Positions 1 to 44,391 of a DNA stretch of 44,391 bases are shown piece by piece (position 1 is the first letter of the stretch; every line of letters begins with the position of its first letter). The stretch comes from Escherichia phage vB_EcoS_fPoEco01. The stretch is taken from the sequence record NC_073317.1; one strand, 5' to 3'. A program made the position numbers and the translations under genes. The notes beneath the pieces were generated by a model. That model made no database searches, had not been told where the DNA came from, and saw only the letters and a list, made by a program, of their open reading frames with translations.

Positions 1-1251
1 ATGAGTATTCAGCTATCCGCTCCTCAGGCGCTGTTCCTGAACTGCGATAACAAATACAAGGCCTATGTCGGTGGCTTCGGTAGCGGTAAGACGTTTGTTG
101 GCTGTCTGGACCTGCTTACATTCATGCTTAAGCACCCCGGTACGCGCCTTGGTTACTTCGGCCCGACCTACCCGGCTATCCGCGATATCTTCTACCCGAC
201 ATTCGAGGAAGCTGCTAACCTCCTGGGCCTTGATGTGCTGGTTAAATCCGGCGACAAAGAGGTCGTCGTTACGAGAGGTAAGACAGTAATCGGTACAGTA
301 ATCTGCCGTTCGATGGATAACCCAGGCTCTATCGTCGGTTTCAAAATAGCCGCGGCGGTCGTTGATGAACTGGACGTTCTGAGCCGCGAGAAAGCGGAAC
401 TGGCGTGGAACAAAATCGTAGCCCGTATGCGTCTGGTTATCCCTGGAGTGGTAAACCACATCTCCGTTACCACGACACCGGAGGGATTCAAGTTCGTCTA
501 CGCCAAGTTCAAAGAGAACCCGACACCGAGTTACTCAATGGTGCAGGCTTCCACCCACGAGAACGCGCGATTCCTGCCGCCTGACTACATTAGCTCGCTG
601 ACCGAGACTTACCCAGCGCAACTGATTAACGCGTACCTGAATGGGGAGTTCGTTAACCTGACATCCGGCAGCGTCTACTACGCCTACGACCGACGTAAGC
701 ATCGCAGCAAAGAGACAATCCAACCGGGCGACACGCTGTACATCGGGCAGGACTTCAACGTTACGAAGAACGCCAGCGCCGTGTATGTGCAACGTAAAGA
801 CGGCTGGCACGCGGTAGCAGAACTGAAGGGCCTGTTCGATACGCCAGATACCGTGCGTGTGATTACCGAGAAGTGGAAGTCGCAAGGCCACCGCATCGTC
901 GTTTACCCGGACGCCAGCGGCAAGAACCGCAAAACCAACTCGGCGTCAATCTCCGATATCGCCTTACTACAGCAGGCCGGTTTTGATGTTCGCGCTAAAT
1001 CCGCCAACCCACCGGTTAAAGACCGTGTTTTAGCCGTGAATACCGCGCTGGAAAAAGGTAAGCTGTGGGTTAACGACCACTTATGCCCTGAGATAGCGAA
1101 GACGCTGGAGCAGCAGGCATATGATGATAACGGAGAGCCTGCTAAAGACGGCGTCATTGACCATATGGCGGATGCTCTCGGCTATCCTGTAGTTTATGAG
1201 ATGCCGGTGGTTAAACCAGTAATCAACATCCCGGTGACTTTCGCACTTTAA
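1..1251 (+). CDS. terL: terminase large subunit
   Basis: 416 aa; Walker A GGFGSGKT near N-terminus, Walker B-like AAAVVDELD, C-terminal nuclease-like region; followed directly by portal and head genes. Upstream context not visible (window starts at ATG). Confidence 0.85.
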   Translation: MSIQLSAPQALFLNCDNKYKAYVGGFGSGKTFVGCLDLLTFMLKHPGTRLGYFGPTYPAIRDIFYPTFEEAANLLGLDVLVKSGDKEVVVTRGKTVIGTVICRSMDNPGSIVGFKIAAAVVDELDVLSREKAELAWNKIVARMRLVIPGVVNHISVTTTPEGFKFVYAKFKENPTPSYSMVQASTHENARFLPPDYISSLTETYPAQLINAYLNGEFVNLTSGSVYYAYDRRKHRSKETIQPGDTLYIGQDFNVTKNASAVYVQRKDGWHAVAELKGLFDTPDTVRVITEKWKSQGHRIVVYPDASGKNRKTNSASISDIALLQQAGFDVRAKSANPPVKDRVLAVNTALEKGKLWVNDHLCPEIAKTLEQQAYDDNGEPAKDGVIDHMADALGYPVVYEMPVVKPVINIPVTFAL

Positions 1252-1263
1252 GAGGATTATTCA

Positions 1264-2745
1264 ATGTTAACTATGAACGGTCAGAATCAGGGTGTTAAGA
1301 CAAAACACCGGGAATGGCTGCATCACTTCAATAAATGGCAGAAGGTGCGCCACGCGCTGGAAGGCGACCTCATCCGTTACCTGCGCAATGTCGGGAAGAA
1401 CGAGCCTGACCCGACCTATGCGGCACAGCGCCAGGAAGAATACGAGAACGGCGCTATCTGCTACAACTTCACTAAACGTACCCTGGCGGGGATGGTCGGC
1501 AGTGTTATGCGTAAAGACCCTGAGCAGATTATCCCGCCTGAACTTGAGTACCTGTTACGCAACGCTGACGGTTCGGGCGTCGGGCTATGGCAGCACGCGC
1601 AGGATACTTTGATGGAAATTGACTCGGTAGGTCGTGGCGGGTTGCTGGTGGACGCCCCGGAGACAGCTGCGGCAACGGCAGCAGAGCAGAACGCAGGATT
1701 ATTAAACCCGGTCATCGCATTCTACACCGCAGAGAACATCATCAACTGGCGATTGACTCGCGTCGGTTCAGTGAACCGCGTAACGATGGTCGTGCTGCGT
1801 GAGGTATGGGAATACTCTGAACCGGGAGCAGAGTTCGAAACAAAGTTCGGTGAGCAGTACCGTGTTCTCGATTTGATTGACGGGCGCTACCGCCAGCGCA
1901 TTTACCGCTTCGATGCCGAAGGTGGCGCTCAGGGCGACGTAATCGAAATCTTCCCGGAACTCGGCGAACAGTTACGCGGCAAAATCCCGTTCACGTTCAT
2001 CGGGGCAAGCAACAACGATGCGACCATCGACGACGCCCCTTTGCTGCCGTTAGCTGAGCTTAATATCGGGCATTTCCGCAACAGCGCGGACAACGAGGAA
2101 TCCAGCTTCGTTGTAGGCCAGCCTACTCTGTTCATCGCCCCTGGCGAGAACATGAGCATGGAACAGTGGAAAGAAGCCAACCCTCACGGCGTGCGCATGG
2201 GGTCGCGTTCGGGCCATAACATCGGTTACGGTGGCAATGCATTTCTTGTTCAGGCAGGAGAGAACAACCTCGCCAAACAGAATATGCTGGATAAAGAGAA
2301 TCAGGCCATTCAGATTGGTGCGCAGCTTATCACCCCGACGCAGCAAATCACCGCCGAATCCGCCCGCCTGCAACGTGGCGCGGATACGTCTGTTATGGCG
2401 ACAATCGCACGTAACGTAAGTATGGCGTATACCGATGCATTGCGCTGGGTAGCGGCGATGCTAGGGTTGCGTGAAGGCACAGAGATTGAGTTCAAACTTA
2501 ACATGGAGTTCTTCCTGCAACCGATGACCGCTCAGGACCGCGCTCAGTGGATGGCGGACATTAATGCCGGTCTGCTGCCAGCGACCGCTTACTACGCCGC
2601 GTTGCGTAAAGCAGGGGTGACTGACTGGACCGACGAGGATATTCAGAACGCTATTGAGGACGCACCTCTGCCGTTAGGTGCTGTTACTCAGGTGGCAGGA
2701 GAGATTCCGCAGTCGGCGCAGCAACAAGATGTCACTCAGCAGTAA
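1264..2745 (+). CDS. portal protein
   Basis: 493 aa ORF immediately after terL and before Mu-F-like head morphogenesis gene; strong SD AAGAGGA 7 nt upstream of ATG; size and synteny typical of portal. Confidence 0.7.
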   Translation: MLTMNGQNQGVKTKHREWLHHFNKWQKVRHALEGDLIRYLRNVGKNEPDPTYAAQRQEEYENGAICYNFTKRTLAGMVGSVMRKDPEQIIPPELEYLLRNADGSGVGLWQHAQDTLMEIDSVGRGGLLVDAPETAAATAAEQNAGLLNPVIAFYTAENIINWRLTRVGSVNRVTMVVLREVWEYSEPGAEFETKFGEQYRVLDLIDGRYRQRIYRFDAEGGAQGDVIEIFPELGEQLRGKIPFTFIGASNNDATIDDAPLLPLAELNIGHFRNSADNEESSFVVGQPTLFIAPGENMSMEQWKEANPHGVRMGSRSGHNIGYGGNAFLVQAGENNLAKQNMLDKENQAIQIGAQLITPTQQITAESARLQRGADTSVMATIARNVSMAYTDALRWVAAMLGLREGTEIEFKLNMEFFLQPMTAQDRAQWMADINAGLLPATAYYAALRKAGVTDWTDEDIQNAIEDAPLPLGAVTQVAGEIPQSAQQQDVTQQ

Positions 2746-2781
2746 GTTCACATATAGCCCCGAAAGGGGCTTTCTTATAGT

Positions 2782-3858
2782 ATGCTATTAACTTTAGCGC
2801 CACAGGGTTTATCTATGAGCTTACTTACATCTCTAATCAGCCACCAGATATGGCTGCAACGCACTGCATCCGGTGAGGTGAAAGACCTCGCGCCGTTCAT
2901 TAAGGAGATGCGGGACGAAATAAAACGGCAGGTGCTGTTATTCGGTGACGACGGGCGGAGCACTGCGCGACTGAATAAACTGTTACTCGACCTTGAAGAA
3001 GCACTGACGGGGCTTACAGGTGACTGGCAAACAAAGCTGACAGAAGACCTTAAGGAACTGGCCGCATATGAGGCTGAGTGGAACGTAAAAACACTGACCG
3101 CCAACGTTGACGCGGAATTTGTTACGCCTACCGCCGAACAGGTGTGGGCTGCTGCCGAGTTTCAGCCGCTGTCGTTAAGCGACAAGCCCGTCGATTTCAC
3201 TAAGCTGATGGCAGGCTGGGGTGAAACGGAGGCCGCGCGCCTCGTAACCGGCGTTAAGATGGGGTTTGTTCAGGGCCAAACCACACGGCAGATTGTTAAA
3301 AATGTCGTAGGCGCTGGTGGGCTGGCGGACATCTCTGAACGCAACGCGGCTACGGTAATCCGCACCGCGCTGTCTCACGTATCCAACGAAGCCCGCAACG
3401 AGACATACCGCCAGAACGACGACATCATCGAGAAATACGAATGGGTGTCAACGCTGGACAGCCGTACCAGTACGATTTGCAGGGCCAGAGACGGGATGAC
3501 GTGGGAAATCGGTAAAGGTCCGATGCCCCCCGCCCATTTTGGATGTCGAAGTACCACTGCACCGGTAATCAGTTCGGAGTTCGACTTCCTAGATAAAGGT
3601 GCAAAACGCGCGGCTAAGGGTGCGGACGGCGGTATGCAGGTAAGCGCAGACACCACCTATTACGAGTTCCTGAAACAGCAACCGGCATGGTTCGTGGATG
3701 AAGCACTCGGACCTACCCGCGGTGCTATATTCAGGAATAGTGGGATATCCCCAGAGGAATTCCGGGTAATATCCGTCGACGCTTTTGGTAGACCTTTAAC
3801 CTTGAAGGAGATGGCGGCGTTAGATAACAGGGTTGCTGAATATCTTAGGTCGGTATAA
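2782..3858 (+). CDS. head morphogenesis protein (Mu gpF / SPP1 gp7-like)
   Basis: 358 aa; conserved STLDSRTSTICRARDG ... PPAHFGCRST motif typical of Mu F-like minor head proteins; position after portal. Confidence 0.75.
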   Translation: MLLTLAPQGLSMSLLTSLISHQIWLQRTASGEVKDLAPFIKEMRDEIKRQVLLFGDDGRSTARLNKLLLDLEEALTGLTGDWQTKLTEDLKELAAYEAEWNVKTLTANVDAEFVTPTAEQVWAAAEFQPLSLSDKPVDFTKLMAGWGETEAARLVTGVKMGFVQGQTTRQIVKNVVGAGGLADISERNAATVIRTALSHVSNEARNETYRQNDDIIEKYEWVSTLDSRTSTICRARDGMTWEIGKGPMPPAHFGCRSTTAPVISSEFDFLDKGAKRAAKGADGGMQVSADTTYYEFLKQQPAWFVDEALGPTRGAIFRNSGISPEEFRVISVDAFGRPLTLKEMAALDNRVAEYLRSV

Positions 3859-3928
3859 AGTATATCTAGTAGCTAGCTTTGGTCGGTGAACTACTAAAAA
3901 TAGAGAAAGAATATAACCCCATGAAGGT

Positions 3929-4552
3929 ATGCCTATCTCTGGCATCGACCAATCTTCATGGGGTTTTCTTATAGGGTTTAATATGGGAATTGTTTTTGGT
4001 GTGGGTATTAACGATGTTTCACCAATAAGTTGCGGAGGGGTGCATATAGCGTCCTACGCCGTATGGAAGAACATGTTAAAGAGGTGCTACGACAAGAAAT
4101 GGCAGCAAAGAAACAGAACTTATATAGGTTGCCGCGTGTCGGACGATTGGTTGGTGTTCAGTAATTTCAAGGTCTGGTTTGATGATTTTTATGTACCTGG
4201 GTGGCAGATAGATAAGGATTTACTTAACCCGGGAAATAAGGTTTACGATGCTTCTAACTGTGTTTTCATCCCTAAATCCCTCAATACTTTCCTAACAGCC
4301 CACGACGCTCTTCGAGGCGAACACCCACTCGGCGTACATTTCCATAAACAAAAGAAAAGATTCATCGCTCAAGTATCCGTGGATGGCGTATCTGAACAAA
4401 TAGGCGCTTACGAAACCGCTCAAGAGGCACACGTAGCATGGTTTCATAGAAAAATTGAATTAGCATATGAATACAAAGGTCTTTGCGATAGCATAGACCC
4501 ACGCCTTTTCGAAGGCGTCTTACGTAAGATTAACTCAATGAAAGAGGTTTAG
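3929..4552 (+). CDS. HNH-like homing endonuclease with C-terminal AP2-type DNA-binding domain (paralog 1, possibly degenerate)
   Basis: 207 aa; shares GVG.ND ... DW..FSNF..W ... GW.[IV]DKDLL ... C.F[IV]P..LN.FL ... RG..P.G core with ORF 12559..13191 and with the intein-nested HNH ORF; C-terminal AP2-like segment (KKRFIAQVSVDG...LGAYETAQEAHVAW). GWQIDKD here versus GWHVDKD in the paralog. Confidence 0.55.
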   Translation: MPISGIDQSSWGFLIGFNMGIVFGVGINDVSPISCGGVHIASYAVWKNMLKRCYDKKWQQRNRTYIGCRVSDDWLVFSNFKVWFDDFYVPGWQIDKDLLNPGNKVYDASNCVFIPKSLNTFLTAHDALRGEHPLGVHFHKQKKRFIAQVSVDGVSEQIGAYETAQEAHVAWFHRKIELAYEYKGLCDSIDPRLFEGVLRKINSMKEV

Positions 4553-4555
4553 TTT

Positions 4556-5014
4556 ATGGGCTTTTTCAAAGTAACTGATGTACCGTCGCGACGCGTAGTC
4601 CAGTACGCCCGCGTGTCTGGCTCTGGTGAGAACGTGGTATTTATTGAGGACGAAAGTGTACTGGGTACGCCGGTAGATGATATGCCGTTTGCAGATAAAA
4701 CCGGTATTGCACTTCCAGCGGCAGGTATGCTTTATGAGATTCCGTATCTGGCAGATGCTGGCGATGTGTATTTCTCTGTGCAACCGAAAGACACCGAGCT
4801 GGTCGACGGTAGCGCCACCATCACTGTCGAAGTTAAGGCGGGTAAAGCGCCGTATGTACTGACCTGGTACAAAGACGGGAAGGAAGTGGTGAACGCCCCG
4901 GAAGAGGCTCTGTCTCTGACTGTTAATGCGGCTGGTGAATACTTCGTTAAAGTTACTGATGCCGATGGTGCGGAGGCCGTAAGCAAAGCGGCGAAGGTCT
5001 CTAAACCAGGATGA
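4556..5014 (+). CDS. hypothetical protein with C-terminal Ig-like domain
   Basis: 152 aa; C-terminal YVLTWYKDGKEV...VTDADG pattern typical of phage Ig-like (Hoc/I-set-like) domains; ends at bidirectional terminator. Confidence 0.4.
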   Translation: MGFFKVTDVPSRRVVQYARVSGSGENVVFIEDESVLGTPVDDMPFADKTGIALPAAGMLYEIPYLADAGDVYFSVQPKDTELVDGSATITVEVKAGKAPYVLTWYKDGKEVVNAPEEALSLTVNAAGEYFVKVTDADGAEAVSKAAKVSKPG

Positions 5015-5018
5015 TAAA

Positions 5019-5048
5019 AGGCCCCATAATGGGGCCTTAGTTTTATTT
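5019..5048. terminator. bidirectional rho-independent terminator
   Basis: Hairpin AGGCCCC-ataat-GGGGCCT flanked by T-rich tracts on both strands, between convergent genes 4556..5014 (+) and 5043..5564 (-). Confidence 0.55.
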
Positions 5049-5564
5049 AAATCGCGCAGGCATTAACACCATAAAGGCCGTGTTTGAAAATTGTATTTTG
5101 CATCCTCTGGTTTGGTCCTGGAAATCGAAACGAGCAATTTCATTTTTGTATGCCTTAGAAATCTTGTACGCGTCTGCCAAATAGCGCAGAGTGAACCCTA
5201 TACTGTCGACAACACCCGGTGTGATGTGCGCCACGCGTCTCCAGTCAGGAAAGTTTCCTTCTACAACATCTACCGGAAGTGTACATATAAGCGCACGATT
5301 ATCGTCATAGAAAGATACACTGCCGTTGTCGTGGTTTACCTCTGCGTAGTTAAATTTAGAAGGCTCTCTCCCTTTGATGTCTATGAGAGTCCCTTTCTCA
5401 ACGTTGGTCTTCACATTGTCGCAGAACAATCTATGACCGTCCGTAGACACTATCAATCCTTCAGGGTCTATGTAAAAAGCGTTCAAATAGTAGCGAACAT
5501 CATTTTTAGCCCTGCATATTTTCGCCCCTACATACGCAGGGAAAGTAATTACTGTAGTAACCAT
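5043..5564 (-). CDS. hypothetical protein (moron on opposite strand)
   Basis: 173 aa ORF antiparallel to the structural module; own SD AGGAGA, own class I promoter at 5592..5620 and terminator at 5019..5048. Confidence 0.5.
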   Translation of the reverse strand: MVTTVITFPAYVGAKICRAKNDVRYYLNAFYIDPEGLIVSTDGHRLFCDNVKTNVEKGTLIDIKGREPSKFNYAEVNHDNGSVSFYDDNRALICTLPVDVVEGNFPDWRRVAHITPGVVDSIGFTLRYLADAYKISKAYKNEIARFDFQDQTRGCKIQFSNTAFMVLMPARFK

Positions 5565-5591
5565 TTATCATCTCCTGTTTAAGTTAACCGA

Positions 5592-5620
5592 ATAGTACCC
5601 TATTATATTGGGGTGTGCAA
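5592..5620 (-). promoter_or_regulatory. class I sigma70-like promoter (TTGCAC-N17-TACTAT) with embedded AATAG-N4-CTATT palindrome
   Basis: Reverse complement reads TTGCACACCCCAATATAATAGGGTACTATTC; near-identical to elements at 15039..15067, 37339..37367 and 38792..38820. Confidence 0.55.
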
Positions 5621-5686
5621 ACTATTTGTTTACGTATTCCAGTTATTCCACTCAATTGTAAACGTTGGAATAAACTATTCGAATAG

Positions 5687-5715
5687 TTGACTTTTCACTG
5701 AAAATATGATAAGCT
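5687..5715 (+). promoter_or_regulatory. sigma70-like promoter (TTGACT-N17-TGnTAAGCT) driving structured RNA element A
   Basis: TTGACT at 5687..5692, extended -10 TGaTAAGCT at 5707..5715; same architecture at 37030..37058. A CTATTCGAATAG palindrome abuts the -35. Confidence 0.5.
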
Positions 5716-5829
5716 CCACCTGAGCTTGTGAAGTATGAACAAGCGACCGCGGCGCGGGCAGGTAACGGAGCGGGACGTAAGTCCTGAGTGTAGTTACGCT
5801 GACGCGTTCGGAAGGGCCATACTCTATTG
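5716..5829 (+). ncRNA. candidate structured RNA element A (promoter-proximal; paired with copy at 37059..37173)
   Basis: About 115 nt highly similar to 37059..37173 with compensatory changes preserving two stems (GUAAC/GUUAC vs GGAAC/GUUCC; GGAC-GUAA-GUCC vs GUGCC-AUUA-GGCAC) and a conserved hairpin GCUUGU...ACAAGC; no ORF. Confidence 0.45.
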
Positions 5830-5895
5830 CTTGTGTAAAAAGTAACTGGTTTACTGAGATTACGCCGTTTCTATGTTTAAATGATAAGGACTAGC

Positions 5896-5919
5896 GCCCC
5901 GCTTTAAGGCGGGGCTTTA
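5896..5919 (+). terminator. rho-independent terminator downstream of RNA element A
   Basis: GCCCCGC-tttaag-GCGGGGC followed by TTTA; lies between RNA element A and the Rz start. Confidence 0.5.
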
Positions 5920-5939
5920 CTTATCGAGAAAGGGGAAAC

Positions 5940-6326
5940 ATGAATCTTAAAGCAACTGTCGTAGCCGGAGCATGTTTCGTCGTCCTAGCCTACGCACACG
6001 GCATCTATCAATACCGCAGCGGCTGGGGTGAAGGCCGTGCTAATCTCGTTTCGCAGCAACAGCAGAAAGCACAGGCTGAGCTGACGAAGAAAACACAACG
6101 GCAGCAGCAGGATGAATCAAAGGCCGCCGCCGCTGACAACGAAGGCAAGACGAAATCAGAGGTGATTACCCGTGAAGTCGTTAAGTACATTAAAACGCCT
6201 GGCCGCAGCGTGTGCACTTTCGACGATGCTCGCGTCCTGCTCAAGTCCCACGCCGTTGCCAACGCCAATTCCATCCCCGGATACGACGATGATGCAGCCG
6301 CCGTGCAAACTGGCACCGCCAAGTAG
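5940..6326 (+). CDS. Rz: i-spanin (Rz-like)
   Basis: 128 aa; N-terminal TM segment (ATVVAGACFVVLAYAHGIY), Gln/Lys-rich coiled-coil-like periplasmic region, C-terminal Cys; contains an embedded +1-frame lipoprotein ORF. Confidence 0.65.
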   Translation: MNLKATVVAGACFVVLAYAHGIYQYRSGWGEGRANLVSQQQQKAQAELTKKTQRQQQDESKAAAADNEGKTKSEVITREVVKYIKTPGRSVCTFDDARVLLKSHAVANANSIPGYDDDAAAVQTGTAK

Positions 6327-6435
6327 CGACGCTGACGAGGATTTAGCTATCGACGTTCAGAACGCCGAATGTGTACGGCAACTGAGACTGAAAGTGTTCA
6401 TGTTGCAGGATTACGTGAGGAATATTCTGGAATAG
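6172..6435 (+). CDS. Rz1: o-spanin (Rz1-like lipoprotein) embedded in +1 frame of Rz and extending beyond it
   Basis: GTG start with SD GAGGTGA; signal peptide with lipobox LAS-C followed by proline-rich mature region (CSSPTPLPTPIPSP...); classic Rz/Rz1 nested architecture. Confidence 0.6.
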   Translation: MKSLSTLKRLAAACALSTMLASCSSPTPLPTPIPSPDTTMMQPPCKLAPPSSDADEDLAIDVQNAECVRQLRLKVFMLQDYVRNILE

Positions 6436-6517
6436 TTGCCTTGTATGTTGGAATAATTTATTCTTGACATGTAAATCCGGGAGGCCCGGATTCCAACGTC
6501 CAGGGGACATACTGACT

Positions 6518-7219
6518 ATGAATCGTTTTTTACACTATCCGTTCCAGGAAGAAGCTGGGGCAGAAGATAAATCTGGCGGTGGCGACGCTCCAAAAATGTT
6601 CACCGCTGAAGAAGTTCAGGCGCTGATTGAGAAAGAAGTTGCCGGGCTTAAGGCTAACCAGGAAGCATTGCTGGCTGAGAAGAAAGAAGCCGCTCGTAAA
6701 GCAAGAGAGGCCGAAGAGGAACGTCAGCGCGCGCACCAGGAGGCGCTAAAAGCCGCCGGTAAGATGGACGAGTTCGAAAAGACGATTCGTAGCCAGTATG
6801 ACCCGGTGTTAGCCGAGAAAGATGGTCGCATCACCAAAATGGCTGAGCGCATCCTCGGCAGCGAACGTAAAGCGGTGTTAGGCTCTTTCGCAGGTGACTT
6901 TATTACCCCGGAAGCAGTAGACATTCTTGCTCCGTTCGTTAAGACTGAGTTCGAAGGTGATGATGTGGTTACTAAGTTTGTTGGGCCAGACGGCGGTGTA
7001 ATCACGACTGACCCTGAACAGTTCCGCAAATACCTGCGCGAACACAAAGCGTTTTCGCATTTGATTAAAGCAAATGCAGCTTCCGGCGGCGGGGCTTCCG
7101 GTGGCAAAGGCGGCGGGGCCGCACCAGCGTTTAAAGACATGAGTGAAGCGGAGCGTTTAGCTCTGTATAAATCGAACCCTGCCGAATTTGAACGGCAACT
7201 TAAAGCCCTGAGGAAATAA
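6518..7219 (+). CDS. scaffolding protein (putative)
   Basis: Ala/Glu/Lys-rich coiled-coil-like protein immediately upstream of major capsid gene; ATG at 6518 preferred over track TTG start at 6464. Confidence 0.55.
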   Translation: MNRFLHYPFQEEAGAEDKSGGGDAPKMFTAEEVQALIEKEVAGLKANQEALLAEKKEAARKAREAEEERQRAHQEALKAAGKMDEFEKTIRSQYDPVLAEKDGRITKMAERILGSERKAVLGSFAGDFITPEAVDILAPFVKTEFEGDDVVTKFVGPDGGVITTDPEQFRKYLREHKAFSHLIKANAASGGGASGGKGGGAAPAFKDMSEAERLALYKSNPAEFERQLKALRK

Positions 7220-7221
7220 TA

Positions 7222-8271
7222 ATGGCAATTACCACTATCGGCGATATCGTAACTGGCAACATCCCGGTCCTGGCGTCTTATATGACCGAGGACCCGGTAG
7301 AAAAAACCGCGTTCTTCCAGTCCGGTATTCTTACCCCTACTCCGTACGCCGCCGAGATTGCCCGCGGCCCGTCCAACGTCGCTAACATTCCTTTCTGGAA
7401 AGCGATTGATACTTCTATCGAGCCTAACTACTCGAACGACGTATACCAGGACATCGCTACCCCGCGTAACGTGCAAACCGGCGAGATGATGGCGCGCGTT
7501 GCATACCTGAACGAAGGTTTTGGCCAGGCGGACCTGACTGTCGAACTGACCAGCCAGAACCCGCTGCAATCCGTAGCGTCCCGTCTGGATAACTTCTGGC
7601 AGCGCCAGGCGCAACGCCGTCTGATCGCTACCGCGCTCGGTCTGTACAATGACAACGTAGCCGCTACCGACGCATACCACGAGCAGAATGACATGGTTGT
7701 AGACGTGTCTGCTACTCCGGGCTTCGACGCAGGTGCGTTCATCGACGCCACCCAGACTATGGGTGATGCGCTGATGGGCAACGGCGGAGAAGTGCTGGGT
7801 GCTATCGCGATGCACAGCTTCGTTTATGCACAGGCCCGTAAGCAGCAGCTTATTGACTTCATCAAAGACGCCGACAACGACACACTGTTCGCCACCTACC
7901 AGGGTTACCGCGTGATTGTTGACGACAGCATGACCGTAGTCGGCACCGGCTCTAGCCGTAAGTTCATCTCCATTATCTTCGGTAACGGCGCTATCGGTTA
8001 CGGTGAAGGTTCTCCGTCCAACCCGTTGGAATACGAGCGCGAAGCGTCTCGCGGCAACGGTGGTGGTGTTGAAACCTTGTGGACCCGTAAGACCTGGTTG
8101 CTGCACCCGCTGGGCTACAGCTTCACCAGCGCGGTAATCACCGGCAACGGCACCGAGACCGTCGCTCGTTCCGCTTCCTGGCAGGACCTGGCGAACGCCT
8201 CCAACTGGAATCGTGTTGTTGACCGTAAGCATGTACCAATCGCCTTCCTGGTAACTGGTGTAGGGTCTTAA
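7222..8271 (+). CDS. major capsid protein
   Basis: 349 aa ORF directly after scaffold, SD GAGGAAA, followed by strong terminator; synteny and size. Confidence 0.75.
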   Translation: MAITTIGDIVTGNIPVLASYMTEDPVEKTAFFQSGILTPTPYAAEIARGPSNVANIPFWKAIDTSIEPNYSNDVYQDIATPRNVQTGEMMARVAYLNEGFGQADLTVELTSQNPLQSVASRLDNFWQRQAQRRLIATALGLYNDNVAATDAYHEQNDMVVDVSATPGFDAGAFIDATQTMGDALMGNGGEVLGAIAMHSFVYAQARKQQLIDFIKDADNDTLFATYQGYRVIVDDSMTVVGTGSSRKFISIIFGNGAIGYGEGSPSNPLEYEREASRGNGGGVETLWTRKTWLLHPLGYSFTSAVITGNGTETVARSASWQDLANASNWNRVVDRKHVPIAFLVTGVGS

Positions 8272-8287
8272 GGTTAAGATATAATCG

Positions 8288-8315
8288 AGAGGGACTTCGG
8301 TCCCTCTTTTCATTT
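8288..8315 (+). terminator. rho-independent terminator after major capsid gene
   Basis: AGAGGGAC-ttcg-GTCCCTCT followed by TTTCATTT. Confidence 0.55.
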
Positions 8316-8332
8316 ACTAAGAGGATTTCTCA

Positions 8333-8674
8333 ATGGCTGATGTAATCAAACGTCGTATTACCGGTGTGTCCGCGGATACCGTAGGCGCTAAAATCGATAT
8401 GGCGAATATCTCCCCCGCGTCTTTCTCCTCCGCGCTGGCGGCTACTACCTCCGTTACCGCGGGTAAAACCATGACACTGACCGTAACCGTAACGGGTGGT
8501 CTGGAGCCGTATTCCTACCAGTGGTATAAAAACAATAACGCTATCGCGGGCGCTACGGCGGCTACCTATGCTAAAGCGTCAACCACTACTGCCGATTCTG
8601 GTACGTATAAAGTGGTTGTCCACGATGCGTATGGTAATATTATCTCCAGCAGCACTGTAGCAACTGTGTCTTAA
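8333..8674 (+). CDS. Ig-like domain protein (possible capsid decoration protein)
   Basis: 113 aa; PYSYQWYKNNNAIAGAT...DSGTYKVVVHDAYGN pattern typical of phage Ig-like domains; located right after major capsid gene. Confidence 0.45.
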   Translation: MADVIKRRITGVSADTVGAKIDMANISPASFSSALAATTSVTAGKTMTLTVTVTGGLEPYSYQWYKNNNAIAGATAATYAKASTTTADSGTYKVVVHDAYGNIISSSTVATVS

Positions 8675-8710
8675 TACAACGGCCCTTCGGGGCCGTAATA
8701 AGGAAAGGTC

Positions 8711-8890
8711 ATGGCAGATAATTACGTAATCCGCGAAAAGTACACCCACGTTGATGTTGTTGATGGGCAGGTGATGCCGGTTCGCGGTGTTGTAGAAGCG
8801 GATGAACTGGTTGCAACCCAACCGGACAGCGAAGAAGCGCACAACAACGGCGGCGGTACTAAGCGTCGTCGCCGTAAGTCAGAGGAATAA
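8711..8890 (+). CDS. small hypothetical protein with basic C-terminal tail (59 aa)
   Basis: ATG with SD AAGGAAAGG; not in ORF track (below 60 aa); ends TKRRRRKSEE; fits gap between Ig-like gene and connector gene. Confidence 0.3.
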   Translation: MADNYVIREKYTHVDVVDGQVMPVRGVVEADELVATQPDSEEAHNNGGGTKRRRRKSEE

Positions 8891-8893
8891 TTT

Positions 8894-9406
8894 ATGCCGC
8901 TAATCGTGGAAGATGGGTCAATAGTACCTGGTGCCGACAGTTACGTTAGCCTGGCTGATGCCCGCGCGTTAGCGGCTAATTATGGTCTGGAGTTACCGGC
9001 AGACGATACTGCCGCAGAGGTGGCCTTACGTAACGGTGCTACTTATGTCGGGCTTGCAGAACCGCAGATGTGTGGTCGTCGGGTATCCGCTGAACAGTCT
9101 CTGGCGTACCCACGCACCGGTGTTACGTTGAATGGTTTCCCCGTAGCTAACAATGCCATTCCAAAACAGGTGATTCTTGCGCAGGTAATCGCGTCTGCTA
9201 CATATGGCGCAGGTACGGAAGTGCGGGCTAACTCAGACGGTCGCGCTGTGCAGACTGAGCGTGTCGAGGGCGCGGTAACAGTGACCTACTTCAACAACGG
9301 CAGCAGTGGTGCTACGACCGCGATTACCGCTGCGGACGACGCCTTACGCCCGTTACTGTGCGGTGGTCTTAACAATGGCTTCTCGTTTAATGTGTACCGG
9401 GGTTAA
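8894..9406 (+). CDS. head-tail connector / adaptor protein (gp6-like, putative)
   Basis: 170 aa; N-terminal SLADARA... motif resembling gp6-like head-tail connector proteins; position between head and tail modules. Confidence 0.45.
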   Translation: MPLIVEDGSIVPGADSYVSLADARALAANYGLELPADDTAAEVALRNGATYVGLAEPQMCGRRVSAEQSLAYPRTGVTLNGFPVANNAIPKQVILAQVIASATYGAGTEVRANSDGRAVQTERVEGAVTVTYFNNGSSGATTAITAADDALRPLLCGGLNNGFSFNVYRG

Positions 9407-9408
9407 AA

Positions 9409-10023
9409 ATGGCGAAGACTAAATCTGAGATATTTACCCTTATAGGGCAGGAGTTACCCGACAACACGACGGGGCTTATTACTCTGGCCAAGCTGCGCGG
9501 TGTTCTTACGCAGATGGCTGACTCACCTATTTACGCCACTCCTGGCGTTAAAGAGGTTGAAGTTCTCCGTGCCGCGTCTACCGTAACACAAGCGCCTACC
9601 GCGGTAGATACGGCATTGCAGTTAACTTTCGGTCCCGCGCAGGGTAGCGCATCTGACCCGGTAATGATTAATGTAGCGGGTCTGGTTACGTTCAACACTG
9701 CAGGCAACTACGCCGTTCGCATCAAGTTACAGGCCGGGCGCACTGGGGCAAGCGGCACGTCTATCCTGCTATCGCGCATTCTTCTGAACGGCGCTCAGTA
9801 TGGCTCGCCCGCAGCCACTAAACTGGTAAGCGCCGATACTACAATCCCGATTGAATCCCGTGTGGTTATTAATCCGACGGCAGGCCAGACGTTTTCCGTT
9901 CAGATTATGCGGGATAGTGCCGGAACTAACTACGGCGGCGTATACCCGCAAGTGGCTACGGTAACCGCATGGGGTACCGCCCCGTCGGCACTACTGGTTA
10001 TTTCGAGACTGGAGGCCGCCTGA
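9409..10023 (+). CDS. hypothetical structural protein
   Basis: 204 aa ORF in head-tail joining region; no recognisable motif. Confidence 0.35.
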   Translation: MAKTKSEIFTLIGQELPDNTTGLITLAKLRGVLTQMADSPIYATPGVKEVEVLRAASTVTQAPTAVDTALQLTFGPAQGSASDPVMINVAGLVTFNTAGNYAVRIKLQAGRTGASGTSILLSRILLNGAQYGSPAATKLVSADTTIPIESRVVINPTAGQTFSVQIMRDSAGTNYGGVYPQVATVTAWGTAPSALLVISRLEAA

Positions 10024-10117
10024 TGAATAAGTTCACATGTGGTGTAGTTTTTGGTTTTCTTACCGCGGTAGTCTTGCACAGTTACGGTGTTCTTTTGACG
10101 CTGCAAGAGGTGCTAAA

Positions 10118-10477
10118 ATGAGCACCGCTTTCAGTAAACGTATGCAAGGCGTCGGTACACGCCTGCTAACCAAATTCGGTAGCACGGTATCTCTTGTTCG
10201 CGCTGGCTCGAAAGTGTGGGATGAAGTTCTCGGTGAGTATGTCCGGTCCGCGGATGAAGTGTTGCCGTTGAAGGCTGTTCCGGTTCCGGTAAACGTTGGA
10301 CTGGTAAACGGTACGACGATTCAGGCGGGCGACATGATTGTTAAAGCCGATTGCAGTGTCGTTCCTAAGATGGAAGACAAGGTGCAATTCGGCGGCGAGC
10401 AATGGTCCGTCGTAGCTATCGAGAAGAAGATGGTTAACGATGATGTCGTGGCATACTTTATTCAGGTGAGAAAATGA
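10118..10477 (+). CDS. head-tail joining protein (putative)
   Basis: ATG at 10118 with SD GAGG preferred over upstream alternative start; 119 aa; synteny. Confidence 0.35.
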   Translation: MSTAFSKRMQGVGTRLLTKFGSTVSLVRAGSKVWDEVLGEYVRSADEVLPLKAVPVPVNVGLVNGTTIQAGDMIVKADCSVVPKMEDKVQFGGEQWSVVAIEKKMVNDDVVAYFIQVRK

Positions 10478-10869
10478 GTTTCGCGCTTGATGTCTCTAAG
10501 TTCGTGGAAAAGGCGAAGAAGAACCCCGAGAAGGTGATGCGTCAGGTGTCTATCAAGCTGTTTTCCGCTATTATAAAGGCGAGTCCGGTAGATACGGGCC
10601 GCTTTCGTATGAACTGGATGGTGTCTGGCGGTACTCCTGCTTCCGGGATTACGGACGCCACCGATAAATCAGGAAACACGGCAACCGGAAACGCCACTAG
10701 TTTTGTGCTGAAAGCCGCAGACTGGCACGAGTTCACGCTGACTAATAACCTGCCGTACGCCCAACCTCTTGAGTACGGTTGGTCGCAACAGGCCCCGCAA
10801 GGCATGGTCAGGACTAATGTGTCACGCTTCCAGCAACTAATTAATGAAGAAGCCAATAAGGTAAAATGA
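10474..10869 (+). CDS. HK97 gp10-like tail completion / head-tail adaptor protein
   Basis: 131 aa; contains SPVDTGRFRMNW resembling the P.DTG.L motif of the HK97 gp10 family. Confidence 0.45.
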   Translation: MSFALDVSKFVEKAKKNPEKVMRQVSIKLFSAIIKASPVDTGRFRMNWMVSGGTPASGITDATDKSGNTATGNATSFVLKAADWHEFTLTNNLPYAQPLEYGWSQQAPQGMVRTNVSRFQQLINEEANKVK

Positions 10870-11282
10870 TGGGCTACTTTGAAGACTTAACCAAAGCGTT
10901 CGACGTGCCGCTGGTAGCCTTCGGGGCCGCCAACGGCATCAGGGTAGCGCTTGAGAACATCGACGCTCCGACGTCAACCGATACGCCATACCTTGCGAGT
11001 TACATGCTACTGGCGGATACCGAGCAGGCCGACTTATTTTTCACCGAGCAACGTGCAGGTATTTATCAGGTAGACATTAACTACGCATCTGTGAAAGGTA
11101 GCGCGCCAATCAATAAAATGGCAGACTTACTTAACACGGCATTCAAAGCAGGTAAGTCTTTTTCACGTAACGACATCTGCGCCGAAGTGCAATCGGTTAG
11201 CCTGGGGCCGCTGATTGTAGAAAATGGATGGGCCAAAAGACCATTGTCGATTAACTTTATTGCATTCACCAAGAGGCTGTGA
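10866..11282 (+). CDS. tail terminator-like protein (putative)
   Basis: 138 aa ORF immediately upstream of major tail protein gene; synteny only. Confidence 0.3.
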   Translation: MMGYFEDLTKAFDVPLVAFGAANGIRVALENIDAPTSTDTPYLASYMLLADTEQADLFFTEQRAGIYQVDINYASVKGSAPINKMADLLNTAFKAGKSFSRNDICAEVQSVSLGPLIVENGWAKRPLSINFIAFTKRL

Positions 11283-11284
11283 AT

Positions 11285-12451
11285 ATGGCTACAACTCCTT
11301 TTAAGGGCGCGAATACCGCGCAATTCTATGTGGCGGAAACTACCCCGGGCGTGACACCGACTTCCCCGGTATGGTCGCCGTTGCGCAATACTGGCGGTGT
11401 TCCTGCGGTAACCCGCGACGCGCTGACCTCCAACGAACTCGACGGCAGCAGAGAAACCACATCCATCCGCACCGGTAACAAACAGGTTAGCGGGGAGTAC
11501 GCCATCGAACTTAGCTCACGTAGCCAGGATGATTTCCTTGCGGGTGCTATGACTTCTACGTGGCAGGATGGGGTAGAGATTACGGGTGCTGAAATTACGG
11601 TCGCTCCAGCAGGTAAAACATTCACCCGCGCTGCCGGTTGCTTCATTACTGACGGTGTAGAAGTTGGCGACCTGATTGCGTTCACCGACTTAACCGGCGA
11701 CAACGCAAAACCGTTTATCGTGACTGAGGTTTCTGCTCTTGTAGTTACGGGTGCGGGTATCCAGCACACGCTGACAGCAGAGACTGTAACCACCGACGCT
11801 AAAACAGGCGATAAACTGGAAACCGGTAACGCATGTAAGACGTTCTCCATCCTGACATGGTTCAAAGGACAGTGCGGGAACCCTGACGCGTACATGCTGA
11901 CCAAAGGCGTGGAAATCTCCGGTTTCACCATTGAACAGGCCGTAAACGCGATGGTGACAGGCAGCTTCCCGTTCATCGGTCTGAGTCAGGAAATTCTTTC
12001 TGCACCGCCAGCAGGTTCTGATTTCTCTCAGGTGACGTTTACCGATGAGCCGTTCTCATCCGTAGATGTGTCTGTGTTCGACGGTTCTACGCCGTTGCGT
12101 TGCGATACTCTGACCATCACCAACGACAACGGTGCGTCCGCACAGTTCGAACTAGGCAACAGTAGCGTCGCGTTCGTGGAACGTGGTCGCGCGGCTAACA
12201 CATTCTCCATCTCCGGCAAGCTGTACGACATGGCGATGATTCAGAAGTTTATCAACGAACAGCAGGTAGAGATTAACTCTATTCTGGCGGGGGTAAACGG
12301 GGCTATGTCTTTCAGCCTGAAACGTGCCGAGTTGACCGCAGTTACGCCAGAAATATCTGGCCCAGAATCAATCACCCAGAGCATAGAGGGACAGTCCACC
12401 GGCAATCAGTACCAGTCATCTATCGTAATTCAGCGTATTAGTTACACATAA
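11285..12451 (+). CDS. major tail protein
   Basis: About 389 aa, Thr/Gly/Ser-rich, SD AAGAGG upstream of ATG 11285; located upstream of tail chaperone and tape measure genes; followed by terminator. Confidence 0.6.
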   Translation: MATTPFKGANTAQFYVAETTPGVTPTSPVWSPLRNTGGVPAVTRDALTSNELDGSRETTSIRTGNKQVSGEYAIELSSRSQDDFLAGAMTSTWQDGVEITGAEITVAPAGKTFTRAAGCFITDGVEVGDLIAFTDLTGDNAKPFIVTEVSALVVTGAGIQHTLTAETVTTDAKTGDKLETGNACKTFSILTWFKGQCGNPDAYMLTKGVEISGFTIEQAVNAMVTGSFPFIGLSQEILSAPPAGSDFSQVTFTDEPFSSVDVSVFDGSTPLRCDTLTITNDNGASAQFELGNSSVAFVERGRAANTFSISGKLYDMAMIQKFINEQQVEINSILAGVNGAMSFSLKRAELTAVTPEISGPESITQSIEGQSTGNQYQSSIVIQRISYT

Positions 12452-12495
12452 CTTGTGGTATAAGAAGAGTAAAGGATAGCTTTAGCGGGCGAAAA

Positions 12496-12524
12496 AGAGA
12501 GGGGTCGTGCCCTCTCTTTCCTTT
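12496..12524 (+). terminator. rho-independent terminator after major tail gene
   Basis: AGAGAGGG-gtcgtg-CCCTCTCT followed by TTTCCTTTAT. Confidence 0.5.
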
Positions 12525-12558
12525 ATATGGTAAATACACGAGCCTGACGAGGTGAATA

Positions 12559-13191
12559 ATGTTCTTGTATGAAGAATTTGAAAAGATACCAGCATCAAAA
12601 CGGGCGGTATCATGCCGTAAAACAATCTGCGGAGTCGGTGTCAACGATGCAGATTTCACCACCAGTATTTTCAACGGCAAAAAGTCTGTTAACCACCCGG
12701 TGTACGATATTTGGTGTGCGATGATATTCAGGTGCTACCATGGGTCCGTTAAGCATCCAACATACTCAGGAGTGGTAGTGTGTGAAGACTGGCTGTATTT
12801 CTCCAACTACTTTAAATGGTACAAAGATAACTACGTAGAGGGTTGGCATGTTGACAAAGATTTGCTTACGGATTCTAAAGAATACTCACCGGATACCTGT
12901 ATATTTGTCCCAAGAGTTTTAAACAACTTTCTAACCGACAGCGCAGCGGCTAGAGGTGACCTACCGATAGGCCTTACTTATAGGAAAACAAACGGCAAGA
13001 TTCGATGCAGGGTTAATAATCCGCTAACCGGGGTGCGCGAAAACTTAGGCGATTTTACCGATTTGGATGAAGCCATCAAGGCCAGAACGCTGCGGAAGTT
13101 AGAGATAGCCGGAGAACTTAAGCCACTTATGGATTCCATAGACGGGAGAATCTATCCGAGGGCCGTTTCTGTAATTAAGGCACAACGATAA
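12559..13191 (+). CDS. HNH-like homing endonuclease with AP2-type domain (paralog 2)
   Basis: 210 aa; paralog of 3929..4552 with GWHVDKDLL...CIFVPRVLNNFL and AP2-like C-terminus; SD GAGGTGA; inserted between major tail gene and chaperone genes. Confidence 0.55.
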   Translation: MFLYEEFEKIPASKRAVSCRKTICGVGVNDADFTTSIFNGKKSVNHPVYDIWCAMIFRCYHGSVKHPTYSGVVVCEDWLYFSNYFKWYKDNYVEGWHVDKDLLTDSKEYSPDTCIFVPRVLNNFLTDSAAARGDLPIGLTYRKTNGKIRCRVNNPLTGVRENLGDFTDLDEAIKARTLRKLEIAGELKPLMDSIDGRIYPRAVSVIKAQR

Positions 13192-13195
13192 AACT

Positions 13196-13218
13196 AAGGC
13201 CCCTTTCGGGGCCTTTTT
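13196..13218. terminator. bidirectional rho-independent terminator
   Basis: AGGCCCC-tttc-GGGGCCT followed by TTTTT; between + strand HNH gene and the end of the minus-strand moron operon. Confidence 0.55.
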
Positions 13219-13219
13219 C

Positions 13220-13450
13220 TTACTCATCAATATTGCTTCGGTACTCCCGTAACTTCTCCAGGCTTTCGATTGCCTCAGCTAAGTCTGTCCAGGTGTCCTT
13301 GTGACCACGTAAACCCATACACAATAGCTTCTTCAATGCGTGCTGTAACGCCGGGTCGCGTATGTCGAAGGCGCGTAGCACGTCGTAAACGTCTACAGTC
13401 ATGGTGCTGCCGTGGGTGTTTGTCATTGTGCGGTTGTATTTATTTGTCAC
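13220..13450 (-). CDS. hypothetical protein (moron operon, 76 aa)
   Basis: Last gene of minus-strand operon 15067 to 13196; no recognisable motif. Confidence 0.4.
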   Translation of the reverse strand: MTNKYNRTMTNTHGSTMTVDVYDVLRAFDIRDPALQHALKKLLCMGLRGHKDTWTDLAEAIESLEKLREYRSNIDE

Positions 13451-13640
13451 GGTTAACTCTCTTAAATCGGGCTATGCCTGACTCGTTAATGCTGCCTATT
13501 TCAAAGAAGCTGCGATATTTAGGCGAATACATTCTTACGTCGCCGTTCTCTAGGGTGACCCCTTCATATACAGCGCCTACTTCGAATCCATTTTTCTCCG
13601 CGTACGGACTCACATCGGTGCATTCATACATATCTTTCAT
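13440..13640 (-). CDS. hypothetical protein (moron operon, 66 aa)
   Basis: Start overlaps stop of upstream gene (translational coupling). Confidence 0.4.
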   Translation of the reverse strand: MKDMYECTDVSPYAEKNGFEVGAVYEGVTLENGDVRMYSPKYRSFFEIGSINESGIARFKRVNRDK

Positions 13641-14767
13641 CCCAGCATCTCCGGTGAAATAGTTAAACGTGCGACCTCGCCATATTCGGCGCTATAAGTA
13701 ATTACATTTGCACTACGGCCCGACATCCATCCGCCGCGCGAGGCGTAGGCGTCTTTAGCCGCTAAGGTGCGGTGTTGCTCAACAATCATGTTACGGCTTT
13801 CTACAATCTTCTGGTGGTGGAGGTGGCCTACGTGGGCGTAGCTGTAAACGCTTTCGCCAAATGCTTTGCGGAACTTGGCAATCATAACCGGTTCGATATC
13901 GTCTAATCGCGCCTTATGCCCGTGGTGAAAGAACAGCGTAGTTTTGCCGTGTTGGACCATCTTGTAAACATCCGGCGACGTATCGACGAACACACGCGGC
14001 TCATTGTCGTACAGCGTACTAAACATCTCAGCTAACCAAATCATTCCGCTTTCGTCGTGGTTCCCTTGCACGATAAGCAAGCGAACAGATTTATGCTTAA
14101 CCAGCGCCATGTCAACAACACGGCGTACCATACGAATCATGTAGCGGACCAGTTTCTGATAACGAGTGTCCGCATCAAGAACATGACCACTCGCTGGCGT
14201 AACCGCATCCAGACTATCGAAGTGCGCGAAGTCACCCAGCAGGTTAATAACCCCAGTTCCTGCATCTGGTGCTTTCTGAAACGCCGCATCGAACCATCGG
14301 GAGAACAGGTCTTCCGCAATCTTCATATCCCAGTCGTCGCCGCTCTCGTCAGCCCAGGCCAGCATACCAAGATGGAAATCAGATACCGTGTACAGATTGA
14401 GTAGTTTATCGTCGCGTTTGGCTCGAGTCGCTTTAACCGGCGCAACTGGCGTAATCTCCGACTTCATTCCTTCGATCACGGCTTTCATTAACTCGACCTG
14501 ACGTTCGGCGTCGGTGTCTGTCTTAACCCATTGCAACTTAGTGTTGCCGAACTCGTCCACCAGTGACGACGTTCCTTTAATTTTGTAGCCGTCCGGGACA
14601 AGATGGCTAACGTCACGACCGTGACCTACGCCTTTCTTCGCCAGCTTCGCTTTACGGATACGAATAACTCGGTCTGAGATGCCGTATTTACGGGATATGT
14701 CGATAATCTTTGTTCCGGCGTTCAATTCTTCCTGTAACTGTTCGTCGGTTATTTTCTTCCGGGCCAT
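13637..14767 (-). CDS. HTH domain + calcineurin-like metallophosphoesterase fusion protein
   Basis: 376 aa; N-terminal HTH-like segment (ITDEQLQEELNAGTKIIDISRKYGISDRVIRIRKAKL); C-terminal metallophosphoesterase motifs in order: SDFHLG (D-x-H), LLGDFAHFD (GD-x-D), QGNHDE (GNHD/E), FFHHGH, HVGHLHH (GH-x-H); SD GAGGAAG. Confidence 0.6.
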   Translation of the reverse strand: MARKKITDEQLQEELNAGTKIIDISRKYGISDRVIRIRKAKLAKKGVGHGRDVSHLVPDGYKIKGTSSLVDEFGNTKLQWVKTDTDAERQVELMKAVIEGMKSEITPVAPVKATRAKRDDKLLNLYTVSDFHLGMLAWADESGDDWDMKIAEDLFSRWFDAAFQKAPDAGTGVINLLGDFAHFDSLDAVTPASGHVLDADTRYQKLVRYMIRMVRRVVDMALVKHKSVRLLIVQGNHDESGMIWLAEMFSTLYDNEPRVFVDTSPDVYKMVQHGKTTLFFHHGHKARLDDIEPVMIAKFRKAFGESVYSYAHVGHLHHQKIVESRNMIVEQHRTLAAKDAYASRGGWMSGRSANVITYSAEYGEVARLTISPEMLG

Positions 14768-14805
14768 GCTTACTTCCTCGTGTTTAGGATTTGTCCTATA
14801 CTAGC

Positions 14806-14997
14806 TCACTTCTCTTTGACATTCGAGTTGCAAGCCCAGATTAAAATAAATACCCACGGCAGCAGAACCCAGCCGAGAAACAGATTAGCCATGAATATCG
14901 CCAGTTTCGCTTTATGTCCGCGCATATGGGCCACTAAAAACGGGATAAAATAAACTAAAACGATAATGATTAAGAAGAACATAGTAATACCTGTCAT
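14806..14997 (-). CDS. Imm-like superinfection immunity membrane protein
   Basis: 63 aa from ATG 14997 (SD AGGAG 7 nt upstream); two TM segments; sequence MFFLIIIVLVYFIPFLVAHMRGHKAKLAIFMANLFLGWVLLPWVFILIWA matches the YF.P...A..R.H....AIF..NLFLGW...W...LIWA pattern of the superinfection-immunity family. Track ORF extends further upstream without a convincing start. Confidence 0.55.
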   Translation of the reverse strand: MTGITMFFLIIIVLVYFIPFLVAHMRGHKAKLAIFMANLFLGWVLLPWVFILIWACNSNVKEK

Positions 14998-15038
14998 GGT
15001 GTAGCTCCTGTTTGAGTTAACATTGTTGGTGTAAGTGA

Positions 15039-15067
15039 ATAGTATCCTATTATGTTGGGGTGCGCAA
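15039..15067 (-). promoter_or_regulatory. class I promoter (TTGCGC-N17-TACTAT) with AATAG-N4-CTATT palindrome, driving moron operon
   Basis: Reverse complement TTGCGCACCCCAACATAATAGGATACTATTCAC, nearly identical to 37339..37367. Confidence 0.55.
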
Positions 15068-15175
15068 GTAATGTGATAGAATAATTTTGCGCCTAGTGTC
15101 GCACACGAAAAGCGGGTGGTTCCCGTCTGGCGCATTTACCATTAACCTGTAACCTCTTAACCAAAGGATTAAAGA

Positions 15176-15592
15176 ATGAAACTTTCTGATTTTTATTACG
15201 AAGCTGAGGCAGAAAAAGGCGCCCGTATGCCGATACCACTGAAAGACGGCACCGATTCAGGGGAGTGGCTGAACGTTGTTTCACCGGAGGCAGACGTTGC
15301 TGTTAAAGCTATGAGGGCGTTTACACTTGCGTACCGCGCGGCATTAGGTAAATTGAAACCGCTTCGCGATAAATGCGAGGAACTGAAAGATTTCTCGGAA
15401 TACAACATCAAGATGGAAGACGCCGCAACGGACCTTAACCGCCAGTTAGCGCTTGAACTGGTTAACGGTTGGAGTCTCGACGATGAATTTAATAAAGAGA
15501 ACCTGAATACTCTTTTCTCACAATATAAACGACTCGCTGAACACGTTGTTGTTTTCCACAATGAACAGCTTCACCAATTGCAGGAAAAGTAG
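15176..15592 (+). CDS. tail assembly chaperone (gpG-like)
   Basis: 138 aa acidic protein directly upstream of tape measure gene; SD AAGGA. Confidence 0.5.
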   Translation: MKLSDFYYEAEAEKGARMPIPLKDGTDSGEWLNVVSPEADVAVKAMRAFTLAYRAALGKLKPLRDKCEELKDFSEYNIKMEDAATDLNRQLALELVNGWSLDDEFNKENLNTLFSQYKRLAEHVVVFHNEQLHQLQEK

Positions 15593-15597
15593 ACGCG

Positions 15598-15957
15598 TTG
15601 CTCCAGTTTGCCCGTTGGAACTTCATAACCCGCCACAAACGGCGGGAGTTTGACAGTATCGCCGACGGGCATAAAGCCGCGCTAATTGCTATGGGGGTTA
15701 TGCAAGACGCGCCGGAAGCAACGCAGGACACAGGGCCGGAATGCCCCCCTGAGCTATTAACCACCTTCGAGAAGTACAGGGAAATCAAATTCACCCGCCG
15801 AGTGGACGATGATGGCATCAAGATGTACCCGCGCGAACAGTTAAGATGGTCGGATTTAGTGGCATACAGCACCGTTTCAGGCCAGAATATAGGCATGTTC
15901 GAATCTGACATCATCATGAGCTTAGACGCTATTTTCGAGGGTAGAAACGATGGCTGA
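15598..15957 (+). CDS. tail assembly chaperone extension (gpT-like; probably expressed as G-T fusion by -1 frameshift)
   Basis: -1 frame relative to 15176..15592 is open from 15565, overlapping the last 9 codons of the G-like ORF; ends overlapping tape measure start; classic G/GT geometry. Slippery site not canonical. Confidence 0.35.
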   Translation: MLQFARWNFITRHKRREFDSIADGHKAALIAMGVMQDAPEATQDTGPECPPELLTTFEKYREIKFTRRVDDDGIKMYPREQLRWSDLVAYSTVSGQNIGMFESDIIMSLDAIFEGRNDG

Positions 15958-18289
15958 TGTAGCTAGTTTAGTTGTAAAAGTATCAGAGCAAGGCGCGAAA
16001 GCTACATCAGACCGTCTTGATAACCTTTCCAAGTCTGCAAAGGTAGCCGGAGCTGCGGTAGCGGGCCTCGCTTCCATCGTCGCCGCTACCGCGTACAAGG
16101 CCGCACAGGAACTGGTAGACTCCCAACGGCAACTGGACAAGATGTCCGCCAGCCTGAAAACACTAACCGGAAGCACGCAGGGGGCAAGACAGGCGTTAAG
16201 CATCCTGCAAGACTTCGCGCGCGACACTCCGTATGGCCTTGAACAGGCGGTAGAGGGATTCCGTAAACTGGTGGCTCTCGGCCTTACCCCCTCAGAAGAA
16301 GCGTTGCGCTCCTATGGCAACACTGCCGCTGCTATGGGTAAAGACCTTAATCAGATGATTGAGGCCGTTGCGGACGCTAGTACATTTGAATTTGAGCGCC
16401 TTAAAGAATTTGGTATCAAGGCCAAGCAGAACAAAAACGATGTTGAATTTACATTCCAGGGCACCACTACGGTAGTTAAGAAGAGCGCTGCCGACATCGA
16501 GCAATACCTGCTCAACATTGGTAACGTAAACTTCGCGGGGGCTATGGCGGACCAGGCCAACACACTTAACGGGGCCATCGCCAGTGCCAGCGACTCATGG
16601 TCGCAGTTAAAAATGACACTGGCTACCAGCCTTGATGTTGGTGCTCTTGCGGAACCTATCCGGTACATCGATGATTTAATCCAGGAACTTAACGCACAGG
16701 TAGCATCCGGCGAACTCACCGCTGAGATGCGTATGTGGGGTGACATCGCGTCAGAAGTGGGCGGCGCGATAGAGATGTCGTTCGACGCGGCATTTGGTTT
16801 TGTAGGTGACGCGATAAATGGACTGAATGAACTTTGGGATTTTAGCAGTAAAAGTATCACCGACAGCGGCGAACAAACGGCGACAACCATCGCGGAATCA
16901 GCAGCCGATGCGCTCGATTTCATCGCGGAAGAATTTACCGCGATGGAGCGCTTCTTTGAAGATATGGTTAAAGGGGCGCAGGACGCTGGCCGGTTGGTGA
17001 AAGCAGCCTTCACACCAGGGGAATCTGTAGACGTAGCAAAAAACATTAACTTCCAGCTAGGGATGGCACTGGATACTCAGCGCGATGTTGCGGACCTGAC
17101 CCGTAAAAGTTTCCGCGAACAGGTGGAGGCTCAGCAAAATATCGTCGCGCTTAAACGCGCGGCATATGACATCGACAAAGAAGCCGCTAAGGAAGAAGGG
17201 CTTAGTAAATTTAAGGTAACTGGTACTGGTGGCGGGTCCGAAGATGATAATGCTGGTGCAAAAGCCGCCAAGAAAGCTGCGGACGCGTTCGAGCGCCAGA
17301 AGAAAGCCGCGGAGGATTTCTACTACCAGTCGATTCATCTCAATGACGACGTATTCCAGAAAATAGAAGCTAATCAGGAGCAACAGTTAACCAAGCTACA
17401 AGAGTTTTACGGCAACCAGCTTCTTAGCGACCAGCAATACGAGAACGCCAAAACTCAAATTATGCTGGAGGCGGACACCGCACGTCAGGAAGAACTCGCC
17501 AAGCGGGAGAAAGAACGGCAGGAGAAGCAGCAGAAAGGCGACGACTTCATGGCTCAGATTATGGGCCAGAACGCCACTGAGCTTGAGCTTCTCGATATCC
17601 AGGAGCAGCAGAAGCTGGCTGTTGCCGATAAATACCGCGAACAGGGGCTGATTAACGAGGAACAGTATCAGGCGGCACTTAACGCTATCAATGAACAGTA
17701 TGCTACGAAGCGCGCCGACGCAACGGCAACCGCCTTTGGTAACATGGCTTCAAACATCGGTTCGGCGTTGGGCGAGGCTTCCGGTGCATACAAGGCGTTC
17801 GCTATCGTACAGGCCACTATCGCCACGTACACCGCGGCTATTGAGGCGTACAAGTCCACGGCGGCTATCCCTGTAGTTGGCCCGTTCCTGGCTCCTGTAG
17901 CCGCCGCCGCTGCCGTTGGTGCGGGTATGGCGCAGATTTCCGCTATCAGGTCCGCCCGTGAACAGGGCGGTCAGTTATCCGCGGGGCAGGCTTCCACCAT
18001 CGCCGAACGTGGTAAACCAGAAGTTATCATGCCAGCAGGCGCATCTCGCGTACGAACTGCGCAGCAGATGAAAGAAATTATGGGGCAAAACGGGTCTTCT
18101 TCTGGACCGTCTAATGTTACCATCGTAAACAACACGAGTTCTCAAATCGGCAACGTATCCACTGAGCAGGATGATGAAGGCCGTTTGCGCATCATCATAG
18201 AAGAGCAAGTGGCGGCCTCTTTGCAGAACAGCAACAGTAAGATTAGCAAGGCTCGCAAGGCCACAAGAAACGCGCCGGGGTTTAAATAA
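15950..18289 (+). CDS. tail tape measure protein
   Basis: 779 aa, Ala/Gln/Glu-rich with long coiled-coil-like stretches; follows G/GT chaperones. Confidence 0.8.
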   Translation: MADVASLVVKVSEQGAKATSDRLDNLSKSAKVAGAAVAGLASIVAATAYKAAQELVDSQRQLDKMSASLKTLTGSTQGARQALSILQDFARDTPYGLEQAVEGFRKLVALGLTPSEEALRSYGNTAAAMGKDLNQMIEAVADASTFEFERLKEFGIKAKQNKNDVEFTFQGTTTVVKKSAADIEQYLLNIGNVNFAGAMADQANTLNGAIASASDSWSQLKMTLATSLDVGALAEPIRYIDDLIQELNAQVASGELTAEMRMWGDIASEVGGAIEMSFDAAFGFVGDAINGLNELWDFSSKSITDSGEQTATTIAESAADALDFIAEEFTAMERFFEDMVKGAQDAGRLVKAAFTPGESVDVAKNINFQLGMALDTQRDVADLTRKSFREQVEAQQNIVALKRAAYDIDKEAAKEEGLSKFKVTGTGGGSEDDNAGAKAAKKAADAFERQKKAAEDFYYQSIHLNDDVFQKIEANQEQQLTKLQEFYGNQLLSDQQYENAKTQIMLEADTARQEELAKREKERQEKQQKGDDFMAQIMGQNATELELLDIQEQQKLAVADKYREQGLINEEQYQAALNAINEQYATKRADATATAFGNMASNIGSALGEASGAYKAFAIVQATIATYTAAIEAYKSTAAIPVVGPFLAPVAAAAAVGAGMAQISAIRSAREQGGQLSAGQASTIAERGKPEVIMPAGASRVRTAQQMKEIMGQNGSSSGPSNVTIVNNTSSQIGNVSTEQDDEGRLRIIIEEQVAASLQNSNSKISKARKATRNAPGFK

Positions 18290-18789
18290 TGAGCGACTTA
18301 TATTTCCCACGTAGCCTTAAGCCGGTGGTGTCGAAAGGCTACTCGATGACCCGACGTAACAACGTCTGGAGTGTAGATTTAGCTGGCGGTGGTGTGCGCC
18401 AGGGCCGCGACACATATTACGACGTGTTCCCGATAAGCGTAACCCTGATTACATCGGCACTAGGACGGCAGGCGTTTCTGTCGTTCCTTGAGAAAGTCGA
18501 TGGTGGTGCGTCAAGTTTCTGGATGGCGCACGACTTCGGCATGGGTATTGAGGACTATCAGGTAACCATTACGTCCACCATCGCCGAGTCAACCGAAGAC
18601 GGAATTAACTGGACGATTACCTTCACGGCAACCGCCGAGAAATCGCCGTTCCAGGACCAAGAGAACCAGTGCCTGATTAACAATCTGCCGGATTTGTATG
18701 GTTGCTATGGTGATGTGCTGGGCTGTTTACTTAAAGCCTACGGAACCGCGCAATCAACGTTTCCACGAATTTGGGACCCGATGCAATGA
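18289..18789 (+). CDS. minor tail protein (distal tail, gpM-like, putative)
   Basis: 166 aa ORF immediately after tape measure; synteny. Confidence 0.4.
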   Translation: MSDLYFPRSLKPVVSKGYSMTRRNNVWSVDLAGGGVRQGRDTYYDVFPISVTLITSALGRQAFLSFLEKVDGGASSFWMAHDFGMGIEDYQVTITSTIAESTEDGINWTITFTATAEKSPFQDQENQCLINNLPDLYGCYGDVLGCLLKAYGTAQSTFPRIWDPMQ

Positions 18790-19301
18790 GTCAGGAATCA
18801 GTAGAAGCAGCCTATCGCCGTAAGCTGGCCTCAAATCCCGACGGCGAGATGGACTACATCACGTTGCAAATCAGCCACCCGTTGCTGTCGAAGACGTACT
18901 ATCTTGTGCGCGGGCTACAGGAACTTACGGCAACACTGGAGACAGGCGAAACAATCACGTTCGAGCCAACACCGATGGAAGCGTCGGGAGCCGCTAACAA
19001 TAACGACATGGACCAGACGACGACGTTTACACTTCCTGACGTCGGAAATTTACTGGACGATGAACTGGATAATATTCCGATGGATAGTACTGAGTTGCCG
19101 AAGTTCATATTTCGCCGTTATGTCAGCACCGACCTGTCTTACCCGGCAGACGGCCCTGTGGCATACGAGGCGCAGACCATAGCTCAGGACAAGGGGCGAT
19201 TCTCCGCTAATTTAGGGACACCTATGCTTAACCAACGAAGCACTGGTATACTCATGACACCTAAAGAGATACCTTTATTACGCGGCCTGTTAATAACATG
19301 A
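18786..19301 (+). CDS. minor tail protein (gpL-like, putative)
   Basis: ATG at 18786 overlapping upstream stop (ATGA); synteny. Confidence 0.4.
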   Translation: MSQESVEAAYRRKLASNPDGEMDYITLQISHPLLSKTYYLVRGLQELTATLETGETITFEPTPMEASGAANNNDMDQTTTFTLPDVGNLLDDELDNIPMDSTELPKFIFRRYVSTDLSYPADGPVAYEAQTIAQDKGRFSANLGTPMLNQRSTGILMTPKEIPLLRGLLIT

Positions 19302-19663
19302 ACATTAACGACTACACGGGAATACCTTACGACTTTCGCAAACGCAATTGCTGGCATCACGTGCGTATTGTCCGTGCGGATGCCGGGTTAGCCACACCGG
19401 CGTTCGACGCTACAAGCCCAACGGCAATTAACGACGCGTTTGACGAAGGGCATCGCAACACGAAGGGGCTTACGAAAATTGATAAGCCTGAGAACTTGTG
19501 CGCGGTTCTTATGGGTAGGCGTCGCGGCGGCAGAATCGTGTGGCACGCCGGGGTCTACTTTGACGGAATGGTGAGTCATTGCGAGATGGCCTCCCGTCAG
19601 GTACGGCTAGACCGGCTTGTTGACCTGAGCGACCTGTACACGGAGATTGAATTTTGGCGATAA
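19298..19663 (+). CDS. tail assembly protein with NlpC/P60-like Cys-His motif (gpK-like, putative)
   Basis: 121 aa; NCWHH ... H.G motifs reminiscent of NlpC/P60-type peptidase domains found in lambda gpK-like proteins. Confidence 0.4.
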   Translation: MNINDYTGIPYDFRKRNCWHHVRIVRADAGLATPAFDATSPTAINDAFDEGHRNTKGLTKIDKPENLCAVLMGRRRGGRIVWHAGVYFDGMVSHCEMASRQVRLDRLVDLSDLYTEIEFWR

Positions 19664-22200
19664 TCCTGCACTACACGCGAAATGCTAACGGTGTTTTCGA
19701 CCGCACAAAACACGTCGGGATGCCGATGGAGTTTGTCGTTAACCGTATTCCTGACGGCGTGCCTGTGCGCGTCTACCTCGGCGAAATTGGTGATGATACA
19801 GACGTAACGGACGACTTCGAAGCGCTTAAAGACGAAGACGCGGTGTATCACATAGTAGAAGGAGCTGGTGGGGGTGCGCTTGTAGTAGGTGCGCTTGTTG
19901 CGTTGGTCGTCGTCGCGGCTACGGTTTTACTAACTAAGAAACCGAATCTGGCGGTAACAGCGACAAATAACCAAGCAAAATCCGCTAATAACAGCCTTAC
20001 TGACCGCTCCAACAAGCCGCGTCCTTACGAGCGCTCCTATGACATCTGCGGGACTGTGCAGACAATCCCTAATGACCTGATGCAGACGTATAAGGCGTTC
20101 GACAATATCGGGAATTTACTAGAATACTCGTACTATGACGCCGGGCGGGGGCATCTACATATTGAGGCTGATGGGGTCACAGAGGGCGATACCCTGATAA
20201 GTGACATCACAGGCTCTTCTGTTGCCGTGTATGCGCCATATACCTCCCCGAACAACACCACATCTCCGCAGCTACAAATCGGGGACGTCATTGACCAGAA
20301 ACTCTATGTGACATACTCCAACGACGACGTTGACGGTATTGTACTGAAAGCGCCAAACGACATCGGGGCTAACCCAAGCGCCGATGGCACCGCGAAACGT
20401 ATTTCAAACACCGGCTACATCTATGACCCGTCGGGTGACTCCGCTTTTTCTGAGTTTCTTAGCGTCGGTGATGTCGCGGTGCTGAGCAACTTTGACGTTG
20501 CAGGCGTCACTAACCTTAACGGCTCGTTTGAGGTTTTATATGTCGATGACTTCGAAGTAAGACTGGCGGTGAATGGTGCTTCTAACTGGGACGCGTTAAC
20601 CAGTGGGCAGACGTATACCTTAACAGAGCGTTCTGATACTTTCATTGGTCCGAGAGACACCTACGACGTATCCCTGACCGACTGGTATTACATGGTGCGC
20701 GGAGAAGTTGACCGGGTGTTTGCTAACGTTGCCGGGCAGAACGGCCTCTACAAATACGACGGCGGTTATAGCCGAGCCAATGTAACCGTAGAACTCCAGT
20801 ACCAGATGATCGATTCTCAGCGTAACCCGATTGGTGATATCTACACCGTACAAGGCACCGTTACCGGTAATAGCACGGATTACGTTGGCACGTCTATCTA
20901 CGGGCAATTGCCTACTGCATCGCGTTTCCGCGCCCGTATGCGTCGTATAACGAATTTTGATAAGGACTACGACGGTACCGTAAGCGATGAGATAACATTC
21001 ATCAACCTGTACGGGCAGTCTCTGGACACAACCCCGCACTACGGCAACCGGACAACAGTACATTGCGCCCGTAAACAGACACCGCGGGCCGCTAGTATTG
21101 ACAACCCTGAACTGCGCATGATTGCGACTGAGATGTGTTACAAATACCTCGGAAATGGGGTATTCGATACGGTAATGACACCTAATACGCAGGCGGTGCA
21201 ATCACTAATTCGACTGGCCCGCGACCCGGCGGTAGGTAACTTAGAACTGACAACCGCAAACATGGACAAGTTACTTGCCGTGCAGGAAGAGATTGAATCC
21301 TATTTTGGCAGCGAATTAGCGGGACAATTCTGCTACACGTTCGACGACTACGACACCACGATGCAGGACATCGTTCAGACTATAGCCGAAGCCGTGTTTT
21401 GTACTGCGTACCGTAAAGGTGCAGACATTATGCTGCGTTTCGACCGTCCGGTTGCAGGGCCTGAAATGGTGTTCACCCACCGCAGTAAAACTACCGGTAC
21501 AGAGAAATGGACGCGCACATTCAACGATTCTACTACCTACGATAGCCTGTCGTTCTCGTACATCGACCCGGATACAAACGTACAGGAAACTATTTATATC
21601 CCGGAAGAACTCGGTGCAAACACTGAGGAATACGAATCGAAAGGCGTGCGCAACTATCAGCAGGCGTACTGGCTGGCGTGGCGTCGCTATCAGCGCAATG
21701 CGTTAAGTAAAGTTGTCGTAGAGTTCGAAGCTACCGAAGAGGGGGCACTCGCTACACCGGGCGGCGTAATCAGTGTCGTTAAAGGCTCGCGTATCGCGCC
21801 GCAGGATGGCTATGTTGTTGCCGTTAATGGGCTTACGCTGACACTGTCACAGCCGGTTACGTTTACCCCCGGCGATGACCACTCCATCATCCTCAAGAAG
21901 CGCGATGGCTCCGTGCAGAGTATTTCTGTTATCAAAGGAAACCACGACCGCGAAGTGATTATGCTCTCCGCGCCGGAGGAAGCAATATACACGGGGAATA
22001 GCGCACTAAAAACTGAGTTTTCATTCGGCAACGAAGCAAGGCATAATGCTCAGAAGATAGTTGTTTCTTCAATCGACCCCGGCGACGACCGCACGGTCAA
22101 GATTACTGGCTACAACTATGACGACGGATTCTATAAATACGACGGCGTCGCGCCATACGGCAGCGGTTTCTCCGACGGATTCAGCAATGGTTTTAATTAA
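19654..22200 (+). CDS. tail tip / central tail fiber protein (gpJ-like, putative)
   Basis: 848 aa large ORF after tail assembly genes; apparent TTG start with SD GGAGA; synteny. Confidence 0.5.
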   Translation: MAIILHYTRNANGVFDRTKHVGMPMEFVVNRIPDGVPVRVYLGEIGDDTDVTDDFEALKDEDAVYHIVEGAGGGALVVGALVALVVVAATVLLTKKPNLAVTATNNQAKSANNSLTDRSNKPRPYERSYDICGTVQTIPNDLMQTYKAFDNIGNLLEYSYYDAGRGHLHIEADGVTEGDTLISDITGSSVAVYAPYTSPNNTTSPQLQIGDVIDQKLYVTYSNDDVDGIVLKAPNDIGANPSADGTAKRISNTGYIYDPSGDSAFSEFLSVGDVAVLSNFDVAGVTNLNGSFEVLYVDDFEVRLAVNGASNWDALTSGQTYTLTERSDTFIGPRDTYDVSLTDWYYMVRGEVDRVFANVAGQNGLYKYDGGYSRANVTVELQYQMIDSQRNPIGDIYTVQGTVTGNSTDYVGTSIYGQLPTASRFRARMRRITNFDKDYDGTVSDEITFINLYGQSLDTTPHYGNRTTVHCARKQTPRAASIDNPELRMIATEMCYKYLGNGVFDTVMTPNTQAVQSLIRLARDPAVGNLELTTANMDKLLAVQEEIESYFGSELAGQFCYTFDDYDTTMQDIVQTIAEAVFCTAYRKGADIMLRFDRPVAGPEMVFTHRSKTTGTEKWTRTFNDSTTYDSLSFSYIDPDTNVQETIYIPEELGANTEEYESKGVRNYQQAYWLAWRRYQRNALSKVVVEFEATEEGALATPGGVISVVKGSRIAPQDGYVVAVNGLTLTLSQPVTFTPGDDHSIILKKRDGSVQSISVIKGNHDREVIMLSAPEEAIYTGNSALKTEFSFGNEARHNAQKIVVSSIDPGDDRTVKITGYNYDDGFYKYDGVAPYGSGFSDGFSNGFN

Positions 22201-22212
22201 AGAGGACTCTAT

Positions 22213-24549
22213 ATGTCAAGCGGATGTGGTGATGTTATAAGTCTGGAGTCGATGCAAATCGCACGTAAACACCAGATTTTCGAAATAGAGGTTATCACCG
22301 GTAAACAGGGCGGCGTTGCGTACGGTGCTGATATTGATTACGCGACAAATGCCGTTACAGGGCAGACCCAAAAGACGTTACCAGCCGTGTTGCGTGACGC
22401 TGGTTTTTCTCCGGTGTCATGGGACTTTTCCACTGGTGGTACGTTAACCGCTAATGACCGCGACAAAGTGGTGTATGACCCTGTAAGCAAGACGTGGTAC
22501 TCGTATACCGGGACTCTGCCGGTTGTTGTCCCCGCATCGTTTAACCCGGTTGGTAACGCTAACTGGAGGCCGCAGACTGACCCGGATTTGCGCAATGATT
22601 TATCCAGCACAGACAATGCGACATTAGGTGATGCCATGGTCGGCGTCCGACAACCATTTACCGACGCTGTCGGCAGGACGCAACACGATAAAAATAGAGA
22701 AGTAGTTTCCGTTCTGGACTTCTATTTAGGTACTGACCCTGATTACACAAACGCCCTTAACCGAGCGCTTACAGCTAGTAACGGGGTGCTTGTACCGCAA
22801 GGGGAGTATAGTACGTCGCTACTCTCCCACCCGACATGCTCTCTATTCGGAACAGGGGGTGGGGTTTTAAAACAATCAAACGATTCTGGAAACCACTTAA
22901 TCTTTGATAAACCTGCAGGAGGGCTACTTAGCACCCTGAGTATTGTAGGAAATAAGGCAACGGACTCCACACAGGGTCAGCAGGTTTCCTTCGCCGGTGG
23001 GCAGGACGTTACTATTAAAGGTATTGATTTTAAAAATGCAAAGGGAACTGGATTTAGTTTAATAGCATACCCTAGTGATGGGGGTCCGTCTGGATACATT
23101 GTAAGCGGCATACGGGGCGACTACTCCGGGTATGCTACAAATAAAACAGCGGGGTGCGTGCTGTTTGAGTCCGCAAGTAATACTATAATCAACGATGTTA
23201 TCGCCCGAAACTACCCCCAATTCGGGGCGGTTGAGTTGAAAACAGATGCTAAATGTAATGTTGTTAGTGGCGTCATTGGGCAAAGCTGTCAGCACGTTGT
23301 TTATAATGGCACCAAGACGACCAATGCCCCTAGCAGTAATATTATCAGTAATGTTGTTGCTAATAACGCTAAGTATGCCGCTGTGGTCGCCGGCAAGGGT
23401 TCAGGTAATCTGGTGACAAATGTTGTAGCTGATTACTCCTCCTCCGAGGCCACGCAAGCCCACGGCGTTACATTACAAGGCAACTATAATGCCGCTGATA
23501 ATATTCTAATGGTTGGGTGCAGCGGAACTAATAGTTTAGGGCAAAAGCAAACCGCGACTTCTATTAGGTTTTTAAACGGAGCTAGTAATAACTACGCATC
23601 GGTTTTCCCTATGTATAGTGCTTCCGGGGTTGTTACACTAGAGACAGGGACTACCCGTAACTTTGTGGAAGTAAAGCACCCTGGACCCAAGAACAGTCTT
23701 CTTAGTTCACTATCTACTATAACCGGGGTCTCTAGCATTGATGGTACTACCACCAGTAACGTGGTACACGCCCCCGCTATAGGACAATACATAGGGTCCA
23801 TGTCCGGTAGGTTCGAGTGGTTCACTAAGTATATAGATACTTCTGCATTGCCTTTTGTGACAGCTGATAAATTCAGACTAATTTCCGATGGGGCTACATC
23901 TTTGGCTATTGGTGGAGGTACGACCTCTCAGATAAAATTACTCACATCTGATGGTACTTTTGGAACTATTTCTCTGGTTGATGGTAATTTACGCTTAGCC
24001 TCTGCCGCATCGGCGTTTATTCAAATAGCCCCGACGGCTATTACACCATCCAGTGCAAACACCGTCACTATCGGGTCGGCAAGTCTCGCTTTGTCCGGCG
24101 GATTCACTCAAACAGCGTTTACGGTTACGTCTGACGAGAGAGCCAAGACACTACCCCTGGAATTAACTGACGCTATGTTAGACGCTTGGGCTGAAGTTAA
24201 TTTAGTTCAATATAAGTACCTGGATAGGGTTGCAGAGAAGGGCGAGGATGCAGCTAGGTGGCACTTTGGAGTAGTAGCCCAACGAGCAATTGAGGCGTTT
24301 ACCCGGCACGGGTTGGACGCGACTAAGTACGGTTTCCTGTGCTACGATAAGTGGGAAGCGTCTCCGGAAATTATTGATGAGGAATCTGGGGAAGTATTAA
24401 CAAAAGCTACGGCGGCAGGGGAGCGGTATGGTATTCGTTATGATGAGGTATTGATATTAGAGGCTGCGTTACAGCGACGTAAAGCAGCTCAGTTAGAGAA
24501 AAGGATTATAGCGCTTGAGACATTAGTGGCTACCCTGACAAACAGTTAA
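22213..24549 (+). CDS. tailspike / tail fiber with beta-helix-like central region and C-terminal intramolecular chaperone (peptidase S74) domain
   Basis: 778 aa; central region with repetitive N/G/V-rich beta-helix-like repeats; C-terminal 139 aa begin with SDERAK (Ser-Asp-x-Arg-x-Lys motif of S74 auto-cleaving chaperone domains) at about 24130. Confidence 0.7.
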   Translation: MSSGCGDVISLESMQIARKHQIFEIEVITGKQGGVAYGADIDYATNAVTGQTQKTLPAVLRDAGFSPVSWDFSTGGTLTANDRDKVVYDPVSKTWYSYTGTLPVVVPASFNPVGNANWRPQTDPDLRNDLSSTDNATLGDAMVGVRQPFTDAVGRTQHDKNREVVSVLDFYLGTDPDYTNALNRALTASNGVLVPQGEYSTSLLSHPTCSLFGTGGGVLKQSNDSGNHLIFDKPAGGLLSTLSIVGNKATDSTQGQQVSFAGGQDVTIKGIDFKNAKGTGFSLIAYPSDGGPSGYIVSGIRGDYSGYATNKTAGCVLFESASNTIINDVIARNYPQFGAVELKTDAKCNVVSGVIGQSCQHVVYNGTKTTNAPSSNIISNVVANNAKYAAVVAGKGSGNLVTNVVADYSSSEATQAHGVTLQGNYNAADNILMVGCSGTNSLGQKQTATSIRFLNGASNNYASVFPMYSASGVVTLETGTTRNFVEVKHPGPKNSLLSSLSTITGVSSIDGTTTSNVVHAPAIGQYIGSMSGRFEWFTKYIDTSALPFVTADKFRLISDGATSLAIGGGTTSQIKLLTSDGTFGTISLVDGNLRLASAASAFIQIAPTAITPSSANTVTIGSASLALSGGFTQTAFTVTSDERAKTLPLELTDAMLDAWAEVNLVQYKYLDRVAEKGEDAARWHFGVVAQRAIEAFTRHGLDATKYGFLCYDKWEASPEIIDEESGEVLTKATAAGERYGIRYDEVLILEAALQRRKAAQLEKRIIALETLVATLTNS

Positions 24550-24555
24550 ATAAAC

Positions 24556-24578
24556 AAGGCCCCGAAAGGGGCCTTTTC
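24556..24578 (+). terminator. rho-independent terminator after tailspike gene
   Basis: AGGCCCC-gaaa-GGGGCCT followed by TTTT. Confidence 0.55.
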
Positions 24579-24579
24579 T

Positions 24580-24717
24580 CTACTCTTCTGCTAACTTCTC
24601 CAGTACAAACGCCAGTTGCGCATTAGCGGCGTCTCTTTGCTGCCGTAGTCGTAGAACCTCTTCTTCCAGTTCCTTGATACGTTTTTGCAATGCCGGAATC
24701 GGGGCTATGACGTTCAT
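24580..24717 (-). CDS. small coiled-coil protein (45 aa, hypothetical)
   Basis: ATG overlaps the stop of 24714..24899 (ATGA); SD AAGGTAAG; not in track (below 60 aa). Confidence 0.25.
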   Translation of the reverse strand: MNVIAPIPALQKRIKELEEEVLRLRQQRDAANAQLAFVLEKLAEE

Positions 24718-24899
24718 TTCTTACCTTCACTTTTCTTGAAACTGCGCTTTATATCTGGTCGCGTGTAGCACCGTGATTTTTCGTATTTACCGTCAGAGCT
24801 TACCAAAACAAAGCTGTTGCCGTCTTTTGATATGTACTCGATGGTGAAAATATTGAATGAGTGTACGCTGTATATTTCATCACCAACATTAAGTTTCAT
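24714..24899 (-). CDS. hypothetical protein
   Basis: 61 aa; start overlaps SNF2 helicase stop; SD GAGGTAAG. Confidence 0.4.
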   Translation of the reverse strand: MKLNVGDEIYSVHSFNIFTIEYISKDGNSFVLVSSDGKYEKSRCYTRPDIKRSFKKSEGKK

Positions 24900-26320
24900 T
24901 TCTTACCTCGTCTCTTCATGTAATTAAGCAACTCTTCCTGGACCGATTTCTTCTCGTCTGTACGCGCGGCAACAACCTCATCCAGCGTGTCTTTAGCGAC
25001 GATGTGGTACAGGAACACCGGGCGCTCGTGGCCCGCCTGTTTCTGGCGGACTGGGCCTATGCGCTCAACAACCTGCAAATAGTGCTCAAGGTTCCAGCCT
25101 TGCGAGATGAACGCCAGATGATGACCCCCGTCCTGTAAATTCAAACCATGCCCGGCTGACGCAGGATGCACGCATAAAATCTCGATTTCCCCACGGTTCC
25201 ACGCTTCCATCTGCTTGTTCCCCTTAGCGCCTTTGGCGAACGCCTGTGCCTGTGGGAATCGCTTAAGGATACGCTCCAGTTCGTGTTTAAACTGATAGGC
25301 TACCAGTAACGGTGCACCCTGTAGCTCCTCAACAATGGACTCAAGCGCATCAAGTTTCGTGTCGTGCACTTTCTCCCAGTCTTTGGTTGCTTCTCCGTCC
25401 GGTCCCGATACATACACGGCACCAGATGCAATCTGCAAACACTTCGACGTCTTCGCCGCGGCGTTAGCAGCTTCAACTTCTCCGCTCTCCAGTTCCGCGA
25501 ATAACTTCTCCTCCATATCGATGTACGCCTGACGTGCTTTCTTCGGCAGGTCAATTTCAACCGGAACAATAATCGGCGCTTCACACCCGAACCACTCAGC
25601 GGCGTCAATCGTGAGACTAATGTCCTTCATCTTCTGGTGAATCTCATTATCCGCCCCCGGGCGCGCATGATACTCTCGCGCCATCGCCGACTTACCTTTC
25701 TGGACAGAGTTAAACCATCGGTCGGTGAATGCCGTGTATGAAGAACCGAGGCGCTCACCCGCGTCGATAAACCAGTTCTGGCCCCACAAGTCTTTTAGGC
25801 CGTTTGGTGACGGTGTGCCTGTAAGGTTAATGAAACGCTTAACCTTTCCGAACGCCACTTTGCTAAGCGCCTTTGCCCGCTTGCTACCACCTGAACGGCT
25901 GCGGAATGATTTTAGTTTCGTGCTTTCATCGGCGACAATAACCGTAAAAGGCCAGTCGTCTTTGCCGTAGTAGTCAATCAGCCATTCAATAACTTCGTAG
26001 TTGGTGCACACCACGTTAGCGTCAGACTCCAGCGCCGCGATGCGGCGCTTTTCTGAACCGGTGGCATCGACGACACGCAGACACGGGAAACCCCACTTAG
26101 TTTGTTCTGAGGGCCATGTGCCGGACGCAACACGCAGCGGGGCGAGGATTAACACTCGGTCGTCGTCATTAAGTTGGCCGTTGCGGAACAGTCGGTTAAG
26201 CACCCACATCGTTGCGGAACTTTTGCCCGCGCCCATCGAAGCCCAAATATTACAGCGCGGATGTTGCAACATGAACGAAGTCATGAGCTTCTGGTACTCT
26301 CGACGGATAAATTTAGACAT
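24896..26320 (-). CDS. SNF2/DEAD-like family helicase
   Basis: 474 aa; Walker A ASMGAGKS, motif Ia LILAPLRV, DEST box (VIVADESTKLKS), motif III LTGTPSPN, C-terminal helicase domain. Confidence 0.7.
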   Translation of the reverse strand: MSKFIRREYQKLMTSFMLQHPRCNIWASMGAGKSSATMWVLNRLFRNGQLNDDDRVLILAPLRVASGTWPSEQTKWGFPCLRVVDATGSEKRRIAALESDANVVCTNYEVIEWLIDYYGKDDWPFTVIVADESTKLKSFRSRSGGSKRAKALSKVAFGKVKRFINLTGTPSPNGLKDLWGQNWFIDAGERLGSSYTAFTDRWFNSVQKGKSAMAREYHARPGADNEIHQKMKDISLTIDAAEWFGCEAPIIVPVEIDLPKKARQAYIDMEEKLFAELESGEVEAANAAAKTSKCLQIASGAVYVSGPDGEATKDWEKVHDTKLDALESIVEELQGAPLLVAYQFKHELERILKRFPQAQAFAKGAKGNKQMEAWNRGEIEILCVHPASAGHGLNLQDGGHHLAFISQGWNLEHYLQVVERIGPVRQKQAGHERPVFLYHIVAKDTLDEVVAARTDEKKSVQEELLNYMKRRGKK

Positions 26321-26322
26321 AA

Positions 26323-26517
26323 TTAACCCTTAACGTAGAGCACCAGCTCTTTACGCCCGAACGCCGTAACGTTACCAGTTACATCTTCGATAACCAGTTT
26401 ACCGTTCGACTCGACGAACACCGTATCAACGGCAACAGGGCGACGGGTCTTAACGCTGAAAATCATGTCGCCTGGTACGATGTCACGTGCTGGCTTGCGG
26501 TCATATTCGTGTTTCAT
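26323..26517 (-). CDS. hypothetical protein
   Basis: 64 aa ORF downstream of class II promoter 26551..26579. Confidence 0.4.
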   Translation of the reverse strand: MKHEYDRKPARDIVPGDMIFSVKTRRPVAVDTVFVESNGKLVIEDVTGNVTAFGRKELVLYVKG

Positions 26518-26547
26518 TTCTCAATTCCTTATATTGTTGGTGTGTGA

Positions 26548-26832
26548 TTAACTATAATAGCTCGCTATTAGGTCGTCAACCTGTTTAAACGAACCAACGA
26601 CAAAAACATTTGCACCACGTTTGCTCATCCGCTCGTGCTCTCGTAGCTGATGCGGGTCTGGCTTCGTGTTTTCGTCTTTCTTAACCTCGACAAACCAGAC
26701 TATGCCGCCTGGGAGAATTACCAGCAGGTCGGGAGCACCCACTCTATTTTCGTACGACAATTTGCGTACGAGGCCGCCAATGGCCTCGAATCGGTCTTTT
26801 GCGTATTTCTGTACGCGGCCCTCTTTAGTCAT
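26548..26832 (-). CDS. VRR-NUC domain nuclease
   Basis: About 94 aa from ATG 26832; PDLLVILPGGIVWFVEVKK...QL..H..M...G motif arrangement typical of VRR-NUC. Confidence 0.6.
   Translation of the reverse strand: MTKEGRVQKYAKDRFEAIGGLVRKLSYENRVGAPDLLVILPGGIVWFVEVKKDENTKPDPHQLREHERMSKRGANVFVVGSFKQVDDLIASYYS
26551..26579 (-). promoter_or_regulatory. class II promoter (TTGACG-N17-TATAGT) with AATAG-N4-CTATT palindrome
   Basis: Reverse complement TTGACGACCTAATAGCGAGCTATTATAGT; overlaps the last codons of the VRR-NUC gene; same architecture at 31182..31210 and 33800..33829. Confidence 0.5.
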
Positions 26833-26981
26833 GACCACAGAATCCAGGTAAGGAAAGCCCCTCCTAGAAGGGCAACACCGACAAACTTAAAGAACAGGCC
26901 GTAACAGAACATCGCAGCTATTCCCGCACCGAGTAACAGTGCGAGCATGGTTACTATCGTCCAAAATACAAACATCGTCAT
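26829..26981 (-). CDS. small membrane protein (50 aa, hypothetical)
   Basis: Two hydrophobic segments; stop overlaps VRR-NUC start (ATGA); SD GAGGGG; not in track. Confidence 0.3.
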   Translation of the reverse strand: MTMFVFWTIVTMLALLLGAGIAAMFCYGLFFKFVGVALLGGAFLTWILWS

Positions 26982-27184
26982 AATACACACCCCTCACGTT
27001 TCGTATGTTCAATACCACAGCGCGGGCAGATTCGACAGTCTTCTTCGTAGAACCAGTAAATTTTCATTCCAGCACCCACAGATAAATTGCGATGAACATG
27101 CCTAATACGGCGACAGTCATGCCGTATTGACCCTCGTGACAGTAGATACCGGCGGCAAATCCCGCCAGTACCGCGATAATCAGT

Positions 27185-30100
27185 TTACTTAGCATAGCGC
27201 TTCATCTCCGCACCTTCCGCGACAAGAGGGAAGCCTTCTGCCCACTCAGGCAACGCGCACATTAATTTTTCCAGCTCGGGCACCGTGTAATCCGGCGTAT
27301 CCGGAGTTTCACATACCAGTTCATCGTGTACCGAAAGCACGATTGGATACCCGCCACCCTCAACATTAATCATCGCATATGCGAGTAGATCACGGCACAG
27401 CGCCTGAACAATGTTTTCACAGGCTTTACCGCCGTGGGTGTACAGGGTAGTCCATTGGCGGGTTAACTGGTTTTCACCTTGGTACTTGATTCGCACATTC
27501 GTGTTTACCCGTCCGTCTTCGTCTGTTTCCTTTGTCACGCTAACTCCGATTCCCGGATACGAAAGGATACGGCCCGACGGCAACTCCACGCACAACCACC
27601 AACCAGGAACCTTCCTACCGGATGAATCAAATTCTACTGTTCTCCATATTCGGATAGCGCGCTCGCCATTCCTGCGCAAGTGTGCTCCCGCCCAAAATTC
27701 ACGACCAGGATTACGCACAGCGGCTAAAATTCCGTCTTTAAGGTCGCGCCAGAACGCTACTGTTTCAGGGTGTGACTCACGCCACATACGCTTGATTGCG
27801 TCGCATGTGCGCCACACTTTCTTGTCCAGAATATACGATGGTCGGTCGTCCTTTTCACCAGGATGCGGTGGTCGCTTTGCTTCCTGGATACGCGCCCATT
27901 CATATCCTCTCGCGGTGGCTGACCAGATGTGGTCCGGGAATGTACCGTCCATTGTTTTAGCCATCTCAATAAGGTCGAGGCCTAAGTTTTTGGCGAACGT
28001 AACGAATGCTCCGACGCCTCCCTCGTAGCCGAGGCCCAGTTCGCAGTTATGCGCCACAAGAAAGCCAGAGTCTGAGGCTATAAGAAAACGGTTGCCGTCT
28101 CCCACATCAATCAGGTCGTACACCGGCTCGCAATAGGTTAATTTCCCGTTCAAGTTCAGCAATGCGGGCAACGGCTGCATCATACTTTCGTTGAAGCTCG
28201 GGTATTTGCCGTCTGTTTCGGCAGTTTTCAGAACGGCTGACAAACCGAATGTTTCCAGGTTCGTAGTTACCGTCTGTGTCGATTCTATCCATTTCGAGGT
28301 TCGGGTCATCCCAGCCTTCCAGAGTTTGAACATATCTAAGAAAAGACCTTTTATCAGTCCTCCACTGGTCGAATACCGTGATGCCTCTTGCCCCATAGTT
28401 TTTATAACCCTTATTCCTGGGGCTTGTTGTTCGCGTGATCGCCGCGGACAGCCGGTTGAGTAATCGCGTTCTGTGCACATCATCCGGCATTGCGTCTTCG
28501 TAGCAGAAATACTGTTTACGATATTTTTTTGTTGCTTCAAGGGCGCAGCGGTTGCATTGAGTGGTTTTACCCGCTCTGACATTGTCATAATAGACCCGCC
28601 CCGGCATCTCTCCGCAATCACATTGGACGAGTAGTTGTCTTTGGCCTTGTCGTTTTGGTAACTCGCGCAGGATAACCAGGCGTCCATACCTCTCTCCAGG
28701 GCGAGGCCCATCATATATCTGTTTGAAGCGAGTTGCTTTGCCTGCTTCCAGGAATGCGCCAAGATTTTGTGGTCTTCTGTCATTAGCACCCCGTCCACAT
28801 TTATTACCGGTTTCCACCCCATAAGGTGCGCGCCTTTTGTATTCACCCATTTTTCACCGCTCCATACTTTATCTGTTGATATAACCGCCATAATATCCTT
28901 AAATCCGCCATCGGTCAAAACTTGGGTATGACGGTGAAGGCACGCTTTACCAATCTGGCGCAAGTCTTTACGTTCTTTCTTAATATCGTCTGGGTCCATG
29001 CCGAACATCTTACCCGCGGTTACGCAGTAAATATCAAGGCCAGCACGGAACGTATCGAGTGCGGTTTCCTCCCCGGCCAGCCACGCAAGCCCTCGTCCTT
29101 CAACGTTAGAGTAATCGGCAACAACAAACTTATGCCCCACTTCCGGTATGATGCAGCTACGTACCGTCGATGCCGTTAGCTTGGCTACATCAAAACGGCG
29201 GTGTGCCCGGCCTTTAAGTAACGCTGAAATGCCTTTATCCAGTTCATCATCGTGATAGTACCCGCGCGCCAGGTTCTGTGGTTGGAAGCCTTTACCCGCC
29301 CACCGCAAAGTGCGTTTTGCCCCACCGTACTGTAAACAACCCCGGCGGCGGTCGTCCGATGAGCGGCCCAACAGCAGTGGGTTATATTTCGTTGACGCGG
29401 TGGATGCGGCCCCGAGGCGCATTTCGATAATCGTGCGAGCATCGTCCGGTAAATCATCGTCCGCCAGCAGGTCGTTAAGCGTAGACTTCTGCGCGTTGTG
29501 GATGCGGTGCGCAGGGGCCAGTTCACGAAGAATCGGCAGAAAGTCCTTACCAGTAAGCGAGCCGCCGTATTTGCGTTGGGCTTCCTCCTGTAACTGCGCT
29601 TTGTGTTTCTCCACGGCTTCAATAGCGGCTTCCGCCAGTGCAACGTCAACCTTAAACCCGCGGTCGTTGATTAACTGGTCCAGTTCCAGTACACGGTCTT
29701 CTAACTCAGAGTTACCCCAACGCGGCAGCTTATGGAAGACTTCACGCATTGCAGTGATGTCGCTCACGGCGTACTTGATGAACAGCGCCCACTCGTCCGG
29801 GTGTGTTTCGGCGGTGTAACGGCGGATTTTGTAGTTCTTTGGCGTAGGTTTGGAGAAACGCTTAATCAGCGCCTTGCCGCGTTTATCTTTCGCGTTATCC
29901 GCAGATACGCCCAGCACTTCGCACAATGCATCGAGAGAACCCGGCAGCGCGTGACGAAACGCCCAAATCATCGTATCAATGGTGTTGCTTACAGGAATAT
30001 CAAAGCCCCAGCAGTGTTTCATGATGAGCCTGTCGAACATTGAGCCGTTGTGCCACACCATCTTAATACGACTGTTCGGCTTAACCAGGCGGCGCAGTGC

Positions 30101-30283
30101 GCGGTGCAAATCACCCGGCATGTCGCTGCCGTCGGTGCAATCCCATACCCGCACAGGCTCGTCGTCAAAAGCATATGTGCAGATAAGCACTTCGGTAGTC
30201 GGGTGTTCGGCGTAAGCGTAGGAGCCGACTTTCTTTAAATCTGCTTCGGAGAATGTTTCAAAGTCCAGGTATAAGTAGCTCAT
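27185..30283 (-). CDS. family A DNA polymerase with 3'-5' exonuclease domain, interrupted by an intein in motif B
   Basis: Exo I LDFETFS; motif A VVADYSNVEGRGLAWLAGE; motif B split as RQIGKA / CELGLGYEGGVGAF by the insert; motif C LSVHDELV. ATG 30283 with SD AAGGA preferred over track TTG at 30337. Confidence 0.8.
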   Translation of the reverse strand: MSYLYLDFETFSEADLKKVGSYAYAEHPTTEVLICTYAFDDEPVRVWDCTDGSDMPGDLHRALRRLVKPNSRIKMVWHNGSMFDRLIMKHCWGFDIPVSNTIDTMIWAFRHALPGSLDALCEVLGVSADNAKDKRGKALIKRFSKPTPKNYKIRRYTAETHPDEWALFIKYAVSDITAMREVFHKLPRWGNSELEDRVLELDQLINDRGFKVDVALAEAAIEAVEKHKAQLQEEAQRKYGGSLTGKDFLPILRELAPAHRIHNAQKSTLNDLLADDDLPDDARTIIEMRLGAASTASTKYNPLLLGRSSDDRRRGCLQYGGAKRTLRWAGKGFQPQNLARGYYHDDELDKGISALLKGRAHRRFDVAKLTASTVRSCIIPEVGHKFVVADYSNVEGRGLAWLAGEETALDTFRAGLDIYCVTAGKMFGMDPDDIKKERKDLRQIGKACLHRHTQVLTDGGFKDIMAVISTDKVWSGEKWVNTKGAHLMGWKPVINVDGVLMTEDHKILAHSWKQAKQLASNRYMMGLALERGMDAWLSCASYQNDKAKDNYSSNVIAERCRGGSIMTMSERVKPLNATAAPLKQQKNIVNSISATKTQCRMMCTERDYSTGCPRRSREQQAPGIRVIKTMGQEASRYSTSGGLIKGLFLDMFKLWKAGMTRTSKWIESTQTVTTNLETFGLSAVLKTAETDGKYPSFNESMMQPLPALLNLNGKLTYCEPVYDLIDVGDGNRFLIASDSGFLVAHNCELGLGYEGGVGAFVTFAKNLGLDLIEMAKTMDGTFPDHIWSATARGYEWARIQEAKRPPHPGEKDDRPSYILDKKVWRTCDAIKRMWRESHPETVAFWRDLKDGILAAVRNPGREFWAGAHLRRNGERAIRIWRTVEFDSSGRKVPGWWLCVELPSGRILSYPGIGVSVTKETDEDGRVNTNVRIKYQGENQLTRQWTTLYTHGGKACENIVQALCRDLLAYAMINVEGGGYPIVLSVHDELVCETPDTPDYTVPELEKLMCALPEWAEGFPLVAEGAEMKRYAK
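28046..28942 (-). mobile_element. intein (299 codons) inserted in DNA polymerase motif B
   Basis: Starts with Cys (CLHRHTQVLTDGG...; block B-like GVLMTEDHKIL), ends ...VYDLIDVGDGNRFLIASDSGFLVAHN followed by +1 Cys; removal restores contiguous motif B. Boundaries verified codon by codon against the DNA. Confidence 0.7.
28107..28850 (-). CDS. HNH-like homing endonuclease ORF nested inside the intein in a different reading frame
   Basis: 247 aa ORF offset by 2 nt from the polymerase frame; ATG preceded by GGAG at 9 nt spacing; C-terminal GW...DRIDTDGNYEPGNIRFVSRSENCRN resembles the HNH_3-type core and the two free-standing paralogs. Confidence 0.6.
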   Translation of the reverse strand: MGEYKRRAPYGVETGNKCGRGANDRRPQNLGAFLEAGKATRFKQIYDGPRPGERYGRLVILRELPKRQGQRQLLVQCDCGEMPGRVYYDNVRAGKTTQCNRCALEATKKYRKQYFCYEDAMPDDVHRTRLLNRLSAAITRTTSPRNKGYKNYGARGITVFDQWRTDKRSFLRYVQTLEGWDDPNLEMDRIDTDGNYEPGNIRFVSRSENCRNRRQIPELQRKYDAAVARIAELEREINLLRAGVRPD

Positions 30284-30435
30284 TTCTTTTTCCTTAAATC
30301 CAGTGCCTTCGTTTCGCTGAGTCTTATTTTCATACAATCACGGCAAATCCACACATGCCTGTACCCGGCGCGGTACTCATCCGCGTACCACGGAAGCGGT
30401 TTCATATATCGGTATACGTGCTTACAGAAAAACAT
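30280..30435 (-). CDS. small Cys-rich protein (51 aa, hypothetical)
   Basis: ATG with SD AAGGG; stop overlaps polymerase ATG (ATGA); contains C-x26-C-x2-C plus His; not in track. Confidence 0.3.
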   Translation of the reverse strand: MFFCKHVYRYMKPLPWYADEYRAGYRHVWICRDCMKIRLSETKALDLRKKK

Positions 30436-30450
30436 TATTTTCGACCCTTA

Positions 30451-30474
30451 GTAAAAAGGCCCAATGAAGGGCCT
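30451..30474 (-). terminator. rho-independent terminator (minus strand) after DUF2815-like gene
   Basis: Minus-strand hairpin AGGCCC-ttcatt-GGGCCT followed by TTTTT. Confidence 0.45.
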
Positions 30475-30494
30475 CAGTTAAATTGATTCAGATA

Positions 30495-31127
30495 TTAACG
30501 GCGACGACGTTCGCGGCGAGGTGCTTCATCTTTTTCATCGTCATCGTCTTCCAGGTCATTGACGCTTGCGGCGACTTTAGAACCACCAAACGCTTTACCT
30601 TCGCCAACATATTTAATTGCCAGCAGGTTAACGCCTAGAACTTTATATTTCTGGCTGAACCAGATTTCAACGCTTACATTAGCTACGCAGCCACTGTAAA
30701 CCTGTTCACCTTCAATCTGTTCGCCGTCTACGTTGAAGTCCTGCTCCACCTGAGTCTCACCTTTTTTAGAGGTTACAATCAGCGGCTGCTTCTGCGCCTT
30801 CGCTTTGAAGTAGAAGCCTTCTGGGAAGTCTTCAAACGGGTTATCACGCTCAGCAATGTCTTTAATCGCGCATTTATCCATGTGCTTACCTTCGCCGTAG
30901 TTGGACTTCATCCATTTCTCGGCAGCAGCTGCGCCTAACGCTTCTTCAACTACAGCGTAAACAGTGTCGTAGAGTGCATCGATTTGAGCGTGGTCAGGCG
31001 GCAGGATGATAGTCGCGCTATACTGGCCTTTAGTGATGGAGCCATCATCGTTTTCACGGTCTTTTTCGCGTTCGAATACGTTAACCCATGCAGTGTTTAC
31101 TTTACGCAGATTCAGTTTAATTCCCAT
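30495..31127 (-). CDS. DUF2815-like protein with acidic C-terminal tail (possible SSB-like replication protein)
   Basis: 210 aa; acidic/basic C-terminal tail; adjacent to DUF2800-like nuclease and polymerase as in many phage replication modules. Family call from memory of the pattern, not a search. Confidence 0.4.
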   Translation of the reverse strand: MGIKLNLRKVNTAWVNVFEREKDRENDDGSITKGQYSATIILPPDHAQIDALYDTVYAVVEEALGAAAAEKWMKSNYGEGKHMDKCAIKDIAERDNPFEDFPEGFYFKAKAQKQPLIVTSKKGETQVEQDFNVDGEQIEGEQVYSGCVANVSVEIWFSQKYKVLGVNLLAIKYVGEGKAFGGSKVAASVNDLEDDDDEKDEAPRRERRRR

Positions 31128-31181
31128 CTTAATTTCTCGCTTTTCAGTTTACTCCTGGAAGCTGCCAGGCCAGTGATTAGA

Positions 31182-31210
31182 ACTATAATAGCTAACTATT
31201 CAGGTGTCAA
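31182..31210 (-). promoter_or_regulatory. class II promoter (TTGACA-N17-TATAGT) with AATAG-N4-CTATT palindrome
   Basis: Reverse complement TTGACACCTGAATAGTTAGCTATTATAGT in the 87-bp gap between 31215..32456 and 30495..31127. Confidence 0.55.
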
Positions 31211-31214
31211 CACT

Positions 31215-32456
31215 TTATTCTAAATCTTCTTCACTAACCCGATTCCACTCAGGACGTTTGTCGTTTGCCGTTGCGACACATGGCGCTCCTGGCTTACGGG
31301 TAATGAAGTCTTTCAGTTCATCTTCCGGTATGACTTTAACAGCTTCGGTTGGCGTCATGAGCACTTGCTTCATTAGCGCTATGCCATACTTGCCAGCAAC
31401 TTTCTCCGCGTCTTTCCACGCACGATTACCTGGGCGTCCTTCTACCAGTTTGTACCCCGGCACTTTCTTACCGGAATGCAGCGCGGCAGCCATAGCTTTC
31501 TCAACCTTGTCGATGTGCTGGCGCAACAACGGCAACTTCTCATACTCAGCTACAAGTTGCTCCGGCGTCAGTTCCAGCGCAAAGTCGTCCTCCAGTTCTT
31601 CCGCCAGTACAGCGTTAACGGTTTTTGTACGCGCGGCGCATTGTTCAGAGAACCGACACCACTGACAACCATCGACCGACGGCTTAAAGTCAGACGCTTT
31701 CAGGTTCTTCTTGCCGCGGGAATAGGCATCGAGCGCTAACAGTGCTCGTTTTTGTGCAAACTTAGCGAACAGTTCAAGGCCTTCAACCGAGATGTCCCAC
31801 TCCGACGCACCGCCAGCGCACGGCTGGAAAATTACCAGACGAACCACGGTGATGTTATAACGCCTCTTGAGTCGGCGATAAACACCGAGAGCGTAAAGCA
31901 TAAGCTGCTTGTTTTCTTTCGCTTCGACACGATGCCGTCCTGTTTTCAGGTCGCCGATAATGAGAATATGTTCGTCTGTGTTAGCCAGTTCCTGTACGGC
32001 AACAAGGTCAGCAGTCCCGAACGTCTCAACGCCTTCATACCCCGGATGCAATACCTCAGTAAGATTGACGCGCATTTCCAGCTTAGCGTAAGTCGCTACG
32101 TCAATAATCGCTTTGCAGTAGTCGGTGTACTTGCGCACCTGCTCAATCATATCCGCCGTAATCAGTACCGCGCCTTTCATCGGGCTGATTAGCGCCTTAA
32201 TCTGGCCTTTACCTTCATCCAGCACGTAAGCACCGACTTCACGCTCTAACGGCAACGCAGTACCGCGGATATAGGCGTTGAGATGGGCTTCAGCTATGGT
32301 GTGCATAGCTGTGCCTAATACCGCAGCTTTACCGGACGTATTAGGAATATCTTTCTCGCAGGCCAGTGATGCGGCGCAGCTTAGCCACTTTTTAGCACCT
32401 GACGGCGACAGTAAGGCGTGCACATCGTTATTACCACCGCGCTCTTTTAGTTTCAT
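31215..32456 (-). CDS. PD-(D/E)xK nuclease with C-terminal Cys cluster (Cas4/RecB-like, DUF2800-type)
   Basis: 413 aa; HILIIGDLKTGR (D-x-K motif) and CQWCRFSEQC cysteine cluster. Confidence 0.55.
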   Translation of the reverse strand: MKLKERGGNNDVHALLSPSGAKKWLSCAASLACEKDIPNTSGKAAVLGTAMHTIAEAHLNAYIRGTALPLEREVGAYVLDEGKGQIKALISPMKGAVLITADMIEQVRKYTDYCKAIIDVATYAKLEMRVNLTEVLHPGYEGVETFGTADLVAVQELANTDEHILIIGDLKTGRHRVEAKENKQLMLYALGVYRRLKRRYNITVVRLVIFQPCAGGASEWDISVEGLELFAKFAQKRALLALDAYSRGKKNLKASDFKPSVDGCQWCRFSEQCAARTKTVNAVLAEELEDDFALELTPEQLVAEYEKLPLLRQHIDKVEKAMAAALHSGKKVPGYKLVEGRPGNRAWKDAEKVAGKYGIALMKQVLMTPTEAVKVIPEDELKDFITRKPGAPCVATANDKRPEWNRVSEEDLE

Positions 32457-32471
32457 CGTATGTATGCCTCG

Positions 32472-32660
32472 TTAATAGACCCGCTCTAGGGTGAACACCG
32501 CTCCAATGAAAGCCTCCCGCTTAATCATTGCGTTTATTACGGAATTGGCCTTGCGCTCAGTCAATTCAAGGTCATACCCTGCACATAGATAACTATATGT
32601 GCCGTCTTTGTGTCTTACTTTTATTTTGAATCTTGCTGTTTTCATACCCTGTTCTCCCAC
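32472..32660 (-). CDS. hypothetical protein
   Basis: 62 aa ORF in minus-strand replication operon. Confidence 0.35.
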   Translation of the reverse strand: MGEQGMKTARFKIKVRHKDGTYSYLCAGYDLELTERKANSVINAMIKREAFIGAVFTLERVY

Positions 32661-32914
32661 TGGTCAATTAAATGCCGCGTCTTATGGTCGCAGTGCATAG
32701 CCCACCCATACATCGACTCGAAGACATAAAAGTCTGGCTTGGCGAATGTTGTGCGCTTAATCTGTGACACGTGATGGCCTATATCTTTAGGCCGTGGTAC
32801 TTTGCCTAAGTACGCCATCTCTTCCATCTGGTGCGCACCCGACGGCGCGCGCAACAGCCATAGCGACTCTGTGTTGTCTCGCCTGTCTACGGCGCGGTAG
32901 AGTTGGTAAATCAT
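32642..32914 (-). CDS. hypothetical protein
   Basis: 90 aa ORF in minus-strand replication operon. Confidence 0.35.
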   Translation of the reverse strand: MIYQLYRAVDRRDNTESLWLLRAPSGAHQMEEMAYLGKVPRPKDIGHHVSQIKRTTFAKPDFYVFESMYGWAMHCDHKTRHLIDQWENRV

Positions 32915-33129
32915 TTATCCACCTCATGCATTCTCAAGAAGACAATCATAGCGGCGCGTAGAGGGTTTTCGTGCGTACTTTTGGTGAACGAGGCGGAGTG
33001 ATACGCTCTATATGTGAACGTATGCCGGTTAACCGTAACGCATTCAATTGATATGTGATTATCAATTATTATAGGCCATGCGTCCTCCACCCGATTACAA
33101 TAATCGACTCCTCCGGAAGCTAATTCCAT
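32911..33129 (-). CDS. hypothetical protein
   Basis: 72 aa ORF; start overlaps neighbour. Confidence 0.35.
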   Translation of the reverse strand: MELASGGVDYCNRVEDAWPIIIDNHISIECVTVNRHTFTYRAYHSASFTKSTHENPLRAAMIVFLRMHEVDK

Positions 33130-33224
33130 CTGATGCCCCGCGAAACATTTCCGTATAGCGCGCGGCTGACACGTGCATTGATTCCTATGTCTGTTAAATT
33201 TCCGTAGTTCATAATTCCGACCCT

Positions 33225-33248
33225 CAGTTAAAGCGGCCCGAAGGCCGC
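33225..33248 (-). terminator. putative rho-independent terminator (minus strand)
   Basis: Hairpin GCGGCC-cgaa-GGCCGC just after the stop of 33256..33768; T-rich tail is weak. Confidence 0.35.
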
Positions 33249-33255
33249 GGGATAG

Positions 33256-33768
33256 TTATTCTTCTTCGAAATACTTGTTCTTGATTGCCGTCAGGCGTTC
33301 CAGATACTCCGCCAGGTCTTCGTCTTTAATCGCGGCAATCTTCATCTTCTTACCGGTGAACTCTTCCAGCAGTTCATCAGAATCATCACACGCGGCATCG
33401 CTCGGACCTTCGTTAATGGCGTCGTCGATAGCCTGAATCTGGTCGCGCAGAGACTGGTAATCGACTTCTTCTTCCGGCTCTGGCGTCGGTTCCTCTGCTT
33501 TAGCTTTACGCTGCTTGCGTTTAGGCTTCTCTTCTTCTGCCGGTTTAGTGTCGACGATGTCTTCACCTTCGACTGGGAGTTCTTTCGCCTTCTCGACTTC
33601 TTCAAGTGCTTTAGCCAGTTCTTTTTTAACTGTCTCTACCCCCGTTACTGCGACGTCAACAGTCAATTCACCTACCGACTTACCAGTCGGTTGTCTCGCA
33701 CTGTTCGCAGCAATCAGTTCATGTGCAACTACGAAACGTTCCAGTAATACTAAGAATTTCTCTAACAT
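33256..33768 (-). CDS. highly charged acidic protein (hypothetical)
   Basis: 170 aa; KR-rich centre and acidic C-terminus; SD GAGGAGAG within conserved leader CGAGAGGAGAG. Confidence 0.45.
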   Translation of the reverse strand: MLEKFLVLLERFVVAHELIAANSARQPTGKSVGELTVDVAVTGVETVKKELAKALEEVEKAKELPVEGEDIVDTKPAEEEKPKRKQRKAKAEEPTPEPEEEVDYQSLRDQIQAIDDAINEGPSDAACDDSDELLEEFTGKKMKIAAIKDEDLAEYLERLTAIKNKYFEEE

Positions 33769-33799
33769 TTGTTTCTCTCCTCTCGTTTGGTATGGGCTA

Positions 33800-33829
33800 A
33801 CTATAATAGTGAACTATTCACGTTGTCAA
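33800..33829 (-). promoter_or_regulatory. class II promoter (TTGACA-N18-TATAGT) with AATAG-N4-CTATT palindrome, divergent from cro-like gene
   Basis: Reverse complement TTGACAACGTGAATAGTTCACTATTATAGT; AATAGTTCACTATT is a perfect 14-bp palindrome. Confidence 0.55.
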
Positions 33830-33893
33830 TGGGCTTTTCTAAAATAATTAATATGGTACTATTCACATATCAACTGACTAAGGAGTAATTGAC

Positions 33894-34109
33894 ATGCAAC
33901 CATCTGAACTAGGCATACGTGTAGAACAACGCCGTAAAGAACTCGGCATCTCTCAGCGCCGTCTGGCTGTCCTGGCTGGCGTTTCCCAGGGCGCGATTAA
34001 CCAGCTGGCACTCGGCGTAACTCAGGACGTCCGCCCGGCAACGCTGTTTAAACTGGCGGAAGTGCTGGAAGTAGACGCCAAGTGGCTGGCGTTCGGTGAA
34101 GGGGCTTAA
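33894..34109 (+). CDS. Cro/CI-type HTH (XRE family) DNA-binding protein
   Basis: 71 aa; LGISQRRLAVLAGVSQGAINQL helix-turn-helix; SD AAGGAG; only + strand gene inside the minus-strand replication module. Confidence 0.7.
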   Translation: MQPSELGIRVEQRRKELGISQRRLAVLAGVSQGAINQLALGVTQDVRPATLFKLAEVLEVDAKWLAFGEGA

Positions 34110-34124
34110 CGCCCCTTTCTTTTT
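34101..34124. terminator. rho-independent terminator between convergent genes
   Basis: GGGGC-ttaac-GCCCC followed by TTTCTTTTT. Confidence 0.5.
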
Positions 34125-34126
34125 AC

Positions 34127-36394
34127 CTATTCCAAATCTTCCTCTGTCACTACCAGCATTTCATTCGGTTCGTATATTGTCTTCGGAATCTTGTTATCCG
34201 TTATCCTGGTGTTAAGTCTGTAACGGCCAGGGATTATCTGGTTGTTTTCGTCAGTCCCTGGCACAAGATACCCGGCCTCAACCATTTTCTTAATCTTCCC
34301 ACGTTCTATGGCTTCTTTGGAGTTGAACGCCTTTGCGTTAGGGTCGGACTGTGCGAGCTTATTCGCCGCGGCTACCGTGATGCCCTCGTTGCCGTTGTAG
34401 GTTCCTTCCGCCAGTTCAAACGCCGCCAGTATCGTGGCCTCAGAACTGTTGACAGCATTCTCTACAGTTTTGCGTACGTTTTCTTTACCTTCCTTTGTCA
34501 GCCCTTCTTCCCGCTCTTTCTCCTCGTCAGTTTTGAATGGCTCGAAACCCCACGGCATCAGCACAAGCGCCTTGTGTGGCTCAGGAAGGTCGAGGTTTAC
34601 GATTGTGCCGTACTCCTCTGTGCTACCGATAAACTCAACCGCACGGTATTCTTTCGGCGGCGGGGCTTCACGGAACTGTACAGACTCCAGCACCATACCA
34701 ACCGTCTTCTGTTGAGGTCCGTGCTTAAATTTAGAGTGGTATACATTTATCTGACGGTCGGTTGCGCGTTCAATTGTCAGTTCCACATCGACGCCCGCAT
34801 ACAGCGCCCCACTACCACGGGCCTTCTTTCCACCCTTCGGGGTATGGTGGACGACGCCTACCGCGGCTTTAGTTGTGTCGCGTACTTCTTTCATGATTGC
34901 GATAACTTTACCCATACCGATTGCCGTTGATGAACTGTTCTCGTCGAACTTATCGATCGTCAGGGCCAGCGTCTGGTTGAGGGTGTCAAACGCAACCATG
35001 CCAATAGGTTCATCCCCCGCAGTTTCACGCATCAACTTAATCAGGTTTTTCAGTTTGCCGACTTCACCCATGTCGATGACATGTACATAATCTTTACCTT
35101 CTTCGCCGTATTTAGCCGCGAGTGCATCGATACGTGTACGTGTAGCCGCACCACCTTCACCATCAATATAGAAGTGATGGCAACGCTGGGTATCCGCCCC
35201 GGCAAACCGGTATCCGGAGGCACTCAGGTACATCATACCCAGTGTATAGAACGATTTATACGTGCCGGATTCCCCGACAATATCCCAGATGCAATCCGAC
35301 GGCATGTACCCTTCAACGACGAAATCAGCCTTTACCGGTTCCGGTAGCTCATCCTCTTCTGAGTCCTCGTCGTCTTCCAGGTCGTCCAGGCTGCATGAAA
35401 CTGATTCACGCGCACCCCAACCGATAGCCTCAGCCACTTTACTGAACGGCAGCCCGGTCGCGTCGCACGCATACTTCCACACCTCTTTTGGCGACATGCC
35501 TTCGGTTGCCGTAATGTCGGTGTCGTGAATCATGGTTACGTTCGGCGCTTCGTACCCTTCACGCGGGAAGCACAGCAGGAAGTCATCCGGACGCGGCGTC
35601 GGGTCGCTGTAGTTTTCTGCGTGTTCTGGCGTAGCTGGCATTTTCAGGCCGCGCGGTGTCATGATACCGCCGTACTCGAATGCCAGTGCTTCAAACGCAT
35701 CAGTAAACGCGGTGCGCAGTTCTTCCGGTATCTGGTAATCCGATGCGCTGCTCACCTCATAATCCGGGATGCCTTCCAGCAGACGGTCAGGGTCAATAAG
35801 GTCATTGCGGCGTGACCAGACGACCTCTGAGTTAACCGGCGGCAGGTACATAGGCTGGGACAGAGTGAACCCGCTGTGGTCGGCGCCCATGCCTTTGAAG
35901 AAGTGCTCCAGCAATCCATGACGGACGCGGATGATGTCACCACCTTCAACCGGACGAGCCAGCGGCATGACGACACGAAAGCGCGGCGACTCATCAATAT
36001 GTGACGCCGTGGTATAGAGGCACATGGCTTTACGGCTGCGCTTAACCCGGCGCACCGCTTCCTGGTACTCTTCCGGCGTTGCGCTGTCGAAGTCCAGATA
36101 CGCCAGCGACGATTTGCCTACAGACGCGTCACAGCGATAAAAGAAGCCTTTACGGGCCTGCTTAAAGTCACCTGTTTCCGGGTCTTTTACGGTGCTGTGT
36201 ATAGAATCGCACGCGGCAGTGATATAACCTGGCGCGGTCTTAGGGTTAATCCCGTCACGAACAGCATCAAGCGGCTGAATTAACTCTTTCAGGTCATCCA
36301 GTGTTGCCGTATGTGTGGTTCTGACGTTTATATCCTTTTTCTCCGCCCGCGCGTTGCGACGGGACCACGAGTAGGATAAAATTACATCGGACAT
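34127..36394 (-). CDS. primase-helicase-like replication protein (N-terminal primase-like region, C-terminal RecA-fold ATPase)
   Basis: 755 aa; Walker A GESGTYKS and Walker B-like IGMVAFD in C-terminal half; SD AAGGAAA. Confidence 0.5.
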   Translation of the reverse strand: MSDVILSYSWSRRNARAEKKDINVRTTHTATLDDLKELIQPLDAVRDGINPKTAPGYITAACDSIHSTVKDPETGDFKQARKGFFYRCDASVGKSSLAYLDFDSATPEEYQEAVRRVKRSRKAMCLYTTASHIDESPRFRVVMPLARPVEGGDIIRVRHGLLEHFFKGMGADHSGFTLSQPMYLPPVNSEVVWSRRNDLIDPDRLLEGIPDYEVSSASDYQIPEELRTAFTDAFEALAFEYGGIMTPRGLKMPATPEHAENYSDPTPRPDDFLLCFPREGYEAPNVTMIHDTDITATEGMSPKEVWKYACDATGLPFSKVAEAIGWGARESVSCSLDDLEDDEDSEEDELPEPVKADFVVEGYMPSDCIWDIVGESGTYKSFYTLGMMYLSASGYRFAGADTQRCHHFYIDGEGGAATRTRIDALAAKYGEEGKDYVHVIDMGEVGKLKNLIKLMRETAGDEPIGMVAFDTLNQTLALTIDKFDENSSSTAIGMGKVIAIMKEVRDTTKAAVGVVHHTPKGGKKARGSGALYAGVDVELTIERATDRQINVYHSKFKHGPQQKTVGMVLESVQFREAPPPKEYRAVEFIGSTEEYGTIVNLDLPEPHKALVLMPWGFEPFKTDEEKEREEGLTKEGKENVRKTVENAVNSSEATILAAFELAEGTYNGNEGITVAAANKLAQSDPNAKAFNSKEAIERGKIKKMVEAGYLVPGTDENNQIIPGRYRLNTRITDNKIPKTIYEPNEMLVVTEEDLE

Positions 36395-36452
36395 GTTGTA
36401 TTTCCTTCAGCAAGTAATTTAGCCTCGGCGTTCACCGCGTCGGGGCTTTCTT

Positions 36453-36743
36453 TTATCTTTTAGCCAGACATTCCATCAAATGCTCGTACTTACGGTAATA
36501 ATCTACGACAATCTCATCACCGAAATACTGATACACGTACGCTAAGTGGTCAGAGACATCGATGGAAGCCGACATTGTGCTGAGGCTTCTTAGACTAATC
36601 AACTGCAATTCTTCTGTAACGCAAAACGGCGAATATGAGTCCAGTTTACAGGAAACGTTAAAACACAACGCGTATTCACCTTGCACTAAATAAACCATAT
36701 AAGCATTGTCGTTCTCTTTATCGTGGAAAATTACACCTTTCAT
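36453..36743 (-). CDS. hypothetical protein
   Basis: 96 aa; SD GGAGAA; start overlaps upstream stop. Confidence 0.4.
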   Translation of the reverse strand: MKGVIFHDKENDNAYMVYLVQGEYALCFNVSCKLDSYSPFCVTEELQLISLRSLSTMSASIDVSDHLAYVYQYFGDEIVVDYYRKYEHLMECLAKR

Positions 36744-36922
36744 TTCACGTTCTCCTTAATCCACGCTTCAACTTTATTGCGGTCGAATGTCCCTGGTAAA
36801 CGGCGGCCCATAACCTTAATACAGCAATCCGGGAATTTGCCACTGCGCAACCAGTTATTAATTGTCTGACGTGTCACCCCGATACGTTCAGCTACTTCAT
36901 TCTGGGTCATGTAATGCTGCAT
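36740..36922 (-). CDS. small HTH DNA-binding protein (AlpA/excisionase-like)
   Basis: 60 aa from ATG 36922 (SD GGAGAT); MTQNEVAERIGVTRQTINNWLRSGKFP helix-turn-helix. Confidence 0.55.
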   Translation of the reverse strand: MQHYMTQNEVAERIGVTRQTINNWLRSGKFPDCCIKVMGRRLPGTFDRNKVEAWIKENVK

Positions 36923-37029
36923 TTTTATATCTCCTGTTTGTTTAGTGGAACCGAGTATAGGATAGCGGGAATGTAAAAGCAACCAAAACTGAACACAAAG
37001 TTACTAAGATGCAAAAGATGCTACTGGTA

Positions 37030-37058
37030 TTGACTTTTACTTAAAAATATGCTAAGCT
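37030..37058 (+). promoter_or_regulatory. sigma70-like promoter (TTGACT-N17-TGnTAAGCT) driving structured RNA element B
   Basis: TTGACT 37030..37035, TGcTAAGCT 37050..37058; same architecture as 5687..5715. Confidence 0.5.
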
Positions 37059-37173
37059 TCACTGAGCTTGTGAGATATCGCAAGCGACCGCGGAGCGGCA
37101 GGGAACGCAACGCGTGCCATTAGGCACTTGAGTGTAGTTCCGCTGGCGCTTTCGGAAGGGCCAAAGTCTATTG
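37059..37173 (+). ncRNA. candidate structured RNA element B (second copy of element at 5716..5829)
   Basis: See element A; shared core GAGCUUGUGA...CAAGCGACCGCGG...GAGUGUAGUU.CGCUG.CGC.UUCGGAAGGGCCA with compensatory substitutions in two stems. Confidence 0.45.
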
Positions 37174-37338
37174 TTAATCCCGCCTAAATACCCAAGCCAC
37201 TGATAATTAAAAGTTTCTATAGTTGCCGTAAGCAAGGTAGAGAGTACTTCACTCCGCTGGGGTGGGCTAACGCCCACCCACTGCGTTGCGTACTCTTTTA
37301 AGAAACGAAAGAATCACAACGGCAACGTAACTATTTTC

Positions 37339-37367
37339 TTGCACACCCCAACATAATAGGATACTAT
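37339..37367 (+). promoter_or_regulatory. class I promoter (TTGCAC-N17-TACTAT) with AATAG-N4-CTATT palindrome; start of rightward early operon
   Basis: TTGCACACCCCAACATAATAGGATACTATTCAC, 25 nt upstream of the first early ORF. Confidence 0.55.
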
Positions 37368-37392
37368 TCACTTATCGAAACGAGACAGATGA

Positions 37393-37590
37393 GTGAGGGT
37401 TATGTTTAGGAAGGGTCAGTTGGTTAAAGCCGTAGATTATTATTATAGTATTGTTGAAACAGAGTCTGTCGTTTTTCCCGGAACTTATAGGGTGCGTTTT
37501 CTCGTGAAAAGATTAGGTGCGGTAGATTGGTTCCGTGAAGACGAGCTAACACTCATCGGCAACAATTTTAAATTCAAAGGGGCGAAGTGA
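37393..37590 (+). CDS. hypothetical early protein
   Basis: 65 aa (GTG start; ATG at 37402 possible). Confidence 0.4.
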   Translation: MRVMFRKGQLVKAVDYYYSIVETESVVFPGTYRVRFLVKRLGAVDWFREDELTLIGNNFKFKGAK

Positions 37591-37829
37591 TGCAAATCAT
37601 AATTACAGATAACACCGTTACCTATGAAACGGCTAACGATACTCTGGAGAGCATAGGCGTAAATATCGGTGATGTTTTCGATGTACTGGATTCCTGTAAC
37701 GGTGGCTGGTGGATTAAGACGGGAAGATACACAATCCCGGTAACTAAGGCCGAAGCGCAAATATACACAACGGCATCGAATCATGATGCTCGCGCCGACG
37801 ACTCTGAGGGGGTTGCCGTGAATGAATAA
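37590..37829 (+). CDS. hypothetical early protein
   Basis: ATG 37590 overlapping upstream stop (TGATG); SD AAGGGG. Confidence 0.4.
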   Translation: MQIIITDNTVTYETANDTLESIGVNIGDVFDVLDSCNGGWWIKTGRYTIPVTKAEAQIYTTASNHDARADDSEGVAVNE

Positions 37830-38094
37830 CACTGAGCTGAAAACAGTAGCGGAATATAACCATAAAATACGGGTCATGCGTCGGGGTGCCGGGCTGGAGC
37901 AGTTTTATAACATGTGGCGCACTGCGACGCGCGACCCCGAGTTTCTTAGTACCGGGTATTATTTCAATAAAGGCATTATCCCGATTCGTGCCCGCAAGGA
38001 TTACGGTTGGGTGCGCGAGACACCTAATCTTATGTGGTGCTGGTATTGTGGTGAGTTCTGGGTGCACGTTAAAGAGAAGATGGGGGTGGTATGA
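37822..38094 (+). CDS. hypothetical early protein
   Basis: 90 aa; start overlaps upstream gene. Confidence 0.4.
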   Translation: MNNTELKTVAEYNHKIRVMRRGAGLEQFYNMWRTATRDPEFLSTGYYFNKGIIPIRARKDYGWVRETPNLMWCWYCGEFWVHVKEKMGVV

Positions 38095-38282
38095 AAAATT
38101 ATGATGCGACTAAGTTTGACCAGGCGTTATTAATTAACAAGTTCTATGAAAGATACCCTTTGTCTGAGTTTAAAACAGATTCCGAAAGGGCCGAAGCACT
38201 TGGTTATTTTATGGCTGGCGCTGAGTTGCAAAGGCTTGGAGATTTCATAGTGTACCCTGACTTAGAAGATGATGAGGACTAA
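38091..38282 (+). CDS. hypothetical early protein (acidic C-terminus)
   Basis: 63 aa; SD GGGGGTGG; ATGA overlap with upstream stop. Confidence 0.4.
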   Translation: MKNYDATKFDQALLINKFYERYPLSEFKTDSERAEALGYFMAGAELQRLGDFIVYPDLEDDED

Positions 38283-38285
38283 GTT

Positions 38286-38447
38286 ATGAGAGAAGCATTT
38301 GAACGGTGGGCGGTAGTCGAGGGTCTGCCGGTTAACAAGGGTTCAAAGAAAGAGTACCTGAACGTTAAGACGCGTCTCGCGTGGCGGGCGTGGAAAGCTG
38401 GTGCGAATGTAATGGCTGGTGCATTTGAGAAGAGAGGCGATTTATGA
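38286..38447 (+). CDS. hypothetical early protein (53 aa)
   Basis: ATG to TGA ORF filling the gap between track ORFs; stop overlaps the next start; not in track. Confidence 0.3.
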   Translation: MREAFERWAVVEGLPVNKGSKKEYLNVKTRLAWRAWKAGANVMAGAFEKRGDL

Positions 38448-38635
38448 GCAAGTGGGTTAAGTGTAGTGAGCGGATGCCGGAAAAGCTTGATGATGTGCTG
38501 GTTACTGATGGCGAGCATGTCGAGGTTAAATGGTGGAACGGTCGTATTTGGGATTGTTGGGCACCGCGTAACTCAGATATTAGTTACAAAGATGTAACTC
38601 ACTGGATGCCGTTACCCGAGCCGCCGGAAGTGTGA
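38444..38635 (+). CDS. DUF551-like small phage protein
   Basis: 63 aa; WMPLPEPP C-terminal motif recalled from DUF551-type phage proteins. Confidence 0.4.
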   Translation: MSKWVKCSERMPEKLDDVLVTDGEHVEVKWWNGRIWDCWAPRNSDISYKDVTHWMPLPEPPEV

Positions 38636-38791
38636 TGTTATATTGTAACAATAGTTTGGGATTTTACTGAGTGACTTACGCTGCTACACAGCAGCGTATC
38701 ATTTTTCTCATTTTTGTTCTATTTCACCAAACGCAACAATCGAAGCGACTATTGCAGGAGATGCAACAATACAAACACCAATAAAATTTAC

Positions 38792-38820
38792 TTGCACACT
38801 GGGATAGAATAGGCTACTAT
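38792..38820 (+). promoter_or_regulatory. class I promoter (TTGCAC-N17-TACTAT) with AATAG-N4-CTATT palindrome
   Basis: TTGCACACTGGGATAGAATAGGCTACTAT upstream of repeat-containing ORF 38852..39034. Confidence 0.55.
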
Positions 38821-38851
38821 TCATTTACACAAACGAGAGGAGAGGCAGAAT

Positions 38852-39034
38852 ATGGTTACTTTGATGATTATGGAGTTCGAAAACAGCGCTGCAACTTACC
38901 GCGAGATGACTATGGCGCAGGCGTATCACACGGCATCACACGGCATCACACGGCATCACACGGCATCACACGGCATCACACGGCATCACACGGCAACTTC
39001 TACAAGGCGCAAATCATCAACTAGTTCGGGGTAA
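38852..39034 (+). CDS. small ORF containing the 7 x 10-bp tandem repeat (coding status uncertain)
   Basis: 60 aa ORF with conserved leader CGAGAGGAGAGGCAGA; codons 25-48 are entirely tandem repeat, giving HTASHGITRH periodicity. Confidence 0.3.
   Translation: MVTLMIMEFENSAATYREMTMAQAYHTASHGITRHHTASHGITRHHTATSTRRKSSTSSG
38925..38994. repeat. perfect tandem repeat, 7 copies of 10-bp unit ATCACACGGC
   Basis: Seven head-to-tail identical copies read directly from the sequence. Confidence 0.9.
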
Positions 39035-39040
39035 TTGACT

Positions 39041-39313
39041 ATGAATTTTAACAGTTACACCGTTACCGTTGATTTTGAGGGGCTGGAGCTGCCCCTCCCC
39101 AACAACTACCGGTATATAACTCGCGACCGTTTCGGTTTTATCCAGGGATGGAGGAACAAACCGACAGACACTGAGTTCGGGGTGTCTGGCGGCGAAGAGT
39201 TGCCAATCACTTTCGGGCATCAAAGTAGCAACGAAGAACTTAAAACGGTGATTCGTAAGTATCGCCGCCGCGGTAACACTGGGCTTATAGCAATAACAGG
39301 TGCTGTTGAATAA
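39041..39313 (+). CDS. hypothetical early protein
   Basis: About 90 aa from ATG 39041; weak SD. Confidence 0.35.
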   Translation: MNFNSYTVTVDFEGLELPLPNNYRYITRDRFGFIQGWRNKPTDTEFGVSGGEELPITFGHQSSNEELKTVIRKYRRRGNTGLIAITGAVE

Positions 39314-39332
39314 GCGAGAGGAGAGACAGAAG

Positions 39333-39470
39333 ATGGGCTGGTACGGTAGCTGGACTTTAGGCGAACTGGTAGACGCTTACGAAATAATGGGTAGCACTTC
39401 GGTGTGCGACGGCGACACTAAATCGCTGCTAGTCGGTGTGGATGAGAAAAGGGGCAAAGCTGATGAGTAA
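39333..39470 (+). CDS. small hypothetical protein (45 aa)
   Basis: ATG preceded by conserved leader CGAGAGGAGAGACAGA; stop overlaps the next start; not in track. Confidence 0.3.
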   Translation: MGWYGSWTLGELVDAYEIMGSTSVCDGDTKSLLVGVDEKRGKADE

Positions 39471-39987
39471 CAAAAACGAAGTATTCGAGTACCTGATTGG
39501 CCAGTTACGGCAGCAGGTAAATGGCAACCAGTGCGAAGACCTGGCGCACGAGGTGTTGTCACTCAAGAATCAGTTACGTGATGCGTCGGCGCTGGTGGCT
39601 GAGTTACAGAAAGAACTTGATATCGCCAATAGCACCGTCGTTCGTTTGCGTAAAGAGATAGCTAAGTCTACCGGTGACATTGGAGAATACATCGATGCCA
39701 TGGAGCAATCCGGTTGCTGCAAAGAAGATACTCAGTACAACGCCTGGAGGCCTCATTACGGTGCACGACAACCTGTGCCGGATGGGACTATGGTATTTAT
39801 CCGGTATCGCAACGGGGAGGAGCCGAAACACAGTGTAGCAGCAGAAAAGCGGTCGTGGATTTGGGATGGAACATACGCAGACATAGTGGAATACAAGATT
39901 GACACACAGGAATGCGAGCACAATTGGTTATATAGTAAACACAAAAGTGGCTTCGTTTGCTTTAATTGCGGAGCGCGTAAGCCATGA
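39463..39987 (+). CDS. hypothetical protein with coiled-coil N-terminus and C-terminal Cys pairs
   Basis: 174 aa from ATG 39463; CEHNW...CFNCG zinc-ribbon-like ending. Confidence 0.4.
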   Translation: MSNKNEVFEYLIGQLRQQVNGNQCEDLAHEVLSLKNQLRDASALVAELQKELDIANSTVVRLRKEIAKSTGDIGEYIDAMEQSGCCKEDTQYNAWRPHYGARQPVPDGTMVFIRYRNGEEPKHSVAAEKRSWIWDGTYADIVEYKIDTQECEHNWLYSKHKSGFVCFNCGARKP

Positions 39988-40187
39988 CCAGCATCTTATT
40001 TATCTGGGTATTGTCCGCAGGCCAGATGCAACTAGCGGCATCAGAAACGTTTTATTCGATGGAGGCGTGCCAGTCAGCGGCACGCGCCGCAGAGAACGCG
40101 CACTTCCTGTTCCAGGGCGACAAGCCCAACGATTCAGAGGTACGCGCTATCTGCTCACCTAAGCGACTTGGTAAACAGGAGAAGTGA
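39984..40187 (+). CDS. small protein with N-terminal signal-peptide-like segment
   Basis: 67 aa; hydrophobic N-terminus MTSILFIWVLSAGQMQLAA. Confidence 0.35.
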   Translation: MTSILFIWVLSAGQMQLAASETFYSMEACQSAARAAENAHFLFQGDKPNDSEVRAICSPKRLGKQEK

Positions 40188-40189
40188 TT

Positions 40190-40372
40190 ATGGTACAGAG
40201 ATATAGCTACAACCCGATGTTCGGGTTTACTCCTGATGTTGAAGGCGGGTTAGTGCTTTACGAAGATTACGCAAAACTCGAAGCCGAGTTACAGAAATAC
40301 AAAGACCAGTTCCCGGATTACGTCGAGTGCGCGAACTGTGGGTCAGTTACACATGTGGAAGGGGTGGAGTGA
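40190..40372 (+). CDS. hypothetical protein (MVQRY paralog 1)
   Basis: ATG 40190 with SD AGGAGA; N-terminus MVQRY and LYEDYAKLEAEL shared with the next gene. Confidence 0.4.
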   Translation: MVQRYSYNPMFGFTPDVEGGLVLYEDYAKLEAELQKYKDQFPDYVECANCGSVTHVEGVE

Positions 40373-40566
40373 TGGTACAGAGGTATGAGGTGGAAAAATG
40401 GGGCCTGCCAGAGCCTGAGATGGCTGAGTACGCATACGGCGATTATGTAGAATACGACGCTTATCTTAAACTGGAAGCAAAGTTACGTGAATTCGCTGAA
40501 CAGGTAATGTACGAACCTTGTTCGAAAGTTACAGAAGAAATGGCCCGCGAGATTCTCGGAATATGA
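40372..40566 (+). CDS. hypothetical protein (MVQRY paralog 2)
   Basis: ATG 40372 overlapping upstream stop (TGATG); MVQRY...YDAYLKLEAKL. Confidence 0.4.
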   Translation: MVQRYEVEKWGLPEPEMAEYAYGDYVEYDAYLKLEAKLREFAEQVMYEPCSKVTEEMAREILGI

Positions 40567-40856
40567 GCCTCGCAACTGACATCCTGAAACGAAGCGGCCT
40601 TGCGCCGCTGTCGCCGAGAGCTAAAACACAGATATACAAGCGCCGCCGTAACGCGCTGTACCCTGAGATTCAAGCCAGACGCAAAGCAGTCCGCGCCTGC
40701 GGATTCCAGAACGGGAAGGCCGTTAACCTGGGTGAGTTTAAAACACAGGAACGCGCAGCAATCGCTAATCGGTTATTTAATTACTGGAAATCGCTGGGGT
40801 ACGATGATATTCCGACGAAACCGCAGAGACGACAATACATCTGGAGACACAAATAA
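40563..40856 (+). CDS. hypothetical basic protein
   Basis: 97 aa from ATG 40563 (ATGA overlap with upstream stop). Confidence 0.35.
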   Translation: MSLATDILKRSGLAPLSPRAKTQIYKRRRNALYPEIQARRKAVRACGFQNGKAVNLGEFKTQERAAIANRLFNYWKSLGYDDIPTKPQRRQYIWRHK

Positions 40857-40931
40857 ACCGTTATTAGGATAATTCCTACTCGTGGTATCCTCCAGTTACT
40901 GCATACTTAATACGCACCTGGAGGATTCATC

Positions 40932-41240
40932 TTGGATAAATTTACTGAAACAGTGACTGGCTGGCTTCTGGCCGCCGCACTCGCCGGAGGAGTCATCGGA
41001 CTACGACAACATAAGTCCGTTATTTCTGGCCCTATCGACGGCTTCTGCTTTATTGCAACTGGCTTCACTTGCGCCGTATTTGGTGCACCTCTCGCCGCCC
41101 AATGGTTCGGTATCACCGGCGAGCGCGAGATAGCTGGCCTCGGATTCATTATCGCTATTCTCTGGATGCCCTTCTATTCCCGCCTCTCCGGTATCGTCGC
41201 CGGAGAATACATCGCACGTCGAGGAGGCCCGGGTGAATGA
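40932..41240 (+). CDS. holin (putative, about 3 TM segments)
   Basis: 102 aa hydrophobic protein immediately upstream of endolysin; TTG start with strong SD GGAGGA. Confidence 0.5.
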   Translation: MDKFTETVTGWLLAAALAGGVIGLRQHKSVISGPIDGFCFIATGFTCAVFGAPLAAQWFGITGEREIAGLGFIIAILWMPFYSRLSGIVAGEYIARRGGPGE

Positions 41241-41505
41241 GTTATTCTGGTTCGGTGGTATGCTGGCAATCGGGGGTACATCGCTGTTTAATGTGTATCA
41301 TCCCAGCGTGGACGACGGGCTGTTCGGCCGGGTGCTCTATATCCTGACCACCATCGTTTGCGCCGCCGGATGTATCCACCTGTTACAGGGCAGCATGTCA
41401 CCTACACTGCCTGAGACATTAATCACATTAGTTGCGCTGCGCCAGATTCGTCAGGCGTGGCTGTCATATGGGGGGTATAAGCGTGTCTCGAAACATCTCA
41501 GATAA
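41233..41505 (+). CDS. membrane protein (second holin / antiholin candidate)
   Basis: 90 aa, two hydrophobic segments; GTG start with SD GAGGAGG; between holin and endolysin. Confidence 0.4.
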   Translation: MNELFWFGGMLAIGGTSLFNVYHPSVDDGLFGRVLYILTTIVCAAGCIHLLQGSMSPTLPETLITLVALRQIRQAWLSYGGYKRVSKHLR

Positions 41506-41971
41506 TGGCTTGCATTTCACCGCCGCGTTCGAGGGATTCCGCGGAACTGCGTATCGTGCTACGCCGAACGAGAAGTACCTGACGATAGGCTACGGCCATT
41601 ACGGGCCGGATGTAACCCCAGGTAAGACCATCACACCGGGGCAAGGCCTCCTGCTACTTAATCGTGATATGGCTAAGGCCGTAGCTGCGGCGTCAACCGC
41701 AGCGCACCATTCGCTTACACAGGCACAGTTCGACGCAGTATGCGACCTGGTGTACAACGCAGGTGCTGGCGTTATTGCGGCTACTACAGGAACCGGTAAG
41801 GCTCTGCGTTCTGGTGATATTGCGACGCTACGGGCTAAACTGGCGCTGTTTATCAACCAGAACGGCAAACCGCTACTCGGCTTGCGTCGCCGTACTGCGG
41901 GCCGTCTGGCCCTGTTCGACGGCAAACCGTGGCAGGAGGCAGAGGCTATCGGGCGCGCGGTGAAAGGTTGA
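41468..41971 (+). CDS. endolysin, GH24 phage lysozyme-like
   Basis: FEGFRGTAYRATPNEKYLTIGYGHYG matches the catalytic E...D...T region of T4/lambda-type lysozymes; start codon uncertain (ATG 41468 used). Confidence 0.65.
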   Translation: MGGISVSRNISDNGLHFTAAFEGFRGTAYRATPNEKYLTIGYGHYGPDVTPGKTITPGQGLLLLNRDMAKAVAAASTAAHHSLTQAQFDAVCDLVYNAGAGVIAATTGTGKALRSGDIATLRAKLALFINQNGKPLLGLRRRTAGRLALFDGKPWQEAEAIGRAVKG

Positions 41972-42035
41972 CACCTGAGACTAATCCGACGATACTTAAA
42001 TCACCTCCTGTTCCATCCCTCTGCTCTCCAGTTTT

Positions 42036-42069
42036 ATCCCGGCCCTGACCCAGCCGGGATTTTTTTTTT
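42036..42069 (+). terminator. rho-independent terminator after lysis cassette
   Basis: ATCCCGGC-cctgaccca-GCCGGGAT followed by a run of nine T. Confidence 0.65.
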
Positions 42070-42091
42070 ATCTATTTTCTGCAATGACTAG

Positions 42092-42120
42092 TTGACTATT
42101 AACATCGACCCTATTATATT
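42092..42120 (+). promoter_or_regulatory. sigma70-like promoter (TTGACT-N17-TATATT)
   Basis: Immediately after terminator and upstream of conserved leader CGAGAGGAGAGGCAGA and ATG 42153. Confidence 0.45.
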
Positions 42121-42152
42121 TACTCCATCGACAACGAGAGGAGAGGCAGAGA

Positions 42153-42341
42153 ATGGTGACCAAGATTAAGCATACCGATAATTGGGGCGATTTCCTGGAG
42201 ATATATAAGTGCAGGGACGGGTCATTACTTATAACTTGTACCGACGGTGCTATCGACGAATCAGCTAATGTTAATATGAGCCTGGATGATTTTATTATCA
42301 TTGTTGGGCAAGTGGCGGCTTTTTACGGAGATGATAAATGA
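42153..42341 (+). CDS. hypothetical protein
   Basis: 62 aa; conserved leader/SD. Confidence 0.4.
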   Translation: MVTKIKHTDNWGDFLEIYKCRDGSLLITCTDGAIDESANVNMSLDDFIIIVGQVAAFYGDDK

Positions 42342-42487
42342 AAATCACAGATATCGAAGCATTCGAAGACGCGCAACTGATGGCACGTATCGCTGTCAGT
42401 AACCTGAGCACTACTGTACCAGCGGACGCGTTCTGGTTCGCCGCGATGCAGACACTGAAAGCAGCTTATGCAGGAGAGAAGAAATGA
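42338..42487 (+). CDS. small hypothetical protein (49 aa)
   Basis: ATGA overlap with upstream stop; not in track. Confidence 0.3.
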   Translation: MKITDIEAFEDAQLMARIAVSNLSTTVPADAFWFAAMQTLKAAYAGEKK

Positions 42488-42645
42488 GCGAACAAGGTCA
42501 AGTAAGCCAACCATTACGAGTAGGCCGTAAAGTCAGTCACACACCGTTCCCGACACGCGAGGAACTGATGAAACGTAACAGTTTCCCCGGGCCGGACAAG
42601 AACAAGTATCTCAATCGCATGTGGGGAGAGCGTAAAAATGACTGA
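42484..42645 (+). CDS. small hypothetical protein (53 aa)
   Basis: ATGA overlap with upstream stop; not in track. Confidence 0.3.
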   Translation: MSEQGQVSQPLRVGRKVSHTPFPTREELMKRNSFPGPDKNKYLNRMWGERKND

Positions 42646-42826
42646 CCGTGAATATGAGAAAGCGTGTGTAGAAGCGGCGCTCCGCCCCACCGACAACGGC
42701 GAATCGGAGATTGCTTGCCTGGACACTATGATTCAGTACTACGCAAATAAGGTTGACCGCCTGATGGAGCAACGCCGTGAACTGATTAACCGCTTCAACC
42801 TGAACAAAGGTGACACCAATGCCTAA
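42638..42826 (+). CDS. hypothetical protein
   Basis: 62 aa; start overlaps upstream stop. Confidence 0.4.
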   Translation: MTDREYEKACVEAALRPTDNGESEIACLDTMIQYYANKVDRLMEQRRELINRFNLNKGDTNA

Positions 42827-43058
42827 AATCACAATTGCATCGCTCGAGCGTCGTATCCTGGTGCTCGAGTCGGAGAAACAGACGTTAGGCGGGCAACTGT
42901 CTATCAATGGTGAGTTTCAACTGGAGGCGTTTAAGTTGCTTCTTGATAAGTTGAGGGCGGACGAAAAGCCTTGTGCGCATGACTACTACTTACATGTGGT
43001 TGGCGGGTTACATCGAGCCACGTGCATTAAATGTGGTGAAGCGTATGGAGTCGCCTAA
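42819..43058 (+). CDS. hypothetical protein with C-terminal Cys/His pairs
   Basis: ATG 42819 with SD AAAGGTGA; ends CAHDYYLH...CIKCGEAYG. Confidence 0.4.
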   Translation: MPKITIASLERRILVLESEKQTLGGQLSINGEFQLEAFKLLLDKLRADEKPCAHDYYLHVVGGLHRATCIKCGEAYGVA

Positions 43059-43227
43059 GCCAGTAGTAATTGATGGTGTCCTGTGGAAACCCTACTCGGT
43101 TAACCACATCGACGCCGACGGGAAGAAGTTTAGCTTCTACATTTTTGCAATTAGCCGTGAGCACGCCGCTTGTGTGGTCGATGATATACGAGAAACGGCG
43201 TGGCTTGGCGATGAGGTAGTGGGGTGA
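43045..43227 (+). CDS. hypothetical protein
   Basis: ATG 43045 preferred over track upstream start. Confidence 0.35.
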   Translation: MESPKPVVIDGVLWKPYSVNHIDADGKKFSFYIFAISREHAACVVDDIRETAWLGDEVVG

Positions 43228-43229
43228 TT

Positions 43230-43400
43230 ATGTTCAGTGACATCAACGCAGCAATCGAAGAAGCAATATGGCGGCGCTATAACGGCGAGCAACAGCGGCA
43301 CTTTTGCCTCGTGCAACGCGGTAACATGATTGCCGTAGTGCAGGACCGGGATAACAAATATCCGAATGCGATGTGGTCAACGAGGAATTTCTTAGGATGA
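43230..43400 (+). CDS. small hypothetical protein (56 aa)
   Basis: ATG to TGA ORF; stop overlaps the next start; not in track. Confidence 0.3.
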   Translation: MFSDINAAIEEAIWRRYNGEQQRHFCLVQRGNMIAVVQDRDNKYPNAMWSTRNFLG

Positions 43401-43639
43401 TTACCAGCATTCCTAACCTGATTAAAGAATTCGGCACGATGGCGGAGACATGCCGACAAACTGGCCTCAACGAAATGACGATTGCTAAGTACAGCAAAGA
43501 CGTGAAATGTGAGCGCCACGTAATCTATAACAACCGTCTAATGACGCACGTTAAGACAAGCCCGGTATTATTCACGCGCCGCGGTATCACTAAAACCGAG
43601 CAACGTATTGCTAAAGAGGAGAACGAATGCGGCTACTAA
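43397..43639 (+). CDS. hypothetical protein (possible HTH)
   Basis: About 80 aa from ATG 43397. Confidence 0.35.
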   Translation: MITSIPNLIKEFGTMAETCRQTGLNEMTIAKYSKDVKCERHVIYNNRLMTHVKTSPVLFTRRGITKTEQRIAKEENECGY

Positions 43640-43732
43640 TCATCCCTAACGTCTGGGCTATCGCTGTAGCTAACAACCATTACGGCGGCGATGGTAAAAG
43701 AGCACCACGACACGGCCTGTATAACTGATACA

Positions 43733-43754
43733 AGCCCTCTACGGAGGGCTTTTC
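43733..43754 (+). terminator. rho-independent terminator
   Basis: AGCCCTC-tacg-GAGGGCT followed by TTTT. Confidence 0.5.
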
Positions 43755-43849
43755 TGTACATCCCGCCCAATCCCCTTATATAATCCCTTTAGACGCGTAG
43801 GGCGCGTCTGGTGCGCTCTGATGGTCAGACGCATATGCAAGGGGATTAT

Positions 43850-44391
43850 ATGAAGCTGAAACTCAAGCAGCCATCGCCAGAGGTGGTGCAAGCTGCACAT
43901 GAAGAAGCTGTTAGCGCAAACCGTCGCCGTAAACGACCGCGCGGTAAACAGAGCCTTTATCAATCGTCCCGTAATTCTGCGGCATTGTGGGACCCGGACT
44001 ATTGCGACGAGTTAATCCGGTTCTTTGACCGCAACTCATGGGAACTCGTACCTACGTCCAAGGGTGACGAACGCCCGCTGATTCAGGATAAACCCCCGTC
44101 ACTGGCCCGCTTCGCCTTACACATCGGCGTAACTATCCCTATTATTAAGCTGTGGTTGCGTGAGATTCCGGCGTTTGCAGAAGCCTATGAAACCGCTCAG
44201 GCGCTGGAAGAGGCGTATTTCACTGAGACAGGCGCTGCCGGTATCTCCGCTACGTTTGCTGCGGCTAAGCTGGGCTTAAGCAAAGAGAAACCTGTTGAAT
44301 CCTCCGAAGAAACTGCGCCGACTGAGATTGTGTTCACCGTAGCGGAGCCGGTAGGTAAAATCGTTACCACGAACATGGGTGAGGTAGGGGA
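43850..44391 (+). CDS. terS: terminase small subunit (3'-truncated by window edge)
   Basis: Open from ATG 43850 (SD AAGGGGA) to the last base of the window with no stop; LWDPDYCDELIRFF...PPSLARFALHIGVTIPIIKLWLREIPAFAEAYETAQ resembles the HTH region of P27/Terminase_2-type small subunits; absent from track because it has no stop in the window. Confidence 0.6.
   Translation, partial: MKLKLKQPSPEVVQAAHEEAVSANRRRKRPRGKQSLYQSSRNSAALWDPDYCDELIRFFDRNSWELVPTSKGDERPLIQDKPPSLARFALHIGVTIPIIKLWLREIPAFAEAYETAQALEEAYFTETGAAGISATFAAAKLGLSKEKPVESSEETAPTEIVFTVAEPVGKIVTTNMGEVG

Follow-up and report, generated by a model that had tools for sequence, protein, structure and literature searches.

The interval 37030–37173 of the genome of Escherichia phage vB_EcoS_fPoEco01 (NC_073317.1) comprises a sigma-70 promoter followed by a 110-nt RNA (37064–37173, plus strand), the second and diverged copy of a structured element that constitutes an RNA family new to Rfam and is most plausibly a leader RNA controlling transcription elongation. 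The window analysed is the whole stretch of 44,391 nt, the complete genome (about 44 kb) of a virulent Kagunavirus siphophage in the subfamily Guernseyvirinae. At E ≤ 10, a covariance model of the element matches this window at 37064–37173 (copy B; plus strand, 102.5 bits) and at 5722–5829 (copy A; plus strand, 130.3 bits), with no third site. The RNAs of the two copies share 77.7% identity over 112 columns. Nine of their differences fall in paired columns, comprising four double compensatory changes and a single U-A to U-G exchange, and no pair is broken. The initial annotation had placed a structured RNA at 37030–37173 as a second copy and had argued against a chance duplication. Both points are borne out, copy B being a true, diverged second copy. 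The promoter pattern occurs exactly twice in the window (5687 and 37030), where shuffles expect 0.00.

Promoter and transcript of copy B

The promoter P_B (37030–37058, plus strand; TTGACT-N14-TGC-TAAGCT) combines a near-consensus −35 element, read from the sequence as TTGACT (37030–37035), with an extended −10 element, TGCTAAGCT (TGC-TAAGCT; 37050–37058), across a 17-nt spacer, and a transcription start at about 37064–37065 is predicted. The first 34 nt of the interval are promoter DNA, with RNA only thereafter. Because the −10 hexamer, TAAGCT, agrees with the consensus at just three of six positions, P_B is skipped by a generic promoter scan. Among 76 distinct contexts of the element, TTGACT occupies the −35 position in 74 and TGnTAAGCT is present in every one; in all 76, only a few nucleotides separate the start of the RNA from this invariant promoter of the sigma-70 class.

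Directed away from P_B, so that the two predicted transcripts share no sequence, sequence and gene map place a divergent leftward promoter lying back to back with it, TTGCTT-N17-TATACT (36954–36982, minus strand), which may serve the HTH gene (ATG 36922) and the replication operon. The gene map agrees with the earlier placement of copy B between the leftward replication operon and the rightward early operon. No tRNA or tmRNA-like gene is present. A coding reading of the element was rejected: copy B contains a 24-codon open reading frame from ATG 37050, the same frame stops after five codons in copy A, and it is also disrupted by indels that distinguish the two copies.

Fold and covariation

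In copy B, the covariance model places a 5′ hairpin, P1 (37066–73 with 37078–85, plus strand), ahead of a long irregular arm (37088–37155, plus strand) built of P2a (CCG/CGG), P2b (GAGCG/CGCUU), P3 (CAG/CUG and GGAAC/GUUCC, the G at 37142 being bulged out) and a variable tip hairpin, P4 (37114–18 with 37123–27). The tail (37156–73) forms a weak mini-hairpin, GGGC/GUCU, and then continues into AUUG. The minimum free energy of copy B is −49.3 kcal/mol (z = −3.86), as compared with −37.6 kcal/mol for the minus strand. Across the family, the 5′ hairpin P1 begins about 3 nt past the predicted start; P2b takes the form GNGCG/CGCN′U, in which N-N′ covaries as C-G, A-U and U-A; the bulged G of P3 and the internal loops (.. 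/ GAGUG(U)AG) are invariant; and the tail consists of a weak mini-hairpin of the AGGG/CUCU type followed by an invariant AUUG. The P1 loop and the P4 tip vary freely around fixed internal loops, junctions and bulged G.

Relatives for the covariance model were drawn from the phage collection, IMG/VR and metagenomes, giving an alignment of 66 covariance-model matches, 36 of them distinct. Canonical pairs fill 97.4% of the 906 pair cells in the 36 distinct relatives, a figure to be read with the bias toward structure of an alignment fitted to the covariance model; in a control in which the 3′ partners were slid by 1–3 columns, canonical pairing falls to 30–37%. Double-sided changes occur in 9 of 26 pairs (80 cells), and the observed covariation score was reached by none of 500 shuffles. 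When seven variants were folded separately, each gave the same architecture as its minimum-energy structure. The RNA is assigned to the plus strand because G-U pairs, which become A-C on the other strand, are abundant and because minus-strand folds are poorer. The element is, by these measures, a real structured RNA with strong covariation, encoded on the plus strand.

The same data bear on a role at the level of DNA, such as an origin, a packaging site or a protein-binding array, for which the RNA structure would be incidental. The copies do lie in palindrome-rich intergenic control regions, as such a role might predict. It is nevertheless very unlikely, in view of the tolerance of G-U on the plus strand only, the preservation of RNA helices by the compensatory changes and the location of the element exactly at the promoter's transcript start in every genome. 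Another alternative is an RNA processing or stability signal, with the 5′ hairpin and bulged arm protecting the mRNA 5′ end or forming an RNase III-type site like those in the early and late transcripts of T7. In its favour, P1 starts close to the predicted 5′ end, and the long arm, an interrupted helix of some 21 bp containing an asymmetric internal loop, recalls phage RNase III sites in shape. The conservation of loop and junction sequences, however, far exceeds the needs of RNase III cleavage or 5′ protection, and a terminator lies between the element and the coding region, leaving this explanation decidedly unlikely.

Within the 5′ strand of the arm lies an alternative local hairpin, CCGC-GGN-GCGG (37088–37100 in copy B, 5746–5758 in copy A and 648–660 in the related sequence L008), which is mutually exclusive with P2a/P2b and may be a co-transcriptional intermediate or a switch. 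A double change in the ST20 lineage, CCGU-GUC-ACGG, keeps the local hairpin and weakens P2b, which hints at two conformations of the arm. Two other candidate interactions were discarded. Pairing of the P1 loop (GUAUG) with the tail (CAUAC) could form a pseudoknot in copy A but is not kept in copy B or in Golestan-type copies, and an apparent covariation between columns 31 and 105 is an artefact of an unaligned indel in the tail.

Distribution of the family

Rfam 15 gives no match anywhere in the window at the gathering score, and around both copies at E ≤ 10 it returns only chance-level matches (E 0.9–10), none of which overlaps the core fold and among which there is no riboswitch or leader family and no EAR. 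A blastn search of 5,426 E. coli genomes finds no relative of the element, and an origin in, or mimicry of, the host was rejected. In GenBank phages, by comparison, it occupies 220 places in 179 records, the carriers being Escherichia, Salmonella, Raoultella and Shigella phages of the genera Kagunavirus and Jerseyvirus (Guernseyvirinae); an RNA annotation at the element is absent among the phage records listed. True matches from IMG/VR and metagenomes that have a near-full-length parent lie on contigs of about 41–45 kb, accompanied by a few shorter fragments. A degenerate core pattern, searched against one genome per bacterial species, returned 55 matches, 54 of which are chance occurrences in GC-rich taxa. 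The single true match lies on JAEWLW010000073.1 ("MAG: Bacillota bacterium"), a 6.2-kb contig that carries a B-type copy along with the TTGCAC..TACTAT promoter described below; it comes from a Guernseyvirinae phage and was wrongly binned with a Bacillota MAG. The family thus occurs in Guernseyvirinae phages only. A literature search found no description of the element, and the one RNA-seq paper on a Kagunavirus reports gene-level classes only (PMC12645636).

The two copies differ in their distribution. Copy A is universal in the subfamily, and copy B is found in about 41 of the 179 records, roughly a quarter. Phage K1G and Salmonella phage ER1 have copy A only; at the B position (36680–36900 in K1G, 40370–40690 in ER1) they contain another strong sigma-70 promoter and an unrelated leader of 220–300 nt. 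These alternative leaders include a ..GUCUAUU / GCUCUAUU motif that resembles the tail of the element, and K1G shares the hairpin/promoter module downstream of the B position, which looks, from such comparisons, like a cassette site for alternative leader RNAs. Copy B, absent in most relatives and replaced by another leader in K1G and ER1, is therefore dispensable or replaceable. The regulatory role first proposed for the element remains its natural reading, and the accompanying idea of a pair of copies has to be qualified by this uneven occurrence.

Copy A and its terminator

Copy A stands at the head of the second rightward block, which contains the spanin, capsid and tail genes, and follows the promoter P_A (5687–5715, plus strand; TTGACT, a 17-nt spacer and TGA-TAAGCT). 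Beyond it lies a canonical intrinsic terminator, t_A (5896–5924, plus strand), in which GCCCCGC-UUUAAG-GCGGGGC is followed by UUUACUUAU, a short, interrupted U-run, 25 nt ahead of the spanin start (ATG 5940). A terminator is found at +174 in every A-type context, with a variable loop and, in one case, a compensatory change in the stem (GCCCTGC/GCAGGGC). Apart from P_A, no promoter-like site was found on the plus strand between 5092 and 8615. As P_A is the only promoter seen before the spanin, capsid and tail genes, and the conserved t_A precedes the first start codon, capsid expression therefore needs readthrough of t_A.

In a comparison with Salmonella phage ER1, the copy A element is 98.1% identical and its spacer and terminator are each 97% identical, as against 76.7% for the spanin gene and 84% for the major capsid gene. 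The most conserved stretch in this comparison is the non-coding A leader (97–98%), with the neighbouring genes at 77–84%.

These features give weight to the main rival of the cis-acting reading developed below, namely that the copies are two stand-alone sRNA genes. Each would specify a discrete RNA of about 195–235 nt, consisting of element, spacer and 3′ hairpin, that acts in trans, for example by regulating mRNAs of the host or the phage, or by titrating a host protein or a defence factor in the manner of a decoy or sponge. We consider this a genuine possibility, if a rather doubtful one. Copy A has its own promoter and canonical terminator, the terminator stem shows a compensatory change, and the transcript up to that point is the part best preserved between E. 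coli and Salmonella phages. On the other hand, the capsid operon would be left with no visible promoter after copy A; the U-run of t_A is atypical of Hfq-type sRNAs; the complement of the tail, CAATAGAS, has two occurrences in the window, each being an element copy read on its reverse strand, with no excess over chance; and E. coli genomes contain no counterpart to mimic.

The layout of copy A, with promoter, aptamer-sized fold with invariant internal loops, terminator and first gene, is also that of a local attenuator, of which the element would be the sensor domain. Binding of a metabolite, or of a protein from phage or host, would then decide termination at the hairpin, as in a riboswitch or a protein-dependent attenuator, and the local hairpin in the arm, preserved in ST20 by a double change, might provide the second of two conformations. 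Such a device is unlikely here. No Rfam riboswitch or leader family is matched even at E ≤ 10; element and hairpin are 65–90 nt apart, and the intervening sequence differs between A and B; a search for conserved alternative pairing of the element with either arm of the hairpin found none; and the hairpins after B-type copies are unrelated to one another in sequence.

Upstream of P_A lie two palindromes (5643–5686) that are missing upstream of copy B. One, TTATTCCA-N15-TGGAATAA, is centred near −64 of P_A; the other, CTATTCGAATAG, is centred at −41.5, abuts the −35 element and has a half-site, GAATAG, similar to the operator in the TTGCAC..TACTAT promoters. Both are kept in Salmonella phage ER1 and may be activator sites, which would make P_A a regulated late promoter. 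The copy-A spacer also contains a mini-ORF, AUG AUA AGG ACU AGC GCC CCG CUU UAA (5881–5907), which covers the 5′ arm of t_A and has its stop codon in the loop. It lacks a Shine-Dalgarno sequence, has no counterpart after copy B and is probably untranslated; if it were translated, translation would be coupled to termination.

Region downstream of copy B and genome context

The region around copy B is 99% identical to Escherichia phage vB_EcoS_fFiEco02. On the map of that phage, the leftward replication genes extend up to an HTH gene just left of copy B, and the rightward genes that begin just right of it comprise small early genes and then those for holins/endolysin, terminase, portal and head morphogenesis; the claim that each copy heads a rightward transcription unit fits this arrangement, both copies preceding rightward gene blocks. 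No RNA polymerase gene is annotated in this near-identical genome.

Copy B is followed by an irregular 60-nt hairpin (37239–37298, plus strand; −32.6 kcal/mol, z = −4.95) with a base stem of AGAGAGUAC/GUACUCUUU. Nested in it is an inner GC clamp, GGGTGGGC-TAAC-GCCCACCC (RNA: GGGUGGGC-UAAC-GCCCACCC; 37260–37279, plus strand), which is the GC-rich hairpin that had previously been located at about 37259–37281. The longer hairpin is terminator-like, yet it lacks a free U-tract and was not called by a terminator scan, a point against a stand-alone sRNA gene at this position. Behind every B-type copy, at +179 to +200, stands a GC-rich hairpin whose sequence comes in three unrelated versions; taking A and B copies together, one follows every copy at +174 to +200 (76 contexts). 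In favour of sRNA genes, then, each copy forms a complete unit of invariant promoter and GC-rich hairpin in 76 of 76 contexts, the B hairpin has had its sequence replaced three times with its position kept, and the downstream genes after copy B possess a separate promoter.

That promoter, TTGCAC-N17-TACTAT (37339–37367, plus strand), contains a palindrome, AATAG-N4-CTATT, that overlaps its −10 element. It lies 166 nt downstream of copy B, close to the distance of about 170 nt given initially; the first rightward gene starts 35 nt further on (ATG 37402), and a TTGCAC..TACTAT promoter is found downstream of every B-type copy, at +262 to +291. Its previous designation as a "class I promoter" holds for the location; in kind, it is, apart from the palindrome within it, an ordinary promoter of the sigma-70 type and not a phage-polymerase promoter. 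The same motif (tgAATAGTa-ccTATTat-T) has been reported by PHIRE as "phage RNA polymerase promoters" in a related Kagunavirus (PMC9825357). A repeat of 36–40 nt surrounds TTGCAC-N17-TACTAT at 37335–37374 (plus strand), 5585–5620 (minus strand) and 15032–15071 (minus strand), and these are probably a set of early promoters that also contain the operator of a phage repressor. Near-consensus sigma-70 promoters (TTGACA/TTGACG, N17–18, TATAGT), with shared flanks, are located on the minus strand at 26551–26579, 31182–31210 and 33800–33829; the leftward genes are thus apparently served by several strong promoters spaced along the replication block.

Terminator-like sites are present on the plus strand inside the rightward operons at 38677, 2756, 5018, 8287, 12494 and 13196. 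Near-identical hairpins, AAGGCCCC-loop-GGGGCCTT, mark switches of gene orientation at 5018–5038, 13196–13215 and 24556–24575; that at 13196–13215 is terminator-like on both strands and the other two on one strand each. They are likely bidirectional terminators, which an antiterminated polymerase, if there is one, must either read through or respect. Elsewhere in the rightward region, a perfect tandem array of about 7–8 copies of a 10-nt unit, ATCACACGGC, at 38915–39005 within the rightward ORF 38852–39034, encodes a repeated peptide (...ITRHHTASHG...), such that a length change by other than a multiple of three units produces a frameshift.

Proposed mechanism

The reading that we favour, tentatively and with confidence somewhat short of even, is a cis-acting leader RNA that would let the polymerase from its own promoter pass downstream terminators, by analogy with put or nut. 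It is suggested by the position of the fold at the start of transcripts from an invariant promoter and by the two copies that head long rightward blocks with internal terminators. Host RNA polymerase would start at P_B (37030–37058), making copy B the 5′ leader RNA of the transcripts, with an equivalent leader role for copy A behind P_A. The nascent RNA would fold into the short 5′ hairpin and the long bulged arm with its invariant internal loops, and the fold would remain bound to its own polymerase, conferring resistance to pausing and termination either directly, like HK022 put RNA, or via a phage or host factor, as at a nut site. Polymerase from P_A or P_B would then pass the hairpin or terminator some 70–90 nt downstream, along with further co-directional terminators in the rightward operons, reaching, from copy B, the operon that extends from the small early genes to those for lysis, terminase and portal and, from copy A, the spanin, capsid and tail genes. 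The transcription start, the polymerase contact and the effect on termination are those parts of the scheme that we infer; the promoter, the strand, fold, conservation and position of the RNA, and the terminators beyond it, are shown.

A processive mechanism fits better than a local attenuation switch, given that A and B have different spacers ahead of the hairpin and that no alternative pairing joins element and hairpin. Peripheral loops that vary around fixed internal loops, junctions and bulged G are what one would expect of a surface that binds one conserved partner. Several observations count against antitermination in cis. Copy B is absent from most relatives, which use other leaders, and the genes after it would be independent of P_B because of the second promoter between element and genes. 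The whole 200-nt A leader, spacer included, is as highly conserved as the element, which a model of antiterminator plus terminator does not require and which would suit a discrete functional RNA some 200 nt long. If the antiterminator is constitutive, its location immediately ahead of a conserved terminator also calls for some further explanation, for instance insulation or regulation of the promoter. As to a protein partner, a Pfam scan of 10 early ORFs around and downstream of copy B detected HTH_17 and DUF551 only, with no N-like or Q-like protein; small unknown ORFs remain.

A bolder version of the cis-acting reading, which we hold to be distinctly improbable, would make the element a structurally unrelated second class of polymerase-riding antiterminator RNA that drives the Guernseyvirinae lysis and morphogenesis operons without a dedicated protein, perhaps timed by the local hairpin as a folding switch. 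If true, RNA-only processive antitermination would not be peculiar to HK022-like lambdoid phages.

Comparison with known systems

The put RNA of HK022 acts in cis and independently of other factors, binding the zinc-binding domain of the RNA polymerase beta′ subunit and suppressing downstream terminators. The element resembles it in having two diverged copies per genome, each downstream of a sigma-70 promoter that heads a long operon, and in its multi-helix fold with conserved bulges and junctions, variable helix sequence and terminators downstream. The location near +1 is shared with putL, which likewise lies just downstream of PL (PMC9378689). In contrast, the element is about 110 nt long as compared with about 74 nt for put, consists of a short hairpin, one long arm and a conserved single-stranded tail, and is found in virulent Guernseyvirinae siphophages rather than in lambdoid phages. 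Homology between the two was rejected in both directions: a putL/putR model recovers both put sites (93 and 88 bits) and nothing in the window at E ≤ 10, and the element model has no match in the HK022 immunity region.

The late region of lambda is organised as PR′, 6S RNA and tR′, where the Q protein binds DNA and the sigma-paused polymerase and the structure of the leader RNA is not the active element. Copy A is laid out much like this textbook arrangement, with a strong host-type promoter, a leader of about 195 nt and an intrinsic terminator, followed by lysis (spanin) and head and tail genes. It differs in that the RNA fold is under selection and that no Q homologue was recognised in the 10 ORFs tested. 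A sigma-dependent pause at a −10-like sequence in the initial transcript was rejected, AAGTAT being present in A and absent in B.

As with the nut-type sites of lambda and rrn (boxA plus boxB), the element is a leader RNA in which a structured part stands beside a conserved single-stranded tail, ..UCUAUUG, before terminators. Its structured part is, however, far larger than boxB, and an arginine-rich N-like protein was not recognised among the 10 ORFs. The critical positions of boxA are G2, C5 and U6 (PMC3177189). An identification of UCUAUUG as a boxA was discarded, given that the tail, A(C/G/U/A)UCUAUUG, has an A at the equivalent of G2 and a variable position 3. Among the antiterminators of Gram-positive bacteria, the Bacillus EAR element and conAn2 of conjugative elements are also structured RNAs in the 5′ leaders of long operons with internal terminators, and conAn has been described as a leader antiterminator RNA (PMC8191782). 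They belong to different hosts and mobile elements, conAn requires a protein partner, and the element has no Rfam match to EAR.

Implications for the Guernseyvirinae

The Guernseyvirinae, represented here by Kagunavirus and Jerseyvirus, include common coliphages and Salmonella phages that are widely isolated for therapy and biocontrol. They lack an RNA polymerase of their own. If the element modifies the host polymerase, only one other kind of RNA with such an effect in cis would be known in E. coli; if it acts in trans, it would be a conserved phage sRNA. Either way, a covarying RNA at the entry to the late genes offers a handle on late-gene control in the Guernseyvirinae.

Follow-up and report, generated by a model that had tools for sequence, protein, structure and literature searches.

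An isolate-specific 10-bp tandem array in a frameshifted DUF7170-like gene of phage fPoEco01

A tandem array within gp58

Gene gp58 of the Escherichia phage fPoEco01 contains seven perfect copies of a 10-bp unit, ATCACACGGC, that are private to this isolate and in their present number shift the reading frame of the gene. The array probably arose recently by slipped-strand expansion: a short direct repeat lengthened inside a dispensable gene, which would have inactivated gp58. The principal features of the locus are listed below, numbered on the window, by which is meant the whole 44,391-bp stretch of DNA that was analysed.

38677..38698, plus strand: intrinsic-terminator-like hairpin TACGCTGCT-ACAC-AGCAGCGTA with a T-rich tail (stem of 9 pairs, 5 of them GC)
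38792..38820, plus strand: promoter-like motif TTGCAC-N17-TACTAT (class I in the earlier note), with 4 copies in the window versus 0.19 expected
38835..38845, plus strand: purine-rich ribosome-binding site GAGAGGAGAGG, part of a conserved linker at 38831-38855
38852..39034, plus strand: gp58 (RefSeq QCF72_gp58), 60 aa, frameshifted DUF7170/phrog_4653 remnant (ORF translation, profile searches, clusters)
38925..38994, plus strand: tandem array of seven perfect ATCACACGGC copies (sequence, Tandem Repeats Finder, alignments with relatives)
39022..39024, plus strand: TAG in the ancestral DUF7170 frame, GAG in relatives (alignment with relatives, copy-number modelling)
39041..39313, plus strand: gp59, phrog_1972, intact (ORF list, profile search)

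Tandem Repeats Finder reports 7.1 copies of the unit over 38925-38995 on the plus strand, with 100% matches, no indels and a score of 142, and finds no other substantial array in the window, of which this is the strongest by far. The copy number of seven is the count in the one deposited assembly on which the allele rests. An earlier note, made from the sequence of the window, had described seven identical head-to-tail units within a 60-codon ORF, 105 nt past the promoter at 38792..38820, and this description is accurate. Seven perfect copies of a 10-mer cannot have originated by chance.

The array site in related phages

The window was matched by megablast to Kagunavirus (Guernseyvirinae), a group of K1G-like virulent siphoviruses of E. 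coli; the phage, in full vB_EcoS_fPoEco01, has the GenBank entry MT711526.1. Robust, infective and lytic, it has served as a model phage of very high stability (PMC9771388). The best megablast match over 36000-44391 is phage fFiEco03, at 98%.

In three relatives (VIPECOTPH05A, Bas71 and DUEC01; loci L001, L003 and L004) the flanks of the array are collinear with those of fPoEco01 and approximately 94% identical, and the alignment is broken by one 50-nt gap that falls exactly at the array. At this site the relatives have a pair of neighbouring degenerate 10-bp units, such as ATCACCTGGC ATCAAACGGC. The two units agree with one another at 7/10 positions, and the expanded unit departs from them at 1 and 2 positions. 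The two-unit form is also found in 3 IMG/VR and 5 metagenome contigs, bringing the total to 11 loci together with the three aligned relatives. In GenBank, 20 Kagunavirus records cover the gp58-gp59 query, all of them with a span of 427-431 bp versus 481 bp in fPoEco01, and a query comprising the array and short flanks (38905-39010) returned short-form sites only (54-56 bp versus 106). The array is contained in none of the other phage records, and the gp58-gp59 region is carried by none of the E. coli genomes. Thirteen Campylobacter phage matches to the 481-nt query were set aside; they were not recovered with 38905-39010, so the match lies elsewhere in the query.

The same picture emerges at the level of proteins. 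Eight homologous protein clusters are full-length (49 aa), and HMMER, run exhaustively over 1.84 billion representatives, identified family members of 49-52 aa with no other expansion. The 60-aa product of gp58 forms a singleton cluster, known from one contig among assemblies amounting to 15 billion proteins. In all examined relatives the two-unit site sits within an intact 49-aa DUF7170/phrog_4653 gene, and there is no copy-number polymorphism among them. Alleles with three to six units, or with a perfect two-unit seed, were found in none of the GenBank phages, IMG/VR, the metagenomes or the protein collections. As the relatives all have the two-unit form and the gp58 product is a singleton, the array is private to fPoEco01, where the additional 50 bp correspond to five units beyond the two of the relatives. 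A comparison of copy number among related isolates, proposed in the earlier note, thus gives two degenerate units in every case against seven here.

Elsewhere, a 20-mer of two units matches one unrelated IMG/VR contig and five unrelated bacterial contigs, mostly from Actinomycetota and Proteobacteria. The contig IMGVR_UViG_3300027782_000184 (L008), matched by the 20-mer only and without homology to the array flanks of the window, carries on its reverse strand at approximately 290-400 a degenerate repeat tract rich in ATCACAC(GG); an inverted repeat, GGGGGCGTGTGATGTGTGATG, comes next, ahead of a gene.

The restriction of the allele to a single contig in so large a body of assemblies could also be taken to mean that the array, or at least the count of seven, is absent from the physical genome and stems from assembly or sequencing, as the number of tandem units can be misjudged by De Bruijn assemblers whose k falls short of the array length. 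We regard such an artefact as distinctly unlikely. At 70 bp the array is shorter than an ordinary Illumina read and would normally be resolved; moreover, two units of 7/10 identity give an assembler no means of making a perfect repeat, which implies that one of some length is present, and the unit carries real substitutions with respect to the ancestral units. Even a true count of five or eight, either of which would be in frame, would leave the protein truncated by the TAG at 39022.

A role for the array as DNA was also considered. A period of 10 bp matches a single turn of the helix, and a promoter lies nearby, which would suit origin iterons, an array for regulator titration, or a phased protein-binding or curved-DNA element. 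Origin iterons are exemplified by the four repeats of lambda ori inside gene O, P1 oriR and the octamers of P4 ori/crr. Such repeats, usually imperfect and 17-22 bp long, are kept from one related replicon to the next, adjoin an AT-rich unwinding region and are served by a cognate initiator. The fPoEco01 array resembles these origins in having direct repeats in coding sequence with helical-turn phasing; however, it lacks the conservation, the 17-22-bp imperfect units and the AT-rich neighbour. The GC content is 60% in the array, 49% in the stretch 3' of it and 40% in the upstream spacer between terminator and promoter, and there is no origin-type skew at the array: the cumulative GC-skew minimum is at approximately 36-37 kb, at the switch to divergent transcription and some 2-3 kb upstream.

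The unit is likewise not enriched elsewhere in the genome. A scan of the window for ATCACACGGC at no more than one mismatch gave 10 matches versus 2.65 expected, and 7 of the 10 are the array itself; the three one-mismatch matches outside it, set against 2.65 expected in total, represent no enrichment of dispersed sites and give no indication of a regulon. Some shorter sub-words of 7-8 nt are 4-6 times above a first-order Markov expectation, with the 8-mers ACGGCATC and ACACGGCA occurring 8 times each on both strands versus approximately 1.3-1.8. Copies of these two words are scattered genome-wide in coding regions (e.g. 5998, 10933, 34552 and 37770), and their excess is probably an effect of codon or dipeptide usage. 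A-tracts are absent from the unit, and no RNA or DNA secondary structure was found for the array, which is less stable than shuffled sequence (z = +1.5 and +1.1).

Conservation or repetition would be expected of iterons, and of operators in competition with a titration array, and since neither is seen, both of these suggestions from the earlier note lose their support: the array is absent from the 20 GenBank relatives and 8 environmental loci, all relatives replicate without it, and fFiEco03 is without the whole gene. Any function as a DNA element is therefore extremely improbable. Perfect repetition with helical phasing, however conspicuous, does not by itself make an iteron; here it was the comparison with relatives that decided the matter.

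Frameshift of gp58 and loss of the family signature

The 50-bp insertion shifts the reading frame by +2 relative to the intact family consensus, so the earlier note's remark that a 10-bp unit alters the frame applies to the present seven-copy state itself. The product of gp58 begins with a family-like segment (residues 1-31, approximately 90% identical to DUF7170 members), continues with a repeat-encoded part of approximately 2.3 periods of the 10-aa unit HTASHGITRH, and ends in an out-of-frame tail, TSTRRKSSTSSG. Membership of the Pfam family DUF7170 (PF23776) is set by a gathering cut-off of 27 bits over a domain of roughly 50 residues, and gp58 falls below it at 21.5 bits, aligning with profile positions 1-33 of 52. 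Against phrog_4653 it scores 27.4 bits, over residues 1-31 only. The corresponding scores for the intact ORF of the relative L004 are 65.2 bits (positions 1-50 of 52) and 75.6 bits. The position of the gene is common to gp58 and the relatives, being the first after the promoter with the phrog_1972 gene next.

The segment lost, GFYKAQI-NEFGV-DYEF, makes up the C-terminal third of the protein, its best-conserved part, and its conservation extends to homologues in Drexlerviridae, among them aalborv_55. For the intact protein, AlphaFold2 gives a beta-beta-alpha-beta-beta topology (pLDDT 68, moderate confidence), in which the array is predicted to fall in the single helix and the frameshift to delete strands 3 and 4, both C-terminal. 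Searches for DUF7170 found no sequence homologue in the PDB, no NCBIfam family and no papers. From its sequence, gp58 of fPoEco01 is a frameshifted, pseudogene-like remnant of DUF7170 and not an ordinary hypothetical protein, as which it is currently annotated; annotation and family-building should treat it as a pseudogene. The expanded gp58 is very probably a null allele.

A second lesion lies downstream of the array. In the 116 nt past the array the sole substitution with respect to VIPECOTPH05A changes GAG to TAG at 39022-39024 in the ancestral DUF7170 frame; in the current gp58 frame the change is synonymous (ACG to ACT). When copy numbers from 0 to 11 were modelled, those in frame (2, 5 and 8) ended at this TAG, without EFGVIDYEF. 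The TAG in the ancestral frame therefore means that no copy number restores the full-length protein.

The downstream gene gp59 seems to be shielded from these changes. The gp58 stop codon at 39032-39034 is 7 nt upstream of the gp59 ATG (39041), a position at which the DUF7170 stop codon of relatives overlaps the gp59 ATG. Over the modelled range of 0 to 11 copies all three frames terminate 5-19 nt ahead of that ATG, and polarity on gp59 should therefore be minimal. The stretch 38997-39225, comprising the DUF7170 C-terminus and the phrog_1972 gene, has approximately 75-83% nucleotide identity with Drexlerviridae phages (aalborv, MikeNSara, SFP17 and others), and among the matches to this module are also approximately 178 Klebsiella phage records, counted by name. 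This similarity begins directly 3' of the array position, and aalborv has the same 11-nt stop/start overlap.

The TAG also bears on the proposal that the array is a contingency locus, a hypermutable phase-variation switch that toggles gp58 in phage populations. Simple-sequence contingency loci are known from Haemophilus, Neisseria and Campylobacter, and homopolymer tracts from some phage genes. As in those loci, a tandem repeat whose unit is not a multiple of three lies within an ORF, here near a promoter, such that copy number alters the frame; as the units are perfect, slippage rates should be high. Unlike them, the array has no ON state, there is no polymorphism across relatives, all of which have two degenerate units, and the repeat is not conserved, whereas a switch that had evolved as such ought to turn up repeatedly in the lineage. 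The phase-variation-like behaviour suggested in the earlier note finds no support here, and we consider a switch of this kind very improbable.

Slippage as the probable origin of the array

Expansion by slippage in a dispensable gene accounts for these observations as follows. An imperfect two-unit direct repeat would have pre-existed in the small accessory gene DUF7170/phrog_4653, and replication slippage or unequal exchange would have added five 10-bp units. The resulting +2 frameshift would have replaced the conserved C-terminal third of the 49-aa protein by junk sequence. With the gene dispensable and translation still stopping ahead of gp59, such a mutation may have been of little cost, and after inactivation of the gene the array could have grown neutrally, presumably without a function of its own as DNA or RNA.

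The units are identical and arranged head to tail, the inserted 50 nt divide exactly into five units of 10, and a direct repeat is already present at the same site in relatives; intermediate or variable copy numbers are absent from close kin. As no database holds an intermediate allele, we infer the stepwise path from two to seven units. Since the ancestral units are 7/10 identical and off the expanded unit by 1 and 2 positions, this path also presupposes earlier point changes or a templated correction. The identity of all seven units indicates a recent event. The earlier note had offered recent expansion or active homogenisation as explanations of this identity, and it is recent expansion that the two degenerate units of the relatives favour. 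We infer the slippage mechanism, together with the order of the two lesions and the null phenotype. Neutrality of the expansion is assumed, with selection for inactivation as a small residual possibility.

Slipped-strand mispairing and tandem-duplication frameshifts at short direct repeats occur in E. coli and phages through RecA-independent replication slippage. Slippage at short direct repeats is said to have been studied by Lovett and others, and the 6-bp-repeat switch of Salmonella mutL is reportedly an example of a slippage-type frameshift. The fPoEco01 array is like the E. coli and phage events in its pre-existing repeat, exact-multiple insertion, perfect copies, collinear flanks and coding frameshift. 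It differs in the size of the gain, five units from an imperfect two-unit seed with no intermediates seen, and no evidence of reversibility or function was found. A literature search on Kagunavirus tandem repeats returned nothing, and a general search gave no phage-specific precedent. Tandem expansion that pseudogenises a small DUF7170 gene is an ordinary class of mutation; the array is real, non-random and isolate-specific. It is a convenient marker of the isolate and a probable hypervariable site, and it could be tracked in production lots of fPoEco01, which serves as a model phage and therapeutic candidate.

Dispensability and independent disruptions of DUF7170

The DUF7170 gene is dispensable in the genus, because fFiEco03 has another cassette in its place and the lineages of the proteins P0005 and P0012 have fused or truncated forms. 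In fFiEco03, the nearest genome, the promoter, ribosome-binding site and start codon are shared up to 38854, where homology breaks; from there until 39463 a different cassette is carried and the whole DUF7170 gene is absent. P0005, on 4 contigs, is a DUF7170 fusion protein that has lost the 3' half in an independent lineage. In another independent lineage P0012 is a rearranged 46-aa form, also without the 3' half.

In the P0005 contig L021 (1501-1722) the fusion is to a CxxC...CxxC zinc-ribbon-like tail, and gp59 and neighbouring genes are lost. The tail of P0012, NRSDYCRR..., matches the spacer ahead of the promoter (window approximately 38738-38770) when this is translated, and the sequence suggests a microhomology-mediated rearrangement at AAACG(G)CAAC. 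Both disruptions are situated just 3' of the two-unit site.

These cases raise the question of whether the expansion was fixed because loss of DUF7170 was advantageous on the host used for isolation or propagation, E. coli #5521, in which the protein might, for example, be toxic or trigger an abortive-infection or other defence system. Disruption of DUF7170 in at least three lineages independently, each time in the 3' half (the array, P0005 on 4 contigs and P0012), would agree with a selected knockout, as would the preservation and translational buffering of gp59 and the location of the gene in a swappable accessory cassette. However, if a dispensable gene were decaying neutrally, three disruptions among several dozen family sequences would be expected just as well, and the TAG together with the frameshift resembles decay and not a single selected hit. 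Nor do papers, a solved homologue or a named family suggest a function for DUF7170. Selection for the knockout is thus unlikely. If loss of the gene was selected, DUF7170 would be a candidate defence trigger, although nothing here shows so.

A more speculative extension, which we consider clearly improbable, is that the array is a hypermutable site by which a virulent Kagunavirus rapidly discards DUF7170, a small early protein sensed or toxic in some hosts, and by which it possibly regained the protein before the TAG arose. Were this true, the array would be a phage-side escape or contingency mechanism against host defence, and the recurrent 3' disruptions would mark DUF7170 as a frequent target of counter-selection.

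Elements surrounding the locus

The small DUF551/phrog_924 gene at 38444-38635 is the immediate upstream neighbour of the terminator, which in turn lies ahead of the gp58 promoter. The hairpin at 38677..38698 ends this upstream transcription unit. The promoter-like motif at 38792..38820 is kept in relatives, including fFiEco03, where another gene comes next, and is part of a repeat family with extended similarity between 37333-37385 and 38786-38838. The four TTGCAC-N17-TACTAT sites, at 5592-5620 and 15039-15067 on the minus strand and 37339-37367 and 38792-38820 on the plus strand, share an extended conserved core, TTGCACAC...ATAATAGGnTACTATTCA. None of the four was returned by a scan for the strict sigma-70 consensus, and they may therefore represent a phage-specific promoter class.

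The linker AAACGAGAGGAGAG(G/A)CAGAA(T/G)ATGG is present at 38831-38855 and again at 39312-39336, ahead of successive small genes. Its first copy ends at the left edge of the cassette swap between fPoEco01 and fFiEco03, which suggests that such linkers serve as recombination joints in the shuffling of accessory genes.
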